A DNA stretch of 50,109 nucleotides. Origin: a virus (lineage: Duplodnaviria > Caudoviricetes). Within the stretch, counting starts at the first letter, position 1. Every line of letters begins with the position of its first letter. Below, piece after piece: positions 1 to 50,109 of the stretch. The stretch covers positions 1 to 50,109 of IMG/VR virus record IMGVR_UViG_3300025383_000034. One strand, 5' to 3'. The notes below the pieces were generated by a model. It was not told where the DNA came from and did not search any database. It was given only the letters and a program-made list of their open reading frames with translations. The position numbers were made by a program, and so were the translations under genes.

Positions 1-102
1 GTAGGAATTGGTTGTGTTACTAAAGGTATTACCGGAGTTTGATGGTTGACCAATCGGATCAACAGGACGTTCCGCGATATGGAAATTGCCGTCTAGCGCC
101 AC
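1..102 (-). CDS. 5' end of tail protein (partial), divergent homologue of 39853-42132
   Basis: GTG start after GGAG. Reads MALDGNFHIAERPVDPIGQPSNSGNTFSNTTNSY versus MALDGFRHIAERPADPIGQPSTAGNTFVNTSNNF. Confidence 0.85.
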   Translation of the reverse strand, partial: MALDGNFHIAERPVDPIGQPSNSGNTFSNTTNSY

Positions 103-128
103 ACTTACTCCTTAAATAGTTTCCAATG

Positions 129-152
129 AAAAAGCCCCGCCGTAGCGGGGCT
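129..152 (-). terminator. Intrinsic terminator
   Basis: Minus strand AGCCCCGC-TACG-GCGGGGCT followed by a T run. Confidence 0.85.
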
Positions 153-169
153 GGTAATGCTGGTACTGC

Positions 170-394
170 TTACGCTGTCAGTGCTGCCACTTCGTCAGCG
201 GTTAGCCCCAATGCGGTGAGCTTGGCGATAGCGGCTGCTTTCGCATCTGCCTTTGCCTTCTCTGCTGCATCAGCGACTGCCTTGTCAGCGGCGGCTTGTG
301 CGGCTGCTGCCTCGGCTGCTGCAATTTCTTCAGCGGTTTGTGGGCGAGTGGTTACTTCTTTTGTCTCGCAGTTAATGTCGACTACATCTGCCAT
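170..394 (-). CDS. Small Ala-rich tail-associated protein (possible fibre assembly chaperone)
   Basis: 74 aa, AAGGAG RBS, last gene of the tail-tip cassette. Function inferred from position. Confidence 0.6.
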   Translation of the reverse strand: MADVVDINCETKEVTTRPQTAEEIAAAEAAAAQAAADKAVADAAEKAKADAKAAAIAKLTALGLTADEVAALTA

Positions 395-962
395 GATTGT
401 TCTCCTTGTTCAGTAGATGTGGTGCATACAACTCTAGTATTTCTAAAGCGTATTTAATTTTGTCTTCGGGTCTTTGTCCAGCGGGTTGTCTTATGTTCCA
501 CAACTCTAGGTTTTCTATTCTGTTGTCGTGGCGCACACCGTTTTTATGATGAACCTGTTCCCATTGGGTTAACGGTCTGCCAAGAAACTCGGACATTACT
601 TTCCGATGCTCCAGGACATAGCCGTTGCCAGCCGAATTTGGATTAGCAGGTTCGTAAATGCTTATATAGCCAGACCTGTTGACAATGCGAGAGCCTTTAA
701 TTACCTTGCCTGGCTTGGCATGAACATCGCCATAAAGAGCCATGCGGCGATAGTGCATTTGGCATAACCCTTGCGCGCAATGCTTTTTATCGCATCCATT
801 AACGGTGCAGGTTAGGTGCTTTACTTGCCGCCCACGGCCATTGCCCATTAAAGGATTGCCATATTTTTTGGATCTAGCCAAATGCTTTGGGCAATACAGT
901 TTTGAAGTTTTATCGCTGGTGCAACCTTCTACGGTGCATGGGTAACTATTGGTGTAACTCAT
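372..962 (-). CDS. HNH endonuclease with two N-terminal Cys/His zinc-binding repeats
   Basis: EHR..M...LGRPL...EQVHHKNGVRHDNRIENLELW motif; CTVEGC...CPKH and CTVNGC...CQMH repeats. Confidence 0.9.
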   Translation of the reverse strand: MSYTNSYPCTVEGCTSDKTSKLYCPKHLARSKKYGNPLMGNGRGRQVKHLTCTVNGCDKKHCAQGLCQMHYRRMALYGDVHAKPGKVIKGSRIVNRSGYISIYEPANPNSAGNGYVLEHRKVMSEFLGRPLTQWEQVHHKNGVRHDNRIENLELWNIRQPAGQRPEDKIKYALEILELYAPHLLNKENNHGRCSRH

Positions 963-974
963 GCAATTAGTCTA
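963..974 (-). promoter_or_regulatory. Leaderless promoter (-10 TAGACT) for the HNH gene
   Basis: TAGACT lies 6 nt before the ATG and there is no SD. Confidence 0.55.
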
Positions 975-1502
975 TCACGAATTGCGAATGCCGTAGAGAT
1001 AGAAGGATGAATATTGAGCGTAAGAATCGCCGCTAACTGGGGTAAAAGTTATTGAAGTTACTGCCCCAGTATAGGACGAAAGCCCAGCGGATAATCCCAT
1101 AAATGTTGCGGTTCCATTATTTTCAATAACAAAATCTGAGGATATGGATTTATTATAAGAAGTGTTTGCGTAATTAGGAATATACAATTCACCATTACCA
1201 AACGTGCTTCCAGTTGCACCACCGCTAGGGTGATACTCGCTTAAATTTAACGAAGTTGTTGATGTTGAAGCAGAAGAAGGCGAGCCAGAACCTTGACCAA
1301 ATAAAAGTTTGGAAGAATAACTGGTGGAACCGCTTAGCGTAATTAAAGAGTTGTCTTGCAAATCGCTGCTTTGTGTGCCGCGAATTGAAAATGTTAACTT
1401 TAAATCGGTATAAGTCTGCGGAATTGACGAGAAGGTAACCGAAGCGGCTCCGCCAGAACCGACTACTTGGCTTGCGATGAGGTTATATGTTGAAGTTGCC
1501 AT
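975..1502 (-). CDS. Tail-tip/receptor-binding paralogue 3 (allele A)
   Basis: Ser/Thr/Gly-rich; shares IA..T...FSSIP.TY and terminal LYG motifs with its two neighbours. Confidence 0.65.
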   Translation of the reverse strand: MATSTYNLIASQVVGSGGAASVTFSSIPQTYTDLKLTFSIRGTQSSDLQDNSLITLSGSTSYSSKLLFGQGSGSPSSASTSTTSLNLSEYHPSGGATGSTFGNGELYIPNYANTSYNKSISSDFVIENNGTATFMGLSAGLSSYTGAVTSITFTPVSGDSYAQYSSFYLYGIRNS

Positions 1503-1994
1503 TTATGCCGCCAAAATTCCGTAGAGGGTCAGCGATGTTCCAGCCGCCATATTTGCGCTAACTAATAATGTATTGATTGCAGCGCTACTTCTCCACAATC
1601 CAACACTTGCTGTTGTTTCATTACCGGCACCACCAGTTCTCATCAAAATAGATTTATAAACTGAAGTGTTTGCGTAGTTTTGAAATTTGCAAATTATTGT
1701 TGATTGTCCAGAAGCGGCGGCGTTGATAAAAGCCTGTAATTGATTTGTTGAAGTGGTTCTATTTGAATTTGCAACTGAACCAGTTCCCGACACAAAAGTT
1801 TGAGAATAATTTGCCAATGGATCCGCTGAGCCATTTCCAAATTGAAAAATTGGATTTGTTGCGCTTGATGGGGCTAGATTTAATACCAATTCTAAATCGG
1901 TATAAGTTGTAGGAATAGAATTAAATGTGTACGACGATGCGCTTGACCCAAATGTTGTTGTTGCAATCGGTGTATATGTTTGTGCGCTAGCCAT
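1503..1994 (-). CDS. Tail-tip/receptor-binding paralogue 2 (allele A)
   Basis: Same family motifs (YTPIAT, SIPTTYTDL, LYGI). Confidence 0.65.
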   Translation of the reverse strand: MASAQTYTPIATTTFGSSASSYTFNSIPTTYTDLELVLNLAPSSATNPIFQFGNGSADPLANYSQTFVSGTGSVANSNRTTSTNQLQAFINAAASGQSTIICKFQNYANTSVYKSILMRTGGAGNETTASVGLWRSSAAINTLLVSANMAAGTSLTLYGILAA

Positions 1995-2563
1995 TATTTA
2001 ACTCCATACAAAGCAAAGGAAGAATACTGCACATAAGGAGAATAGTCTGGAAGAATTGTAAAACTACTAATTGGGTCAGAAATATTTGATCCAGTCCCAG
2101 ACTTAAACCATACGCCCGAACCAATTTCTATTAAACCAGAACCATTAGCGTCTGTACCCATAAGGTACCGATGAGTTTTATATTTATTAGTATTTGTGTA
2201 ATCAAGAATATCTACAACATTTGCAGAAAAATATCCCGAAGCTCCGCCGGAACCACCAAGCCAGCCACGAGTTTGAGAAGCGTAACCGTAGGCAGTAACC
2301 GCTGAACCATTACCTTGTAACCAATGCTGAGAGTAGTTAGACCCTGTATCTCCATTAAATTGGATATTCATTCCGTCAGTAATAGCACCAGAACGACTTG
2401 TTTGCGCAATTATACGAAGTTGTAAGTGTGTATAAGTGCTTGGAATAGAAGAAAAAGTTATTGTGCTTGCCCCACCTGAACCAACGGTTTGCGTAGCAAT
2501 CGAAGTGTAGTTACCACCCAAATGCCCCGATATTCCAGAGGCTAATATGCCAGGTAGAATCAT
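1994..2563 (-). CDS. Tail-tip/receptor-binding paralogue 1 with MILPGILASG leader
   Basis: ATGA-coupled to the upstream gene; same family motifs. Confidence 0.65.
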   Translation of the reverse strand: MILPGILASGISGHLGGNYTSIATQTVGSGGASTITFSSIPSTYTHLQLRIIAQTSRSGAITDGMNIQFNGDTGSNYSQHWLQGNGSAVTAYGYASQTRGWLGGSGGASGYFSANVVDILDYTNTNKYKTHRYLMGTDANGSGLIEIGSGVWFKSGTGSNISDPISSFTILPDYSPYVQYSSFALYGVK

Positions 2564-2916
2564 GCAATATCTCCAAGCACTAACCAAGTATTCGCAGCCG
2601 TCTGAATTGCAGAAGCGCCGCTGTACTGCACACGGGTCTTAGGAGCCGAAGCGGTTGAGCCATTGGAAACAATGGTTACGCCTGAGCCTTGAGTAATAGT
2701 CGTCTGGCCAGCGCCAGTCTGGGCAATGTTCAAGATAGTGCCGACTGGAAAAGCCACCGATGAGTTTGGTGGAATGGTGAAGGTGTTAGCCGATGCGTTG
2801 TTGATCGTAACAAGCGTATTGCTACCATCGCCAAGGACTGCGGTGTACGAAGCAGACTGGGCATTGACGTTGATGGTAGGCGAGACTGCGTTGTTATTGA
2901 GTAATGATACAGCCAT
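2560..2916 (-). CDS. Tail fibre subunit, paralogous to the C-terminal domain of 3230-3997
   Basis: Shared NAQ..SYT.V..D, NI.QTGAGQ.T, K.R.QYS.A and GDIA-stop motifs. Confidence 0.65.
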   Translation of the reverse strand: MAVSLLNNNAVSPTINVNAQSASYTAVLGDGSNTLVTINNASANTFTIPPNSSVAFPVGTILNIAQTGAGQTTITQGSGVTIVSNGSTASAPKTRVQYSGASAIQTAANTWLVLGDIA

Positions 2917-3230
2917 TAGAGCGTTACTCCTGTCGCAGTAAAGTCGGTGTTAGCCGTTGTGGAATACACTGAAAGTGTATCTCCAGTAGCTAACGTCCAG
3001 CCTGGGTTTTCGTGGATTGTGCTGTTGCCAGGTACGGTAAAACCGTAGTACTGGTAATAAGCCGATCCACCAGACTTAGTAATCGATACACGAATTGTAT
3101 CAGATGATGAGCCTTTGTTGCAGACAGTAAATGAGGAAACAATGCTGCCGTTGGTGCTACCTGTGACAAGTGTTGTCAAGGTAGTAGCCGATGGCGTGGA
3201 CTGTCCAAGAACGACGTATGCTGTTGCCAT
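2916..3230 (-). CDS. Small beta-rich virion protein
   Basis: 104 aa, Thr/Ser-rich, translationally coupled within the tail module. Confidence 0.6.
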   Translation of the reverse strand: MATAYVVLGQSTPSATTLTTLVTGSTNGSIVSSFTVCNKGSSSDTIRVSITKSGGSAYYQYYGFTVPGNSTIHENPGWTLATGDTLSVYSTTANTDFTATGVTL

Positions 3231-3997
3231 TACGCAATGTCTCCAATCAAGGTGAAGGTGTTGGTTGCTACGCAGATAATGGTTGCAGCCGAGTATTGGG
3301 TACGCAGCTTGGTGCCTGTACCCGTAAAGGTTGATGTGCCGTCGTTGGCTACGGTTACCTGACCTGCGCCAGTTTGCTGGATGTTGACGGCTTGACCGAC
3401 GCTAAACACACCCGATGGGATAGTCAGGGTAATTGAGCCAGTATTGTAGAGCGTTACCAGCTTGGCTGCGTCAGCAGCTACAAGGGTGTAACTCGTACCA
3501 GTCTGAGCATTAATGCCCATGCTGATAACTGGCGAGGTAAGAACCGCTGAGCCGATGGTTGGGGCTGTGCCAAATACTGCCGATCCAGAGCCTGTCTCAT
3601 CTGGCAGCAAGGCTGCCAAGTTAGCCGAGGTTGGAGTTGTTAAGAATGTGCCAAGGGCACCCGTAATACCGTGTACGCCATTAGGGCCAGAGCCGATGTG
3701 CGCTCCAGCATCTGTCATATCCTGAGCTGTAATCACGTGACGGACAACAGCACCAGAGTTGTGAGCCTGAGCAGTGGTTCCGTTAAAGCCACGCTGAACC
3801 GTCAGGGTCAAACCTGAAATGTTGGTAACGAGTACCAGCTCTTCGGCAGAGGTGTTGTAGTCAACAGCAAGCACAAATGGAAAGCTGCCTGGGTAACCTA
3901 CAGTAGCTCCAACCACCATGGTGGTGGCAGAGTTAGTCATCGCCGAAGTGAGCGTCGTATCCTGCGCCGTAGCGCTGTAATATCTATTTTGTGCCAT
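3230..3997 (-). CDS. Proximal tail fibre/minor tail protein
   Basis: N-terminal LTVQRGFNGTTAQAH motif typical of phage tail proteins; beta-rich C-terminal domain. Confidence 0.7.
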   Translation of the reverse strand: MAQNRYYSATAQDTTLTSAMTNSATTMVVGATVGYPGSFPFVLAVDYNTSAEELVLVTNISGLTLTVQRGFNGTTAQAHNSGAVVRHVITAQDMTDAGAHIGSGPNGVHGITGALGTFLTTPTSANLAALLPDETGSGSAVFGTAPTIGSAVLTSPVISMGINAQTGTSYTLVAADAAKLVTLYNTGSITLTIPSGVFSVGQAVNIQQTGAGQVTVANDGTSTFTGTGTKLRTQYSAATIICVATNTFTLIGDIA

Positions 3998-4006
3998 CTG
4001 CCTGCC

Positions 4007-4897
4007 TTAGCGAGAGTAGTGTGTGCGTGGTGGATATTGTTCTTGCTGGCGACGAATTTCCACCTGCAAGCGTTGCTGGTACATCTGATAGAAATAGCGA
4101 GACATGTTGGTAGCAGAGCCAACTGGGTTGGACTGTTGCTGCGCATCCGCTTCAGCGGTGATGGCTGGGATACGGCCCATGTCAATATAGGCAGCTGAGC
4201 GATACGCTGCGCCAAGGATGATTACTTCACGGCACGACTCTGGCAAACCAGTCAATGTAAAGTCATCGTTATCGTTTTGTAGCTGAGTAGGCTTTTTGGT
4301 GTAGACAACCTGAACAGTACGACCTGGGATAATTCCATCGGAGATGGAGATAGTCTTGCCGCTGTTCCACGCTAGTGGGTTAGCTGTACGGTCAATGCGG
4401 TAGTGGCGAACTGGTAGCCATTCTAAAGAAGGCCCGATGGTCTGCCACGATACTGCCAAAGCGTCGATAGCTTCCTGCGGTAGCTGGTAGGTAGTACGAG
4501 CTGCAATGAATGGGAAGGTTGTGTAGTACACGCCAAACAAGTCTGGATAGATAGCGTCAATCGCTTCGTTAATATCCTTACGGATCATGGCCCGTGGGAA
4601 TGAAGGAGTGATGGTAACGCGTGTACCCGCAGTGTGTGGCACTGGGGTTGTATCTCTAAAACCACGACCATATGGCGGAATGGTCGCAGTGTTGGTGGTG
4701 CGGTCAAACGAGTCAACCCAGATTAGCTCTTCGTCAATTTCGACAATACCGCGTGTAAGGACTGTTCCATCGGCTACCGTAAAGGTAGTCGCTGTGGCAC
4801 TTAGGTCCGCAGTAAGGAATGTGGCTTGGTCCTGGCGAGAGGTATAGCCTGTGAGGGCTAGTGCCGTCTCATCAATTAAATCAGAGAATAAAGTCAC
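4007..4897 (-). CDS. Probable head-tail adaptor/tail tubular protein
   Basis: 296 aa; contains RGFRDTTP..H motif and helical segments; lies between head and fibre genes. Confidence 0.55.
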   Translation of the reverse strand: MTLFSDLIDETALALTGYTSRQDQATFLTADLSATATTFTVADGTVLTRGIVEIDEELIWVDSFDRTTNTATIPPYGRGFRDTTPVPHTAGTRVTITPSFPRAMIRKDINEAIDAIYPDLFGVYYTTFPFIAARTTYQLPQEAIDALAVSWQTIGPSLEWLPVRHYRIDRTANPLAWNSGKTISISDGIIPGRTVQVVYTKKPTQLQNDNDDFTLTGLPESCREVIILGAAYRSAAYIDMGRIPAITAEADAQQQSNPVGSATNMSRYFYQMYQQRLQVEIRRQQEQYPPRTHYSR

Positions 4898-5178
4898 GAT
4901 GCAATCCTTGCTGCTGCTTCTGCCTCGCCAATACCGTAGGTACCAGCCAGTGCGTTTAATACGCCAGGTGTGTCTAACTTGAGGTTCACTCCGCCATTGC
5001 GGTAAGCGTAAATCTGGTTGAGTGCGTCAATACCACGGGTTGCATTGTGGCCAGGGATGACAGCGTCAGCCCATTTTACGCAAGCACCGTTAAAGTCGTA
5101 CTGAGGTACGCCGTTGATAATAGTGCCAGCTAAACGGTTGATGTGATACACCGTAGACAACCCGCCGTAATTTGCCAT
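4894..5178 (-). CDS. Hypothetical virion-module protein
   Basis: 94 aa, coupled to its neighbours. Confidence 0.65.
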   Translation of the reverse strand: MANYGGLSTVYHINRLAGTIINGVPQYDFNGACVKWADAVIPGHNATRGIDALNQIYAYRNGGVNLKLDTPGVLNALAGTYGIGEAEAAARIAS

Positions 5179-5346
5179 TTACTTGCCTTTCTTGGAATGG
5201 TATTTCTTTGTAGCCTTAACACCAGCGGCAATGGTCTTAACTCCAGCCACTTTGGTTAGGTCAATAACTTTGCCACTCTTATGCTTGACAACCACATCTT
5301 TGGTAATGGTGTGAGTCTTACCACCAACCTTGATTGTCTTTGCCAT
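5179..5346 (-). CDS. Small Lys-rich protein (55 aa; not in ORF track)
   Basis: MAKTIKVGGKTHTITKDVVVKHKSGKVIDLTKVAGVKTIAAGVKATKKYHSKKGK; TAATG-coupled. Confidence 0.7.
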   Translation of the reverse strand: MAKTIKVGGKTHTITKDVVVKHKSGKVIDLTKVAGVKTIAAGVKATKKYHSKKGK

Positions 5347-5462
5347 TACTTAGTGCCGCCTACGCCCTTATATTCGCCATAAGGAGTTTTGGTTGGCTTG
5401 CCAGTGAGCTTCTCGTCAAGCTTGCCAATGGCGTTCTTATCGCAGCCACATTCTTTGCACAT
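5346..5462 (-). CDS. Small protein, 38 aa, MCKECGC start
   Basis: Fills the gap between coupled ORFs; AAGGT RBS. Confidence 0.6.
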   Translation of the reverse strand: MCKECGCDKNAIGKLDEKLTGKPTKTPYGEYKGVGGTK

Positions 5463-5463
5463 A

Positions 5464-5634
5464 TTACTTACCTTTAACTTTCTTGAGGTTTGGGTTTTTC
5501 TTCTTTGCTGCTGGACTTGCATTACGAGCGCCAGCTGCAAGAATTGCACCAGCGTTCTTCATAGGAATACCTTGCTTCTTAGAAATAGACTTTGCCGCTG
5601 CGGCAAAACCCATACCCTTTTTTGCTGCTGCCAT
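5464..5634 (-). CDS. Small Lys/Ala-rich protein (56 aa; not in ORF track)
   Basis: MAAAKKGMGFAAAAKSISKKQGIPMKNAGAILAAGARNASPAAKKKNPNLKKVKGK; TAATG-coupled. Confidence 0.7.
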   Translation of the reverse strand: MAAAKKGMGFAAAAKSISKKQGIPMKNAGAILAAGARNASPAAKKKNPNLKKVKGK

Positions 5635-6030
5635 TAGAGCGCACCAACTTCCTTCATAGTGTTTGCGAGTGGTTTATCTATCTTTGATGCGGCTGGCATA
5701 TACTCTGCGTTGTACGCCGTACCAAGCTTGTCACTAGCAGCCTTAGCTTCCTGGACTGCCTTCATGGTTGTGCCTGCTGGCTGAATACCTTGTGAGCGAG
5801 CATCCGCGTAGGCGTTCAGCTCTGCGTTCCACTTCTTGTTGCTCATGCTGTCAGCTCGGCCAGCATCGCCTGTGCTTAGCTCTAGTGTGCGGAGCTTGCA
5901 GCCAAAGCAGCCATCGATATAATCAGTATGGTTAAGATGATCCGATGGTGTTTCTTCAACCACTGGCGGAGTTGTGAAAACTTCGTCGCATCCAGTGCAA
6001 CCATATTCAACGGGAATAGAGTTGTAACTC

Positions 6031-9094
<3,064 letters not shown>

Positions 9095-9102
9095 GCCTGC
9101 TC

Positions 9103-9360
9103 CTAAACCGTTGTGATGTTAGCGCCGTAACCAGCGTTTGTTAAAATCGTATATTCCGCCTGGGACAGTACATACTCATGTCCACCCAAGTAGCAGTAGT
9201 CTGCTGACTGAGTATCTTGTACGGCAGGGGTACGCGTACTAACTACGGCTGTACCGAATACAAGAATTGAATTTGCCCGTGGTAAGCGATAACGCCAAAA
9301 CAATATGCCAAAGCCCGCAGGGCCTTCTTCCACCGTAGGTGGTTTGAAAACATATGCCAT
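9103..9360 (-). CDS. Hypothetical virion protein downstream of the capsid gene
   Basis: 85 aa, GAAAGG RBS. Confidence 0.7.
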   Translation of the reverse strand: MAYVFKPPTVEEGPAGFGILFWRYRLPRANSILVFGTAVVSTRTPAVQDTQSADYCYLGGHEYVLSQAEYTILTNAGYGANITTV

Positions 9361-9381
9361 GTGCTACCTTTCAATAGGGGT

Positions 9382-9419
9382 GTTGCCACCCAGCCCCACG
9401 TGCGAGGCTGGGAGACAAC
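9382..9419 (-). terminator. Strong hairpin after the capsid gene (no U tract)
   Basis: GTTGTC-T-CCCAGCCT...GGGCTGGG-T-GGCAAC on the minus strand. Confidence 0.6.
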
Positions 9420-9428
9420 TAACTCAAA

Positions 9429-10472
9429 TTAAGAGTTGTGGATCGAAGATGTTGATTCGATACGAACCAAAGCTGCGTCACGGTAACGTGCCCAGCCAAG
9501 AACGCCGTACCATCCGATTGGACGGAAACGCATCAACTTATCAACGACTGGACCGAACACGACATGTGGCTCTTCAGCAACTGCTTCAGCCAATGCTTGC
9601 TTTCCAGCAACGAGTGTACGGAAGACGCGAACGCCACCAGTAGCGTAGACGTAAGACGATGTTCCGAAGGTGCCTGTTGCACCAGTAGAACCTGTACCGT
9701 CGGTTGTGTTGAACAAACGTGGTGATTCTACGAACATTGCGCCTTCGTAAGTTCCGATGGTGCCTGGCCAAAATTCAGCTGCACCTGTCTCGGAGAACTT
9801 GTGGTCATCGCGCCATCCGCCTGAGCCTGTCTCAGAACGAAGGTCGAATGAAACTTCTGGGTGAATACCACACCAGTAGTATTCTCCTTGACGTGGGACA
9901 GCCTTGTTTGCACGAAGCTTAGCCACTGCGGTACGAATATCGCGTGACTTGATTACGTCAGTGTTGCGGATTGTAGCCGCGGTTGTTCCGTTGGTGTATG
10001 AACCAGCGTAGGTTGAAACAAGGTTACCGTTAACTTCTGCGATAGCATTTGGGCCACCGATGAGAACGTTAAGGACGTTTGTGTCAAGTGAGTCAGCCAT
10101 GTTGAAGGCGATAATATCTGCAATCGCTGGGTCAACATCTGAGAGTGAGAACAACTCAAGCTTACGAGTTGTTAATGATGCATTTCCGTATTCAAGGAGA
10201 GATACGGAAATTGGGGTTGTGTTTCCAAGTGCTACTGCATCTGGATCAACATCTTCTGAGAGAGAAGAAGTTACTGCGGTCATGTCTGTGTAAATCTGGA
10301 ATACAACAGACGAACCTGGCATTGCTTGCTGTACTGGGCGCTTATCTGCAACGTCGCGGATAAGAGGAACAGCACGAAGGGCAAACTCTACATAGCGATC
10401 ATAAGCGGTCTGTACTAAGCCTGGAATACCAGCGGTAGAGCCGATTGAGTCGGTATATTGATTACCTGCCAT
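9429..10472 (-). CDS. Major capsid protein (HK97 fold, N4-gp56-like family)
   Basis: L.EYGN, IHPEV..DL, G.IG.YEG..F.ES and GWYG motifs; follows the scaffold gene. Confidence 0.9.
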   Translation of the reverse strand: MAGNQYTDSIGSTAGIPGLVQTAYDRYVEFALRAVPLIRDVADKRPVQQAMPGSSVVFQIYTDMTAVTSSLSEDVDPDAVALGNTTPISVSLLEYGNASLTTRKLELFSLSDVDPAIADIIAFNMADSLDTNVLNVLIGGPNAIAEVNGNLVSTYAGSYTNGTTAATIRNTDVIKSRDIRTAVAKLRANKAVPRQGEYYWCGIHPEVSFDLRSETGSGGWRDDHKFSETGAAEFWPGTIGTYEGAMFVESPRLFNTTDGTGSTGATGTFGTSSYVYATGGVRVFRTLVAGKQALAEAVAEEPHVVFGPVVDKLMRFRPIGWYGVLGWARYRDAALVRIESTSSIHNS

Positions 10473-10518
10473 TTGCGTCACCTACTTTCTTTGGGTATAT
10501 TGTGCGTTGATGGGTTGT

Positions 10519-11010
10519 TTAACGACGGCCGCGGCCAGTAACCGATTGTCCGAATACCAGCATGTCAAGCTCTTCTCTTGTCTTAACGCCAGCCAACTTC
10601 GCCGCTGCGTCTACGTCGCGGGAAGGGGTATTTGCGTTTTGAAGAGAGGCGTTGATACGCTGCATCTCACGGGCAGTTGGGTTTTCTGGTGCTTCCGATG
10701 AAGCATCTTCACTCACGGTAAAACCAAACACATCAGCGTTCTCGTTTAACCATGCGTCAATCTGCTCAGGCGTACTTACGTCGCCAGGAATGAACTTGGC
10801 GATCTTTGTGGATACGCCTTTCTGTTCCAATACTTCCTTGACGGAACGACCACGAAGGTCTGCTTGAATGTTTGCTAGCTGTTCAGCCAGTTCCTTCTTT
10901 TCGCGCTCAGCGCGCTTTAATGCCTTGCGAAGATTAGCTGGGCCATTCTGGTCCTGCTGAACTTCATCAAGCTCTAGATCGTCTTCGTCTTCTTCGTATT
11001 GGTTTGCCAT
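10519..11010 (-). CDS. Capsid scaffolding protein
   Basis: Acidic N-terminus, coiled coil, directly upstream of the capsid gene; GGGAG RBS before MANQYEE. Confidence 0.75.
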   Translation of the reverse strand: MANQYEEDEDDLELDEVQQDQNGPANLRKALKRAEREKKELAEQLANIQADLRGRSVKEVLEQKGVSTKIAKFIPGDVSTPEQIDAWLNENADVFGFTVSEDASSEAPENPTAREMQRINASLQNANTPSRDVDAAAKLAGVKTREELDMLVFGQSVTGRGRR

Positions 11011-11130
11011 GTGGCACTCCCTTTTCTGTTGGTTGGACGCAGGCCGCAGCATTTCCCAGGGGAAGGAATGTTGGCTCCTACTACCAGTCTGAAATACACG
11101 TCATCCATGCTGGTCAGTGGTGACGGAACT
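11011..11130 (-). ncRNA. Putative cis-regulatory structured RNA leader (pseudoknot plus hairpin)
   Basis: CGUCA-CCA/UGG-A-UGACG stem whose loop ACCAG is complementary to downstream CUGGU; a second long hairpin precedes the SD. Confidence 0.55.
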
Positions 11131-11138
11131 TGATGGGC

Positions 11139-12374
11139 TTAGGAAACGCCCTGGCTTTCTGTATAGAGGCTGCCCTTGGAAGCGCCCGAAGAACCAGAAA
11201 ATTCGTTAACTTCCTGTGCGCGCAAGCGAGCTAAATCTTGCTGAGCCTGAGCTGCGCTCACTCCATTGATATTGGAGTTGAATGTAGCTGCTGTCAAAGC
11301 GTTGCCGATATTGCCAGCGTTCATATTGTATGTGCTAGCAAGCGCTTGCTGCTGGCCAAGTTGAGAACCAATGGTTGTAAATCCTTGAGCTGCCTGCGCT
11401 TGGGTTACACCAGCGGCAGCAAGGGTTGCAGCGTTCTGTTGGTTAAGGGCAAGGTTTTGACGACCTGCTTCGCCTTGAATTTGAGAAGCTTGAACCTTCT
11501 GAGCGATGACGCTAGAGGCTGTAGCTGGGTCAAGAAGGTGACCAATCATGTCACCCTTTGTTAAACCAAAATTCTGCTGAAGCTGTTGCAAAGTGAAAGG
11601 GTCTGTTGCGGTTACAGCTGCTGTAGCAGCATCTACGCGCTGTTGAACTTCAGCTGGAGAAACGTCAGTGCCGATAAGGTTACCCAAGACTGCTGGATCC
11701 ATATGAGCAGCGTCCATGCCTGCACGGGCCATAACTGCCTTGTATGAGTTTTCAGTGCTGATATAGTCAGCTGGAGAAAGCGGCGTAAGGCCAGCCTTTT
11801 CGCGAGCAACGTTGCCAGAAAAGCGAGTATTCCAAGCGTTGGCTAATGCCACAACATTTGGGTCTTTAGAAGACGCAGCGGTTGGGTCTTGGATAAGGTT
11901 CTGAATTGTTGCAGCATCATAATTCTTTTGCTGCAATCCAAGGATAGCGTTTGATATAGCGCCCGTTGGGTCAATGCCATAGCCAGCCAAAGTGGACTGC
12001 AGAAGAGTTAAAGCGTTTTGATTAGTTATCTGCGTGTTGAGCGCAGCTTGACCAGCGGCTGCGTTTTGTCCAGCTTGAAGGGTGTTAATAAGCTTAGTCT
12101 GGTCATCAAGCTGTTTTTGAAGAGCTGTTAATTGAGCCGAATTATCGGTTGGCTTAATGTCATTTCCCGTGCCGCTACTTCCAGCGGTTGAACCTGTCGC
12201 TCCTTGCTTCGCAGGCGCGGCGGCAGATGAGGAAGATGCGGCTGGGGTAGATAGCGCACCAGTATAACCACCAGGCACATAACCATAATTGTTTGCGCTT
12301 GAGGCTGGGATAGCTGAAGATGGCTTTGCAGCTGGCGCAGGAGCGACAGCTCTATCAAGATTTTGATCAAGCAT
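11139..12374 (-). CDS. Probable internal virion (ejection) protein
   Basis: 411 aa, Ala/Gln-rich and helical, in the head module. Confidence 0.55.
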   Translation of the reverse strand: MLDQNLDRAVAPAPAAKPSSAIPASSANNYGYVPGGYTGALSTPAASSSSAAAPAKQGATGSTAGSSGTGNDIKPTDNSAQLTALQKQLDDQTKLINTLQAGQNAAAGQAALNTQITNQNALTLLQSTLAGYGIDPTGAISNAILGLQQKNYDAATIQNLIQDPTAASSKDPNVVALANAWNTRFSGNVAREKAGLTPLSPADYISTENSYKAVMARAGMDAAHMDPAVLGNLIGTDVSPAEVQQRVDAATAAVTATDPFTLQQLQQNFGLTKGDMIGHLLDPATASSVIAQKVQASQIQGEAGRQNLALNQQNAATLAAAGVTQAQAAQGFTTIGSQLGQQQALASTYNMNAGNIGNALTAATFNSNINGVSAAQAQQDLARLRAQEVNEFSGSSGASKGSLYTESQGVS

Positions 12375-14233
12375 TATTGACCCGTCACCAATCCAAAGTT
12401 ACGAAGAAGAGTATTTGCTGTATCCATTAAGCTGTTGCGAGCATTGGTTGTTTGCAACCATTGTGGGTTTTGCTTAACTGATGTAGTAAAAGCATCAAGG
12501 CTAATAGGTGTTGTTCCATCACCTTGAAGCGCCTTTGTAACAGATGCGCCCAAGCCAGTGGTTGCACCAAGGTCAATGGTTGAAGGGTCTACTTCAAGCA
12601 AGTTCGCCGCTGCGTTAAGGTATGGGCTAGCCAAAGCTTGTACGGTTTGGCCTTCTTTGATGCGCTGCGCGAATGGCGCGTACATTGCAATAGCCTGTTG
12701 CTTAATATAGTTTTGCTGCTCTTCAAGGGTAGTATTTCCCTTTTGTACGCCACTGGCTGCATTAGCAAAGTAATCAGTTCCAGTGGCAGCTTGGCCACTG
12801 GTGAGATACTGTGAAGCTACGCCCATTTGGCTTGCATAGCTCTTGAGAGCATCAACGGTTGAACCAAGGGTACCGCCGTACACACCCTGGTCCGTCTTAG
12901 CAAATCCAGTGTGGTTAGCAACATATCTGTCAACGGTTGCCTGGTCTGGCATGTTGTTGTAGAACTGGCTGAAGAATGTATTTACGCCGCTTTTTGTATC
13001 TTTGAAGGCAGCATCAATAGCAGCTGGGTCAATGTTTCCAGCAGCATCTGTTGGCAATGCTGTACCAAAAACTGCTGGATCCAATCCTTGAGCAGTCGCT
13101 GACTGTTGAAGGATTTGAAGCTTGTCGTTGTACTGTTGCCCCCACGCCTGCTTGTTACCATAGTAAGCAAGCTCGCTGTCGCGAATAGACTGACCAATTT
13201 GGTCCCATGGCTTTACGCCAGTTTTTGGGTCAACGTAATTCTGTACAGTATCTGTAAATTTTGTAGCTGACCACTTGCCATCATAGGCTTGCTGAATAAT
13301 GTCGGCCATCCATGGAGTGGCAAGAGCCAATGCTCCGATAGGACCAAGGGTTTGTACAAAAGCAGACTTTGCGGCAGCAGCCTCATCTGGAGTTTGCGGT
13401 CCTGCAACTGGTCGGTTAGCAAGTTCCGCTGCGGTCAAAGGTGTATAAGCCGCTGGTACAGAATCTGTTTTGCTAGAGCTGCTAGATGAGCTTGATGATG
13501 AAGATGATTTTGGGGCAGCTGGCTGTGGCACGGCCGCAGCTTGCTGTTGGTTTTGACTTTCAGCAGCGCCAGCTGGGATGGTTATTCCACCAGGCGTTGT
13601 AGTTGGCTTAACTCCCGCAGCCGCAGCTGTTGTTTTAGCCTTTGCCTCAGCTGCTTGAATTTGGCTATCGTATTGAGAGCCATCTCCGCCCAAGTCAATA
13701 GCGCGCTGCTTTTTTTCATTCAGTGCAGCAAGGTCGCTTTGCGCTTGCTGAGCAGCGGTCTTTGCCTGGTCAGCAGTTTCCTTGCCAGTCTCTGTTGTCT
13801 TTAGGTCATCAAGCTGTTTTTGCAGCGGAGCCATATCAGATGTGGCCTGATCAAACTGAGCTTTAGCTGTATTGTAGCGAGAAGAGCCAACTGGGCTAGA
13901 CTGCATAATTGCAGCGTTGTAATTTCTTGTGCTTTCAAGCTTGTTGATTTGCTCGTTAAGAGTATCTAGCTGAGCGCCAGTATCAGGGGTTGCTGGTGCA
14001 GCTTTAGCTGCAGGCTTTGAAGGGTTAGCAGAATTGATGTAAGCAATAGCTGAATCTTGGCTAGAACCAACGGCAATTTTTGGGTCGGATGACGATACGA
14101 CTTTGCCATCGCGAATGGTGGCAATTTCGTTCTCACCACTCATTAAAACCTGGACTGTGGCAAATGGGCCATAATCCGAATCAAACTTTGTTTGTATGCT
14201 GTAGCCCTTTGGCAAACCTGTTTTATTAGCCAT
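12374..14233 (-). CDS. Probable internal virion (ejection) protein
   Basis: 619 aa, coiled coil, poly-Ser linker. Confidence 0.55.
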   Translation of the reverse strand: MANKTGLPKGYSIQTKFDSDYGPFATVQVLMSGENEIATIRDGKVVSSSDPKIAVGSSQDSAIAYINSANPSKPAAKAAPATPDTGAQLDTLNEQINKLESTRNYNAAIMQSSPVGSSRYNTAKAQFDQATSDMAPLQKQLDDLKTTETGKETADQAKTAAQQAQSDLAALNEKKQRAIDLGGDGSQYDSQIQAAEAKAKTTAAAAGVKPTTTPGGITIPAGAAESQNQQQAAAVPQPAAPKSSSSSSSSSSSSKTDSVPAAYTPLTAAELANRPVAGPQTPDEAAAAKSAFVQTLGPIGALALATPWMADIIQQAYDGKWSATKFTDTVQNYVDPKTGVKPWDQIGQSIRDSELAYYGNKQAWGQQYNDKLQILQQSATAQGLDPAVFGTALPTDAAGNIDPAAIDAAFKDTKSGVNTFFSQFYNNMPDQATVDRYVANHTGFAKTDQGVYGGTLGSTVDALKSYASQMGVASQYLTSGQAATGTDYFANAASGVQKGNTTLEEQQNYIKQQAIAMYAPFAQRIKEGQTVQALASPYLNAAANLLEVDPSTIDLGATTGLGASVTKALQGDGTTPISLDAFTTSVKQNPQWLQTTNARNSLMDTANTLLRNFGLVTGQ

Positions 14234-14717
14234 TGAAACTTCCCTTGTACGAATCTGCCAAGTTGGACAATGCGCCCATGTATGTATTCATAATGTTGTA
14301 TTGGCTAGCTTCTGCCGTTCCACGCACAATGTTGGAGATAAAGGAAGCTGCATCTACTCCGCTGCTAACCTGGCTACCTGTAATATCTGCGCGTTTTCCA
14401 GTTGGGCCATAGCTAGTAGTTTCGCTAAATCTGCCAGGGTTGGCAGCTTCAGCTGCAAGAAGCTCTTGACCGTACTGAGCAATCTCAGCAGCAGTGGCGT
14501 TACGGCCAACGAGTTGCTGCATAGTTGCGTTGATAACGGCAGTAATGTCTGGTTGCGAGGTTTGAGTGGTGCTGGTGGTATTAGTATAAGTCTTCATGTT
14601 AGCATAAAGATTTGTACTTGCTGCCCCAGCTGCGGCGGCGTTCCAGCTAATTGCTGGAGTAGAACCAGTGTTGCCCGTTGTACTGGTTGTGCTAGTGGTT
14701 TTAGTAGTATCACTCAT
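14226..14717 (-). CDS. Hypothetical virion protein
   Basis: 163 aa, Thr-rich, coupled to its neighbours. Confidence 0.6.
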   Translation of the reverse strand: MSDTTKTTSTTSTTGNTGSTPAISWNAAAAGAASTNLYANMKTYTNTTSTTQTSQPDITAVINATMQQLVGRNATAAEIAQYGQELLAAEAANPGRFSETTSYGPTGKRADITGSQVSSGVDAASFISNIVRGTAEASQYNIMNTYMGALSNLADSYKGSFNG

Positions 14718-17700
14718 TAGAGCTTAGCCACCACCTTCCTGAATACTCCGTTGACAACATTGACAAGATTAGGGTTTTGAGCAGACACTTGATCCAAGTA
14801 GGTATTCCACTGGTCTAGCAATGCCGAGTGCATTGGTGTTGCCTTACCATTGATAATGGTTGCGTCTAGCTGAGGCTTAAAATCTTTATAGTTATTTAGC
14901 AAATCGTTAATGCCCTGTGATTGTGGGTCATTAGGCATTTTGCCTTCTTTTTGGATTTTGAGCAAAGCATCCATTGCCAAGTTGGCATTGACTACGCGGG
15001 TTGTGCCTGAGTAATCATTAAACCAAATGGGGTTACGCAATCCATAGTTTGCAGTAAATTGCTTCCACATTGCAGCACCTTGGCCAAGAGCGTAGGTGTT
15101 GTTTGTGGCGCGAGCATTGGCCATGTACTTCTGATAATCAGCATAGTCTGCGCCAATATCAGCCCATCCCTTTGCGATGTAAATAGCGTTCATAAAATCG
15201 CTTGGAGTGCGCTTTGAGCGAAGATGCTCTGCAAGCAATTCATTCTCAATCTTAGCTACATTGCCGCCTTGTGTATTTTGCGGGATGAGGTAAGCTGCTC
15301 CAGCTGCTAGAGCTGGGTCATTGATAAGTCCAGTGTTGTTCTTCAGCCAAGAAATTGTAGTATCTGACAATGGAACATTTGCTCCGCCAGTATCCTGGCT
15401 AGTAGCAGACACTGTATATGAAACTGCTTTACTGCCATGCTCTTCCAAGAACTTTGGCAAAGCTTGCTGCATGGTCAATCCCAAGCCGCCTTGAGCTACT
15501 GGCTTGAGCATGTTCAAAAACTCTGAACGGAATGACTGCAAATTCTTGGTGTAGTAATCGTTTGTCACGTTTGGTGACAATGGCAAGAAGAACGAGAAAA
15601 CGCCCTTGATAATCAAGTTTGACTTTGCGTTAGCATAAATCTTATCCATGATTTGCTGCTGCTCAAAAGCTGGGCGAGCTGCAAAATCTTCTGGAATTTG
15701 ACCACTGGCATATCCAGCGGCAATAGCAGAAGTGATGGAGTTAGCAACGTTCGTTTGCTTCTGATCCATGGTCATGCTATCCCAGATGTTACGCATGGAA
15801 GCGTTAGGGAACATAGCCTCTGTCAGTGTCTTTGGTGGGTAACCACCGCTGGCTGCATCGGATAGCGCAGTAAATACTGGGAAGCGCTTAGCCAGCTGCT
15901 CTAGAGCAATGTTGGCAAATGTGCCAGTTCCTGGCATTTTTATGTCAGGAAGAACTGTCAGCAAAGATGAGGTATTTCCACTAACAGACTCTGGCAAGCC
16001 AGACATTGAGTTAATGCCAAGGGCTTGAAGGCCGCGCAACATATTGTTTCCTACTTCACCAAGCAAAGGATAAACAATGTACTTGTTTCCATTAGCATCG
16101 GTGTGTACAAAACCAGGGTTATTTATGCCATGGTTAATCATCTGAAAGTCACGAAACGCCTGTGGGTTAGATGTGACCAAACGACCAACACGCTTGAGGG
16201 CCTGCTCTTGTGCAAAGTAGAACGGCATAAGGTTACGGTGCAATACCGCAAACTGAGAGCGCAACTGAGGGTTGTGAATCGTAGGCAGCATGTTTTCTGT
16301 ACCACGAAGCGCAGCTAATCTAACAGCCTCATCCTCATCAATCAATCCCAATGCCTTCATAGTGTCAGCTTCGCGCAAGGCTTGGCTGTAGAAGTGTGCG
16401 AACAATGGCTGGCGAGAGAGAAAATCCATGACTGGATTTACGGCAGTGCGAAAGCCAACATCTTGGACTTTCTGCATAATGTTGTCAAGGCTCGGACGTG
16501 CCTTGCGGCCCAGCACAACTGCTGGCCAGCTAGCGTTATTCAAGTCCTTCATATCTTCTACATATGTCTTATTGCCATTGGCGACATTGCGAAGAAATGC
16601 TGTATGTGTAGTGCCGTCTGCGCCTTGAACCATGCCACGCATGTGTTGGATTTGAGCAGCCGCAAAAGACTCTGGAGTAGCACGGCTTAGACCATCCATG
16701 CTGGTGCGATATTCTTGATAAGTTGTCTTATCTGCAATGCGCGCAGTATGAAGTTCTTGCACCTTTGCCCAAATTTGGTCAGCTTTTAAGCCTGGATTGA
16801 GCTTAGCCTGACGCAAAAAGTCCGCGGCAATGTCCTGGTGAAATTCACTATTTGCAGCCTTCTGCAAGTTCTGTGCCCAGTACTGCTTAAAGTGTGGGTC
16901 TGTCTGGCTTAAGCCAGCAAGTTCTTCTCCTGGACGCTTGCTGCGGCCAAAAGCTTGAATGAACTGATCCACATTGTCAAAAGCCGCAGCTTCCGCTGAA
17001 GCACCGTGGTCTGCCGCAATGCCAGCTGGTATGCCTTCGCTTCCTATTGAAGCATGCAGACGAGCAAGGTCATCAATCTTTTGACGCACTGAGTAAGGTG
17101 CAATCTTTGAAGAAGCAAACTTATCAGCAAGCCAGCCCACTGGATGAACCTTTGCCTTCAAATCTACGACAGATTTGATAGCGCTGTTGTAGCTAGCTGT
17201 TGAGCCAGAAGCTTTAATGGCTCCTTGCACAAGAGTCTTAAAGCCCTTTTCGCGTTCTGCTAATTCCTTGGTAACAGCGTTTTCATTTACCATGTCATTT
17301 GGCTTGTCAGCGACTGCAAGTTCTTCTGGAGTAAGCGCCTGAGTAATAGCGTCAGTAGTTTTGACTAGCTCTGGGCCAGACTTAAAGTGCGCGCCTTGAT
17401 ACTTTTCAGCCGATGAAGCAACAACGTTTCTTAGGTAGTCACCAAGACCACGACGAATAACCTGATGCAGCGCTTCTGCGCCAGCTACGCGCAAACCAAA
17501 TCCTGTTGAAAGCAGAGTCAGCGGAGCAAAGATGCGGTTGGTATAGTGCGTGAAAAAGTCATCCGCATGGTTGTACAAAATGCCGTAAGCTTTTGTAGCA
17601 CGAATAGCTTGGTGCATGGACTTTAAATCCATCATTGAGCCAAGATAGCGCTGTGAAGGGTCAAGAGCAGCGTTAACGGCATTGCCGTCAGCATCGACCA

Positions 17701-19540
17701 TATGGCCTAGTGGCTTACCGTCAAGAAAGCCGTACACGCCATTGGTAACTTCATCACCAAAGGTAGCGCGATGAACTTGTGAAAGTATCTTGTTGAGCAT
17801 GCCAGCTTCGTCAGGAAGGCCAGCCGCCTTGAGTACTTCTACCTGAGCGCCACGCAAAAGCGCTCTGCGCTCACCATCATCAGCTGCGGTCATTACCTTA
17901 GCGGCGTATTCTTTAGCCACATCTGAAGGCATAGCATAATTCAAAAGGTTATAGACAGTAACGCCAGCATTAGGATCGCGAAAGTCAATCTTTTCGCCAG
18001 TCTGCTTCATCAAGTCTTGGTTCATGGACAAAGCCTTCATGCCAGTAAAGGTGCGAACCTTTGCTGCCAATGCGTTCATCACATTGTTCTTTAGCTCTGT
18101 ACCGTTCTTAGCCATCCATACTGGCGTGTTAATCTTTGTGATAACTTCGCCGTTAGCATCGGTGGCTGCTGTCAGAACAGGCATGCCAAACTGGTTAATC
18201 TGCTGACGCATAACTGGATTACCAGCTTCGTCAAGCACCACATTGCCGTTTTCGTCAAGCGTCTGTTCCATCTTTGGAACCATGACGGTTGAGCGCTTAG
18301 GAACAAGAAAGTTCTTTTGCTCATTAAGAGTCGTTGCCTGTGTGCTGGAGCGAATACGCTCAGCCCCCCAGCGGTCAGAGAAAATCTTGCCCAGTGTGCG
18401 AGTAGGCAGCACCAATGCGCCAGTTGGCTTGGCAGCTTGTGCAAACTCATTGGAGTACATAGACTTGCCAAGCACGTTCAGTACTTCAGGTTCAGTCTTG
18501 GCTGCAGCTAAAGCGTTGGCCAATGGCGTGGTGATATTCGACTCTTTGTAGCGAACCTGAATATCGATGGGGTTATCCATGCTAGCAATGTCTTTAACCG
18601 CACCGCGGAACTGCCAGTTAAAAGTATTGTTGTAAGCATCCATCAAGTCAGCGCTAGAATTAACCTTTGGCGCTACGCTCTTGAGGAAAGACTCAACAGA
18701 AGGTGCGCGTGATGCAATAGGAAGAGTTGCCTTAACAATAGGCAAGCCGCTTTCGTCACGCATGACGGAACCATCTGGGTTTTTAGCTTCAGCTAAGTAC
18801 GATCCGTTCTTTACTTTGCCATAAATCTTGCCAACCTTGGCGATTGGGTCAGCGCTAAAGTCAAAAGAAGCGTCTGCAATACCAGAAACAAACTGACCAA
18901 ATCCTTGATTTGTGTTTGCCAGCGTGCCAAATCCTGGAATGTTGGAAAGACCATGAGCCAAATCGCGACCAAACGAAACGTTATAGTTAGGGTCGTTGGA
19001 CTTATTGAGCGAATCTTTGAAGCTAGGAATAACACGACCAAGGATGTTGCGCTCAAGAGCGCCAGCTGCTGTTGCTCCTAATACTGTTCCTTCTGGACCA
19101 AGTATTGTTCCCAGCGTTCCGCCAGCAATAACGCCAAGCGTTCCTAGAATACCAGCTGCTGGGCCGTGGTCCGCCCAAAGGCTATGAATAAACTTGTAAT
19201 CTTTTTGAACTTCTTGCAAAGGCTTGCTAGCCCAGTTTGCCAAAGTTCCAATAACGGGGGCTTTTCCGATAAAGCCAGTGACAGCACCAGCAACATCTTT
19301 TACGTCGGTCAGGATGCTATTAAACCATCCATGCGAACTGTAAGTGTTGAGGTGTGTGTTGACAGCATTTGCGGTCTGGGCAACAGAATCAGTTGCGCCA
19401 AGAGCGTTAGCTGTTGTTGGGTTGCCAGAAGCAATGGCGGCAGCTTTTACGCTAGCGTCTGCGCGAGGGTACGAATTAGCAATCTGGTTGGCCAAATCAA
19501 TGGATCCACCAGATGAAGGTAGCGGTGTAGTTTGTGACAT
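14717..19540 (-). CDS. Large internal virion/DNA ejection protein (1607 aa)
   Basis: Size, helical composition, and a glycine-zipper hydrophobic segment AAGILGTLGVIAGGTLGTILG. Confidence 0.6.
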   Translation of the reverse strand: MSQTTPLPSSGGSIDLANQIANSYPRADASVKAAAIASGNPTTANALGATDSVAQTANAVNTHLNTYSSHGWFNSILTDVKDVAGAVTGFIGKAPVIGTLANWASKPLQEVQKDYKFIHSLWADHGPAAGILGTLGVIAGGTLGTILGPEGTVLGATAAGALERNILGRVIPSFKDSLNKSNDPNYNVSFGRDLAHGLSNIPGFGTLANTNQGFGQFVSGIADASFDFSADPIAKVGKIYGKVKNGSYLAEAKNPDGSVMRDESGLPIVKATLPIASRAPSVESFLKSVAPKVNSSADLMDAYNNTFNWQFRGAVKDIASMDNPIDIQVRYKESNITTPLANALAAAKTEPEVLNVLGKSMYSNEFAQAAKPTGALVLPTRTLGKIFSDRWGAERIRSSTQATTLNEQKNFLVPKRSTVMVPKMEQTLDENGNVVLDEAGNPVMRQQINQFGMPVLTAATDANGEVITKINTPVWMAKNGTELKNNVMNALAAKVRTFTGMKALSMNQDLMKQTGEKIDFRDPNAGVTVYNLLNYAMPSDVAKEYAAKVMTAADDGERRALLRGAQVEVLKAAGLPDEAGMLNKILSQVHRATFGDEVTNGVYGFLDGKPLGHMVDADGNAVNAALDPSQRYLGSMMDLKSMHQAIRATKAYGILYNHADDFFTHYTNRIFAPLTLLSTGFGLRVAGAEALHQVIRRGLGDYLRNVVASSAEKYQGAHFKSGPELVKTTDAITQALTPEELAVADKPNDMVNENAVTKELAEREKGFKTLVQGAIKASGSTASYNSAIKSVVDLKAKVHPVGWLADKFASSKIAPYSVRQKIDDLARLHASIGSEGIPAGIAADHGASAEAAAFDNVDQFIQAFGRSKRPGEELAGLSQTDPHFKQYWAQNLQKAANSEFHQDIAADFLRQAKLNPGLKADQIWAKVQELHTARIADKTTYQEYRTSMDGLSRATPESFAAAQIQHMRGMVQGADGTTHTAFLRNVANGNKTYVEDMKDLNNASWPAVVLGRKARPSLDNIMQKVQDVGFRTAVNPVMDFLSRQPLFAHFYSQALREADTMKALGLIDEDEAVRLAALRGTENMLPTIHNPQLRSQFAVLHRNLMPFYFAQEQALKRVGRLVTSNPQAFRDFQMINHGINNPGFVHTDANGNKYIVYPLLGEVGNNMLRGLQALGINSMSGLPESVSGNTSSLLTVLPDIKMPGTGTFANIALEQLAKRFPVFTALSDAASGGYPPKTLTEAMFPNASMRNIWDSMTMDQKQTNVANSITSAIAAGYASGQIPEDFAARPAFEQQQIMDKIYANAKSNLIIKGVFSFFLPLSPNVTNDYYTKNLQSFRSEFLNMLKPVAQGGLGLTMQQALPKFLEEHGSKAVSYTVSATSQDTGGANVPLSDTTISWLKNNTGLINDPALAAGAAYLIPQNTQGGNVAKIENELLAEHLRSKRTPSDFMNAIYIAKGWADIGADYADYQKYMANARATNNTYALGQGAAMWKQFTANYGLRNPIWFNDYSGTTRVVNANLAMDALLKIQKEGKMPNDPQSQGINDLLNNYKDFKPQLDATIINGKATPMHSALLDQWNTYLDQVSAQNPNLVNVVNGVFRKVVAKL

Positions 19541-19543
19541 AAA

Positions 19544-20029
19544 CTACTTTCCTAATAATGTTGCTAAACGCTGCAATGCTGGAGAAGCGTCTGGATGCAT
19601 AGCTGCTGATTGAACAACTTGCTTGGCAGATGCTCCAGGGGTAATAACCTGTCCTGGTTGAATACCAATGGCAGATAGTCCTGCACCAGCTCCAGTTGCT
19701 GCACCAGTAGTGACTGGCTCATTTGGGCGCTGTGTAGGGGCAGTCAATGGAACAACTGGTGGTTGTTGTGGCTGCGCTGGTTGTTGCTGTTGCTGTGCCG
19801 CCTGAGCCATCTGAGATGGCGATGTTGGGCGTGGAGATGGCGTAGCAGCCATCGGGGCACCGCCTTGGATCTGCATCATGTCTGTACCGTCGCCGTAATT
19901 AGGCATGCCAGATACATAACGCATTGCTTGCTTAGATGCAGGTCCGCCATCGGTGCGTTGGCTTAATGAGCCTGGGCCAGATTGCATAGCTGGTTTAGCT
20001 GGAGCTTGGTAGCCGCCTTTGCCTGCCAT
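19544..20029 (-). CDS. Pro/Gln/Gly-rich virion-module protein
   Basis: GAGGGTGAG RBS; SGPGSLSQRTD motif. Confidence 0.7.
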   Translation of the reverse strand: MAGKGGYQAPAKPAMQSGPGSLSQRTDGGPASKQAMRYVSGMPNYGDGTDMMQIQGGAPMAATPSPRPTSPSQMAQAAQQQQQPAQPQQPPVVPLTAPTQRPNEPVTTGAATGAGAGLSAIGIQPGQVITPGASAKQVVQSAAMHPDASPALQRLATLLGK

Positions 20030-20031
20030 AT

Positions 20032-20250
20032 TTACTCACCCTCTGTAATAGTCTCAATGGTACGGACAACATCATCGTGAAAAGCCCTGCGGCTAGCCAC
20101 GACATTTGCTTGATGTAAGAACACTTGCTCCATTACATCAAAAAACTTGGTAAAGCTAAGGACTAAATCCTTAATGAGATGGGTAAAGACAGCGACTACA
20201 TCCCAGAATGTAATCGGTTCATAAAACGCGTCGCTGTCTTCGTTATCCAA
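20032..20250 (-). CDS. Hypothetical protein
   Basis: 72 aa with TTG start; fills the operon gap. Confidence 0.55.
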   Translation of the reverse strand: MDNEDSDAFYEPITFWDVVAVFTHLIKDLVLSFTKFFDVMEQVFLHQANVVASRRAFHDDVVRTIETITEGE

Positions 20251-20253
20251 TTT

Positions 20254-20445
20254 TTACTTAGCGCCCTTGCTTGAACCTTTGGTTCCTGCTGGTTGTACGC
20301 TGTACTTAATGTCAGACTTGCCAGTCTTTGCTGGGCCAGCCTTCTTCTGGATTTTTACGCCTTGTGTAACAGCAGCAGATGAACCGTGTCCACCTTGCAA
20401 TGCTGGCTTTGGAACAGATGCTCCGAGCTTTGATTTTGTTGCCAT
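20254..20445 (-). CDS. Small basic protein (63 aa)
   Basis: TAGGAG RBS before MATKSKLG; Lys/Gly-rich. Confidence 0.7.
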   Translation of the reverse strand: MATKSKLGASVPKPALQGGHGSSAAVTQGVKIQKKAGPAKTGKSDIKYSVQPAGTKGSSKGAK

Positions 20446-20485
20446 TGTTATTCTCCTATAGGGATTGGTTATCTCGCCAGTAACG

Positions 20486-22261
20486 TTAGGCTGGTGAGCG
20501 TCTGGATAATGACGCAGCAAGCTGCGGCGATCCAGAAGATGATAGGCCAGCGAGTAGAGATTGCAAAGCAGAGCCACCTTGGCCTTGTTGTGGGGCAGGC
20601 ATACCCATTGGTGGTTGCCCAGGTTGCTGTCCTGGTGCTGGCTGAGCTTGCTCTTCTCCTGGCTGTGGTGCAGGTGCAGGTTCTGGAGCAAATGCTTTAG
20701 TGATAATTTCTTCAATAGGGTTGCCGTTCTGGCGGCCCTGAATAACTTTTGCTATTGCTGTAATGACCTTGGATGGGTCACCACCCTGCATGGCAATTTG
20801 TGGAAGCGCATTAGCATAAGAAGCAACGGCAGCCATCAGGCTGTCGCGTAATTCCTCTACTTCAACGCGCTCTTCTTCTTGGGTGACGTTCATTTCCCAC
20901 GGCATTTGACGACGCAAAAAGTCGCGTGAGATAAGCTTATCGCCACGGGCTTGCAAGCCGAACACCAATGCACGGTTTGGATCAAGACCAGCCATCAAAC
21001 CGTAGGTCACATCGCAGGAGTAATCTCCCTTAATATCTTCCTTTGGAGTGTAGGTAATGGCATAAGGAGCGCCAGCGTTAATGCCGCGTACTTCCTTAGT
21101 AGCATCACCAAAGAGCTTCTCGTCCATCATAAAGCAAAGACGGATAACTTCCTTAAATGTCTCAGCAAAGACAGCTTGCGCAGTCTTGACCTGAGTATCA
21201 AAGCCACCCATGAGTGCCTGTACGCCACGACCAGTGACGATAGAACCTGACTGCTGACCAAGGCGGCCTTCTGGATAACGTGAACCAGTGCGCATTTCTT
21301 GGTCAAGAATTTCATTCTCTTGGAAAATGCCAGGTGGGATGTTTAGATCCACACGACGAATCTGCTGTGGGTTGGCAGAGCGAATAGTCGCATCTGGGCC
21401 AATCTCCAGAACGTTAACATCTGATGGCAAAGCAAATGGTGCCTGTACTGCCTTCTGCGCTGCTTCTAGCGAGAGTGACGCGAAGCGGGCACGGGCAACC
21501 TGTACCCACATAATGTCATCGAACTGTCCACGCTGATGCTCGTCTGAGTCAACACCTGGACGGAGCGCGATAGCGACAGGAATTTCACCAAGGTCATTAG
21601 CAACCTTTGAAAGAACAAAGTTGTTACGCTCTGGCAAGAACAGGACGAGCTGTTCCTTATCTTGGTAGCGATACATCTCCAGCATGCGCTCAGAGTTGCG
21701 GTTCTCGTACTGACCACGGATGATATTCTCATGTTCAGGAAAGTCGTTAATCAATTCACGGACTGTCTTGATGTAGCGCTTGCTGTAGGAGATGAGCTTA
21801 CCAAAGCGGTCAAACTCTGGGTATGCTCCAATAGGCGAGTCAATGCGAATCATTGGTCGCTTGTTCTCGTAGTCAGCTTCAATCAAAAATGGAAGAAAAC
21901 CAAAAGTCAAGTAACGGTCAGCACCTGAGTACATCAAGGTCTGAAGGTTGCATGTGTCGCGGTAGCCAGCGGCAATCATGGTGCGCTTGTCGGCACGACG
22001 GCGGGCTGCATCCGAGACGGTATTAGTCGTCATGCAGTTGAAGGCAGGAAGAGGCGCAATAACTTCAGCAACGTCGCGAGCTGCAACGTCAATGAAGTTA
22101 GCAATCATTGGCTTTGGATAGTCCTCAGAGAACATGCCAGGGAATACCTGGTCAAGCTTGCCCTGACGGATAGCCAGCAGATCATCATAGCGAGTATCGC
22201 GAGCGTAGTAATGCGCACGAAGCTTTTTGAGCTTGTCCGAGATTACGTCAATCTCTAGCAC
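20486..22261 (-). CDS. Portal protein
   Basis: 591 aa directly after terminase; helical; Pro/Gln-rich tail. Confidence 0.85.
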   Translation of the reverse strand: MLEIDVISDKLKKLRAHYYARDTRYDDLLAIRQGKLDQVFPGMFSEDYPKPMIANFIDVAARDVAEVIAPLPAFNCMTTNTVSDAARRRADKRTMIAAGYRDTCNLQTLMYSGADRYLTFGFLPFLIEADYENKRPMIRIDSPIGAYPEFDRFGKLISYSKRYIKTVRELINDFPEHENIIRGQYENRNSERMLEMYRYQDKEQLVLFLPERNNFVLSKVANDLGEIPVAIALRPGVDSDEHQRGQFDDIMWVQVARARFASLSLEAAQKAVQAPFALPSDVNVLEIGPDATIRSANPQQIRRVDLNIPPGIFQENEILDQEMRTGSRYPEGRLGQQSGSIVTGRGVQALMGGFDTQVKTAQAVFAETFKEVIRLCFMMDEKLFGDATKEVRGINAGAPYAITYTPKEDIKGDYSCDVTYGLMAGLDPNRALVFGLQARGDKLISRDFLRRQMPWEMNVTQEEERVEVEELRDSLMAAVASYANALPQIAMQGGDPSKVITAIAKVIQGRQNGNPIEEIITKAFAPEPAPAPQPGEEQAQPAPGQQPGQPPMGMPAPQQGQGGSALQSLLAGLSSSGSPQLAASLSRRSPA

Positions 22262-24162
22262 TATAAGTACCCCCCGTTAGCCGCTTGCTGTTCTTGTCGT
22301 CGTTGATATTCTTCTAGGTTAATCACCTTGCGATTTTCATTCTGCCATCTGGTAGCAAAAGGATTTTTCACAAAGGAGTGGCCGTAAGCACCCGCCTGGT
22401 TGATGTAGTCACGCATCTGCGTTTCCGCGAACCAGAGGGCCATGCAGCCGTCTTGCTTATTTTTAGTGCCAGGTGCCCACGTGATGAGCTGCTCTATGAG
22501 CGACTTAATGCCTTCATTGTCGGACCGTGGCAAATCTATAAGGTTGTTCTTTATGTGCGCACCAAGCTTGTCCATGGTGCCGAACAGTGGTGCCATTGAG
22601 GCAACACCAAACTCAGCGTCCATCTTGTTCGCACCTGTATAGTGCTGAACGAGGCGTATTCCGCGTGAAGCAAGGAAGCGGTTAATCTCTTCGTCCATGG
22701 TGAGGAACAACTGAAATGCGTTCTTCTCAATCACCCAGACCGATGGACGATACTTGTCCGTCCATTCAAAGATCAACTCGCGAATACGCTGGGGCGTAGG
22801 AGCTGGCATGCGTGATGCTTCTAGGATGTACCGCTTGCCTGTCGTCTTGTCGCCTGAGTAGGCGATGGAGAATGTATCTCCCGACATAGCTGGGTCCATA
22901 GAGCAGATGGTGTAGCTGCTGCCTAAATGTTGCGGGTGACCAGGCGCACCTGGTAGCAAAGGCCCAATGGCTCGCATGCCCGATACGGAACCGCGAACAC
23001 ACTCAGCCGAAAAGACTGCTTCGCTTTCCACGTCTTGCTGCTGGTAGACCATGGCCCATGTCTTTGGGTCAAGAACACCGCGACGCTTGCGTAGGTTATG
23101 TCCATCCCAGCGCGGATACAAACCGTCTGGCCCGATATTCGCATCGTCGCCTAACCACGGCTTGTCGCTTCGTGGCCATAGGGTAACCCAATCCTTTGGG
23201 TCATCGGCAAATTCAAGAACCGCTGGCATAGCCAAGTATGTCCATGGCGATGTGCCATCTGGATAACGGTCAGGGTTACGCATCTCGCGATATAGGTCAA
23301 TCGGATCGACGCGAGTACCCACGACAAGAATCTTGCCTGTGGGACCGACACGGGTTAAAACTTCCTGTTGTATCCAGCGAATCTGCTTTTCGTATTCGTT
23401 GGCGTTAGCCAAGGTCACGCAGTCGTCCAGAACAATCAAGTCAGCACGCGCACCGTAAATCTGTCCGCCGATGCCCAGCGCTTGTAGCGTAGGGTCTTTT
23501 TCACCCGAGTCGCGCTCTAGGTAAATCGCATCCTGCGTCCACTTATCTGCCGCTTCTTTGTAACCATCGGCAGGAGCATAACGACGCTGCAACTCAGCGT
23601 AGGCTGGTTGAGTCAGGCGCTGCTTGACAGCGTAGAGAAAGTCCTTAGCCATTGTCAAGGTCTTGGAAACAATCTTGATACGGATGTTCGGATCTATACA
23701 GATACGGTAGGTGATGTAGTCGATAGAGACAGTCATCGACTTGGCATGCTCAGGGGGCATGTTCACCAGGACGTAGTTGGGAAAGCCCTCTTCATAGGTC
23801 ATGCTGGGGTGAACCCACGCAGGCTTGCCTTCTTCCAACATTGAGATAATGTTGCGCTGGTGGTCAAAGGTCTTGGAGTTGAGGTACTTGGCCCGAAAGT
23901 CCTCAAAGCTGATGGACGCGTCTTCGTCGCTAATCACGCCGTCTCGGCGCTGGACGGCGCGAGCTAGGTCAACCGCCTCTTTGAATTGCGCGTCTGAGGC
24001 GCGGTAGTACTCATAGGACTTGATGGACTTACCTGTAGCCTTAACAGCATCTGCGATGCTGTAGCCCTTGGTAATCATCTCAACGATGACCTGCTTGGCC
24101 TGGCTGGCCGAGATAGTTGAGTCTGGCGCGATCTTGTACTTATTCGCCGATGGCTTAGCCAT
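22261..24162 (-). CDS. terL: Terminase large subunit with N-terminal HTH-like extension
   Basis: Walker A variant MPPEHAKS, GARADLIVLDD Walker B, VGTR coupling motif, nuclease DPA...D and terminal QDGCMA. Confidence 0.93.
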   Translation of the reverse strand: MAKPSANKYKIAPDSTISASQAKQVIVEMITKGYSIADAVKATGKSIKSYEYYRASDAQFKEAVDLARAVQRRDGVISDEDASISFEDFRAKYLNSKTFDHQRNIISMLEEGKPAWVHPSMTYEEGFPNYVLVNMPPEHAKSMTVSIDYITYRICIDPNIRIKIVSKTLTMAKDFLYAVKQRLTQPAYAELQRRYAPADGYKEAADKWTQDAIYLERDSGEKDPTLQALGIGGQIYGARADLIVLDDCVTLANANEYEKQIRWIQQEVLTRVGPTGKILVVGTRVDPIDLYREMRNPDRYPDGTSPWTYLAMPAVLEFADDPKDWVTLWPRSDKPWLGDDANIGPDGLYPRWDGHNLRKRRGVLDPKTWAMVYQQQDVESEAVFSAECVRGSVSGMRAIGPLLPGAPGHPQHLGSSYTICSMDPAMSGDTFSIAYSGDKTTGKRYILEASRMPAPTPQRIRELIFEWTDKYRPSVWVIEKNAFQLFLTMDEEINRFLASRGIRLVQHYTGANKMDAEFGVASMAPLFGTMDKLGAHIKNNLIDLPRSDNEGIKSLIEQLITWAPGTKNKQDGCMALWFAETQMRDYINQAGAYGHSFVKNPFATRWQNENRKVINLEEYQRRQEQQAANGGYL

Positions 24163-24205
24163 ACATCTCACCTACCCTAAATATCCCGCCGCGACTAGCG
24201 CGCGG

Positions 24206-24379
24206 CCTATGGGTCATCAACCTACGGTTGGTAACCTGACGGGGCGGCTATGCCGACCCTATGGTAATCCCTATGGAAATAACTTAGGGGGCTGGGCGCA
24301 GCCCTGCCTGTGGAAAACGATATACCTATGGTCATATATATGATCTATACATACCCAAGCTCCGCTTGGTTACCATAGG
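24206..24379. repeat. Array of CCTATGG heptamers
   Basis: Exact at 24206, 24258, 24270 and 24325; inverted at 24373; one-mismatch copies at 24221 and 24307. Confidence 0.75.
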
Positions 24380-24490
24380 TTTATTTAAGGGGGCGTAGCC
24401 CCCGTTTTAGCTGTCGGGTTTTTTCCATGCTTACAAAACCCTCTATATATATTAAGGGTCAAAAAACTTGTTTTGTCCCGCTTTTATTTC

Positions 24491-24506
24491 TGTGAATTAC
24501 ATCACA
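24491..24506. promoter_or_regulatory. CRP/GlxR-type binding site
   Basis: TGTGA-ATTACA-TCACA, a perfect TGTGA-N6-TCACA match in intergenic DNA. Confidence 0.65.
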
Positions 24507-24944
24507 ATATCTAAAGTCAGTATTTTATACTACTTTCAGAAAAAAGATTTTTGTCACATTGGCCCGCAGATCCTATATTTAGAAAAAATTGTTTGGTTGA
24601 TAGTAATACATAGTCACACTCACTGTTAAAATCCCCCGAGTCGATAGTTAGACTTTGCGGGCGTTTTTGTCTACATTTACACCGTAAGTTTAGACTTAGA
24701 CCGAGGATTGAGGCGCTCGGATTGTGCGCGATTGGTGGCTTATCTTGTGTATATAAAGGCTATTGGCTGGCGATTGGTAGTTGATTGGGGGCGCTTCGGG
24801 GCTGGTGGGATGACTGTCCCTACACAACCTGCACACAACCCACGGGATAATCAGACACAAGATAGCCCCCGACAACCCCCGAGGATCTGGCAAAATGGGA
24901 GAGTTTCGTTACCAAATTGTTATCAAAATATGCGTGAAGGTGGC

Positions 24945-24973
24945 TTGACACGCCTACACGGTAGGCGCATAAT
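24945..24973 (+). promoter_or_regulatory. Early sigma-A promoter with palindromic spacer
   Basis: TTGACA-17 nt-CATAAT; the spacer is CGCCTAC-ACG-GTAGGCG. Confidence 0.8.
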
Positions 24974-25016
24974 TCGGCTATCGGCACAAGCCGACAGACT
25001 AGAAGGAGACTATAAA

Positions 25017-25196
25017 GTGGTGAAAAATCCCGTTAAATTGGATATGAGCAAGATTAGCTCAATAAGCACAAGCTATAGCGGAAAGATCCGCCTATGCACC
25101 ATTCAGTTTAAGAATGGCACACGCCTACACGGCGATTACGATACATTCCACGCTATCAACCGTGGCGAGCTTGTCTATCGTGGAGAGGTAGCTTAA
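25017..25196 (+). CDS. First early protein (59 aa)
   Basis: AAGGAG RBS, GTG start. Confidence 0.7.
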   Translation: MVKNPVKLDMSKISSISTSYSGKIRLCTIQFKNGTRLHGDYDTFHAINRGELVYRGEVA

Positions 25197-25198
25197 TC

Positions 25199-25363
25199 GT
25201 GGTGTATATCGTCGAAATTCGCGGACGGGGCGTTATGCCATATGAGTTTAACTCTAAGCAAGAGGCGGAAGATTACGCCGTCACCATGACCGTCTGGCAA
25301 GGCGGACAGTATCGAATCTCCCGCGTACGTCGCGGATCGTTAAAGGCTAAGGTGAGCGCATGA
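25199..25363 (+). CDS. Small early protein (54 aa)
   Basis: GAGG RBS; ATGA-coupled to the next ORF. Confidence 0.6.
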   Translation: MVYIVEIRGRGVMPYEFNSKQEAEDYAVTMTVWQGGQYRISRVRRGSLKAKVSA

Positions 25364-25479
25364 AGCGACAACACCCACCCGTCTATTATCATGTCCGCCT
25401 AGTGGTTCGGATAGCCTTCTACCTATCCCCCGCTATCGCGATTACTGTACTCATGCACGGCAAGGCATTTTTAGGCTAA
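25360..25479 (+). CDS. Small early membrane peptide (39 aa)
   Basis: MKRQHPPVYYHVRLVVRIAFYLSPAIAITVLMHGKAFLG. Confidence 0.55.
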   Translation: MKRQHPPVYYHVRLVVRIAFYLSPAIAITVLMHGKAFLG

Positions 25480-25562
25480 TGCTGACGTACTTTCCACGGT
25501 TCGCGCCGTGGAAGGTGCGAGAGTCTTAGATCAAGCACTCTCACGACTAGAAAGAGGAAAAA

Positions 25563-26015
25563 ATGCAAGGTAAAGAGATTAAGAAAGTACTAGACACTAT
25601 TACAGAAGAAAATCTCACTAACGGTTCACTCGGTGAGCTATGGGATGAAATGCCCGACCACGTAGCGGGCAAGGATTGGGTGGGCGAGATTGCCGACATG
25701 GCATGGCGCGCTAAAGATTGGCTAAATGATGAGGACGACTACACCGAGGACACGGTCACCGATCCTTCTATTCATCTCGCCGACAGCGAGGTTGAAGACT
25801 ACTACAGCACCATAAATAAGCGCGTGCAGGCGCTCGCGCTATGGGCACGTCCTGAATTAGATGATGAGGTGCAAGAATTTTTCGGTGGCGAGGTTAATCC
25901 GACCTTGACCGATCTTAACTCTCACTATTTATTCGTAGCTATGCAAGGTCTAGCCTATCGAATTTTAGCCTATGCCTACAGCAAGGCTAGCGAGCTGGAA
26001 GGGGCGGAAGCATGA
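25563..26015 (+). CDS. Acidic early protein, Ocr-like DNA-mimic candidate
   Basis: 33 D/E versus 11 K/R; IHLADSEVEDYY resembles Ocr [13 protein letters not shown]. Confidence 0.55.
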   Translation: MQGKEIKKVLDTITEENLTNGSLGELWDEMPDHVAGKDWVGEIADMAWRAKDWLNDEDDYTEDTVTDPSIHLADSEVEDYYSTINKRVQALALWARPELDDEVQEFFGGEVNPTLTDLNSHYLFVAMQGLAYRILAYAYSKASELEGAEA

Positions 26016-26224
26016 GCGAACACACACACGCACCCTACGGCGGGGTAGAAACTTACCCTCACGCGAAAATAGGCAAGTGCCTATGCGGGGTTGATTTAGT
26101 CTCCTACCTTGCCCCCGTAGGCGCTAAATATAATTGGGAAGATTGGGACGTTACCGCACTCGATGACCCGTGCCTATCGTGCGGGGGATACAATACGCCG
26201 TCATGTTGCGAGGCTGAAGAGTGA
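26012..26224 (+). CDS. Small Cys-rich protein
   Basis: ATGA-coupled; CLCG and CLSCG motifs. Confidence 0.65.
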   Translation: MSEHTHAPYGGVETYPHAKIGKCLCGVDLVSYLAPVGAKYNWEDWDVTALDDPCLSCGGYNTPSCCEAEE

Positions 26225-26520
26225 ACGCGCTCTATATATGCGCCGAATGTGATTGGTCAGATTCGGATCGCGACTACTTTACAGAAGATGACGGGGATAT
26301 TTATTGTTCTCTTCACGCCGTCGCGAACTTGTGCGGGGCGTGCGGACAGTACGATCGATCCACTAGCCACGCCTGCGACCTTGCGCCGTTTATCTCCTAT
26401 GAAATGGTGTGCCCCGATTGCGACTCACTCGCGACCCATATCACCACGCGAGCGCCGATTATCGCCTGCTCATGCGGGGGACAATTTACCCTTATCTCAC
26501 GAAAAGAGGCTGAACTATGA
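26221..26520 (+). CDS. Multi-zinc-ribbon protein
   Basis: CAEC, CSLH, CGAC, CPDC and CSCG motifs. Confidence 0.65.
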   Translation: MNALYICAECDWSDSDRDYFTEDDGDIYCSLHAVANLCGACGQYDRSTSHACDLAPFISYEMVCPDCDSLATHITTRAPIIACSCGGQFTLISRKEAEL

Positions 26521-26711
26521 CCGAGTACGAATATGAAGTGAAATTTTATGGTAGCCAGTGGGTTATTAATATCTTGTGCTACCACGAACACGACAACGAG
26601 ATAGGAGACGTGCCGATTATCGATTGGGCGCTTACCGTAGCCGATCATAACGGGCTAACTATTCCACTGTATGAGTCTGTCTCGGTGGAGAAGACGGGGG
26701 TGTTATCGTGA
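26517..26711 (+). CDS. Hypothetical protein
   Basis: ATGA-coupled, GAGG RBS. Confidence 0.65.
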   Translation: MTEYEYEVKFYGSQWVINILCYHEHDNEIGDVPIIDWALTVADHNGLTIPLYESVSVEKTGVLS

Positions 26712-26851
26712 CCCTATCCGACCTTATACGCTGGCACAAGAGCGAGGCTAGCCTCTACGACCGCGAGGGTTATTTGGCCGAGCAACACTTCCACGAGAGC
26801 GCCGTGCAGGTACTGACCGCGCTAGCTTATGCCGAGCAGGTGAGCGCATGA
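26708..26851 (+). CDS. Hypothetical protein (47 aa)
   Basis: GTGA-coupled; begins MTLSDLIRWHKSE. Confidence 0.55.
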   Translation: MTLSDLIRWHKSEASLYDREGYLAEQHFHESAVQVLTALAYAEQVSA

Positions 26852-26916
26852 CCGAGCCACTGTGCGGAGACTGTCTGCGACCACTGAAGGATCGGTGCCA
26901 TTGTCAGGACAAGTAA
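26848..26916 (+). CDS. Cys-rich micro-peptide (22 aa)
   Basis: MTEPLCGDCLRPLKDRCHCQDK; AGGTGA RBS; ATGA-coupled. Confidence 0.4.
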   Translation: MTEPLCGDCLRPLKDRCHCQDK

Positions 26917-26924
26917 CCCGCAAT

Positions 26925-26963
26925 AAATAACCCTCGGCGTGCTTGACATGTCGGGGGTTATTT
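26925..26963 (+). terminator. Intrinsic terminator overlapping the next promoter
   Basis: AAATAACCCTCGGCGTG-CTTGA-CATGTCGGGGGTTATTT hairpin. Confidence 0.7.
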
Positions 26964-26971
26964 CATAATCT
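26943..26971 (+). promoter_or_regulatory. Second sigma-A promoter
   Basis: TTGACA-17 nt-TAATCT. Confidence 0.65.
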
Positions 26972-27043
26972 CATCCATGTACGCCGACCGAGGCGTATTG
27001 GCAACGGCATATCGCCGTAGCTCAGCGACAGAAAGGTTATATC

Positions 27044-27250
27044 ATGTCGGATCAATTAATCGAACAAGCCAAAAAGGCGAACGAATACACGCATGCACAC
27101 TCGGAAGGTTTTACTGAAGGTTGGAACCTAGCCATTGCCGAGGTGTTAGGCGTTTTGGCAGACCGCTTGGACATTGTAAATCTATTAGAACGTGATTCAG
27201 CGGAGATTCAGATCATTATCCGCGCCGTAAAGCAAATGAGCGACAAATGA
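27044..27250 (+). CDS. Hypothetical protein
   Basis: GAAAGG RBS; 68 aa. Confidence 0.7.
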   Translation: MSDQLIEQAKKANEYTHAHSEGFTEGWNLAIAEVLGVLADRLDIVNLLERDSAEIQIIIRAVKQMSDK

Positions 27251-27333
27251 TTGTCGTTATTCTGGCCTTTGTAGCTACACTCGCAGGCGTTGCCCTGGAG
27301 TTTGCCCTATCGTCGCGGGAGAGCGACGAGTGA
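27247..27333 (+). CDS. Small membrane peptide (28 aa)
   Basis: MIVVILAFVATLAGVALEFALSSRESDE; coupled at both ends. Confidence 0.5.
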   Translation: MIVVILAFVATLAGVALEFALSSRESDE

Positions 27334-27749
27334 TATTTAACTACGACCTACCCGCAGCATGTCGGGATATGGACGGCGATATATGGTTCCCAGAGGCTAT
27401 CCGCGTGAACGTGGGAGAAAAGCCAAAGCCAAAGTCGCAGGACATTATTGACACAACTATCCTGGCATTAGCTATCTGTAACACGTGCCCTATCCAACAG
27501 ACCTGCCTTCAGGCAGCCATAGATAACCGCGATGAGCATGGCATATGGGGCGGAACTTTCCCCTATGAACGCCACACCGTAGCGCCATATGAAAAGACCA
27601 TGGATCTTGGTTTTATCTGGCAATCAAAGCTACGCAAATTCGCAGAACAGAAAGGCTTAGTATGTCCACCACTCCCCGCACCAACGCCAGGGTATGCACC
27701 CGCAGAAAGTTTCTCTGCATTTCTCCCCTTATTGTCCTTGTCGTTATGA
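27330..27749 (+). CDS. whiB: WhiB-family transcription factor 1
   Basis: C...WFP...CNTCPIQQTC and GIWGG motifs. Confidence 0.9.
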   Translation: MIFNYDLPAACRDMDGDIWFPEAIRVNVGEKPKPKSQDIIDTTILALAICNTCPIQQTCLQAAIDNRDEHGIWGGTFPYERHTVAPYEKTMDLGFIWQSKLRKFAEQKGLVCPPLPAPTPGYAPAESFSAFLPLLSLSL

Positions 27750-28102
27750 GCTGGATTAGTTTTTCCGTCAAGCCCGTGGCAGAGCGTATAGCAAGCCCTA
27801 AGAGCTACGCTAAGACCCTTTACAAGCGACAGGGTGGAACCGCTAAGCAGTGGGCCTGCCTAAATCGTCTATGGACCATGGAAAGTAATTGGCGCGTGAA
27901 CGCTGTCGGTGACAAGACAACCCAGGGCAGAGCTATCGGCATTGCGCAAGCGCTACCAGCAGAGAAGATGGCGCAGATGGGCAGCGATTACAAGGTGAAC
28001 TACCAGACCCAGATTCGTTGGGGCTTGTTGTATATCAAGCTGCACTGGAATAACGATTCATGTCTCGCGCTACGCCATGAGATACGCAAGGGGTGGTACT
28101 GA
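27662..28102 (+). CDS. Lytic transglycosylase (lysozyme-like fold)
   Basis: ESNW, AIGIAQAL and QIRWGLLYIK motifs; N-terminal hydrophobic segment. Confidence 0.8.
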   Translation: MSTTPRTNARVCTRRKFLCISPLIVLVVMSWISFSVKPVAERIASPKSYAKTLYKRQGGTAKQWACLNRLWTMESNWRVNAVGDKTTQGRAIGIAQALPAEKMAQMGSDYKVNYQTQIRWGLLYIKLHWNNDSCLALRHEIRKGWY

Positions 28103-28368
28103 TGGATGAGCTATATTATCCTGCCATCGACCCAGCGGATGAGCTATGGAAAGACCAAGCTAATTGCGTTGGCATAGATACTGACCTATTCTTTACCAGC
28201 GGCGAAGGCCAAGGCGACGATCGGGACACTAAGAACCTGACTCGTATCTGCGCTGCTTGCCCCGTGAAGATAGAGTGTCTGGACTATGCTGTAAAGTATA
28301 GCCAGCTTGGTTGGTGGGGTGGAACTACCGAAGCAGAACGCAAACGTATTCGTAGAAAGGCACGATAA
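28102..28368 (+). CDS. whiB: WhiB-family transcription factor 2
   Basis: W...ANC....DLFF, CAACPVKIEC and GWWGGTTE.ER motifs. Confidence 0.92.
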   Translation: MDELYYPAIDPADELWKDQANCVGIDTDLFFTSGEGQGDDRDTKNLTRICAACPVKIECLDYAVKYSQLGWWGGTTEAERKRIRRKAR

Positions 28369-28508
28369 TGACATACGATTTTATGGCGCAGGAGTGGTAC
28401 GGATCATGCGGTGCGTGTGGCACTGAACTATTCGCACCAACCAAGGGCGCATACCTATTGCAATACTCCATACATACACACTCAAACGACTGTCTAGGGG
28501 GTTGGTAA
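28368..28508 (+). CDS. Small zinc-finger-like protein (46 aa)
   Basis: CGAC...HTH motif; TAATG-coupled. Confidence 0.6.
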   Translation: MTYDFMAQEWYGSCGACGTELFAPTKGAYLLQYSIHTHSNDCLGGW

Positions 28509-28627
28509 TGAAACTTGTTTGTAAATTATTTCCATGTAAAGTCTGGAAAAAAACCATTGAGAACAATGAGTATTTAGTCAGCGAGTGCAGCTATTGCCTC
28601 AACCGATACGCAAAGGGGTTGGCATGA
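28508..28627 (+). CDS. Small Cys-containing protein (39 aa)
   Basis: Coupled at both ends. Confidence 0.55.
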   Translation: MKLVCKLFPCKVWKKTIENNEYLVSECSYCLNRYAKGLA

Positions 28628-28794
28628 ATACCGAACAATTTATTGAGCCACATTGGGAAGCAGAAAAGCAAGCTATAGTGCTAGAGATTATGCACGGACG
28701 CGAAACTTACTCAGAGTATTGGCAACTTATGCAGGAGTTTGAGAGTATTCTTAGACAACAGATTGAGGACGAAAGAAAGAAGGATTTGGCATGA
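28624..28794 (+). CDS. Hypothetical protein
   Basis: ATGA-coupled. Confidence 0.6.
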   Translation: MNTEQFIEPHWEAEKQAIVLEIMHGRETYSEYWQLMQEFESILRQQIEDERKKDLA

Positions 28795-28973
28795 GCGATT
28801 CTCATTATCAAACAGAGCTGGATGTTTTCTGCACATGGTGCGAGAAAGAGTTTAAGGACGTAATGGTGTGGGTGGGCGAAGAGTGGAATAGCTGGGATTG
28901 CCCCGAATGTGGCAAGCCAATGCTGGATGACAACCACGGGCGAAACAACAGCAGCTGGGCTAACCTGATATGA
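28791..28973 (+). CDS. Small zinc-ribbon protein
   Basis: CTWC and CPEC motifs. Confidence 0.65.
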   Translation: MSDSHYQTELDVFCTWCEKEFKDVMVWVGEEWNSWDCPECGKPMLDDNHGRNNSSWANLI

Positions 28974-29263
28974 AAGCTAAGCCAAGTGAGATTAAAAAGA
29001 TGGCTGCGCTACTGGAAACAGACGCAGATAGCAGCGAGGATATGGCTGTTAAGGTGTGGGAGTTAGTAGAGCAGATTACTGCTGCCCGTACAGCCTACAT
29101 GGCTGTCGTGGTACATCCGTCTATCAAGGTAGCTATCGCCATTGGCCCATACAACACACTCAACCAACTGCATAAAGACTATGCCAAGCATTGTGGTAAG
29201 ATAGACGACAGCTCGTATGGTATAGTTGCGACAGTACGCGATCCAAGTATTCCGTCAAGCTAG
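28970..29263 (+). CDS. Hypothetical protein
   Basis: 97 aa, last plus-strand gene. Confidence 0.7.
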   Translation: MKAKPSEIKKMAALLETDADSSEDMAVKVWELVEQITAARTAYMAVVVHPSIKVAIAIGPYNTLNQLHKDYAKHCGKIDDSSYGIVATVRDPSIPSS

Positions 29264-29312
29264 GGGGAGAACCTTCCTTAGTCGCGGTAGCTCAACCGTC
29301 TAGCGAATGAGC

Positions 29313-29353
29313 AGCATAGCCCCGCCAGAGCCTTTCCTGGTGGGGTTTGTGCT
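29313..29353. terminator. Hairpin between convergent transcription units
   Basis: AGCATAGCCCCGCCAG...CTGGTGGGGTTTGTGCT. Confidence 0.65.
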
Positions 29354-29531
29354 ATCGCTTGGGATTATCAGTGGAGTAAAAACCACCAGCGTTGAACTTA
29401 ATAGGCACTACGCCAAAGACCTTGGACATAGGAATACCGCAGCACAATGGCGCTGCAATGTCATCATGGATAGAGCCTTCTACTTCTGTTTCAATGTTGC
29501 AGATACTGCAACGGTAATCATACTTCGGCAC
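29352..29531 (-). CDS. FmdB-family zinc-ribbon protein (59 aa; not in ORF track)
   Basis: MPKYDYRCSIC...CCGIPMSKVF...KFNAGGFYSTD. Confidence 0.8.
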   Translation of the reverse strand: MPKYDYRCSICNIETEVEGSIHDDIAAPLCCGIPMSKVFGVVPIKFNAGGFYSTDNPKR

Positions 29532-30159
29532 TACTCTTCCTCTCCCATGGATCCTGTCCGCCTAGCTCTTTAATCAAGCGCTTTAGCGCGCTTTTAATTC
29601 TACGCTCAGAAGATGAGCGAGAGATATGCAACGACTCTGCAATATCCTCAAAGCTCAACTGCTCCTGGAACTTCATCTGCAATATCAACTGGTCATCTGG
29701 CTCTAGCTTGGCAAGCGCCTTGCGCACATCGAAGATAGAGATAATGTAGTTGCCACCCTCGCTAGGGTTACCACCACCACTGACCTTAGCCTTGGTTGGA
29801 TCCTGCGTAGGAACACTGTCTGACCAGACAAAGGGAAGCAACTCGCCAAGAACCTCAGCAGAATAGAACGCTTCGTCTCTTAATTCGTATCCCGCCGCTT
29901 GCGCTTTAGCTCGTCGGCAATACTTATCAGCATGGCGTTGCAAAGTTTTGGCCAGATACTTAACACCAGTGCGGTAATCTTCAGTATCTTGCGGATGATC
30001 AAGCCATTCCTTGACCTTGTTCTCACGGCGTAAGACCCAGACCAGGCACTCTTGTCTAACATCCGCAACATCAAAGTAAGTGTGGTATTTCTTGTGTACC
30101 TGCCGCGCAACAGTCTTTGCAATATCTTGTGCTTCATATAGCCACGTTTCGTTGGTCAA
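29518..30159 (-). CDS. Phage sigma-70-like factor
   Basis: Region-2-like DVRQECLVWVL; region-4 HTH LSFEDIAESLHISRSSSERRIKSALKRL. Confidence 0.8.
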   Translation of the reverse strand: MTNETWLYEAQDIAKTVARQVHKKYHTYFDVADVRQECLVWVLRRENKVKEWLDHPQDTEDYRTGVKYLAKTLQRHADKYCRRAKAQAAGYELRDEAFYSAEVLGELLPFVWSDSVPTQDPTKAKVSGGGNPSEGGNYIISIFDVRKALAKLEPDDQLILQMKFQEQLSFEDIAESLHISRSSSERRIKSALKRLIKELGGQDPWERKSSAEV

Positions 30160-30626
30160 TCTAATACCTCTGGATCATGTAAGAACTTCTGCGGTACGGC
30201 GTAGCAAGGAACGGGCATGCTCGTATCCCAGAACTGGTCTTGCAAGCCTTCCCAGCCCCATAGCCAGCCGACAATCAGCGCGGTATAGTGACCGTCAATA
30301 GTGACAAAGAAGTAGCGCCTATCGGGCGCGTCGTCCTTCTGAAAGAGTAGCTTGCCATGGGCATAGGCAGTAGAGCGAACCTCATGTCCACCCACGTCAC
30401 CCTTCTTGCGGTCCTTAAATAGCGTGGTAGGAAACTTATCCATCCAGCGCGCAACTGCTAGCTCTGCTAGTACGCCACCAATCTCACGGGCGATAGCCTC
30501 TGGCCATGTCTTGCTGACCTTGGACATTTCTGCACCGTTGTCACGGTTAAAGTTGTAACGCTCAACAGCCTCAATGGTTGCGTAGGTTACATCGCCAACA
30601 CTCAGACCAACTTTTACCAGCGCCAT
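30156..30626 (-). CDS. Hypothetical protein, possible restriction-endonuclease-like fold
   Basis: E.AVA...GDVG..EVRS pattern. Confidence 0.5.
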   Translation of the reverse strand: MALVKVGLSVGDVTYATIEAVERYNFNRDNGAEMSKVSKTWPEAIAREIGGVLAELAVARWMDKFPTTLFKDRKKGDVGGHEVRSTAYAHGKLLFQKDDAPDRRYFFVTIDGHYTALIVGWLWGWEGLQDQFWDTSMPVPCYAVPQKFLHDPEVLD

Positions 30627-31351
30627 GTTTTCTTATTCACGGTGAAAGATTTGTTAATGATTGGCACAAGCTGCGGGGTAACAGTTTTACCGTCTACATG
30701 CAGGATAGCAAAGCCTTGCTGCCACGTGAACAAGCCTGCTCGGATATAACGAGCATGCTTTAAGTTCATAAGGTGACCAACTTCCAAACCCCAAACAGTT
30801 TTTCCTTTACCAGCCCAACTCTGCGTCCAATGGGTAAGTCCCATTCGGTGCGTATGTCCGCAGACAACACTAACGCCTGCTCTCTTTGCAAGTCCAAGTG
30901 CAGTTGCTCCAGCAGTAGGCTGGATGTTGCCTTCATCTCCATGGACAAGTATCCAATTAGGCGCAAGTTCGTAGGGTTGATGGTGATATGTAATTCCAAG
31001 GTCGTCAAGCTTGAGGAACTTCTCAATCTCCAACTCAGGTAAGCCGAGCAATCCTGGGGCTTTAGATTTAAGCTTGTTATACAGTCTGTCACTGTGGTTT
31101 GACCTGCTGATATGCTTGATATTAAGTGACTCAAGTAGTCGGACGGTAATATCTCGGTGCTTTCCAATGTCATACTTCCACTCTCCGCCTGATCCTTCTT
31201 CCCATCGGCTGATTTGGGGAAAGTCAATCTCATCTCCAACGCTTACTACTTCATCTGGCTTGTATGCCTTAATGAACTTGGCGAGCGCCGTGGTGGCTTG
31301 CTCGTCATGGTATGGAGCTTGCAGGTCGCTAACGACCACTATAGTTTTCAC
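30614..31351 (-). CDS. Calcineurin-like metallophosphoesterase
   Basis: SDLQ, GDEID, SNH, HGD and GHTH motifs. Confidence 0.88.
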   Translation of the reverse strand: MKTIVVVSDLQAPYHDEQATTALAKFIKAYKPDEVVSVGDEIDFPQISRWEEGSGGEWKYDIGKHRDITVRLLESLNIKHISRSNHSDRLYNKLKSKAPGLLGLPELEIEKFLKLDDLGITYHHQPYELAPNWILVHGDEGNIQPTAGATALGLAKRAGVSVVCGHTHRMGLTHWTQSWAGKGKTVWGLEVGHLMNLKHARYIRAGLFTWQQGFAILHVDGKTVTPQLVPIINKSFTVNKKTWRW

Positions 31352-31659
31352 TCAGGCCAAGTCCCGTCCAACACCATTAAAGCAATGGCGCTATAGTTGA
31401 GCATATCTAGGAAGCTATCGCGTAGCGATTCGTTCTTTGCATCTTTGCCTGTATCGACAAGGTTGTTGATACGAGCAAACTTATCCCACATGCGCACACG
31501 CAGTCCGTTGAGTGGACCGCCAGGTGACTGAGAGATATTCTTAGGACCGTAATCGTGGTGCTTCTTGAGAAGCAGGTTGCCAGCGCCATCGAAGATGGCC
31601 CACATGTTCACGCTAAAATCATCTACTGGTTCTTCAACTAGCTGGATTTTCTCGGTCAT
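31348..31659 (-). CDS. DUF1599/nucleotide-modification-associated domain protein
   Basis: KHHDYG, RMWDKFARI and ESLRDSFLDMLNY motifs. Confidence 0.75.
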   Translation of the reverse strand: MTEKIQLVEEPVDDFSVNMWAIFDGAGNLLLKKHHDYGPKNISQSPGGPLNGLRVRMWDKFARINNLVDTGKDAKNESLRDSFLDMLNYSAIALMVLDGTWPE

Positions 31660-31846
31660 TCAACCTACCCCTTTTCATGGTCTTCTCACCTTTGTATATA
31701 TAATTATCTGTATTAGGATCTAAATCATAGCACACATATGTGATAGAAGTATCATCATATGAGATGGGCGATTCGATTTGGTCTAAGACCCAGAAGGCTA
31801 GCGATACTCGTCCGCCGTCAAGCGGACCGCCGATAAATTCTTTCAC
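31634..31846 (-). CDS. Hypothetical protein
   Basis: FIGGPLDG motif; coupled. Confidence 0.65.
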   Translation of the reverse strand: MKEFIGGPLDGGRVSLAFWVLDQIESPISYDDTSITYVCYDLDPNTDNYIYKGEKTMKRGRLNDRENPAS

Positions 31847-32400
31847 GACTCTTGGCTGTAAATAATCGCAGGCTCGGAAGTATTGTGATCGTACTGGCTG
31901 GCTATCTTGATAGCGGCTTTAATCTGCGCCACTGCTTCGTCAGCGGTCTTAGGTACGCCGTATGCAGAGAGAGCGCCTATGGCATAGGCAGCGCCAGAGC
32001 CAGCAGCATAGATGTTGCGCTTGTCTCTAGCCCATGTCCAGTCATCACCAATGGCATAGATAGTAGAGCTAAGCGAGACGAGAATAGTGTTGCCTATATC
32101 TTTGTCTGGCGTGTAGCCAATGTCCTCGTATTCAGCTTTCCATACGGGGATTAGTTCGGTAGTAAAGAACTTATCTAGCGCGTCAATGCTGCCATCGGTA
32201 GGCGGCTTAGGAAACGCAAAAGAGTGTTGCATAATCTGCGCTGTACGAAAGTCACCAGCGACAGCCAGGATGTACCCACTTTTTCTAAAAATTTTTCCAG
32301 CATTTTTGGGCAGGTCTACTATAGCGCCGTCGTCAATGACGCGGCTGTCAGCACCAATGACAGACCAGCCGTTGCCCTGTACCCCTGCAAGAGTTGTCAT
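31843..32400 (-). CDS. Ntn-hydrolase of the proteasome-beta/HslV type
   Basis: N-terminal MTT, ADSR, KIF, AGD and GSG motifs. Confidence 0.85.
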   Translation of the reverse strand: MTTLAGVQGNGWSVIGADSRVIDDGAIVDLPKNAGKIFRKSGYILAVAGDFRTAQIMQHSFAFPKPPTDGSIDALDKFFTTELIPVWKAEYEDIGYTPDKDIGNTILVSLSSTIYAIGDDWTWARDKRNIYAAGSGAAYAIGALSAYGVPKTADEAVAQIKAAIKIASQYDHNTSEPAIIYSQES

Positions 32401-33113
32401 GTTTTAAGCCTCGCTTCTGCTATGTCGCAATACTCTTTGCTAATTTCGCTGCCAATATAGGTACGATTATGAAGCTTTGCCATCTTGGCCGTAGTGCCAC
32501 TGCCCATGAATGGATCATACACTATGCCCCCCCCCCTGCTCCATGAAAGGATATGGTCTTCTGCCAGCTGTTCTGGAAAGGGGGCTGGATGCTTTACGCC
32601 ATTAAAAGATGTGGTGTATTTCCAGATATTGTTGCGTGGTGAAAAATCAGGAACGGGATTTTTAAGTTTGCCTGAAAAATCTTTATGTCCAGCCCATTTA
32701 TTTGGCTTATCGCAGATAAGTTGATTGATAACTTTGCCCTTGGCAAAGATAAACATGTATTCAAAGATTTGGGTATAGCGATTACTGTCAGCCCGAGCAG
32801 GATAAGCGGGGCTATTTTTTTCATATATCATCGTGTCGTGTAACTTAAAACCAATAGACTTAAAGTACAATGCTTGCTTAAAGCTACTGCCAGTCTCGGA
32901 ACCTTTGTGAGTAGCGTCTCCTACTACCCAAACAACTACCCCGTCTGTTTTGGTTACACGGTATAACTCATTGGCTATAGCCTCAAAGTCAAACGAATAA
33001 CCATTGTATTCGCGCAAATCGTCGTACGGCGGTGAGGTTAAAGTTAAGTCAATAAAATTATCTTCCATACGAGCCATCGTGTCCAAACAATTTTCATTGT
33101 AAATAACGTTCAC
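32397..33113 (-). CDS. DNA N4-cytosine/N6-adenine methyltransferase (beta class)
   Basis: TSPPY, HPAPFP and DPFMGSGTT motifs. Confidence 0.92.
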   Translation of the reverse strand: MNVIYNENCLDTMARMEDNFIDLTLTSPPYDDLREYNGYSFDFEAIANELYRVTKTDGVVVWVVGDATHKGSETGSSFKQALYFKSIGFKLHDTMIYEKNSPAYPARADSNRYTQIFEYMFIFAKGKVINQLICDKPNKWAGHKDFSGKLKNPVPDFSPRNNIWKYTTSFNGVKHPAPFPEQLAEDHILSWSRGGGIVYDPFMGSGTTAKMAKLHNRTYIGSEISKEYCDIAEARLKT

Positions 33114-33745
33114 GCAGCAATCCGTTCAAAGAACCAGTCCACGCCATTGGCTAGGTACAAATCATTCACGTCCTGATTGCCTGGCAGGTGAACTACGGTG
33201 GCTGTATTTAAATCTTCCTTGATACGCTTGGCTAGCTCCTGACCAGGGTTGCGACCATCTTCCTTTATGTCGTTATCAGCGAATATAAGTATTCTTTTAT
33301 ACGACTCAAATAGCTTTGGAAAGTGCTGCTTCCACTGAGAAACGCCAGCAACCCCAACAGCAGGTATGCCGACAAGACCACTAAGCACAACCGTGTCAAG
33401 CTCACCCTCGCAGATTGCGATTGTCTCTGACCTTTGGTGTAAATCCATGACATTGAATAGTCCTATCTTCTGCCCAGTGGGCCATAGATACTTGGGCGTA
33501 CCGTCATCTAGTCGTCGGAACTTAATGCCGACCACACCAGCAGGAGTACGGTAAGGGATGCTAAGCATGCCGACAGCCATCTCATGTCCAGCGCTAGGCT
33601 CCACGACGCTTCCAAGCTGGAAGGTACTTGCCACCTCTGGAGTTATTCCCCGCGCTTGAAGGTAAGCCAATGCCTGATCGTTTATGTTGTGTGCGTACCG
33701 TTGCGCTGCTTCCGTTAGCAAGGCTCTCTGCTCTGCGTTTAACAT
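33110..33745 (-). CDS. DNA primase, catalytic TOPRIM part
   Basis: YL.ARG, KYL.P, CEGELD, DND and DVND motifs. Confidence 0.88.
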   Translation of the reverse strand: MLNAEQRALLTEAAQRYAHNINDQALAYLQARGITPEVASTFQLGSVVEPSAGHEMAVGMLSIPYRTPAGVVGIKFRRLDDGTPKYLWPTGQKIGLFNVMDLHQRSETIAICEGELDTVVLSGLVGIPAVGVAGVSQWKQHFPKLFESYKRILIFADNDIKEDGRNPGQELAKRIKEDLNTATVVHLPGNQDVNDLYLANGVDWFFERIAA

Positions 33746-33965
33746 CACCAAACTCCTTTAAGTTCTCTTTACGTGCGACCAAATCATACACGTCTCCGAG
33801 CAGTTGGCACACTAGACAGTTGTACTTCTGCTCATCTAAGTTGTAAGCCGCGCTTGCGTGGCTGTCATCATGTACCACGCACTTGCATGGCACCCATCCA
33901 TAACGATCCGATACTGATACACCGTAAGACTCAAGCACTGCTGCAAGGTCAGGCTTGCTCGTCAT
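33594..33965 (-). CDS. DNA primase, zinc-binding (CHC2) part
   Basis: CVVHDDSHAS...YNCLVC...GDV motif. Confidence 0.85.
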   Translation of the reverse strand: MTSKPDLAAVLESYGVSVSDRYGWVPCKCVVHDDSHASAAYNLDEQKYNCLVCQLLGDVYDLVARKENLKEFGDVKRRAESLANGSSATVRTQHKRSGIGLPSSAGNNSRGGKYLPAWKRRGA

Positions 33966-34122
33966 AGTTTTTTCTTATATGTTCGGCTGCTTCGATGTAA
34001 CCATCCCTGCGCAGGAAATGAATGATAAGTTCTTTAACGTACTTCTGACTCAAAGAACGACCAGCTTTAACGCCATGGTTCCAGCCTTTATCAAAGGCTA
34101 ATCTTTCACCATAATCAATCAT
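33949..34122 (-). CDS. Hypothetical protein (57 aa)
   Basis: Begins MIDYGERLAFDKGWNHG; fills the operon gap. Confidence 0.55.
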   Translation of the reverse strand: MIDYGERLAFDKGWNHGVKAGRSLSQKYVKELIIHFLRRDGYIEAAEHIRKNYDEQA

Positions 34123-34471
34123 GTATCTTCGCCCACTGTTCCAGGGTCTGCACTACCCATGCTTGGTCAATGCCTGCCATGCGGCGCTTGACGATGACAT
34201 AGGATGGTGGCACATCTTCTAGTCCTCTAGCCTTTGCATAATTCTGCGCTTCAACCGTAGCCTCACGCCAGAACTGGGGAAGATCCATCTTAGCCGTTGC
34301 CTTTAACTCAAACACGTAGGGCTTACCAGCGACGATAAGAACAAGGTCACCCTCGTCATTAGCGCCTGCCCTGGCAAGCCTTTCCGTGATTGCCTTCGGT
34401 AGTCTTCCCCTAAACCACCGAAGAACATCTGTCTCAAAGGCGGAGCCTTTGCGCTTACCGTATGTACTCAT
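34115..34471 (-). CDS. Holliday junction resolvase (Hjc-like PD-(D/E)XK)
   Basis: KRKGSAFE, DEGDL and ELK motifs. Confidence 0.8.
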   Translation of the reverse strand: MSTYGKRKGSAFETDVLRWFRGRLPKAITERLARAGANDEGDLVLIVAGKPYVFELKATAKMDLPQFWREATVEAQNYAKARGLEDVPPSYVIVKRRMAGIDQAWVVQTLEQWAKIHD

Positions 34472-34752
34472 TAGCAGTCGGCACTATTAGGTTCGGTGGT
34501 TATGGCGTTGTCGGTTTTGTAAATCATGGTACCGTTATTGCAAAATTCAGTTACGCCATTTTGAAGATTAACAACGCCATGTTGAGGCTTAGAGTTTTTA
34601 TTATGCTCGTTGGTTAAATGAATCGAAAGAACAATAATAAAGATAAACCAAACAAGCGCCAGCGGAAGAATAAACGGAGCTACCTTATCTCGCTGCGCTG
34701 CCTTCTGCCAGTAAATATCCCAAGGATTTTCTGGGCTTGCCTTCTGTTTCAT
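34471..34752 (-). CDS. Single-pass membrane protein
   Basis: Hydrophobic FILPLALVWFIFIIVLSI segment. Confidence 0.65.
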   Translation of the reverse strand: MKQKASPENPWDIYWQKAAQRDKVAPFILPLALVWFIFIIVLSIHLTNEHNKNSKPQHGVVNLQNGVTEFCNNGTMIYKTDNAITTEPNSADC

Positions 34753-34862
34753 TTTGTCTCCTTCTCTACAGCTTCCTTGAATTTATCAAGCTTTGCATTG
34801 AGGCAGTCATCGCATTTGCACATGTGCAAAATTTCAAACCTAATAGCATCTGATTGCTTCAT
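34749..34862 (-). CDS. Small hypothetical protein (37 aa)
   Basis: ATGA-coupled at both ends; CKCDDC motif. Confidence 0.55.
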   Translation of the reverse strand: MKQSDAIRFEILHMCKCDDCLNAKLDKFKEAVEKETK

Positions 34863-34996
34863 AGCCCAAGTATCTCACATAGGTCGGAAGCGTTGTGCTT
34901 CATAAGGAAACGACGCGCCAATGACATTTCCTCTGGGGTGTTGTCCACTAGGACAATATGTTCTGCGGTGACAAAGTAATCTTCTTTACTGGCCAT
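34859..34996 (-). CDS. Small hypothetical protein (45 aa)
   Basis: MASKEDYF start overlaps the helicase stop region. Confidence 0.55.
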   Translation of the reverse strand: MASKEDYFVTAEHIVLVDNTPEEMSLARRFLMKHNASDLCEILGL

Positions 34997-35807
34997 ACGC
35001 GTACCCAATCTGCTCTGTTGATCTGTAGTTATATACAAGCATGCGGGAAGCATCTGTCCATAGGGATACATACTGAGCGCCACTGGCGCTGTTCTTAGCA
35101 AAGCGGTTCTTAACAGCCGCAATTCTAAACTCACCTGTATAAGGCAGAAGGGCTACGGTAATAATCATTTCAGGCAGCTGAGAGATTTTACCTTGAATGG
35201 ACTTGCGACTCGGTGGCATATCTGCCTGACCCTCACCTTCGCTGGTGTGGTGTAGCAGGAATACCGCTGCCTCTGTCTCTCTAGCAATGTGGTGCATTGC
35301 CTTGGCTATCTCACGCAGACCAGACCATTCGTTTTCGTGCATAGACACAACGTTCATGGCATTGTCCACTATGAGCAGGTGGGGATACTCACCGTATGCC
35401 TCAGCATACGCGTCAATGGCTAGATAAATTTCGTCCAGAGTAGGTGACGGTGCAAAATCAAACTGAAGGTGGCTAATGCTATCCAGTTGATCCGAATAAA
35501 ACTGAGTGCCTTCTTCAGTGGCAAAGCCTTCTTCCACCGTTGATACTCTGTGACCGCTAATCATAGCGGCAGCGCGAATCGCAGTCGTGTAAGCATCAGT
35601 ATCAGCGCTGATATACAGCGTTGGTACTTTCATGTGAACGGCAAAGTGCAATGCCAACAATGACTTACCAGCGTTAGGAGCGCCAGCAATCATTGTCAAC
35701 TGCCCCCGCCTGAACCTAATCCCTTCGTTCTGAAGCGTTGGGAATAGGTCAGGCAAGATAGCATGGTCATTGGTTGACTTAGCCGCTGCTTGCGACAGCG
35801 ATAGCAT
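34986..35807 (-). CDS. DnaB-like replicative helicase (ATPase domain only)
   Basis: GAPNAGKS Walker A, LLIVDN Walker B, KNRF arginine finger. Confidence 0.85.
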   Translation of the reverse strand: MLSLSQAAAKSTNDHAILPDLFPTLQNEGIRFRRGQLTMIAGAPNAGKSLLALHFAVHMKVPTLYISADTDAYTTAIRAAAMISGHRVSTVEEGFATEEGTQFYSDQLDSISHLQFDFAPSPTLDEIYLAIDAYAEAYGEYPHLLIVDNAMNVVSMHENEWSGLREIAKAMHHIARETEAAVFLLHHTSEGEGQADMPPSRKSIQGKISQLPEMIITVALLPYTGEFRIAAVKNRFAKNSASGAQYVSLWTDASRMLVYNYRSTEQIGYAYGQ

Positions 35808-35810
35808 TAA

Positions 35811-36239
35811 CTATGCAGACTTAGTACGGCACTGGTTGGCGCGGTCAGGGCTGGTGCAAGAGTAGAAAGCGTTGTATGGCTTTCCTGTCTTAGATGACAC
35901 GCCACCCTGCACGAACTTCATTGGTCCGTGAACGCAGGTTGGTGTTGATCCTGCAATCTGCGGCTGAGCAGGTGCTGCTGCCACTGGTGCTGGTGCAGAC
36001 TTAGCTGCCCACACTGGCTCGTCTGATGCTACTGGTGTAGCGTTCAAGCCAACGACTGCATTGCGTACACCATTGGCATTAGCCAATGAGCCAGAGACTG
36101 CTGCGATTTGCGCAGCAGAGTCTTGAATGTTTGCCAGCGCTGCATCCAGTTCAGCCGCATCGTCAGCGTAGATGTTGATAAGCGTTCCGTCAGCCAACTT
36201 AAAGTTGACCTGGAACTTGGTGTTATTTTGTGCTGCCAT
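35811..36239 (-). CDS. Hypothetical replication/recombination protein with C-terminal Cys/His knuckle
   Basis: AGGAG RBS; CVHG...KTGKPY...C...C motif. Confidence 0.65.
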   Translation of the reverse strand: MAAQNNTKFQVNFKLADGTLINIYADDAAELDAALANIQDSAAQIAAVSGSLANANGVRNAVVGLNATPVASDEPVWAAKSAPAPVAAAPAQPQIAGSTPTCVHGPMKFVQGGVSSKTGKPYNAFYSCTSPDRANQCRTKSA

Positions 36240-36250
36240 ATTCTTTCTCC

Positions 36251-36916
36251 TTATTTTGCTTTAGCTAGTGGGTCAAAATCTTTGGCCAATGGGCCACCGA
36301 CGGCGTAACAATAGTCCTTTACGCCACATGTGCGACACGACATGCCGACATTGGGTAAAAAAATTTCTGCCTGTAAGCCGCGTTCAAACTGGGCAAACAT
36401 CTCCGTTAATACAGGAATGGTCCAGCGCTCAATACCTGCCGATGGTTCCAAGCATGCGCCACGTGCGTCATAGTATGCACCGTAGAGTGGGCGTACACCA
36501 TAGAGCATCTCAATGCAGGACGCGTACACGCCAAGCTGCAAGGATGAGTCAGGTGTGCTGGAGCCAGTCTTTAGATCCACGACAGTGAGTGAGCCATCGA
36601 AGTTCTCTAACACCATATCGGCAAAGCCTTTAATCTTTACATCGCCAAAGGCAACTTCAAAAGGAAGTTCTACCCCTGGCTTACCGTCAGGTGCAATCCA
36701 AATCTTCCACTTGTTGTTCACAAAAGACGATACAAAATCCTGAAGCATCTTGTAGCCGTTCTCGTCCCACCAAGCTTTATCTTCCTTGTTGGGATTGGCT
36801 ACAGTCTTGCGACCACCAGTGCGCCAGTCGTTTGGGTTAGTGCCAGTCTTGCGTTCTACATCACCAATCTGGTCAAGGAACGCTGTATCCCATAGGGCTT
36901 TTAGATCAAGACTCAC
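36251..36916 (-). CDS. Cas4/RecB-like exonuclease, C-terminal catalytic part
   Basis: E....., GFAD, DLKTG, QLGVYA and CRTCGVKDYC motifs. Confidence 0.85.
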   Translation of the reverse strand: MSLDLKALWDTAFLDQIGDVERKTGTNPNDWRTGGRKTVANPNKEDKAWWDENGYKMLQDFVSSFVNNKWKIWIAPDGKPGVELPFEVAFGDVKIKGFADMVLENFDGSLTVVDLKTGSSTPDSSLQLGVYASCIEMLYGVRPLYGAYYDARGACLEPSAGIERWTIPVLTEMFAQFERGLQAEIFLPNVGMSCRTCGVKDYCYAVGGPLAKDFDPLAKAK

Positions 36917-37121
36917 TGGGCACTTCTTCTCCGAGAATAATTTTCTTTGCTTCTAGCAAGCCATCACGACGGCCCTGTGCCTTCTCGGATGTATCTTCAA
37001 CGTTATCGTTGAACGCAATCATAATGCGACGAGCAAGCTCTTTGCGCATGACAATTTCTGTTTCGACAAAAGCTTTCTGGAAAGCTTCCTGGCTAATTAC
37101 CTTTGCTCGTCTAGCACTCAT
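36906..37121 (-). CDS. Hypothetical protein between the nuclease halves
   Basis: Begins MSARRAK; its end carries the RBS for the catalytic half. Confidence 0.6.
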   Translation of the reverse strand: MSARRAKVISQEAFQKAFVETEIVMRKELARRIMIAFNDNVEDTSEKAQGRRDGLLEAKKIILGEEVPSES

Positions 37122-37236
37122 CGTCTTCGATCCATCCATCCCATTGTAGTTCTACTGAGTCAACTGTTTTCATAGACTGAGCCATTGCCCAGACGCTAAG
37201 CTTGTACATAAAACTGCCGTACCATGTTCTAATCAT
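37111..37236 (-). CDS. Hypothetical protein (41 aa; not in ORF track)
   Basis: MIRTWYGSFMYKLSVWAMAQSMKTVDSVELQWDGWIEDDEC; TAATG-coupled. Confidence 0.55.
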   Translation of the reverse strand: MIRTWYGSFMYKLSVWAMAQSMKTVDSVELQWDGWIEDDEC

Positions 37237-37463
37237 TACTCTCCCCGTTCTGGATAGGGCGCTTGTGCGAGGCTGGAGCATAACACACATTGCATATCTG
37301 TAAAGTACATGCCAATGGTGTTGTCGTCATGGAACTTGACTTTGAGGTGCCATGTGTCAGACCCGCATGGGCAGACACGGATAGGTCCTAAGCTGGTGTA
37401 GTCAGCCTTCTCGCCATGAACGACGACAAGGTTCTTAATTGGCTCAGGCTCTTTCTTCGCCAT
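37236..37463 (-). CDS. Small zinc-ribbon protein
   Basis: CPCG and CVLC motifs. Confidence 0.65.
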   Translation of the reverse strand: MAKKEPEPIKNLVVVHGEKADYTSLGPIRVCPCGSDTWHLKVKFHDDNTIGMYFTDMQCVLCSSLAQAPYPERGE

Positions 37464-37653
37464 TGTTTTCCAACGTAGCTAGTAGGTACTTCTCCACTGC
37501 TTCGTGGAACGCAGAGCCGCCGACAAACCACCAGGCAGGATCGCCTTGGATAGCTTGACCGCGTTCTAGTTGCCAGGCTTTGCCGCAGCGCAGCCATGAG
37601 GTGAACGAGCTAAACGAACGGTGCCCAATGAGGGGCGTATCTGATTTATTCAT
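37444..37653 (-). CDS. Cas4/RecB-like exonuclease, N-terminal part
   Basis: HRSFSSFTSWLRCGKAWQL...GSAFHEAVE is the S.S.....C....G...H start of the PD-(D/E)XK_1 family. Confidence 0.8.
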   Translation of the reverse strand: MNKSDTPLIGHRSFSSFTSWLRCGKAWQLERGQAIQGDPAWWFVGGSAFHEAVEKYLLATLENNGEERA

Positions 37654-37709
37654 GGCTGAAGTGTAGCACCCGCGACCGACATTCCCCCATGCCTGCAAGG
37701 CGACACGCC
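37654..37709 (-). promoter_or_regulatory. Leaderless promoter of the replication operon with upstream GACAC motif
   Basis: TGCTACACT extended -10 lies 6 nt before the ATG; GACACGCC at 37702-37709. Confidence 0.6.
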
Positions 37710-37724
37710 CTATGAGGATACAAA

Positions 37725-37754
37725 TTGACGGAAAAAATTTCCTATGGTTATACT
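37725..37754 (+). promoter_or_regulatory. Near-consensus sigma-A promoter facing a non-coding AT-rich tract
   Basis: TTGACG-18 nt-TATACT. Confidence 0.6.
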
Positions 37755-37854
37755 ATGAGCGTAGCGAATTACATAAATAGATACGGCGCTTCCAGCGCCT
37801 ATATATAATATATAATATATATAATAATCAACTGATAATTCTGTAAAATGGCAT

Positions 37855-37892
37855 AAAAAAATAACCCCCCGCTGTTAAGCGAGGGGCATTTT
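37855..37892. terminator. Terminator of the lysis operon, possibly bidirectional
   Basis: A-run, then CCCCCCGCT-GTTA-AGCGAGGGG, then CATTTT. Confidence 0.75.
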
Positions 37893-37952
37893 CTACACGC
37901 TAGCCGTTTGGCCTATCCTTGCGGATTACACAGGGACGGTTCAAGCGCGATA

Positions 37953-38129
37953 TTACTTAGCGGCTGTCTTGAAATGGTTATATGCACCAACGGCGACAGG
38001 TCCGAGAACTGCTACAACAGCAGCCCAGGCTACAGCCTTGAGGTGATGGTTACCAGTCTGCCAGATAGATACTCCAGCAACGAGAAGCGCTGCGAGGTAA
38101 TGTTCTACGATAGCTTTATTGAATTTCAT
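37953..38129 (-). CDS. Probable holin (58 aa; not in ORF track)
   Basis: TAGGAG RBS, two hydrophobic helices, follows the endolysin. Confidence 0.7.
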   Translation of the reverse strand: MKFNKAIVEHYLAALLVAGVSIWQTGNHHLKAVAWAAVVAVLGPVAVGAYNHFKTAAK

Positions 38130-38169
38130 GCTGTCTCCTATAGTGAGAAGCTGGATTGTCCCAGCCCTA

Positions 38170-38715
38170 CTACGGTACCATAGCTACGGCTTTTAAGTAC
38201 GCATCCCATGGGAAGTTTGCGCCTGGATCACTGTGTCCGCCAGCTATTTTTTTGGCAAGGGTAATGTCGTTATGTCCGCAAAAACCCGCTTTACCAGCCA
38301 GTACATCCTCTGGTGATAGCTTTACTAGGGGGATGTGGTTACGACGGGCTATATCGGCCGCTAGGGCCGCAGAAACGTGTAGTTCTGCAATGCTATAGCC
38401 ATCGCCCCATTGGGCTGGAGTTTGAGCCGCAAAGCCTGCATGCTCAATAGAAATAGACTCTTGGTTTAGAGCATAATCATCGACAGCCCATGCCGTATCT
38501 GTCTCTAAAACAGACTGGATAACCTGCTTGTCGTCACACATATAGTGGGCAGAGGCTTGTGGTGCTGTAGTGCCTGCAAACCATGCGGCTACTTGTTTGG
38601 CACGGCCTTCTGTTTCTGGCGTTTCCATGGTGTGAATAACGATCAGGCGTGGGGTATGACCAGCACGACCTTTGGTGTAGTTACGTGCTTGAATAAACGG
38701 ATACGTTACTGCCAT
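38170..38715 (-). CDS. Endolysin, N-acetylmuramoyl-L-alanine amidase (Amidase_2)
   Basis: VIHT, SAHY, SISIE, GH and H.DPG motifs. Confidence 0.9.
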   Translation of the reverse strand: MAVTYPFIQARNYTKGRAGHTPRLIVIHTMETPETEGRAKQVAAWFAGTTAPQASAHYMCDDKQVIQSVLETDTAWAVDDYALNQESISIEHAGFAAQTPAQWGDGYSIAELHVSAALAADIARRNHIPLVKLSPEDVLAGKAGFCGHNDITLAKKIAGGHSDPGANFPWDAYLKAVAMVP

Positions 38716-39185
38716 ATCAACCTCTCTGCTAAGTCTCCTGGGTTGCATACATCTGGGTTAGCGCAGACTGGAAAGCCAGCCTTCTGGTAGCACTCTGCTA
38801 CAAGTTCGGAGCAGATGTACCCAGCATGATTTGCAAGGTAGTGGAGAAACTTCTTGGGAAAAATTTTTACGCCTAACGCACGAAACGCAAGCATGAAGAT
38901 AATGCCAAAATTGTATGGCCGTCCGATTGCCAGGTTGGCATGATAAACAATCGCGTTGCGTTGTTCCGCAGACAGCTCTTCGTGCTGGTTCCATGCAACC
39001 AATGGGTAATCGCTAAGGTTGCTAAGAGCAACGCCAGTGGGATTAGCTTCCACAATCTTGCCATTACCAACATAGATAAACGCATGGTTCCAACGAGATA
39101 TTGTTCCTAACCGAATGAGCTTGCCGAAAAAACCGCCAGTGCGGACTACGCCATAGTCGCCTATGCGTGGCTCATAGCTTGTCAT
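38706..39185 (-). CDS. Permuted papain-like (NlpC/P60, YiiX-type) amidase
   Basis: GD, W.HA.IY.G, GRPY, CSELVA and PGDL motifs (His before Cys). Confidence 0.85.
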   Translation of the reverse strand: MTSYEPRIGDYGVVRTGGFFGKLIRLGTISRWNHAFIYVGNGKIVEANPTGVALSNLSDYPLVAWNQHEELSAEQRNAIVYHANLAIGRPYNFGIIFMLAFRALGVKIFPKKFLHYLANHAGYICSELVAECYQKAGFPVCANPDVCNPGDLAERLIWQ

Positions 39186-39528
39186 CGTTCTCCAATAGGT
39201 CTTGGAGATGCTCAATCTCCTGCTTCTCTAACTTCAAGATGTGGCGGATAATCATTGCATCGCGCTTGGTCTGGCCAATCATGGCAATACCGATGATAAG
39301 TTCTACAGTAACTGCTAGCCATGAGGCTAGGTTCATCCACTTAATGTAAGCGTGAGTATCGGTGAACCAGGTAGGTTGCCACCACCAGACAAAAGTAACG
39401 CCAGTCCAAAGGATGACGAAGAACCAGTTGCGAATAATGCCCTGGATCTTCCAGCTAATCTGTTCAGAGAAGGTCAGCACATCGCCAGTAGCTTCGTGGA
39501 TGTATTTCTTCTTAAAAAGATTAATCAT
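39172..39528 (-). CDS. Two-TM membrane protein (DUF1003-like)
   Basis: W.F...W helix, NLASWLA...II.I and GQ.KRD motifs. Confidence 0.65.
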   Translation of the reverse strand: MINLFKKKYIHEATGDVLTFSEQISWKIQGIIRNWFFVILWTGVTFVWWWQPTWFTDTHAYIKWMNLASWLAVTVELIIGIAMIGQTKRDAMIIRHILKLEKQEIEHLQDLLENDDKL

Positions 39529-39838
39529 TATGCTCCCGAATATGCTGCTCAAACTTGCCATTGAGTGTGCCCAGGTCTACCGCTATATTCTGTTGCTTCT
39601 CTACCAAAGTCTCAATCATGGGGATGACGCGCTTGTTGATAGCATCGTTTAATGATCCGCCAGAGTTGGGCAAAACTTCATGCTTGATAACTTTAATATC
39701 CTCTTTGCTGTCCTTGTCCATGTCCTTGATGACATTCTGAACGCCATGCTTGAAGATGTACCAAATACCTGTGGCAGTAGCGCCAACGGTAAAGACAGTG
39801 TTGTAAAGGATGGTGGTTATATCCACTTTGGTAGTCAT
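39521..39838 (-). CDS. Membrane-anchored coiled-coil protein of the lysis region
   Basis: N-terminal TM segment; PNSGGSLND motif. Confidence 0.65.
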   Translation of the reverse strand: MTTKVDITTILYNTVFTVGATATGIWYIFKHGVQNVIKDMDKDSKEDIKVIKHEVLPNSGGSLNDAINKRVIPMIETLVEKQQNIAVDLGTLNGKFEQHIREHND

Positions 39839-39852
39839 TCCTGGCCTAGCTT

Positions 39853-42132
39853 TTAGAGGTTAGTGGTACGGAATTGGATGTAGCAAATACCGCCAAATCC
39901 TTTGAAGCGACGGTCAGGTGGTGACATGCGAACAAAGGAGAGTGAGTCGATAACTCCCTGGACCGTTTCGTTTGTTGTAAAATCTTGCAGAACAACTACG
40001 TCTCCATTTGACTCAATGTTTTCCAGGGCGAACAATCTTTCGGCTGCATAGCCTTCATAGCCAAGGGCCATGTTGTAACGGTCCTGCTCAAAGTCATAGA
40101 CAAGAACGGGAACGTTGATAGAACGCTCACGACGTACAGCAGGTACGGCCTTGAGCTGATAGCCATTGAGTGTGCTGCCATGTAAGCCATCGCTGGTGCG
40201 ATAGAGCGTGAACCTAAAGCCAAGTGACTCAAGGGGCACGTCAATACCAGTGGTAATGTCTTGAGTTAGATCGTAGTTTTCGTCGATAGTTAAAAGGTCG
40301 TTGACATAAAGTGTTGGGTCAACGCTAGAGACTTTAACCTTGCCAGTAACAGGCGTGGTGATACGAGCCTTAATGAGCTTGAAGTGCTTGTCTTCCAAGG
40401 TAAGGTAGCGAATCTGACCAGTCTGGATATAGCCACTGGAGACAAGCTGACCCGATGAATTGGAGTTGGTTGGGTCTGTCTGAATATATACACCCTTGCC
40501 CTGGATGCTAAACATCATGCGGTTGGACTTGCCATAGACGGCAACATCCTGCGCAGTTCCTGTAACGCCAGCAGGCGCACGAAGGTTGGTGGCGTAAGCC
40601 ACTTGGTTAGCAGCAATTTCTTTGCCAAGGTCAAGCTTGACTAGGCCAGAAGACTTAGTGCCATCTCCGTTGTCGATATAGTTGCTAACGGTGCAATAGG
40701 CAAAGCGGTCATTAAAGGCAACATAGTTCACCCAGCCGTCAGTTCCCGATGGGGTGAGGTAGCTAGCAGTAGCTGGATCATAGCCCTGGGTAATAACAGT
40801 CATTGGGCCATAGGTAACATAACCAGAAGAGACAAAGCCTGACGTGTCGATAGTTCCTACACGCACACCACGGTTAGTTCCAAAGACCATGTACTTGCCA
40901 ACATACGAACCAAGGCTAAGGATAATCTCGCCACGTGGCATGTCAGCAGCAGTCAGTGCCTTGTTGAGCAATGGCACTGCGCCTGTTGTATCAAGGGAAA
41001 GACGATACACGCTAGACACATCACCAACATAGCCGCTGACATAGATGGCGTTAGGGCCTTCGCATACGCCAGTCCATACCCACTTGGCATTAGTGTGAGC
41101 GTAGATGGGGGTTGTGTTGTTTGTAGAAAGAACGATAGAGCCAGTGGCTGAGTTGTTCGGAGCCACGTTGGCGTTCTGGATATTTAGCGCTACCTGGTAA
41201 GGGGTAGGAACATCTAGTACTTCCCATGTGCCGTTGTAAGGAGAGCCAACGGATGAGACGGTAACCAATGATCCAGTGGTGAAATTGTGTACGCCAGAGG
41301 TAGTAATGACAGCTACGTTGCCTGTATAAGACATGCTGGCGTTGCTGTATGGTCCAAGCACTGTGCCAGTGACGGTGTAGCTGGTGATGGGGGTAATCTC
41401 AAAGAGGTAGTTATTTACGCCAGCGATAAGACGCTGCTTGACCCAGTTCATTTTCACGTTGGTAACAGTGCCAGTGTTGGCAGTTGGGTGAGTAAAGACT
41501 AATGTGCCACTGGTGCTGAGAGTCAGCGGGCCTTTGTAAATACCTGTAGCGTTAGCAACATAGTAATAGGTTCCATCGTGGGCAATGTCAAAGATTGCGC
41601 TAGAGCCACCCCATGTAACAGAGGTAGGGGCAGAGCCTTGTGTTACCTTGTAGACCGATGAGCCATCAGCAATAAGAGAAAAGTCATTGGTGCCATCGTT
41701 GCCACCTTCCATCATAATGTTGGTGCCGCTGCTGGAATACAGCAGGTCAACATCAGGGAGCAGGTCAACGCGACCAGTGTTAAATACTTCTACGCCAGCA
41801 GATTTGTTAAAGCGCAGGTTAACCGTGTCGCCTTCAACTGGCTCTTCGTAGCGAATACCAGCGCCATAATGGAAGCTAGACTGAGCGCGTAGCCACCAGC
41901 CAGTGAGTGTCTGCTCACCAGGCTCTTTCTGCATATCGACCTGTTGCTTACGGTACTGCGCAGTTTCGCGCTTGTAAGGGTACTTGTCGTTAATGCCAAA
42001 AAAGAATGGCAGGCCAGCAATGGCGCAGTCAAAGTTGTTGGATGTATTGACAAAGGTGTTGCCCGCCGTACTTGGTTGACCAATAGGATCCGCAGGGCGT
42101 TCTGCAATGTGCCGAAAACCGTCTAGTGCCAC
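39853..42132 (-). CDS. Large tail protein (nozzle/beta-propeller-like)
   Basis: 759 aa, beta-rich, follows the fibre cassette. Confidence 0.65.
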   Translation of the reverse strand: MALDGFRHIAERPADPIGQPSTAGNTFVNTSNNFDCAIAGLPFFFGINDKYPYKRETAQYRKQQVDMQKEPGEQTLTGWWLRAQSSFHYGAGIRYEEPVEGDTVNLRFNKSAGVEVFNTGRVDLLPDVDLLYSSSGTNIMMEGGNDGTNDFSLIADGSSVYKVTQGSAPTSVTWGGSSAIFDIAHDGTYYYVANATGIYKGPLTLSTSGTLVFTHPTANTGTVTNVKMNWVKQRLIAGVNNYLFEITPITSYTVTGTVLGPYSNASMSYTGNVAVITTSGVHNFTTGSLVTVSSVGSPYNGTWEVLDVPTPYQVALNIQNANVAPNNSATGSIVLSTNNTTPIYAHTNAKWVWTGVCEGPNAIYVSGYVGDVSSVYRLSLDTTGAVPLLNKALTAADMPRGEIILSLGSYVGKYMVFGTNRGVRVGTIDTSGFVSSGYVTYGPMTVITQGYDPATASYLTPSGTDGWVNYVAFNDRFAYCTVSNYIDNGDGTKSSGLVKLDLGKEIAANQVAYATNLRAPAGVTGTAQDVAVYGKSNRMMFSIQGKGVYIQTDPTNSNSSGQLVSSGYIQTGQIRYLTLEDKHFKLIKARITTPVTGKVKVSSVDPTLYVNDLLTIDENYDLTQDITTGIDVPLESLGFRFTLYRTSDGLHGSTLNGYQLKAVPAVRRERSINVPVLVYDFEQDRYNMALGYEGYAAERLFALENIESNGDVVVLQDFTTNETVQGVIDSLSFVRMSPPDRRFKGFGGICYIQFRTTNL

Positions 42133-42149
42133 TTACTCTCCCTAATCGT

Positions 42150-42171
42150 AAAGGCCGCCCGAAGGCGGCCT
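42150..42171 (-). terminator. Terminator-like hairpin with cUUCGg loop
   Basis: Minus strand AGGCCGCC-TTCG-GGCGGCCT-TT. Confidence 0.7.
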
Positions 42172-42253
42172 ATCCAAACCAAATACTTAATTCTTCAACC
42201 TTGCGGATTTTGTCCTCTGTGTCGTACAGAACAACAGTATCCTCTGGATCCAT
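42170..42253 (-). CDS. Micro-ORF (27 aa) absent from the other allele
   Basis: MDPEDTVVLYDTEDKIRKVEELSIWFG; its ATG directly follows the upstream TAA. Confidence 0.4.
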   Translation of the reverse strand: MDPEDTVVLYDTEDKIRKVEELSIWFG

Positions 42254-42478
42254 TTACGCTGTCAGCGCTGCCACTTCGTCGGCGGTTAAGCCGAGAGCGG
42301 TGAGCTTGGCGATTGCCGCTGCTTTTGCATCTGCCTTAGCCTTCTCTGCTGCATCAGCGGCTGCCTTGTCAGCGGCGGCTTGTGCGGCTGCTGCCTCGGC
42401 TGCTGCAATTTCTTCAGCGGTTTGTGGGCGAGTGGTGGTAATTCCAGTCTCGCAATTAATCTCAATAACATCAGCCAT
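42254..42478 (-). CDS. Small Ala-rich tail-associated protein (allele B)
   Basis: Homologue of 170-394. Confidence 0.6.
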   Translation of the reverse strand: MADVIEINCETGITTTRPQTAEEIAAAEAAAAQAAADKAAADAAEKAKADAKAAAIAKLTALGLTADEVAALTA

Positions 42479-42887
42479 TGCTGTTCTCCTTGTTCAGTAG
42501 GTGTGGTGCATACAACTCTAGTATTTCTAAAGCGTATTTAATTTTGTCTGGTATTCGTTGCCCTTTGGGCTGACGGGTATTCCATACCTCTAGGTTCTCG
42601 ATACGGTTATCCGCCCTATTGCCATTTATGTGGTGGACATTTTCCTCTGGCAATAATGTTCTTCCAAGATGCACTTCCATGAAGTGCCTGTGCTGGAGCA
42701 TACCTTTACCGTTGACTGTTATTTTGATATAGCCATCGGTTCCTGGTTTGGCGGTTCTAACCGTCACAAAGGTTGCATCTCCGTAACGGTGCCACCTATG
42801 GTAATGCTTCTTGCACATTCCCCAGGCGGCAACCTGTCTGCCGCACTGCTCTATCTGGCAGCCAGTCGTATCTTTAGGTTTTGGCAT
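42471..42887 (-). CDS. HNH endonuclease (allele B, one zinc repeat)
   Basis: VHHINGNRADNRIENLEVW motif; TATAAT lies 6 nt before MPKPK. Confidence 0.88.
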   Translation of the reverse strand: MPKPKDTTGCQIEQCGRQVAAWGMCKKHYHRWHRYGDATFVTVRTAKPGTDGYIKITVNGKGMLQHRHFMEVHLGRTLLPEENVHHINGNRADNRIENLEVWNTRQPKGQRIPDKIKYALEILELYAPHLLNKENSNG

Positions 42888-42894
42888 AGCAGAA

Positions 42895-42933
42895 TTATAG
42901 ACCCTTAATCCGTACATCTGCCATGATTGCTCC
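42895..42933 (-). pseudogene. Orphan RBS plus first codons of the MADV gene (mini-ORF MADVRIKGL)
   Basis: GGAGCAATC-ATGGCAGATGTA; 17 bp identical to 383-399. Confidence 0.65.
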
Positions 42934-43449
42934 TTAGTGATTGGTAATGCCGTATAAGTAAAATGATGAGTACTGTACAAAGTTTCCAGAAGTGTTAACT
43001 ATAGTTACCCCATTGATCGCATAACTTGTAATCCATAATCCAGTTTGGATTGAAGAATAAGCAGTTGTTCCATTTGTCTCTAAAACACCATCCACGCTTA
43101 CTGATTTATTTGTAGTGGAAGTGTAATTTGGAATATATACATCATGGCTTGAAAATGTATTAAGTGTTGCGCTGGCACCATCAGCCGCATTTAAATAAAG
43201 ATTTGGGTTTGAATAGGTAGTTGGACTAGCGCCATTTCCTTCTAAACCTTTTGAACTTAAATTAGTGTCAGAAGTTGCACCATTAAAACGCAAATAAATT
43301 AAAGAATAGATATTTGCATTATCCCCTCGGGCTGAAATTTTAATTGCTAAATCGGTATAAGTTGTCGGAATGGATGAAAAAGTAATTGAAGAAACGGATG
43401 TTGCTCCGACTGTTTGACTCGCAATAAGATTATATGTTGAAGTTGCCAT
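42934..43449 (-). CDS. Tail-tip paralogue 3 (allele B)
   Basis: Same termini as 975-1502 with a divergent core. Confidence 0.65.
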   Translation of the reverse strand: MATSTYNLIASQTVGATSVSSITFSSIPTTYTDLAIKISARGDNANIYSLIYLRFNGATSDTNLSSKGLEGNGASPTTYSNPNLYLNAADGASATLNTFSSHDVYIPNYTSTTNKSVSVDGVLETNGTTAYSSIQTGLWITSYAINGVTIVNTSGNFVQYSSFYLYGITNH

Positions 43450-43451
43450 AG

Positions 43452-43970
43452 TTACGCCGCCAAAATTCCGTAGAGGGTAAAGGTTGAGCCAGCGAGAATT
43501 GAACCACCAGAATAACTTGTTAAAGTTATGGCGTTAATTGCGGCGGTGCTACGCCACAGGCCAACTTCGGCACTTACGCCACGACCAGAAGCAGCAGCGC
43601 CATCTCTAAAAAGAAATGTTTTATAAGTACTTGTATTGGCGTAATTCATTAAATTTATTGTAGAAACATTGCCGCTATTTGTTGAATCGTTGCCATCGGA
43701 AGCATTTATTCTTATCCAGTTTTCGGCTTGTCGCCCACTACTGGCACTGCTTCCATTGCCAGCCAAAATTGTAACGCTATAATTACCACCAGTATCAACC
43801 GAACCGTTACCAACTTGCATATACAAAATTGTTCCAGCGGATGTATTTCCGTGATTACAAACCATTACCAAATCCGTATAAGTCGTTGGAATGGAAGTAA
43901 AGGAAACTGATGATGCGTTTGATGCAAGCGTCTGTGTTGCAATCGGTGTATATGTTGGTGCGCTAGCCAT
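43452..43970 (-). CDS. Tail-tip paralogue 2 (allele B)
   Basis: Same termini as 1503-1994 with a divergent core. Confidence 0.65.
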   Translation of the reverse strand: MASAPTYTPIATQTLASNASSVSFTSIPTTYTDLVMVCNHGNTSAGTILYMQVGNGSVDTGGNYSVTILAGNGSSASSGRQAENWIRINASDGNDSTNSGNVSTINLMNYANTSTYKTFLFRDGAAASGRGVSAEVGLWRSTAAINAITLTSYSGGSILAGSTFTLYGILAA

Positions 43971-43972
43971 AA

Positions 43973-44542
43973 TTATTTAACTCCATATAAAGCGAAGGAA
44001 GAATACTGCACATAAGGAGAATAGTCTGGAAGAATTGTAAAACTATTAATTGGGTCAGAAATATTTGATCCAGTCCCAGACTTAAACCATACGCCCGAAC
44101 CAATTTCTATTAAACCAGAACCATTAGCGTCTGTACCCATAAGGTACCGATGAGTTTTATATTTATTAGTATTTGTGTAATCAAGAATATCTACAACATT
44201 TGCAGAAAAATATCCCGAAGCTCCGCCGGAACCACCAAGCCAGCCACGAGTTTGAGAAGCGTAACCGTAGGCAGTAACCGCTGAACCATTACCTTGTAAC
44301 CAATGCTGAGAGTAGTTAGACCCTGTATCTCCATTAAATTGGATATTCATTCCGTCAGTAATAGCACCAGAACGACTTGTTTGCGCAATTATACGAAGTT
44401 GTAAGTGTGTATAAGTGCTTGGAATAGAAGAAAAAGTTATTGTGCTTGCCCCACCTGAACCAACGGTTTGCGTAGCAATCGAAGTGTAGTTACCACCCAA
44501 ATGCCCCGATATTCCAGAGGCTAATATGCCAGGTAGAATCAT
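43973..44542 (-). CDS. Tail-tip paralogue 1 (second copy; one S/N difference)
   Basis: Copy of 1994-2563. Confidence 0.65.
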   Translation of the reverse strand: MILPGILASGISGHLGGNYTSIATQTVGSGGASTITFSSIPSTYTHLQLRIIAQTSRSGAITDGMNIQFNGDTGSNYSQHWLQGNGSAVTAYGYASQTRGWLGGSGGASGYFSANVVDILDYTNTNKYKTHRYLMGTDANGSGLIEIGSGVWFKSGTGSNISDPINSFTILPDYSPYVQYSSFALYGVK

Positions 44543-44895
44543 GCAATATCTCCAAGCACTAACCAAGTATTCGCAGCCGTCTGAATTGCAGAAGCGCCGC
44601 TGTACTGCACACGGGTCTTAGGAGCCGAAGCGGTTGAGCCATTGGAAACAATGGTTACGCCTGAGCCTTGAGTAATAGTCGTCTGGCCAGCGCCAGTCTG
44701 GGCAATGTTCAAGATAGTGCCGACTGGAAAAGCCACCGATGAGTTTGGTGGAATGGTGAAGGTGTTAGCCGATGCGTTGTTGATCGTAACAAGCGTATTG
44801 CTACCATCGCCAAGGACTGCGGTGTACGAAGCAGACTGGGCATTGACGTTGATGGTAGGCGAGACTGCGTTGTTATTGAGTAATGATACAGCCAT
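44539..44895 (-). CDS. Tail fibre subunit (second copy)
   Basis: Identical translation to 2560-2916. Confidence 0.65.
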   Translation of the reverse strand: MAVSLLNNNAVSPTINVNAQSASYTAVLGDGSNTLVTINNASANTFTIPPNSSVAFPVGTILNIAQTGAGQTTITQGSGVTIVSNGSTASAPKTRVQYSGASAIQTAANTWLVLGDIA

Positions 44896-45209
44896 TAGAG
44901 CGTTACTCCTGTCGCAGTAAAGTCGGTGTTAGCCGTTGTGGAATACACTGAAAGTGTATCTCCAGTAGCTAACGTCCAGCCTGGGTTTTCGTGGATTGTG
45001 CTGTTGCCAGGTACGGTAAAACCGTAGTACTGGTAATAAGCCGATCCACCAGACTTAGTAATCGATACACGAATTGTATCAGATGATGAGCCTTTGTTGC
45101 AGACAGTAAATGAGGAAACAATGCTGCCGTTGGTGCTACCTGTGACAAGTGTTGTCAAGGTAGTAGCCGATGGCGTGGACTGTCCAAGAACGACGTATGC
45201 TGTTGCCAT
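44895..45209 (-). CDS. Small virion protein (second copy)
   Basis: Identical translation to 2916-3230. Confidence 0.6.
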   Translation of the reverse strand: MATAYVVLGQSTPSATTLTTLVTGSTNGSIVSSFTVCNKGSSSDTIRVSITKSGGSAYYQYYGFTVPGNSTIHENPGWTLATGDTLSVYSTTANTDFTATGVTL

Positions 45210-45976
45210 TACGCAATGTCTCCAATCAAGGTGAAGGTGTTGGTTGCTACGCAGATAATGGTTGCAGCCGAGTATTGGGTACGCAGCTTGGTGCCTGTAC
45301 CCGTAAAGGTTGATGTGCCGTCGTTGGCTACGGTTACCTGACCTGCGCCAGTTTGCTGGATGTTGACGGCTTGACCGACGCTAAACACACCCGATGGGAT
45401 AGTCAGGGTAATTGAGCCAGTATTGTAGAGCGTTACCAGCTTGGCTGCGTCAGCAGCTACAAGGGTGTAACTCGTACCAGTCTGAGCATTAATGCCCATG
45501 CTGATAACTGGCGAGGTAAGAACCGCTGAGCCGATGGTTGGGGCTGTGCCAAATACTGCCGATCCAGAGCCTGTCTCATCTGGCAGCAAGGCTGCCAAGT
45601 TAGCCGAGGTTGGAGTTGTTAAGAATGTGCCAAGGGCACCCGTAATACCGTGTACGCCATTAGGGCCAGAGCCGATGTGCGCTCCAGCATCTGTCATATC
45701 CTGAGCTGTAATCACGTGACGGACAACAGCACCAGAGTTGTGAGCCTGAGCAGTGGTTCCGTTAAAGCCACGCTGAACCGTCAGGGTCAAACCTGAAATG
45801 TTGGTAACGAGTACCAGCTCTTCGGCAGAGGTGTTGTAGTCAACAGCAAGCACAAATGGAAAGCTGCCTGGGTAACCTACAGTAGCTCCAACCACCATGG
45901 TGGTGGCAGAGTTAGTCATCGCCGAAGTGAGCGTCGTATCCTGCGCCGTAGCGCTGTAATATCTATTTTGTGCCAT
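45209..45976 (-). CDS. Proximal tail fibre protein (second copy)
   Basis: Identical translation to 3230-3997. Confidence 0.7.
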   Translation of the reverse strand: MAQNRYYSATAQDTTLTSAMTNSATTMVVGATVGYPGSFPFVLAVDYNTSAEELVLVTNISGLTLTVQRGFNGTTAQAHNSGAVVRHVITAQDMTDAGAHIGSGPNGVHGITGALGTFLTTPTSANLAALLPDETGSGSAVFGTAPTIGSAVLTSPVISMGINAQTGTSYTLVAADAAKLVTLYNTGSITLTIPSGVFSVGQAVNIQQTGAGQVTVANDGTSTFTGTGTKLRTQYSAATIICVATNTFTLIGDIA

Positions 45977-45985
45977 CTGCCTGCC

Positions 45986-46876
45986 TTAGCGAGAGTAGTG
46001 TGTGCGTGGTGGATATTGTTCTTGCTGGCGACGAATTTCCACCTGCAAGCGTTGCTGGTACATCTGATAGAAATAGCGAGACATGTTGGTAGCAGAGCCA
46101 ACTGGGTTGGACTGTTGCTGCGCATCCGCTTCAGCGGTGATGGCTGGGATACGGCCCATGTCAATATAGGCAGCTGAGCGATACGCTGCGCCAAGGATGA
46201 TTACTTCACGGCACGACTCTGGCAAACCAGTCAATGTAAAGTCATCGTTATCGTTTTGTAGCTGAGTAGGCTTTTTGGTGTAGACAACCTGAACAGTACG
46301 ACCTGGGATAATTCCATCGGAGATGGAGATAGTCTTGCCGCTGTTCCACGCTAGTGGGTTAGCTGTACGGTCAATGCGGTAGTGGCGAACTGGTAGCCAT
46401 TCTAAAGAAGGCCCGATGGTCTGCCACGATACTGCCAAAGCGTCGATAGCTTCCTGCGGTAGCTGGTAGGTAGTACGAGCTGCAATGAATGGGAAGGTTG
46501 TGTAGTACACGCCAAACAAGTCTGGATAGATAGCGTCAATCGCTTCGTTAATATCCTTACGGATCATGGCCCGTGGGAATGAAGGAGTGATGGTAACGCG
46601 TGTACCCGCAGTGTGTGGCACTGGGGTTGTATCTCTAAAACCACGACCATATGGCGGAATGGTCGCAGTGTTGGTGGTGCGGTCAAACGAGTCAACCCAG
46701 ATTAGCTCTTCGTCAATTTCGACAATACCGCGTGTAAGGACTGTTCCATCGGCTACCGTAAAGGTAGTCGCTGTGGCACTTAGGTCCGCAGTAAGGAATG
46801 TGGCTTGGTCCTGGCGAGAGGTATAGCCTGTGAGGGCTAGTGCCGTCTCATCAATTAAATCAGAGAATAAAGTCAC
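45986..46876 (-). CDS. Probable head-tail adaptor (second copy)
   Basis: Identical translation to 4007-4897. Confidence 0.55.
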   Translation of the reverse strand: MTLFSDLIDETALALTGYTSRQDQATFLTADLSATATTFTVADGTVLTRGIVEIDEELIWVDSFDRTTNTATIPPYGRGFRDTTPVPHTAGTRVTITPSFPRAMIRKDINEAIDAIYPDLFGVYYTTFPFIAARTTYQLPQEAIDALAVSWQTIGPSLEWLPVRHYRIDRTANPLAWNSGKTISISDGIIPGRTVQVVYTKKPTQLQNDNDDFTLTGLPESCREVIILGAAYRSAAYIDMGRIPAITAEADAQQQSNPVGSATNMSRYFYQMYQQRLQVEIRRQQEQYPPRTHYSR

Positions 46877-47157
46877 GATGCAATCCTTGCTGCTGCTTCT
46901 GCCTCGCCAATACCGTAGGTACCAGCCAGTGCGTTTAATACGCCAGGTGTGTCTAACTTGAGGTTCACTCCGCCATTGCGGTAAGCGTAAATCTGGTTGA
47001 GTGCGTCAATACCACGGGTTGCATTGTGGCCAGGGATGACAGCGTCAGCCCATTTTACGCAAGCACCGTTAAAGTCGTACTGAGGTACGCCGTTGATAAT
47101 AGTGCCAGCTAAACGGTTGATGTGATACACCGTAGACAACCCGCCGTAATTTGCCAT
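46873..47157 (-). CDS. Hypothetical protein (second copy)
   Basis: Identical translation to 4894-5178. Confidence 0.65.
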   Translation of the reverse strand: MANYGGLSTVYHINRLAGTIINGVPQYDFNGACVKWADAVIPGHNATRGIDALNQIYAYRNGGVNLKLDTPGVLNALAGTYGIGEAEAAARIAS

Positions 47158-47613
47158 TTACTTGCCTTTCTTGGAATGGTATTTCTTTGTAGCCTTAACA
47201 CCAGCGGCAATGGTCTTAACTCCAGCCACTTTGGTTAGGTCAATAACTTTGCCACTCTTATGCTTGACAACCACATCTTTGGTAATGGTGTGAGTCTTAC
47301 CACCAACCTTGATTGTCTTTGCCATTACTTAGTGCCGCCTACGCCCTTATATTCGCCATAAGGAGTTTTGGTTGGCTTGCCAGTGAGCTTCTCGTCAAGC
47401 TTGCCAATGGCGTTCTTATCGCAGCCACATTCTTTGCACATATTACTTACCTTTAACTTTCTTGAGGTTTGGGTTTTTCTTCTTTGCTGCTGGACTTGCA
47501 TTACGAGCGCCAGCTGCAAGAATTGCACCAGCGTTCTTCATAGGAATACCTTGCTTCTTAGAAATAGACTTTGCCGCTGCGGCAAAACCCATACCCTTTT
47601 TTGCTGCTGCCAT
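47158..47613 (-). CDS. Three small basic ORFs (second copy: 47158-47325, 47325-47441, 47443-47613)
   Basis: Copy of 5179-5634. Confidence 0.65.
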
Positions 47614-48009
47614 TAGAGCGCACCAACTTCCTTCATAGTGTTTGCGAGTGGTTTATCTATCTTTGATGCGGCTGGCATATACTCTGCGTTGTACGCCGTA
47701 CCAAGCTTGTCACTAGCAGCCTTAGCTTCCTGGACTGCCTTCATGGTTGTGCCTGCTGGCTGAATACCTTGTGAGCGAGCATCCGCGTAGGCGTTCAGCT
47801 CTGCGTTCCACTTCTTGTTGCTCATGCTGTCAGCTCGGCCAGCATCGCCTGTGCTTAGCTCTAGTGTGCGGAGCTTGCAGCCAAAGCAGCCATCGATATA
47901 ATCAGTATGGTTAAGATGATCCGATGGTGTTTCTTCAACCACTGGCGGAGTTGTGAAAACTTCGTCGCATCCAGTGCAACCATATTCAACGGGAATAGAG
48001 TTGTAACTC

Positions 48010-50109
<2,100 letters not shown>

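Follow-up and report, generated by a model that had tools for sequence, protein, structure and literature searches.

A conserved pseudoknotted RNA in front of the scaffold-like and capsid genes in three clades of tailed phages

Comparative sequence analysis confirmed that the 128-nt gap in front of the scaffold-like gene of an uncultured tailed phage holds a folded, conserved and, as judged by compensatory changes, pseudoknotted RNA. The fold is backed independently by the aligned leaders of three phage clades: clade A, to which the analyzed phage belongs; clade B, around the uncultured phage Caudovirales sp. ct2KA10; and clade C, which consists of the Beephvirinae and their soil relatives. 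We tentatively propose, with somewhat less than even confidence, that this structured RNA of about 115 nt is a cis-acting 5' leader that would tune scaffold translation through a contact between its C-rich apical loop and the Shine-Dalgarno (SD) region, and that it would lie at the processed 5' end of the mRNA. Pseudoknotted translational leaders are known as a kind of element; this family, its link to a scaffold gene and its junction with a tRNA array were not known before.

It is poorly understood how tailed phages balance scaffold and capsid proteins against the low-copy virion proteins whose genes lie immediately upstream, and the covariation-backed fold sits exactly at the boundary between the low-copy virion genes and the scaffold gene. 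At least several hundred contigs of uncultured phages carry relatives of the scaffold-like protein (252, at least 592 and 31 stretches in the searches described below). The presence of the element in cultured virulent Streptomyces podoviruses, whose hosts are harmless laboratory strains, makes the question of regulation directly testable. The leader would be a new entry for RNA family databases.

Locus and predicted fold

We analyzed the IMG/VR record IMGVR_UViG_3300025383_000034 over its whole length of 50,109 nt (the window), which is a complete viral record and is longer than one genome unit; a segment at about 2.2–7.5 kb is repeated at an offset of 41,979 bases. All genes discussed around the scaffold-capsid locus are carried by the minus strand. 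In the direction of transcription, genes for proteins of 1607, 163, 619 and 411 aa, each without an assigned function, are followed by the gap (11138–11011), a second 163-aa gene that is scaffold-like (phrog_7813, 10519–11010), and the major capsid protein gene (phrog_1357, Pfam Phage_capsid_3, 9429–10481). The gap extends from the TAA stop codon of the 411-aa gene (phrog_8424, 11141–11139) to the ATG at 11010, and its length of 128 nt agrees with that given in an earlier reading of the locus from the sequence only. The start MA[ND]QY of the scaffold-like protein was kept in 80 of 80 fetched relatives and its in-frame upstream extension was closed in various ways, which indicates that the ATG at 11010 is the true start.

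The scaffold-like protein is acidic and has a coiled-coil look; its N-terminus is very acidic, and only a short tail at the C-terminus is basic. Several Streptomyces phage records annotate homologues as "scaffolding protein". We call it scaffold-like because Pfam gave no match for it, including no RNA-binding domain; the label rests on synteny, on composition and on these annotations.

The length of the gap was 122–129 nt in all 78 sequences with the upstream gene in view (77 of the 80 fetched loci and the window), and the element was present in one copy per genome. A consensus scan of 9000–13000 found no sigma-70-like promoter or intrinsic terminator in the gap. ARAGORN found no tRNA or tmRNA gene in the whole window, and a tRNA-like element was rejected on this ground. 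Read-through or frameshifting after the upstream stop was also rejected, because the downstream frames close at different places in the relatives; the position of that stop, 8–13 nt before the first stem, disfavors it as well.

The sequence-only reading had drawn a stem (P1) whose loop pairs with a downstream segment as an H-type pseudoknot, followed by a long hairpin with a C-rich apex complementary to the scaffold SD. Every helix piece named there is present where it was placed on the minus strand. P1 pairs CGUCACCA (11125–11118) with UGG-A-UGACG (11107–11099), in which A11104 is bulged. The 5' strand of the pseudoknot, ACCAGC (11114–11109), lies inside the P1 loop, and its 3' strand is G-[A]-CUGGU (11089–11083). 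The pairing of ACCAG with CUGGU (11087–11083) had been seen before, and we add a sixth pair, C11109-G11089, next to the bulged A11088 (C-G in 70 sequences, U-A in 18, unpaired in none). Both strands of P1 and of the pseudoknot show covariation. Linker L3 is UGUAUUUCA (11098–11090). Two motifs, G-Y-G-U-A (starting at 11099) and A-G-A-C (ending at 11087), show little or no variation in any of the three clades.

A single base, A11082, separates the 3' strand of the pseudoknot from the long hairpin (11081–11039), which is interrupted and bears an 8-nt apical loop. The base of this hairpin (P2) was refined to 5 bp between GUAGG (11081–11077) and CCUGC (11043–11039), with a fifth pair that is G-C in 75 sequences and A-U in 13; the pairs 63-103 (G-C 69, A-U 18) and 64-102 (G-C 75, A-U 13) belong to this helix. 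P2 is followed by an invariant A-G bulge (11076–11075) and by C11074, which pairs with G11044, and a two-base bulge (11045–11046) lies opposite. The 5' strand of the upper hairpin consists of CAA and CAUUCC (11073–11065). CAA (11073–11071) stands opposite CUG (11049–11047), and the apical stem joins 11070–11065 to 11056–11050. The A11071/C11049 mismatch of the window is the sole non-pair among 88 sequences at that position. The pairs 68-98, 70-96, 75-90, 76-89, 77-88 and 78-87 of the upper hairpin covary, and the 3' strands of the upper hairpin and P2 (GGAAAUG, CUG, the bulge CG, G and CCUGC; 11056–11039) likewise show covariation.

The apical loop is UUCCCCUG (11064–11057) and does not vary within the window's clade; the ct2KA10 clade has UUCCCCGA in its place, and the Streptomyces clade has UUCCCUAG. 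The hairpin is followed by a G (11038) that is invariant in clades A and B and by an A/C-rich, G-poor linker (11037–11025) that has no supported pairing and measures 8–15 nt with 9% G in clade A. The last part of the gap (11024–11011) contains the SD region AAAGGGAG (11024–11017, with GGGAG at 11021–11017), which is the candidate partner of the apical loop, and UGCC (11016–11013). Within the window's clade, A-A-G-G-G-A-G-U-G-C-C (11023–11013) is invariant or nearly so.

Folding of a 137-nt stretch as a single sequence gave a minimum free energy of -36 kcal/mol, compared with -36.8 ± 4.0 kcal/mol for shuffled sequences (z = +0.20), and the minimum free energy structure predicted for the window differs from the proposed, conserved fold. 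Single-sequence energetics was set aside as uninformative.

Compensatory changes in three phage clades

A blastn search of 10400–12400 against phage records gave no match, so relatives were sought through proteins. A protein-guided search of IMG/VR with the scaffold-like protein gave 252 related stretches, of which 80 were kept. The 39 distinct gaps among them were aligned with MAFFT only (alignment A1), and the drawn structure comprised 29 pairs in P1, the pseudoknot and the long hairpin. In A1, 91.0% of the cells were paired, compared with 26.6–38.7% when the partners were slid by 1–3 columns. Compensatory changes were found in 22 of the 29 pairs, and the covariation score was reached by 0 of 500 shuffles. 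We built a covariance model (R1) from A1 with the pseudoknot left out, and added loci found by a loop..SD pattern (at least 119 stretches). R1 matched 89 of 91 sources, which gave alignment A2 with 88 distinct sequences. The paired cells in A2 amounted to 93.2% (25.0–36.7% when slid), and 23 of the 29 pairs were compensatory. All 8 pairs of P1 covary by changes on both sides, with 95.6% of the P1 cells paired.

The pseudoknot pairs 27-57, 28-56, 29-55, 30-54 and 31-52 were unpaired in 0 of the 88 sequences of A2, and four of them covary (C-G with U-A, or A-U with G-C). Since the pseudoknot was absent from R1, its support does not stem from the fit of the sequences to the model. When all column pairs were scanned for mutual information, the top ranks went almost only to drawn pairs; the scan gave no further long-range helix, no helix like P2 of the pistol ribozyme, and no partner for the GUGCC after the SD. 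G-U pairs are common on the coding strand, with pair 15-40 being G-U in 14 of 88 sequences and pair 14-41 of clade C in 18 of 25. The opposite strand would have A-C mismatches at these places, which indicates that the folded molecule is the sense RNA. The relatives thus show compensatory changes in both stems and in the pseudoknot, as expected from the fold that had been drawn from the window.

The closest cultured relatives of the window are virulent Streptomyces podoviruses of the subfamily Beephvirinae (podovirus morphology and virulent lifestyle as given in excerpts of PMC11536984), with capsid proteins about 51–53% identical to that of the window. The capsid protein of ct2KA10 is 60% identical. 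The scaffold-like proteins of the Beephvirinae and of ct2KA10 are merely 30% and 37% identical to that of the window, respectively.

Clade B comprises at least 592 related IMG/VR stretches. R1 gave the ct2KA10 leader a score of 64 bits and matched all 63 distinct clade-B leaders at 51–74 bits. In the 56 distinct rows that were aligned, 93.1% of the cells were paired, compared with 21–36% when slid, and 17 of 29 pairs were compensatory. The alignment of P1 in clade B is imperfect because the bulge is on the other strand. Clade C comprises 31 IMG/VR stretches and 29 phage records. R1 scored only 21 bits on the clade-C leader; 25 distinct leaders were aligned with MAFFT (alignment A5), and 36 pairs were counted. 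The plan in clade C is a P1 of 5 bp, a bulge and 3 bp, followed by the G-Y-G-U-A and A-G-A-C linker motifs and, past the pseudoknot, by P2, invariant AGC..GG bulges and the long hairpin with its loop. The pseudoknot of clade C switches among GCUGG/CCAGC, GCCAG/CUGGC and GUCAG/CUGAC. The paired cells amounted to 97.9% (27–39% when slid) and 20 of 36 pairs were compensatory; the pseudoknot was paired in 100% of its cells, and 4 of its 6 pairs covary. P1, the pseudoknot and the long hairpin of the sequence-only reading are therefore borne out, with compensatory changes in P1, in the pseudoknot and in the long hairpin across the three clades.

We compared the element with known RNA families. No Rfam 15 family matched (4227 models, E ≤ 10): the gap of the window and the leaders of ct2KA10 and of the Beephvirinae phage WRightOn gave only noise at 8–18 bits, compared with gathering scores of 30–90, and the noise came from families of unrelated kinds. 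Searches of the full texts of articles found no description of the leader RNA. The loop..SD pattern occurred in 65 stretches of 185,579 prokaryote genomes, which is about the number estimated by chance, and 0 of the 65 reached E < 0.01 with R1 (best score 17.9 bits, E 0.31). The exact loop..SD pattern thus gave no prophage copy in these genomes; diverged copies may exist.

The 5' edge, the tRNA junction and the apical loop

In WRightOn, the scaffold-like gene is preceded by the element and this in turn by 23 annotated tRNA genes, upstream of which lies the homologue of the 411-aa gene. The tRNA array of the Beephvirinae separates the upstream gene from the element, yet the element still adjoins the scaffold-like gene, which indicates that it belongs to the downstream gene and not to the upstream gene. 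In 22 of 22 clade-C loci, ARAGORN placed a tRNA end 112–121 nt upstream of the scaffold start codon; 21 of these tRNAs are Val-UAC and one is Met. The ARAGORN drawing shows the tRNA body, the discriminator base and then an encoded CC, and in A5 the second C of this CC forms the first P1 base pair. The first C has its counterpart in C11126 of the window. The CC start is kept in clades A and B as well, with an unpaired C directly 5' of P1 in 88 of 88 and 56 of 56 sequences, followed by the first P1 pair. Because the tRNA ends at P1, maturation of the last tRNA in the Streptomyces phages would have to leave P1 at, or within two nt of, the 5' end of the scaffold-capsid RNA. The adjoining tRNA array thus suggests a link between tRNA processing and the maturation of late mRNA.

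Purified mycobacterial RNase E prefers cutting immediately 5' of cytidines (PMC10641625). An equivalent 5' end could come in clades A and B from cleavage before the invariant C; the host is here only presumed to be actinobacterial. The hexamer CAAGTT (11132–11127) lies just 5' of the element and is TANNNT-like in the relatives, with A at position 2 in 83 of 88 and 56 of 56 sequences of clades A and B and T at position 6 in 82 of 88 and 56 of 56. It is a candidate cleavage context or a -10-like sequence. As a -10 element, it would start the transcript inside P1, in conflict with the covariation of the outer P1 pairs.

Six lake-water RNA libraries contain about one third of the sampled words of 10300–11900, and DNA runs contain 92–96%. 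In four of these libraries, contigs that share about 97% identity with the window run across the capsid gene, the scaffold-like gene and most of the element; the longest is X13 record 1 (9516–11115). Such contigs prove neither transcription nor true RNA ends. Three of the four runs have contig ends at 11115, 11113 and 11131, and the fourth has one at 11026; there are no loose ends at these points. Strain differences break such contigs, and P1 varies more than any other part, so these ends hint only weakly at an RNA 5' end near P1. The contigs are unbroken from the ORF through the hairpin and the pseudoknot, which indicates that cleavage inside 11026–11113 is not complete. No contig covers 11132–11303 in the four runs, and the upstream gene is covered by separate low-depth contigs only; contig depth cannot rank genes here, and the uncovered part proves nothing. 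For these reasons, and because of the breaks caused by strain differences in the variable P1, we dropped the missing cover as a sign of a promoter or of differential abundance.

The complementarity between the apical loop and the SD, also part of the sequence-only reading, is only partly backed: 5 bp can form in 25 of 25 sequences of clade C, about 4 bp, which are invariant, in clade A and about 3 bp in clade B. In clade C, CCUAG of the loop can pair with CUAGG of the SD region. The sole variable pair of this contact is G-C in 20 sequences, G-U in 2 and A-U in 1, and two more G-U pairs lie behind alignment gaps. The loop of clade A has two options of 4 bp, CCCU/AGGG and UCCC/GGGA, and the few variants of clade A (L077 in the loop and L062 in the SD) retain the first register. 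About three G-C pairs are possible in clade B, with a G at loop position 7 opposite A. Between clades A and C, two positions differ in the loop and two in the SD, yet the two segments can pair in an unchanged register. Within clades A and B the pairing is drawn from columns that do not vary. The comparative support thus amounts to one event between clades and one double change within clade C, which makes a loop-SD contact suggestive but is thin. Some complementarity is to be expected anyway between C-rich loops and G-rich SDs.

A search of viral contigs for natural loop variants in which position 6 is not C gave 48 pattern stretches, and 0 of the 48 were real by R1, which indicates a strong constraint on the loop. 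The linker between the hairpin and the SD measures 7–19 nt over the clades and contains 1–13% G. Such a short, G-poor linker fits a strand that is free to reach back to the loop. The linker of clade C, with 7–11 nt, can only just span a hairpin of about 16 bp, as estimated from geometry.

Possible functions of the leader

In the reading that we prefer, the RNA of about 115 nt would form the leader of the scaffold-capsid mRNA and act in cis and post-transcriptionally on the scaffold-like gene. The C-rich apical loop would mimic the anti-SD and pair with the 5' half of the SD, giving a second, long-range pseudoknot that may set or gate the access of the 30S subunit to the scaffold start. The P1/pseudoknot module would lie at, or within one or two nt of, the processed 5' end of the mRNA, where it may keep the leader in shape and shield that end. 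In the Streptomyces phages, tRNA 3' processing would produce this end; elsewhere it would perhaps come from an RNase E-type cut before the invariant C. A trans factor (the scaffold or capsid protein, or temperature) might shift the loop-SD contact. The earlier proposal of a cis-regulatory RNA stands as far as the conserved structure on the coding strand and its constant place beside the scaffold-like gene, past the tRNA arrays, fit a cis leader; for the processed structural RNA offered as its alternative, nothing speaks except the location of the element at a likely processed 5' end.

The element may instead be mainly a 5'-terminal stabilizer, an unlikely reading that is compatible with the preferred one. 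The pseudoknotted module, flush with a processed, 5'-monophosphorylated end of the scaffold-capsid mRNA, would then block 5'-end-dependent RNase E or RNase J and give a long-lived message for head proteins, and the likeness between loop and SD would be secondary. This agrees with the tRNAs that end exactly at P1 in all 22 clade-C loci, with the stops of the RNA-library contigs at 11113–11131 in three of four runs (a weak hint, as contigs cannot show true ends), and with the invariant unpaired C before P1 in clades A and B, given the cutting of actinobacterial RNase E 5' of C (PMC10641625). A simple hairpin would be enough for such a role, which does not account for the invariance of the 8-nt loop, for the AG/GG bulges or for the constant distance from the SD; the host of the window's clade is, moreover, only presumed to be actinobacterial. 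Since an 8-bp hairpin suffices for 5' protection, the elaborate fold argues for a more specific partner. Known RNAs that protect 5' ends include the ompA-type 5' hairpins and the viral exoribonuclease-resistant RNAs (xrRNAs). The element is like these in setting a stable pseudoknotted fold at the probable 5' end of a message needed in abundance, and unlike the xrRNAs in that Rfam detects no similarity to their families. A further reading, which we consider quite improbable, is that one self-contained module both generates the 5' end of the scaffold-capsid message and protects it. It would be either a new class of ribozyme with a pistol-like helix order, cutting at its own 5' edge and releasing the last tRNA in the Streptomyces phages, or a bacterial-virus counterpart of the xrRNAs that stalls RNase J or RNase E at the pseudoknot. 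Taken by itself, the reading as a new class of small self-cleaving ribozyme is very unlikely. Such a ribozyme would cut at, or close to, its own 5' edge, which would yield the 5' end of the mRNA and, in the Beephvirinae, would also release the last arrayed tRNA at its 3' end. The compact pseudoknotted fold with invariant junction nucleotides would suit a ribozyme. The pistol ribozyme has a P1 hairpin, a pseudoknot between its loop and a downstream segment, and a second hairpin, with a P2 that encloses the 3' strand of the pseudoknot and P3 and with a conserved cleavage dinucleotide 3' of P3. The helix order of the element (P1 5', pseudoknot 5', P1 3', pseudoknot 3', hairpin) is that of pistol minus P2, and the covariation-backed pairing of the P1 loop with a downstream segment is shared with pistol and is common to many RNAs. 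The element differs from pistol in that the mutual-information scan gave no covarying pair between L3 and the tail and no helix equivalent to P2. The HDV-like ribozymes, which form a nested double pseudoknot and reportedly occur next to phage tRNAs, offer a parallel to the element's junction with a tRNA 3' end in 22 of 22 loci. Their helix order is different: the 3' strand of P2 follows the P4 hairpin in these ribozymes, whereas the 3' strand of the pseudoknot in the element (11089–11083) precedes the long hairpin (11081–11039). No Rfam 15 ribozyme family, pistol and HDV-like included, matched at E ≤ 10, the RNA-library contigs run unbroken through 11026–11113, where cleavage is thus not complete, and the host RNase Z, P or E can account for the ends.

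The element might also be an autogenous operator, to which free scaffold or capsid protein would bind at the pseudoknot or the C-rich loop and repress translation; by analogy with known operators this is conceivable, and we regard it as rather unlikely. In T4, the gene 32 mRNA leader has a 5' pseudoknot and an unstructured stretch that leads into the ribosome binding site, and it is the autogenous operator of gp32. The leader described here has the same layout, with an H-type pseudoknot on its 5' side and an unstructured stretch to the ribosome binding site, and presumably serves dosage control of a protein needed in abundance. It differs from the gene 32 leader, to which it has no relation in sequence or family, in its extra long hairpin with an invariant C-rich loop, its short, A/C-rich linker and its scaffold-like downstream gene, and only the layout was compared. 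The scaffolding protein of P22 controls its own synthesis post-transcriptionally, as known genetically for decades, and we know of no RNA element defined for this control; the phages are unrelated, and the likeness lies in the gene class and in the idea that scaffold output is set post-transcriptionally. The strictly kept loop and bulge nucleotides suggest a specific ligand, and the element accompanies the scaffold-like gene across proteins just 30–37% identical. Against an operator, the scaffold-like protein has no RNA-binding domain in Pfam, a very acidic N-terminus and only a short basic tail, and a loop and bulges that are nearly fixed at a protein identity of 30% fit a conserved host partner or RNA-RNA contacts equally well or better. 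A DNA-level signal, such as a promoter or a protein-binding site, or a chance structure without function is hardly tenable and is close to refuted by covariation. The TANNNT-like hexamer before P1 and the unremarkable folding energy of the single sequence would agree with these; the compensatory changes in three clades, including G-U pairs of the sense strand only, and the consensus scan, with no sigma-70-like promoter or terminator in the gap, speak against them.

Returning to the preferred reading of a translational leader, we compared its loop-SD contact with those of other RNAs. The riboswitches that mask the SD by an H-type pseudoknot (preQ1-I/II, SAM-II and the like) have the SD in or next to the 3' strand of the pseudoknot, and a ligand pocket with conserved nucleotides particular to each family. 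They are unlike the element, in which the 3' strand of the pseudoknot lies about 60 nt upstream of the SD, and no Rfam riboswitch model matched it. The 6C RNA of Actinobacteria and the RoxS/RsaE-type RNAs act in trans, and their C-rich loops pair with G-rich SD regions. The element differs from them in having the loop and the SD on one molecule, about 35–45 nt apart, and their Rfam models gave no match. It resembles them in the C-run of its apical loop, which is complementary to the SD, and its cultured members are phages of actinobacteria.

Leader RNA boundaries

The site between the 411-aa gene, the upstream neighbour of the leader RNA, and the leader itself lacks tRNA genes in the window and its freshwater clade. 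In clade C, which comprises the Streptomyces phages of the Beephvirinae and their soil relatives, tRNA arrays of up to 23 genes occupy precisely this site, with the 411-aa homologue on one side and the leader RNA on the other, as at positions 7391-9411 of the Streptomyces phage WRightOn locus (L265) and in the clade-C loci L354-L384. The final tRNA of the clade-C array was Val-UAC in 21 of 22 loci, and its encoded CC extends into the leader RNA at its first base pair. The "tmRNA" that ARAGORN reported at positions 157-418 of L384, where it overlaps several of the arrayed tRNA genes, is probably spurious.

A TANNNT-like hexamer (window 11127-11132, minus strand) immediately precedes the invariant C found before P1, the first hairpin of the leader, and occupies the same columns in the relatives; it reads TAGAAT in 42 of the 56 clade-B leaders. 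This hexamer could be a -10 element, in which case transcription would begin inside P1, or it may be a cleavage context acting at the RNA level.

At the other end of the leader, the bases between the Shine-Dalgarno sequence (SD) of the scaffold-like gene and its start codon (window 11011-11016) were invariant beyond the needs of an SD, both in the window's clade and in the clade-B leaders (L274-L353). The invariant post-SD sequence is GUGCC in the window's clade and GUUGCU in clade B, the group around ct2KA10. Clade-B leaders also have CAAC 5' of the SD, which can pair with GUUG 3' of the SD; this pairing would place the SD in a small loop. A mutual-information scan of the leader alignment columns found no pairing partner for the GUGCC of the window's clade.

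Short contig in the capsid gene

In three of the four lake-water RNA libraries compared, a separate 79-nt contig mapped to window 9848-9923, inside the capsid gene, with 5 differences. Its word depth was very high (583-1811) compared with about 30-56 for the surrounding contig, and no Rfam family matched window 9780-9990. The 79-nt contig may represent a segment common to many related phages that collapsed into one contig, or it may be an abundant but unrelated RNA.

Extent of the record

We searched the window for exact recurrences of 30-mers taken at 200-base steps. The sampled 30-mers of the first 2.2 kb had no exact second copy in the record, and all those from 2201 to 7401 reappeared, always 41,979 bases further along. 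These recurrences link window 2201-7600 with 44180-49580, and the record exceeds one genome unit. The constant spacing suggests terminal redundancy, a concatemer or a circular-permutation assembly in which the unit measures approximately 42 kb and one end contains some mixture of strains.
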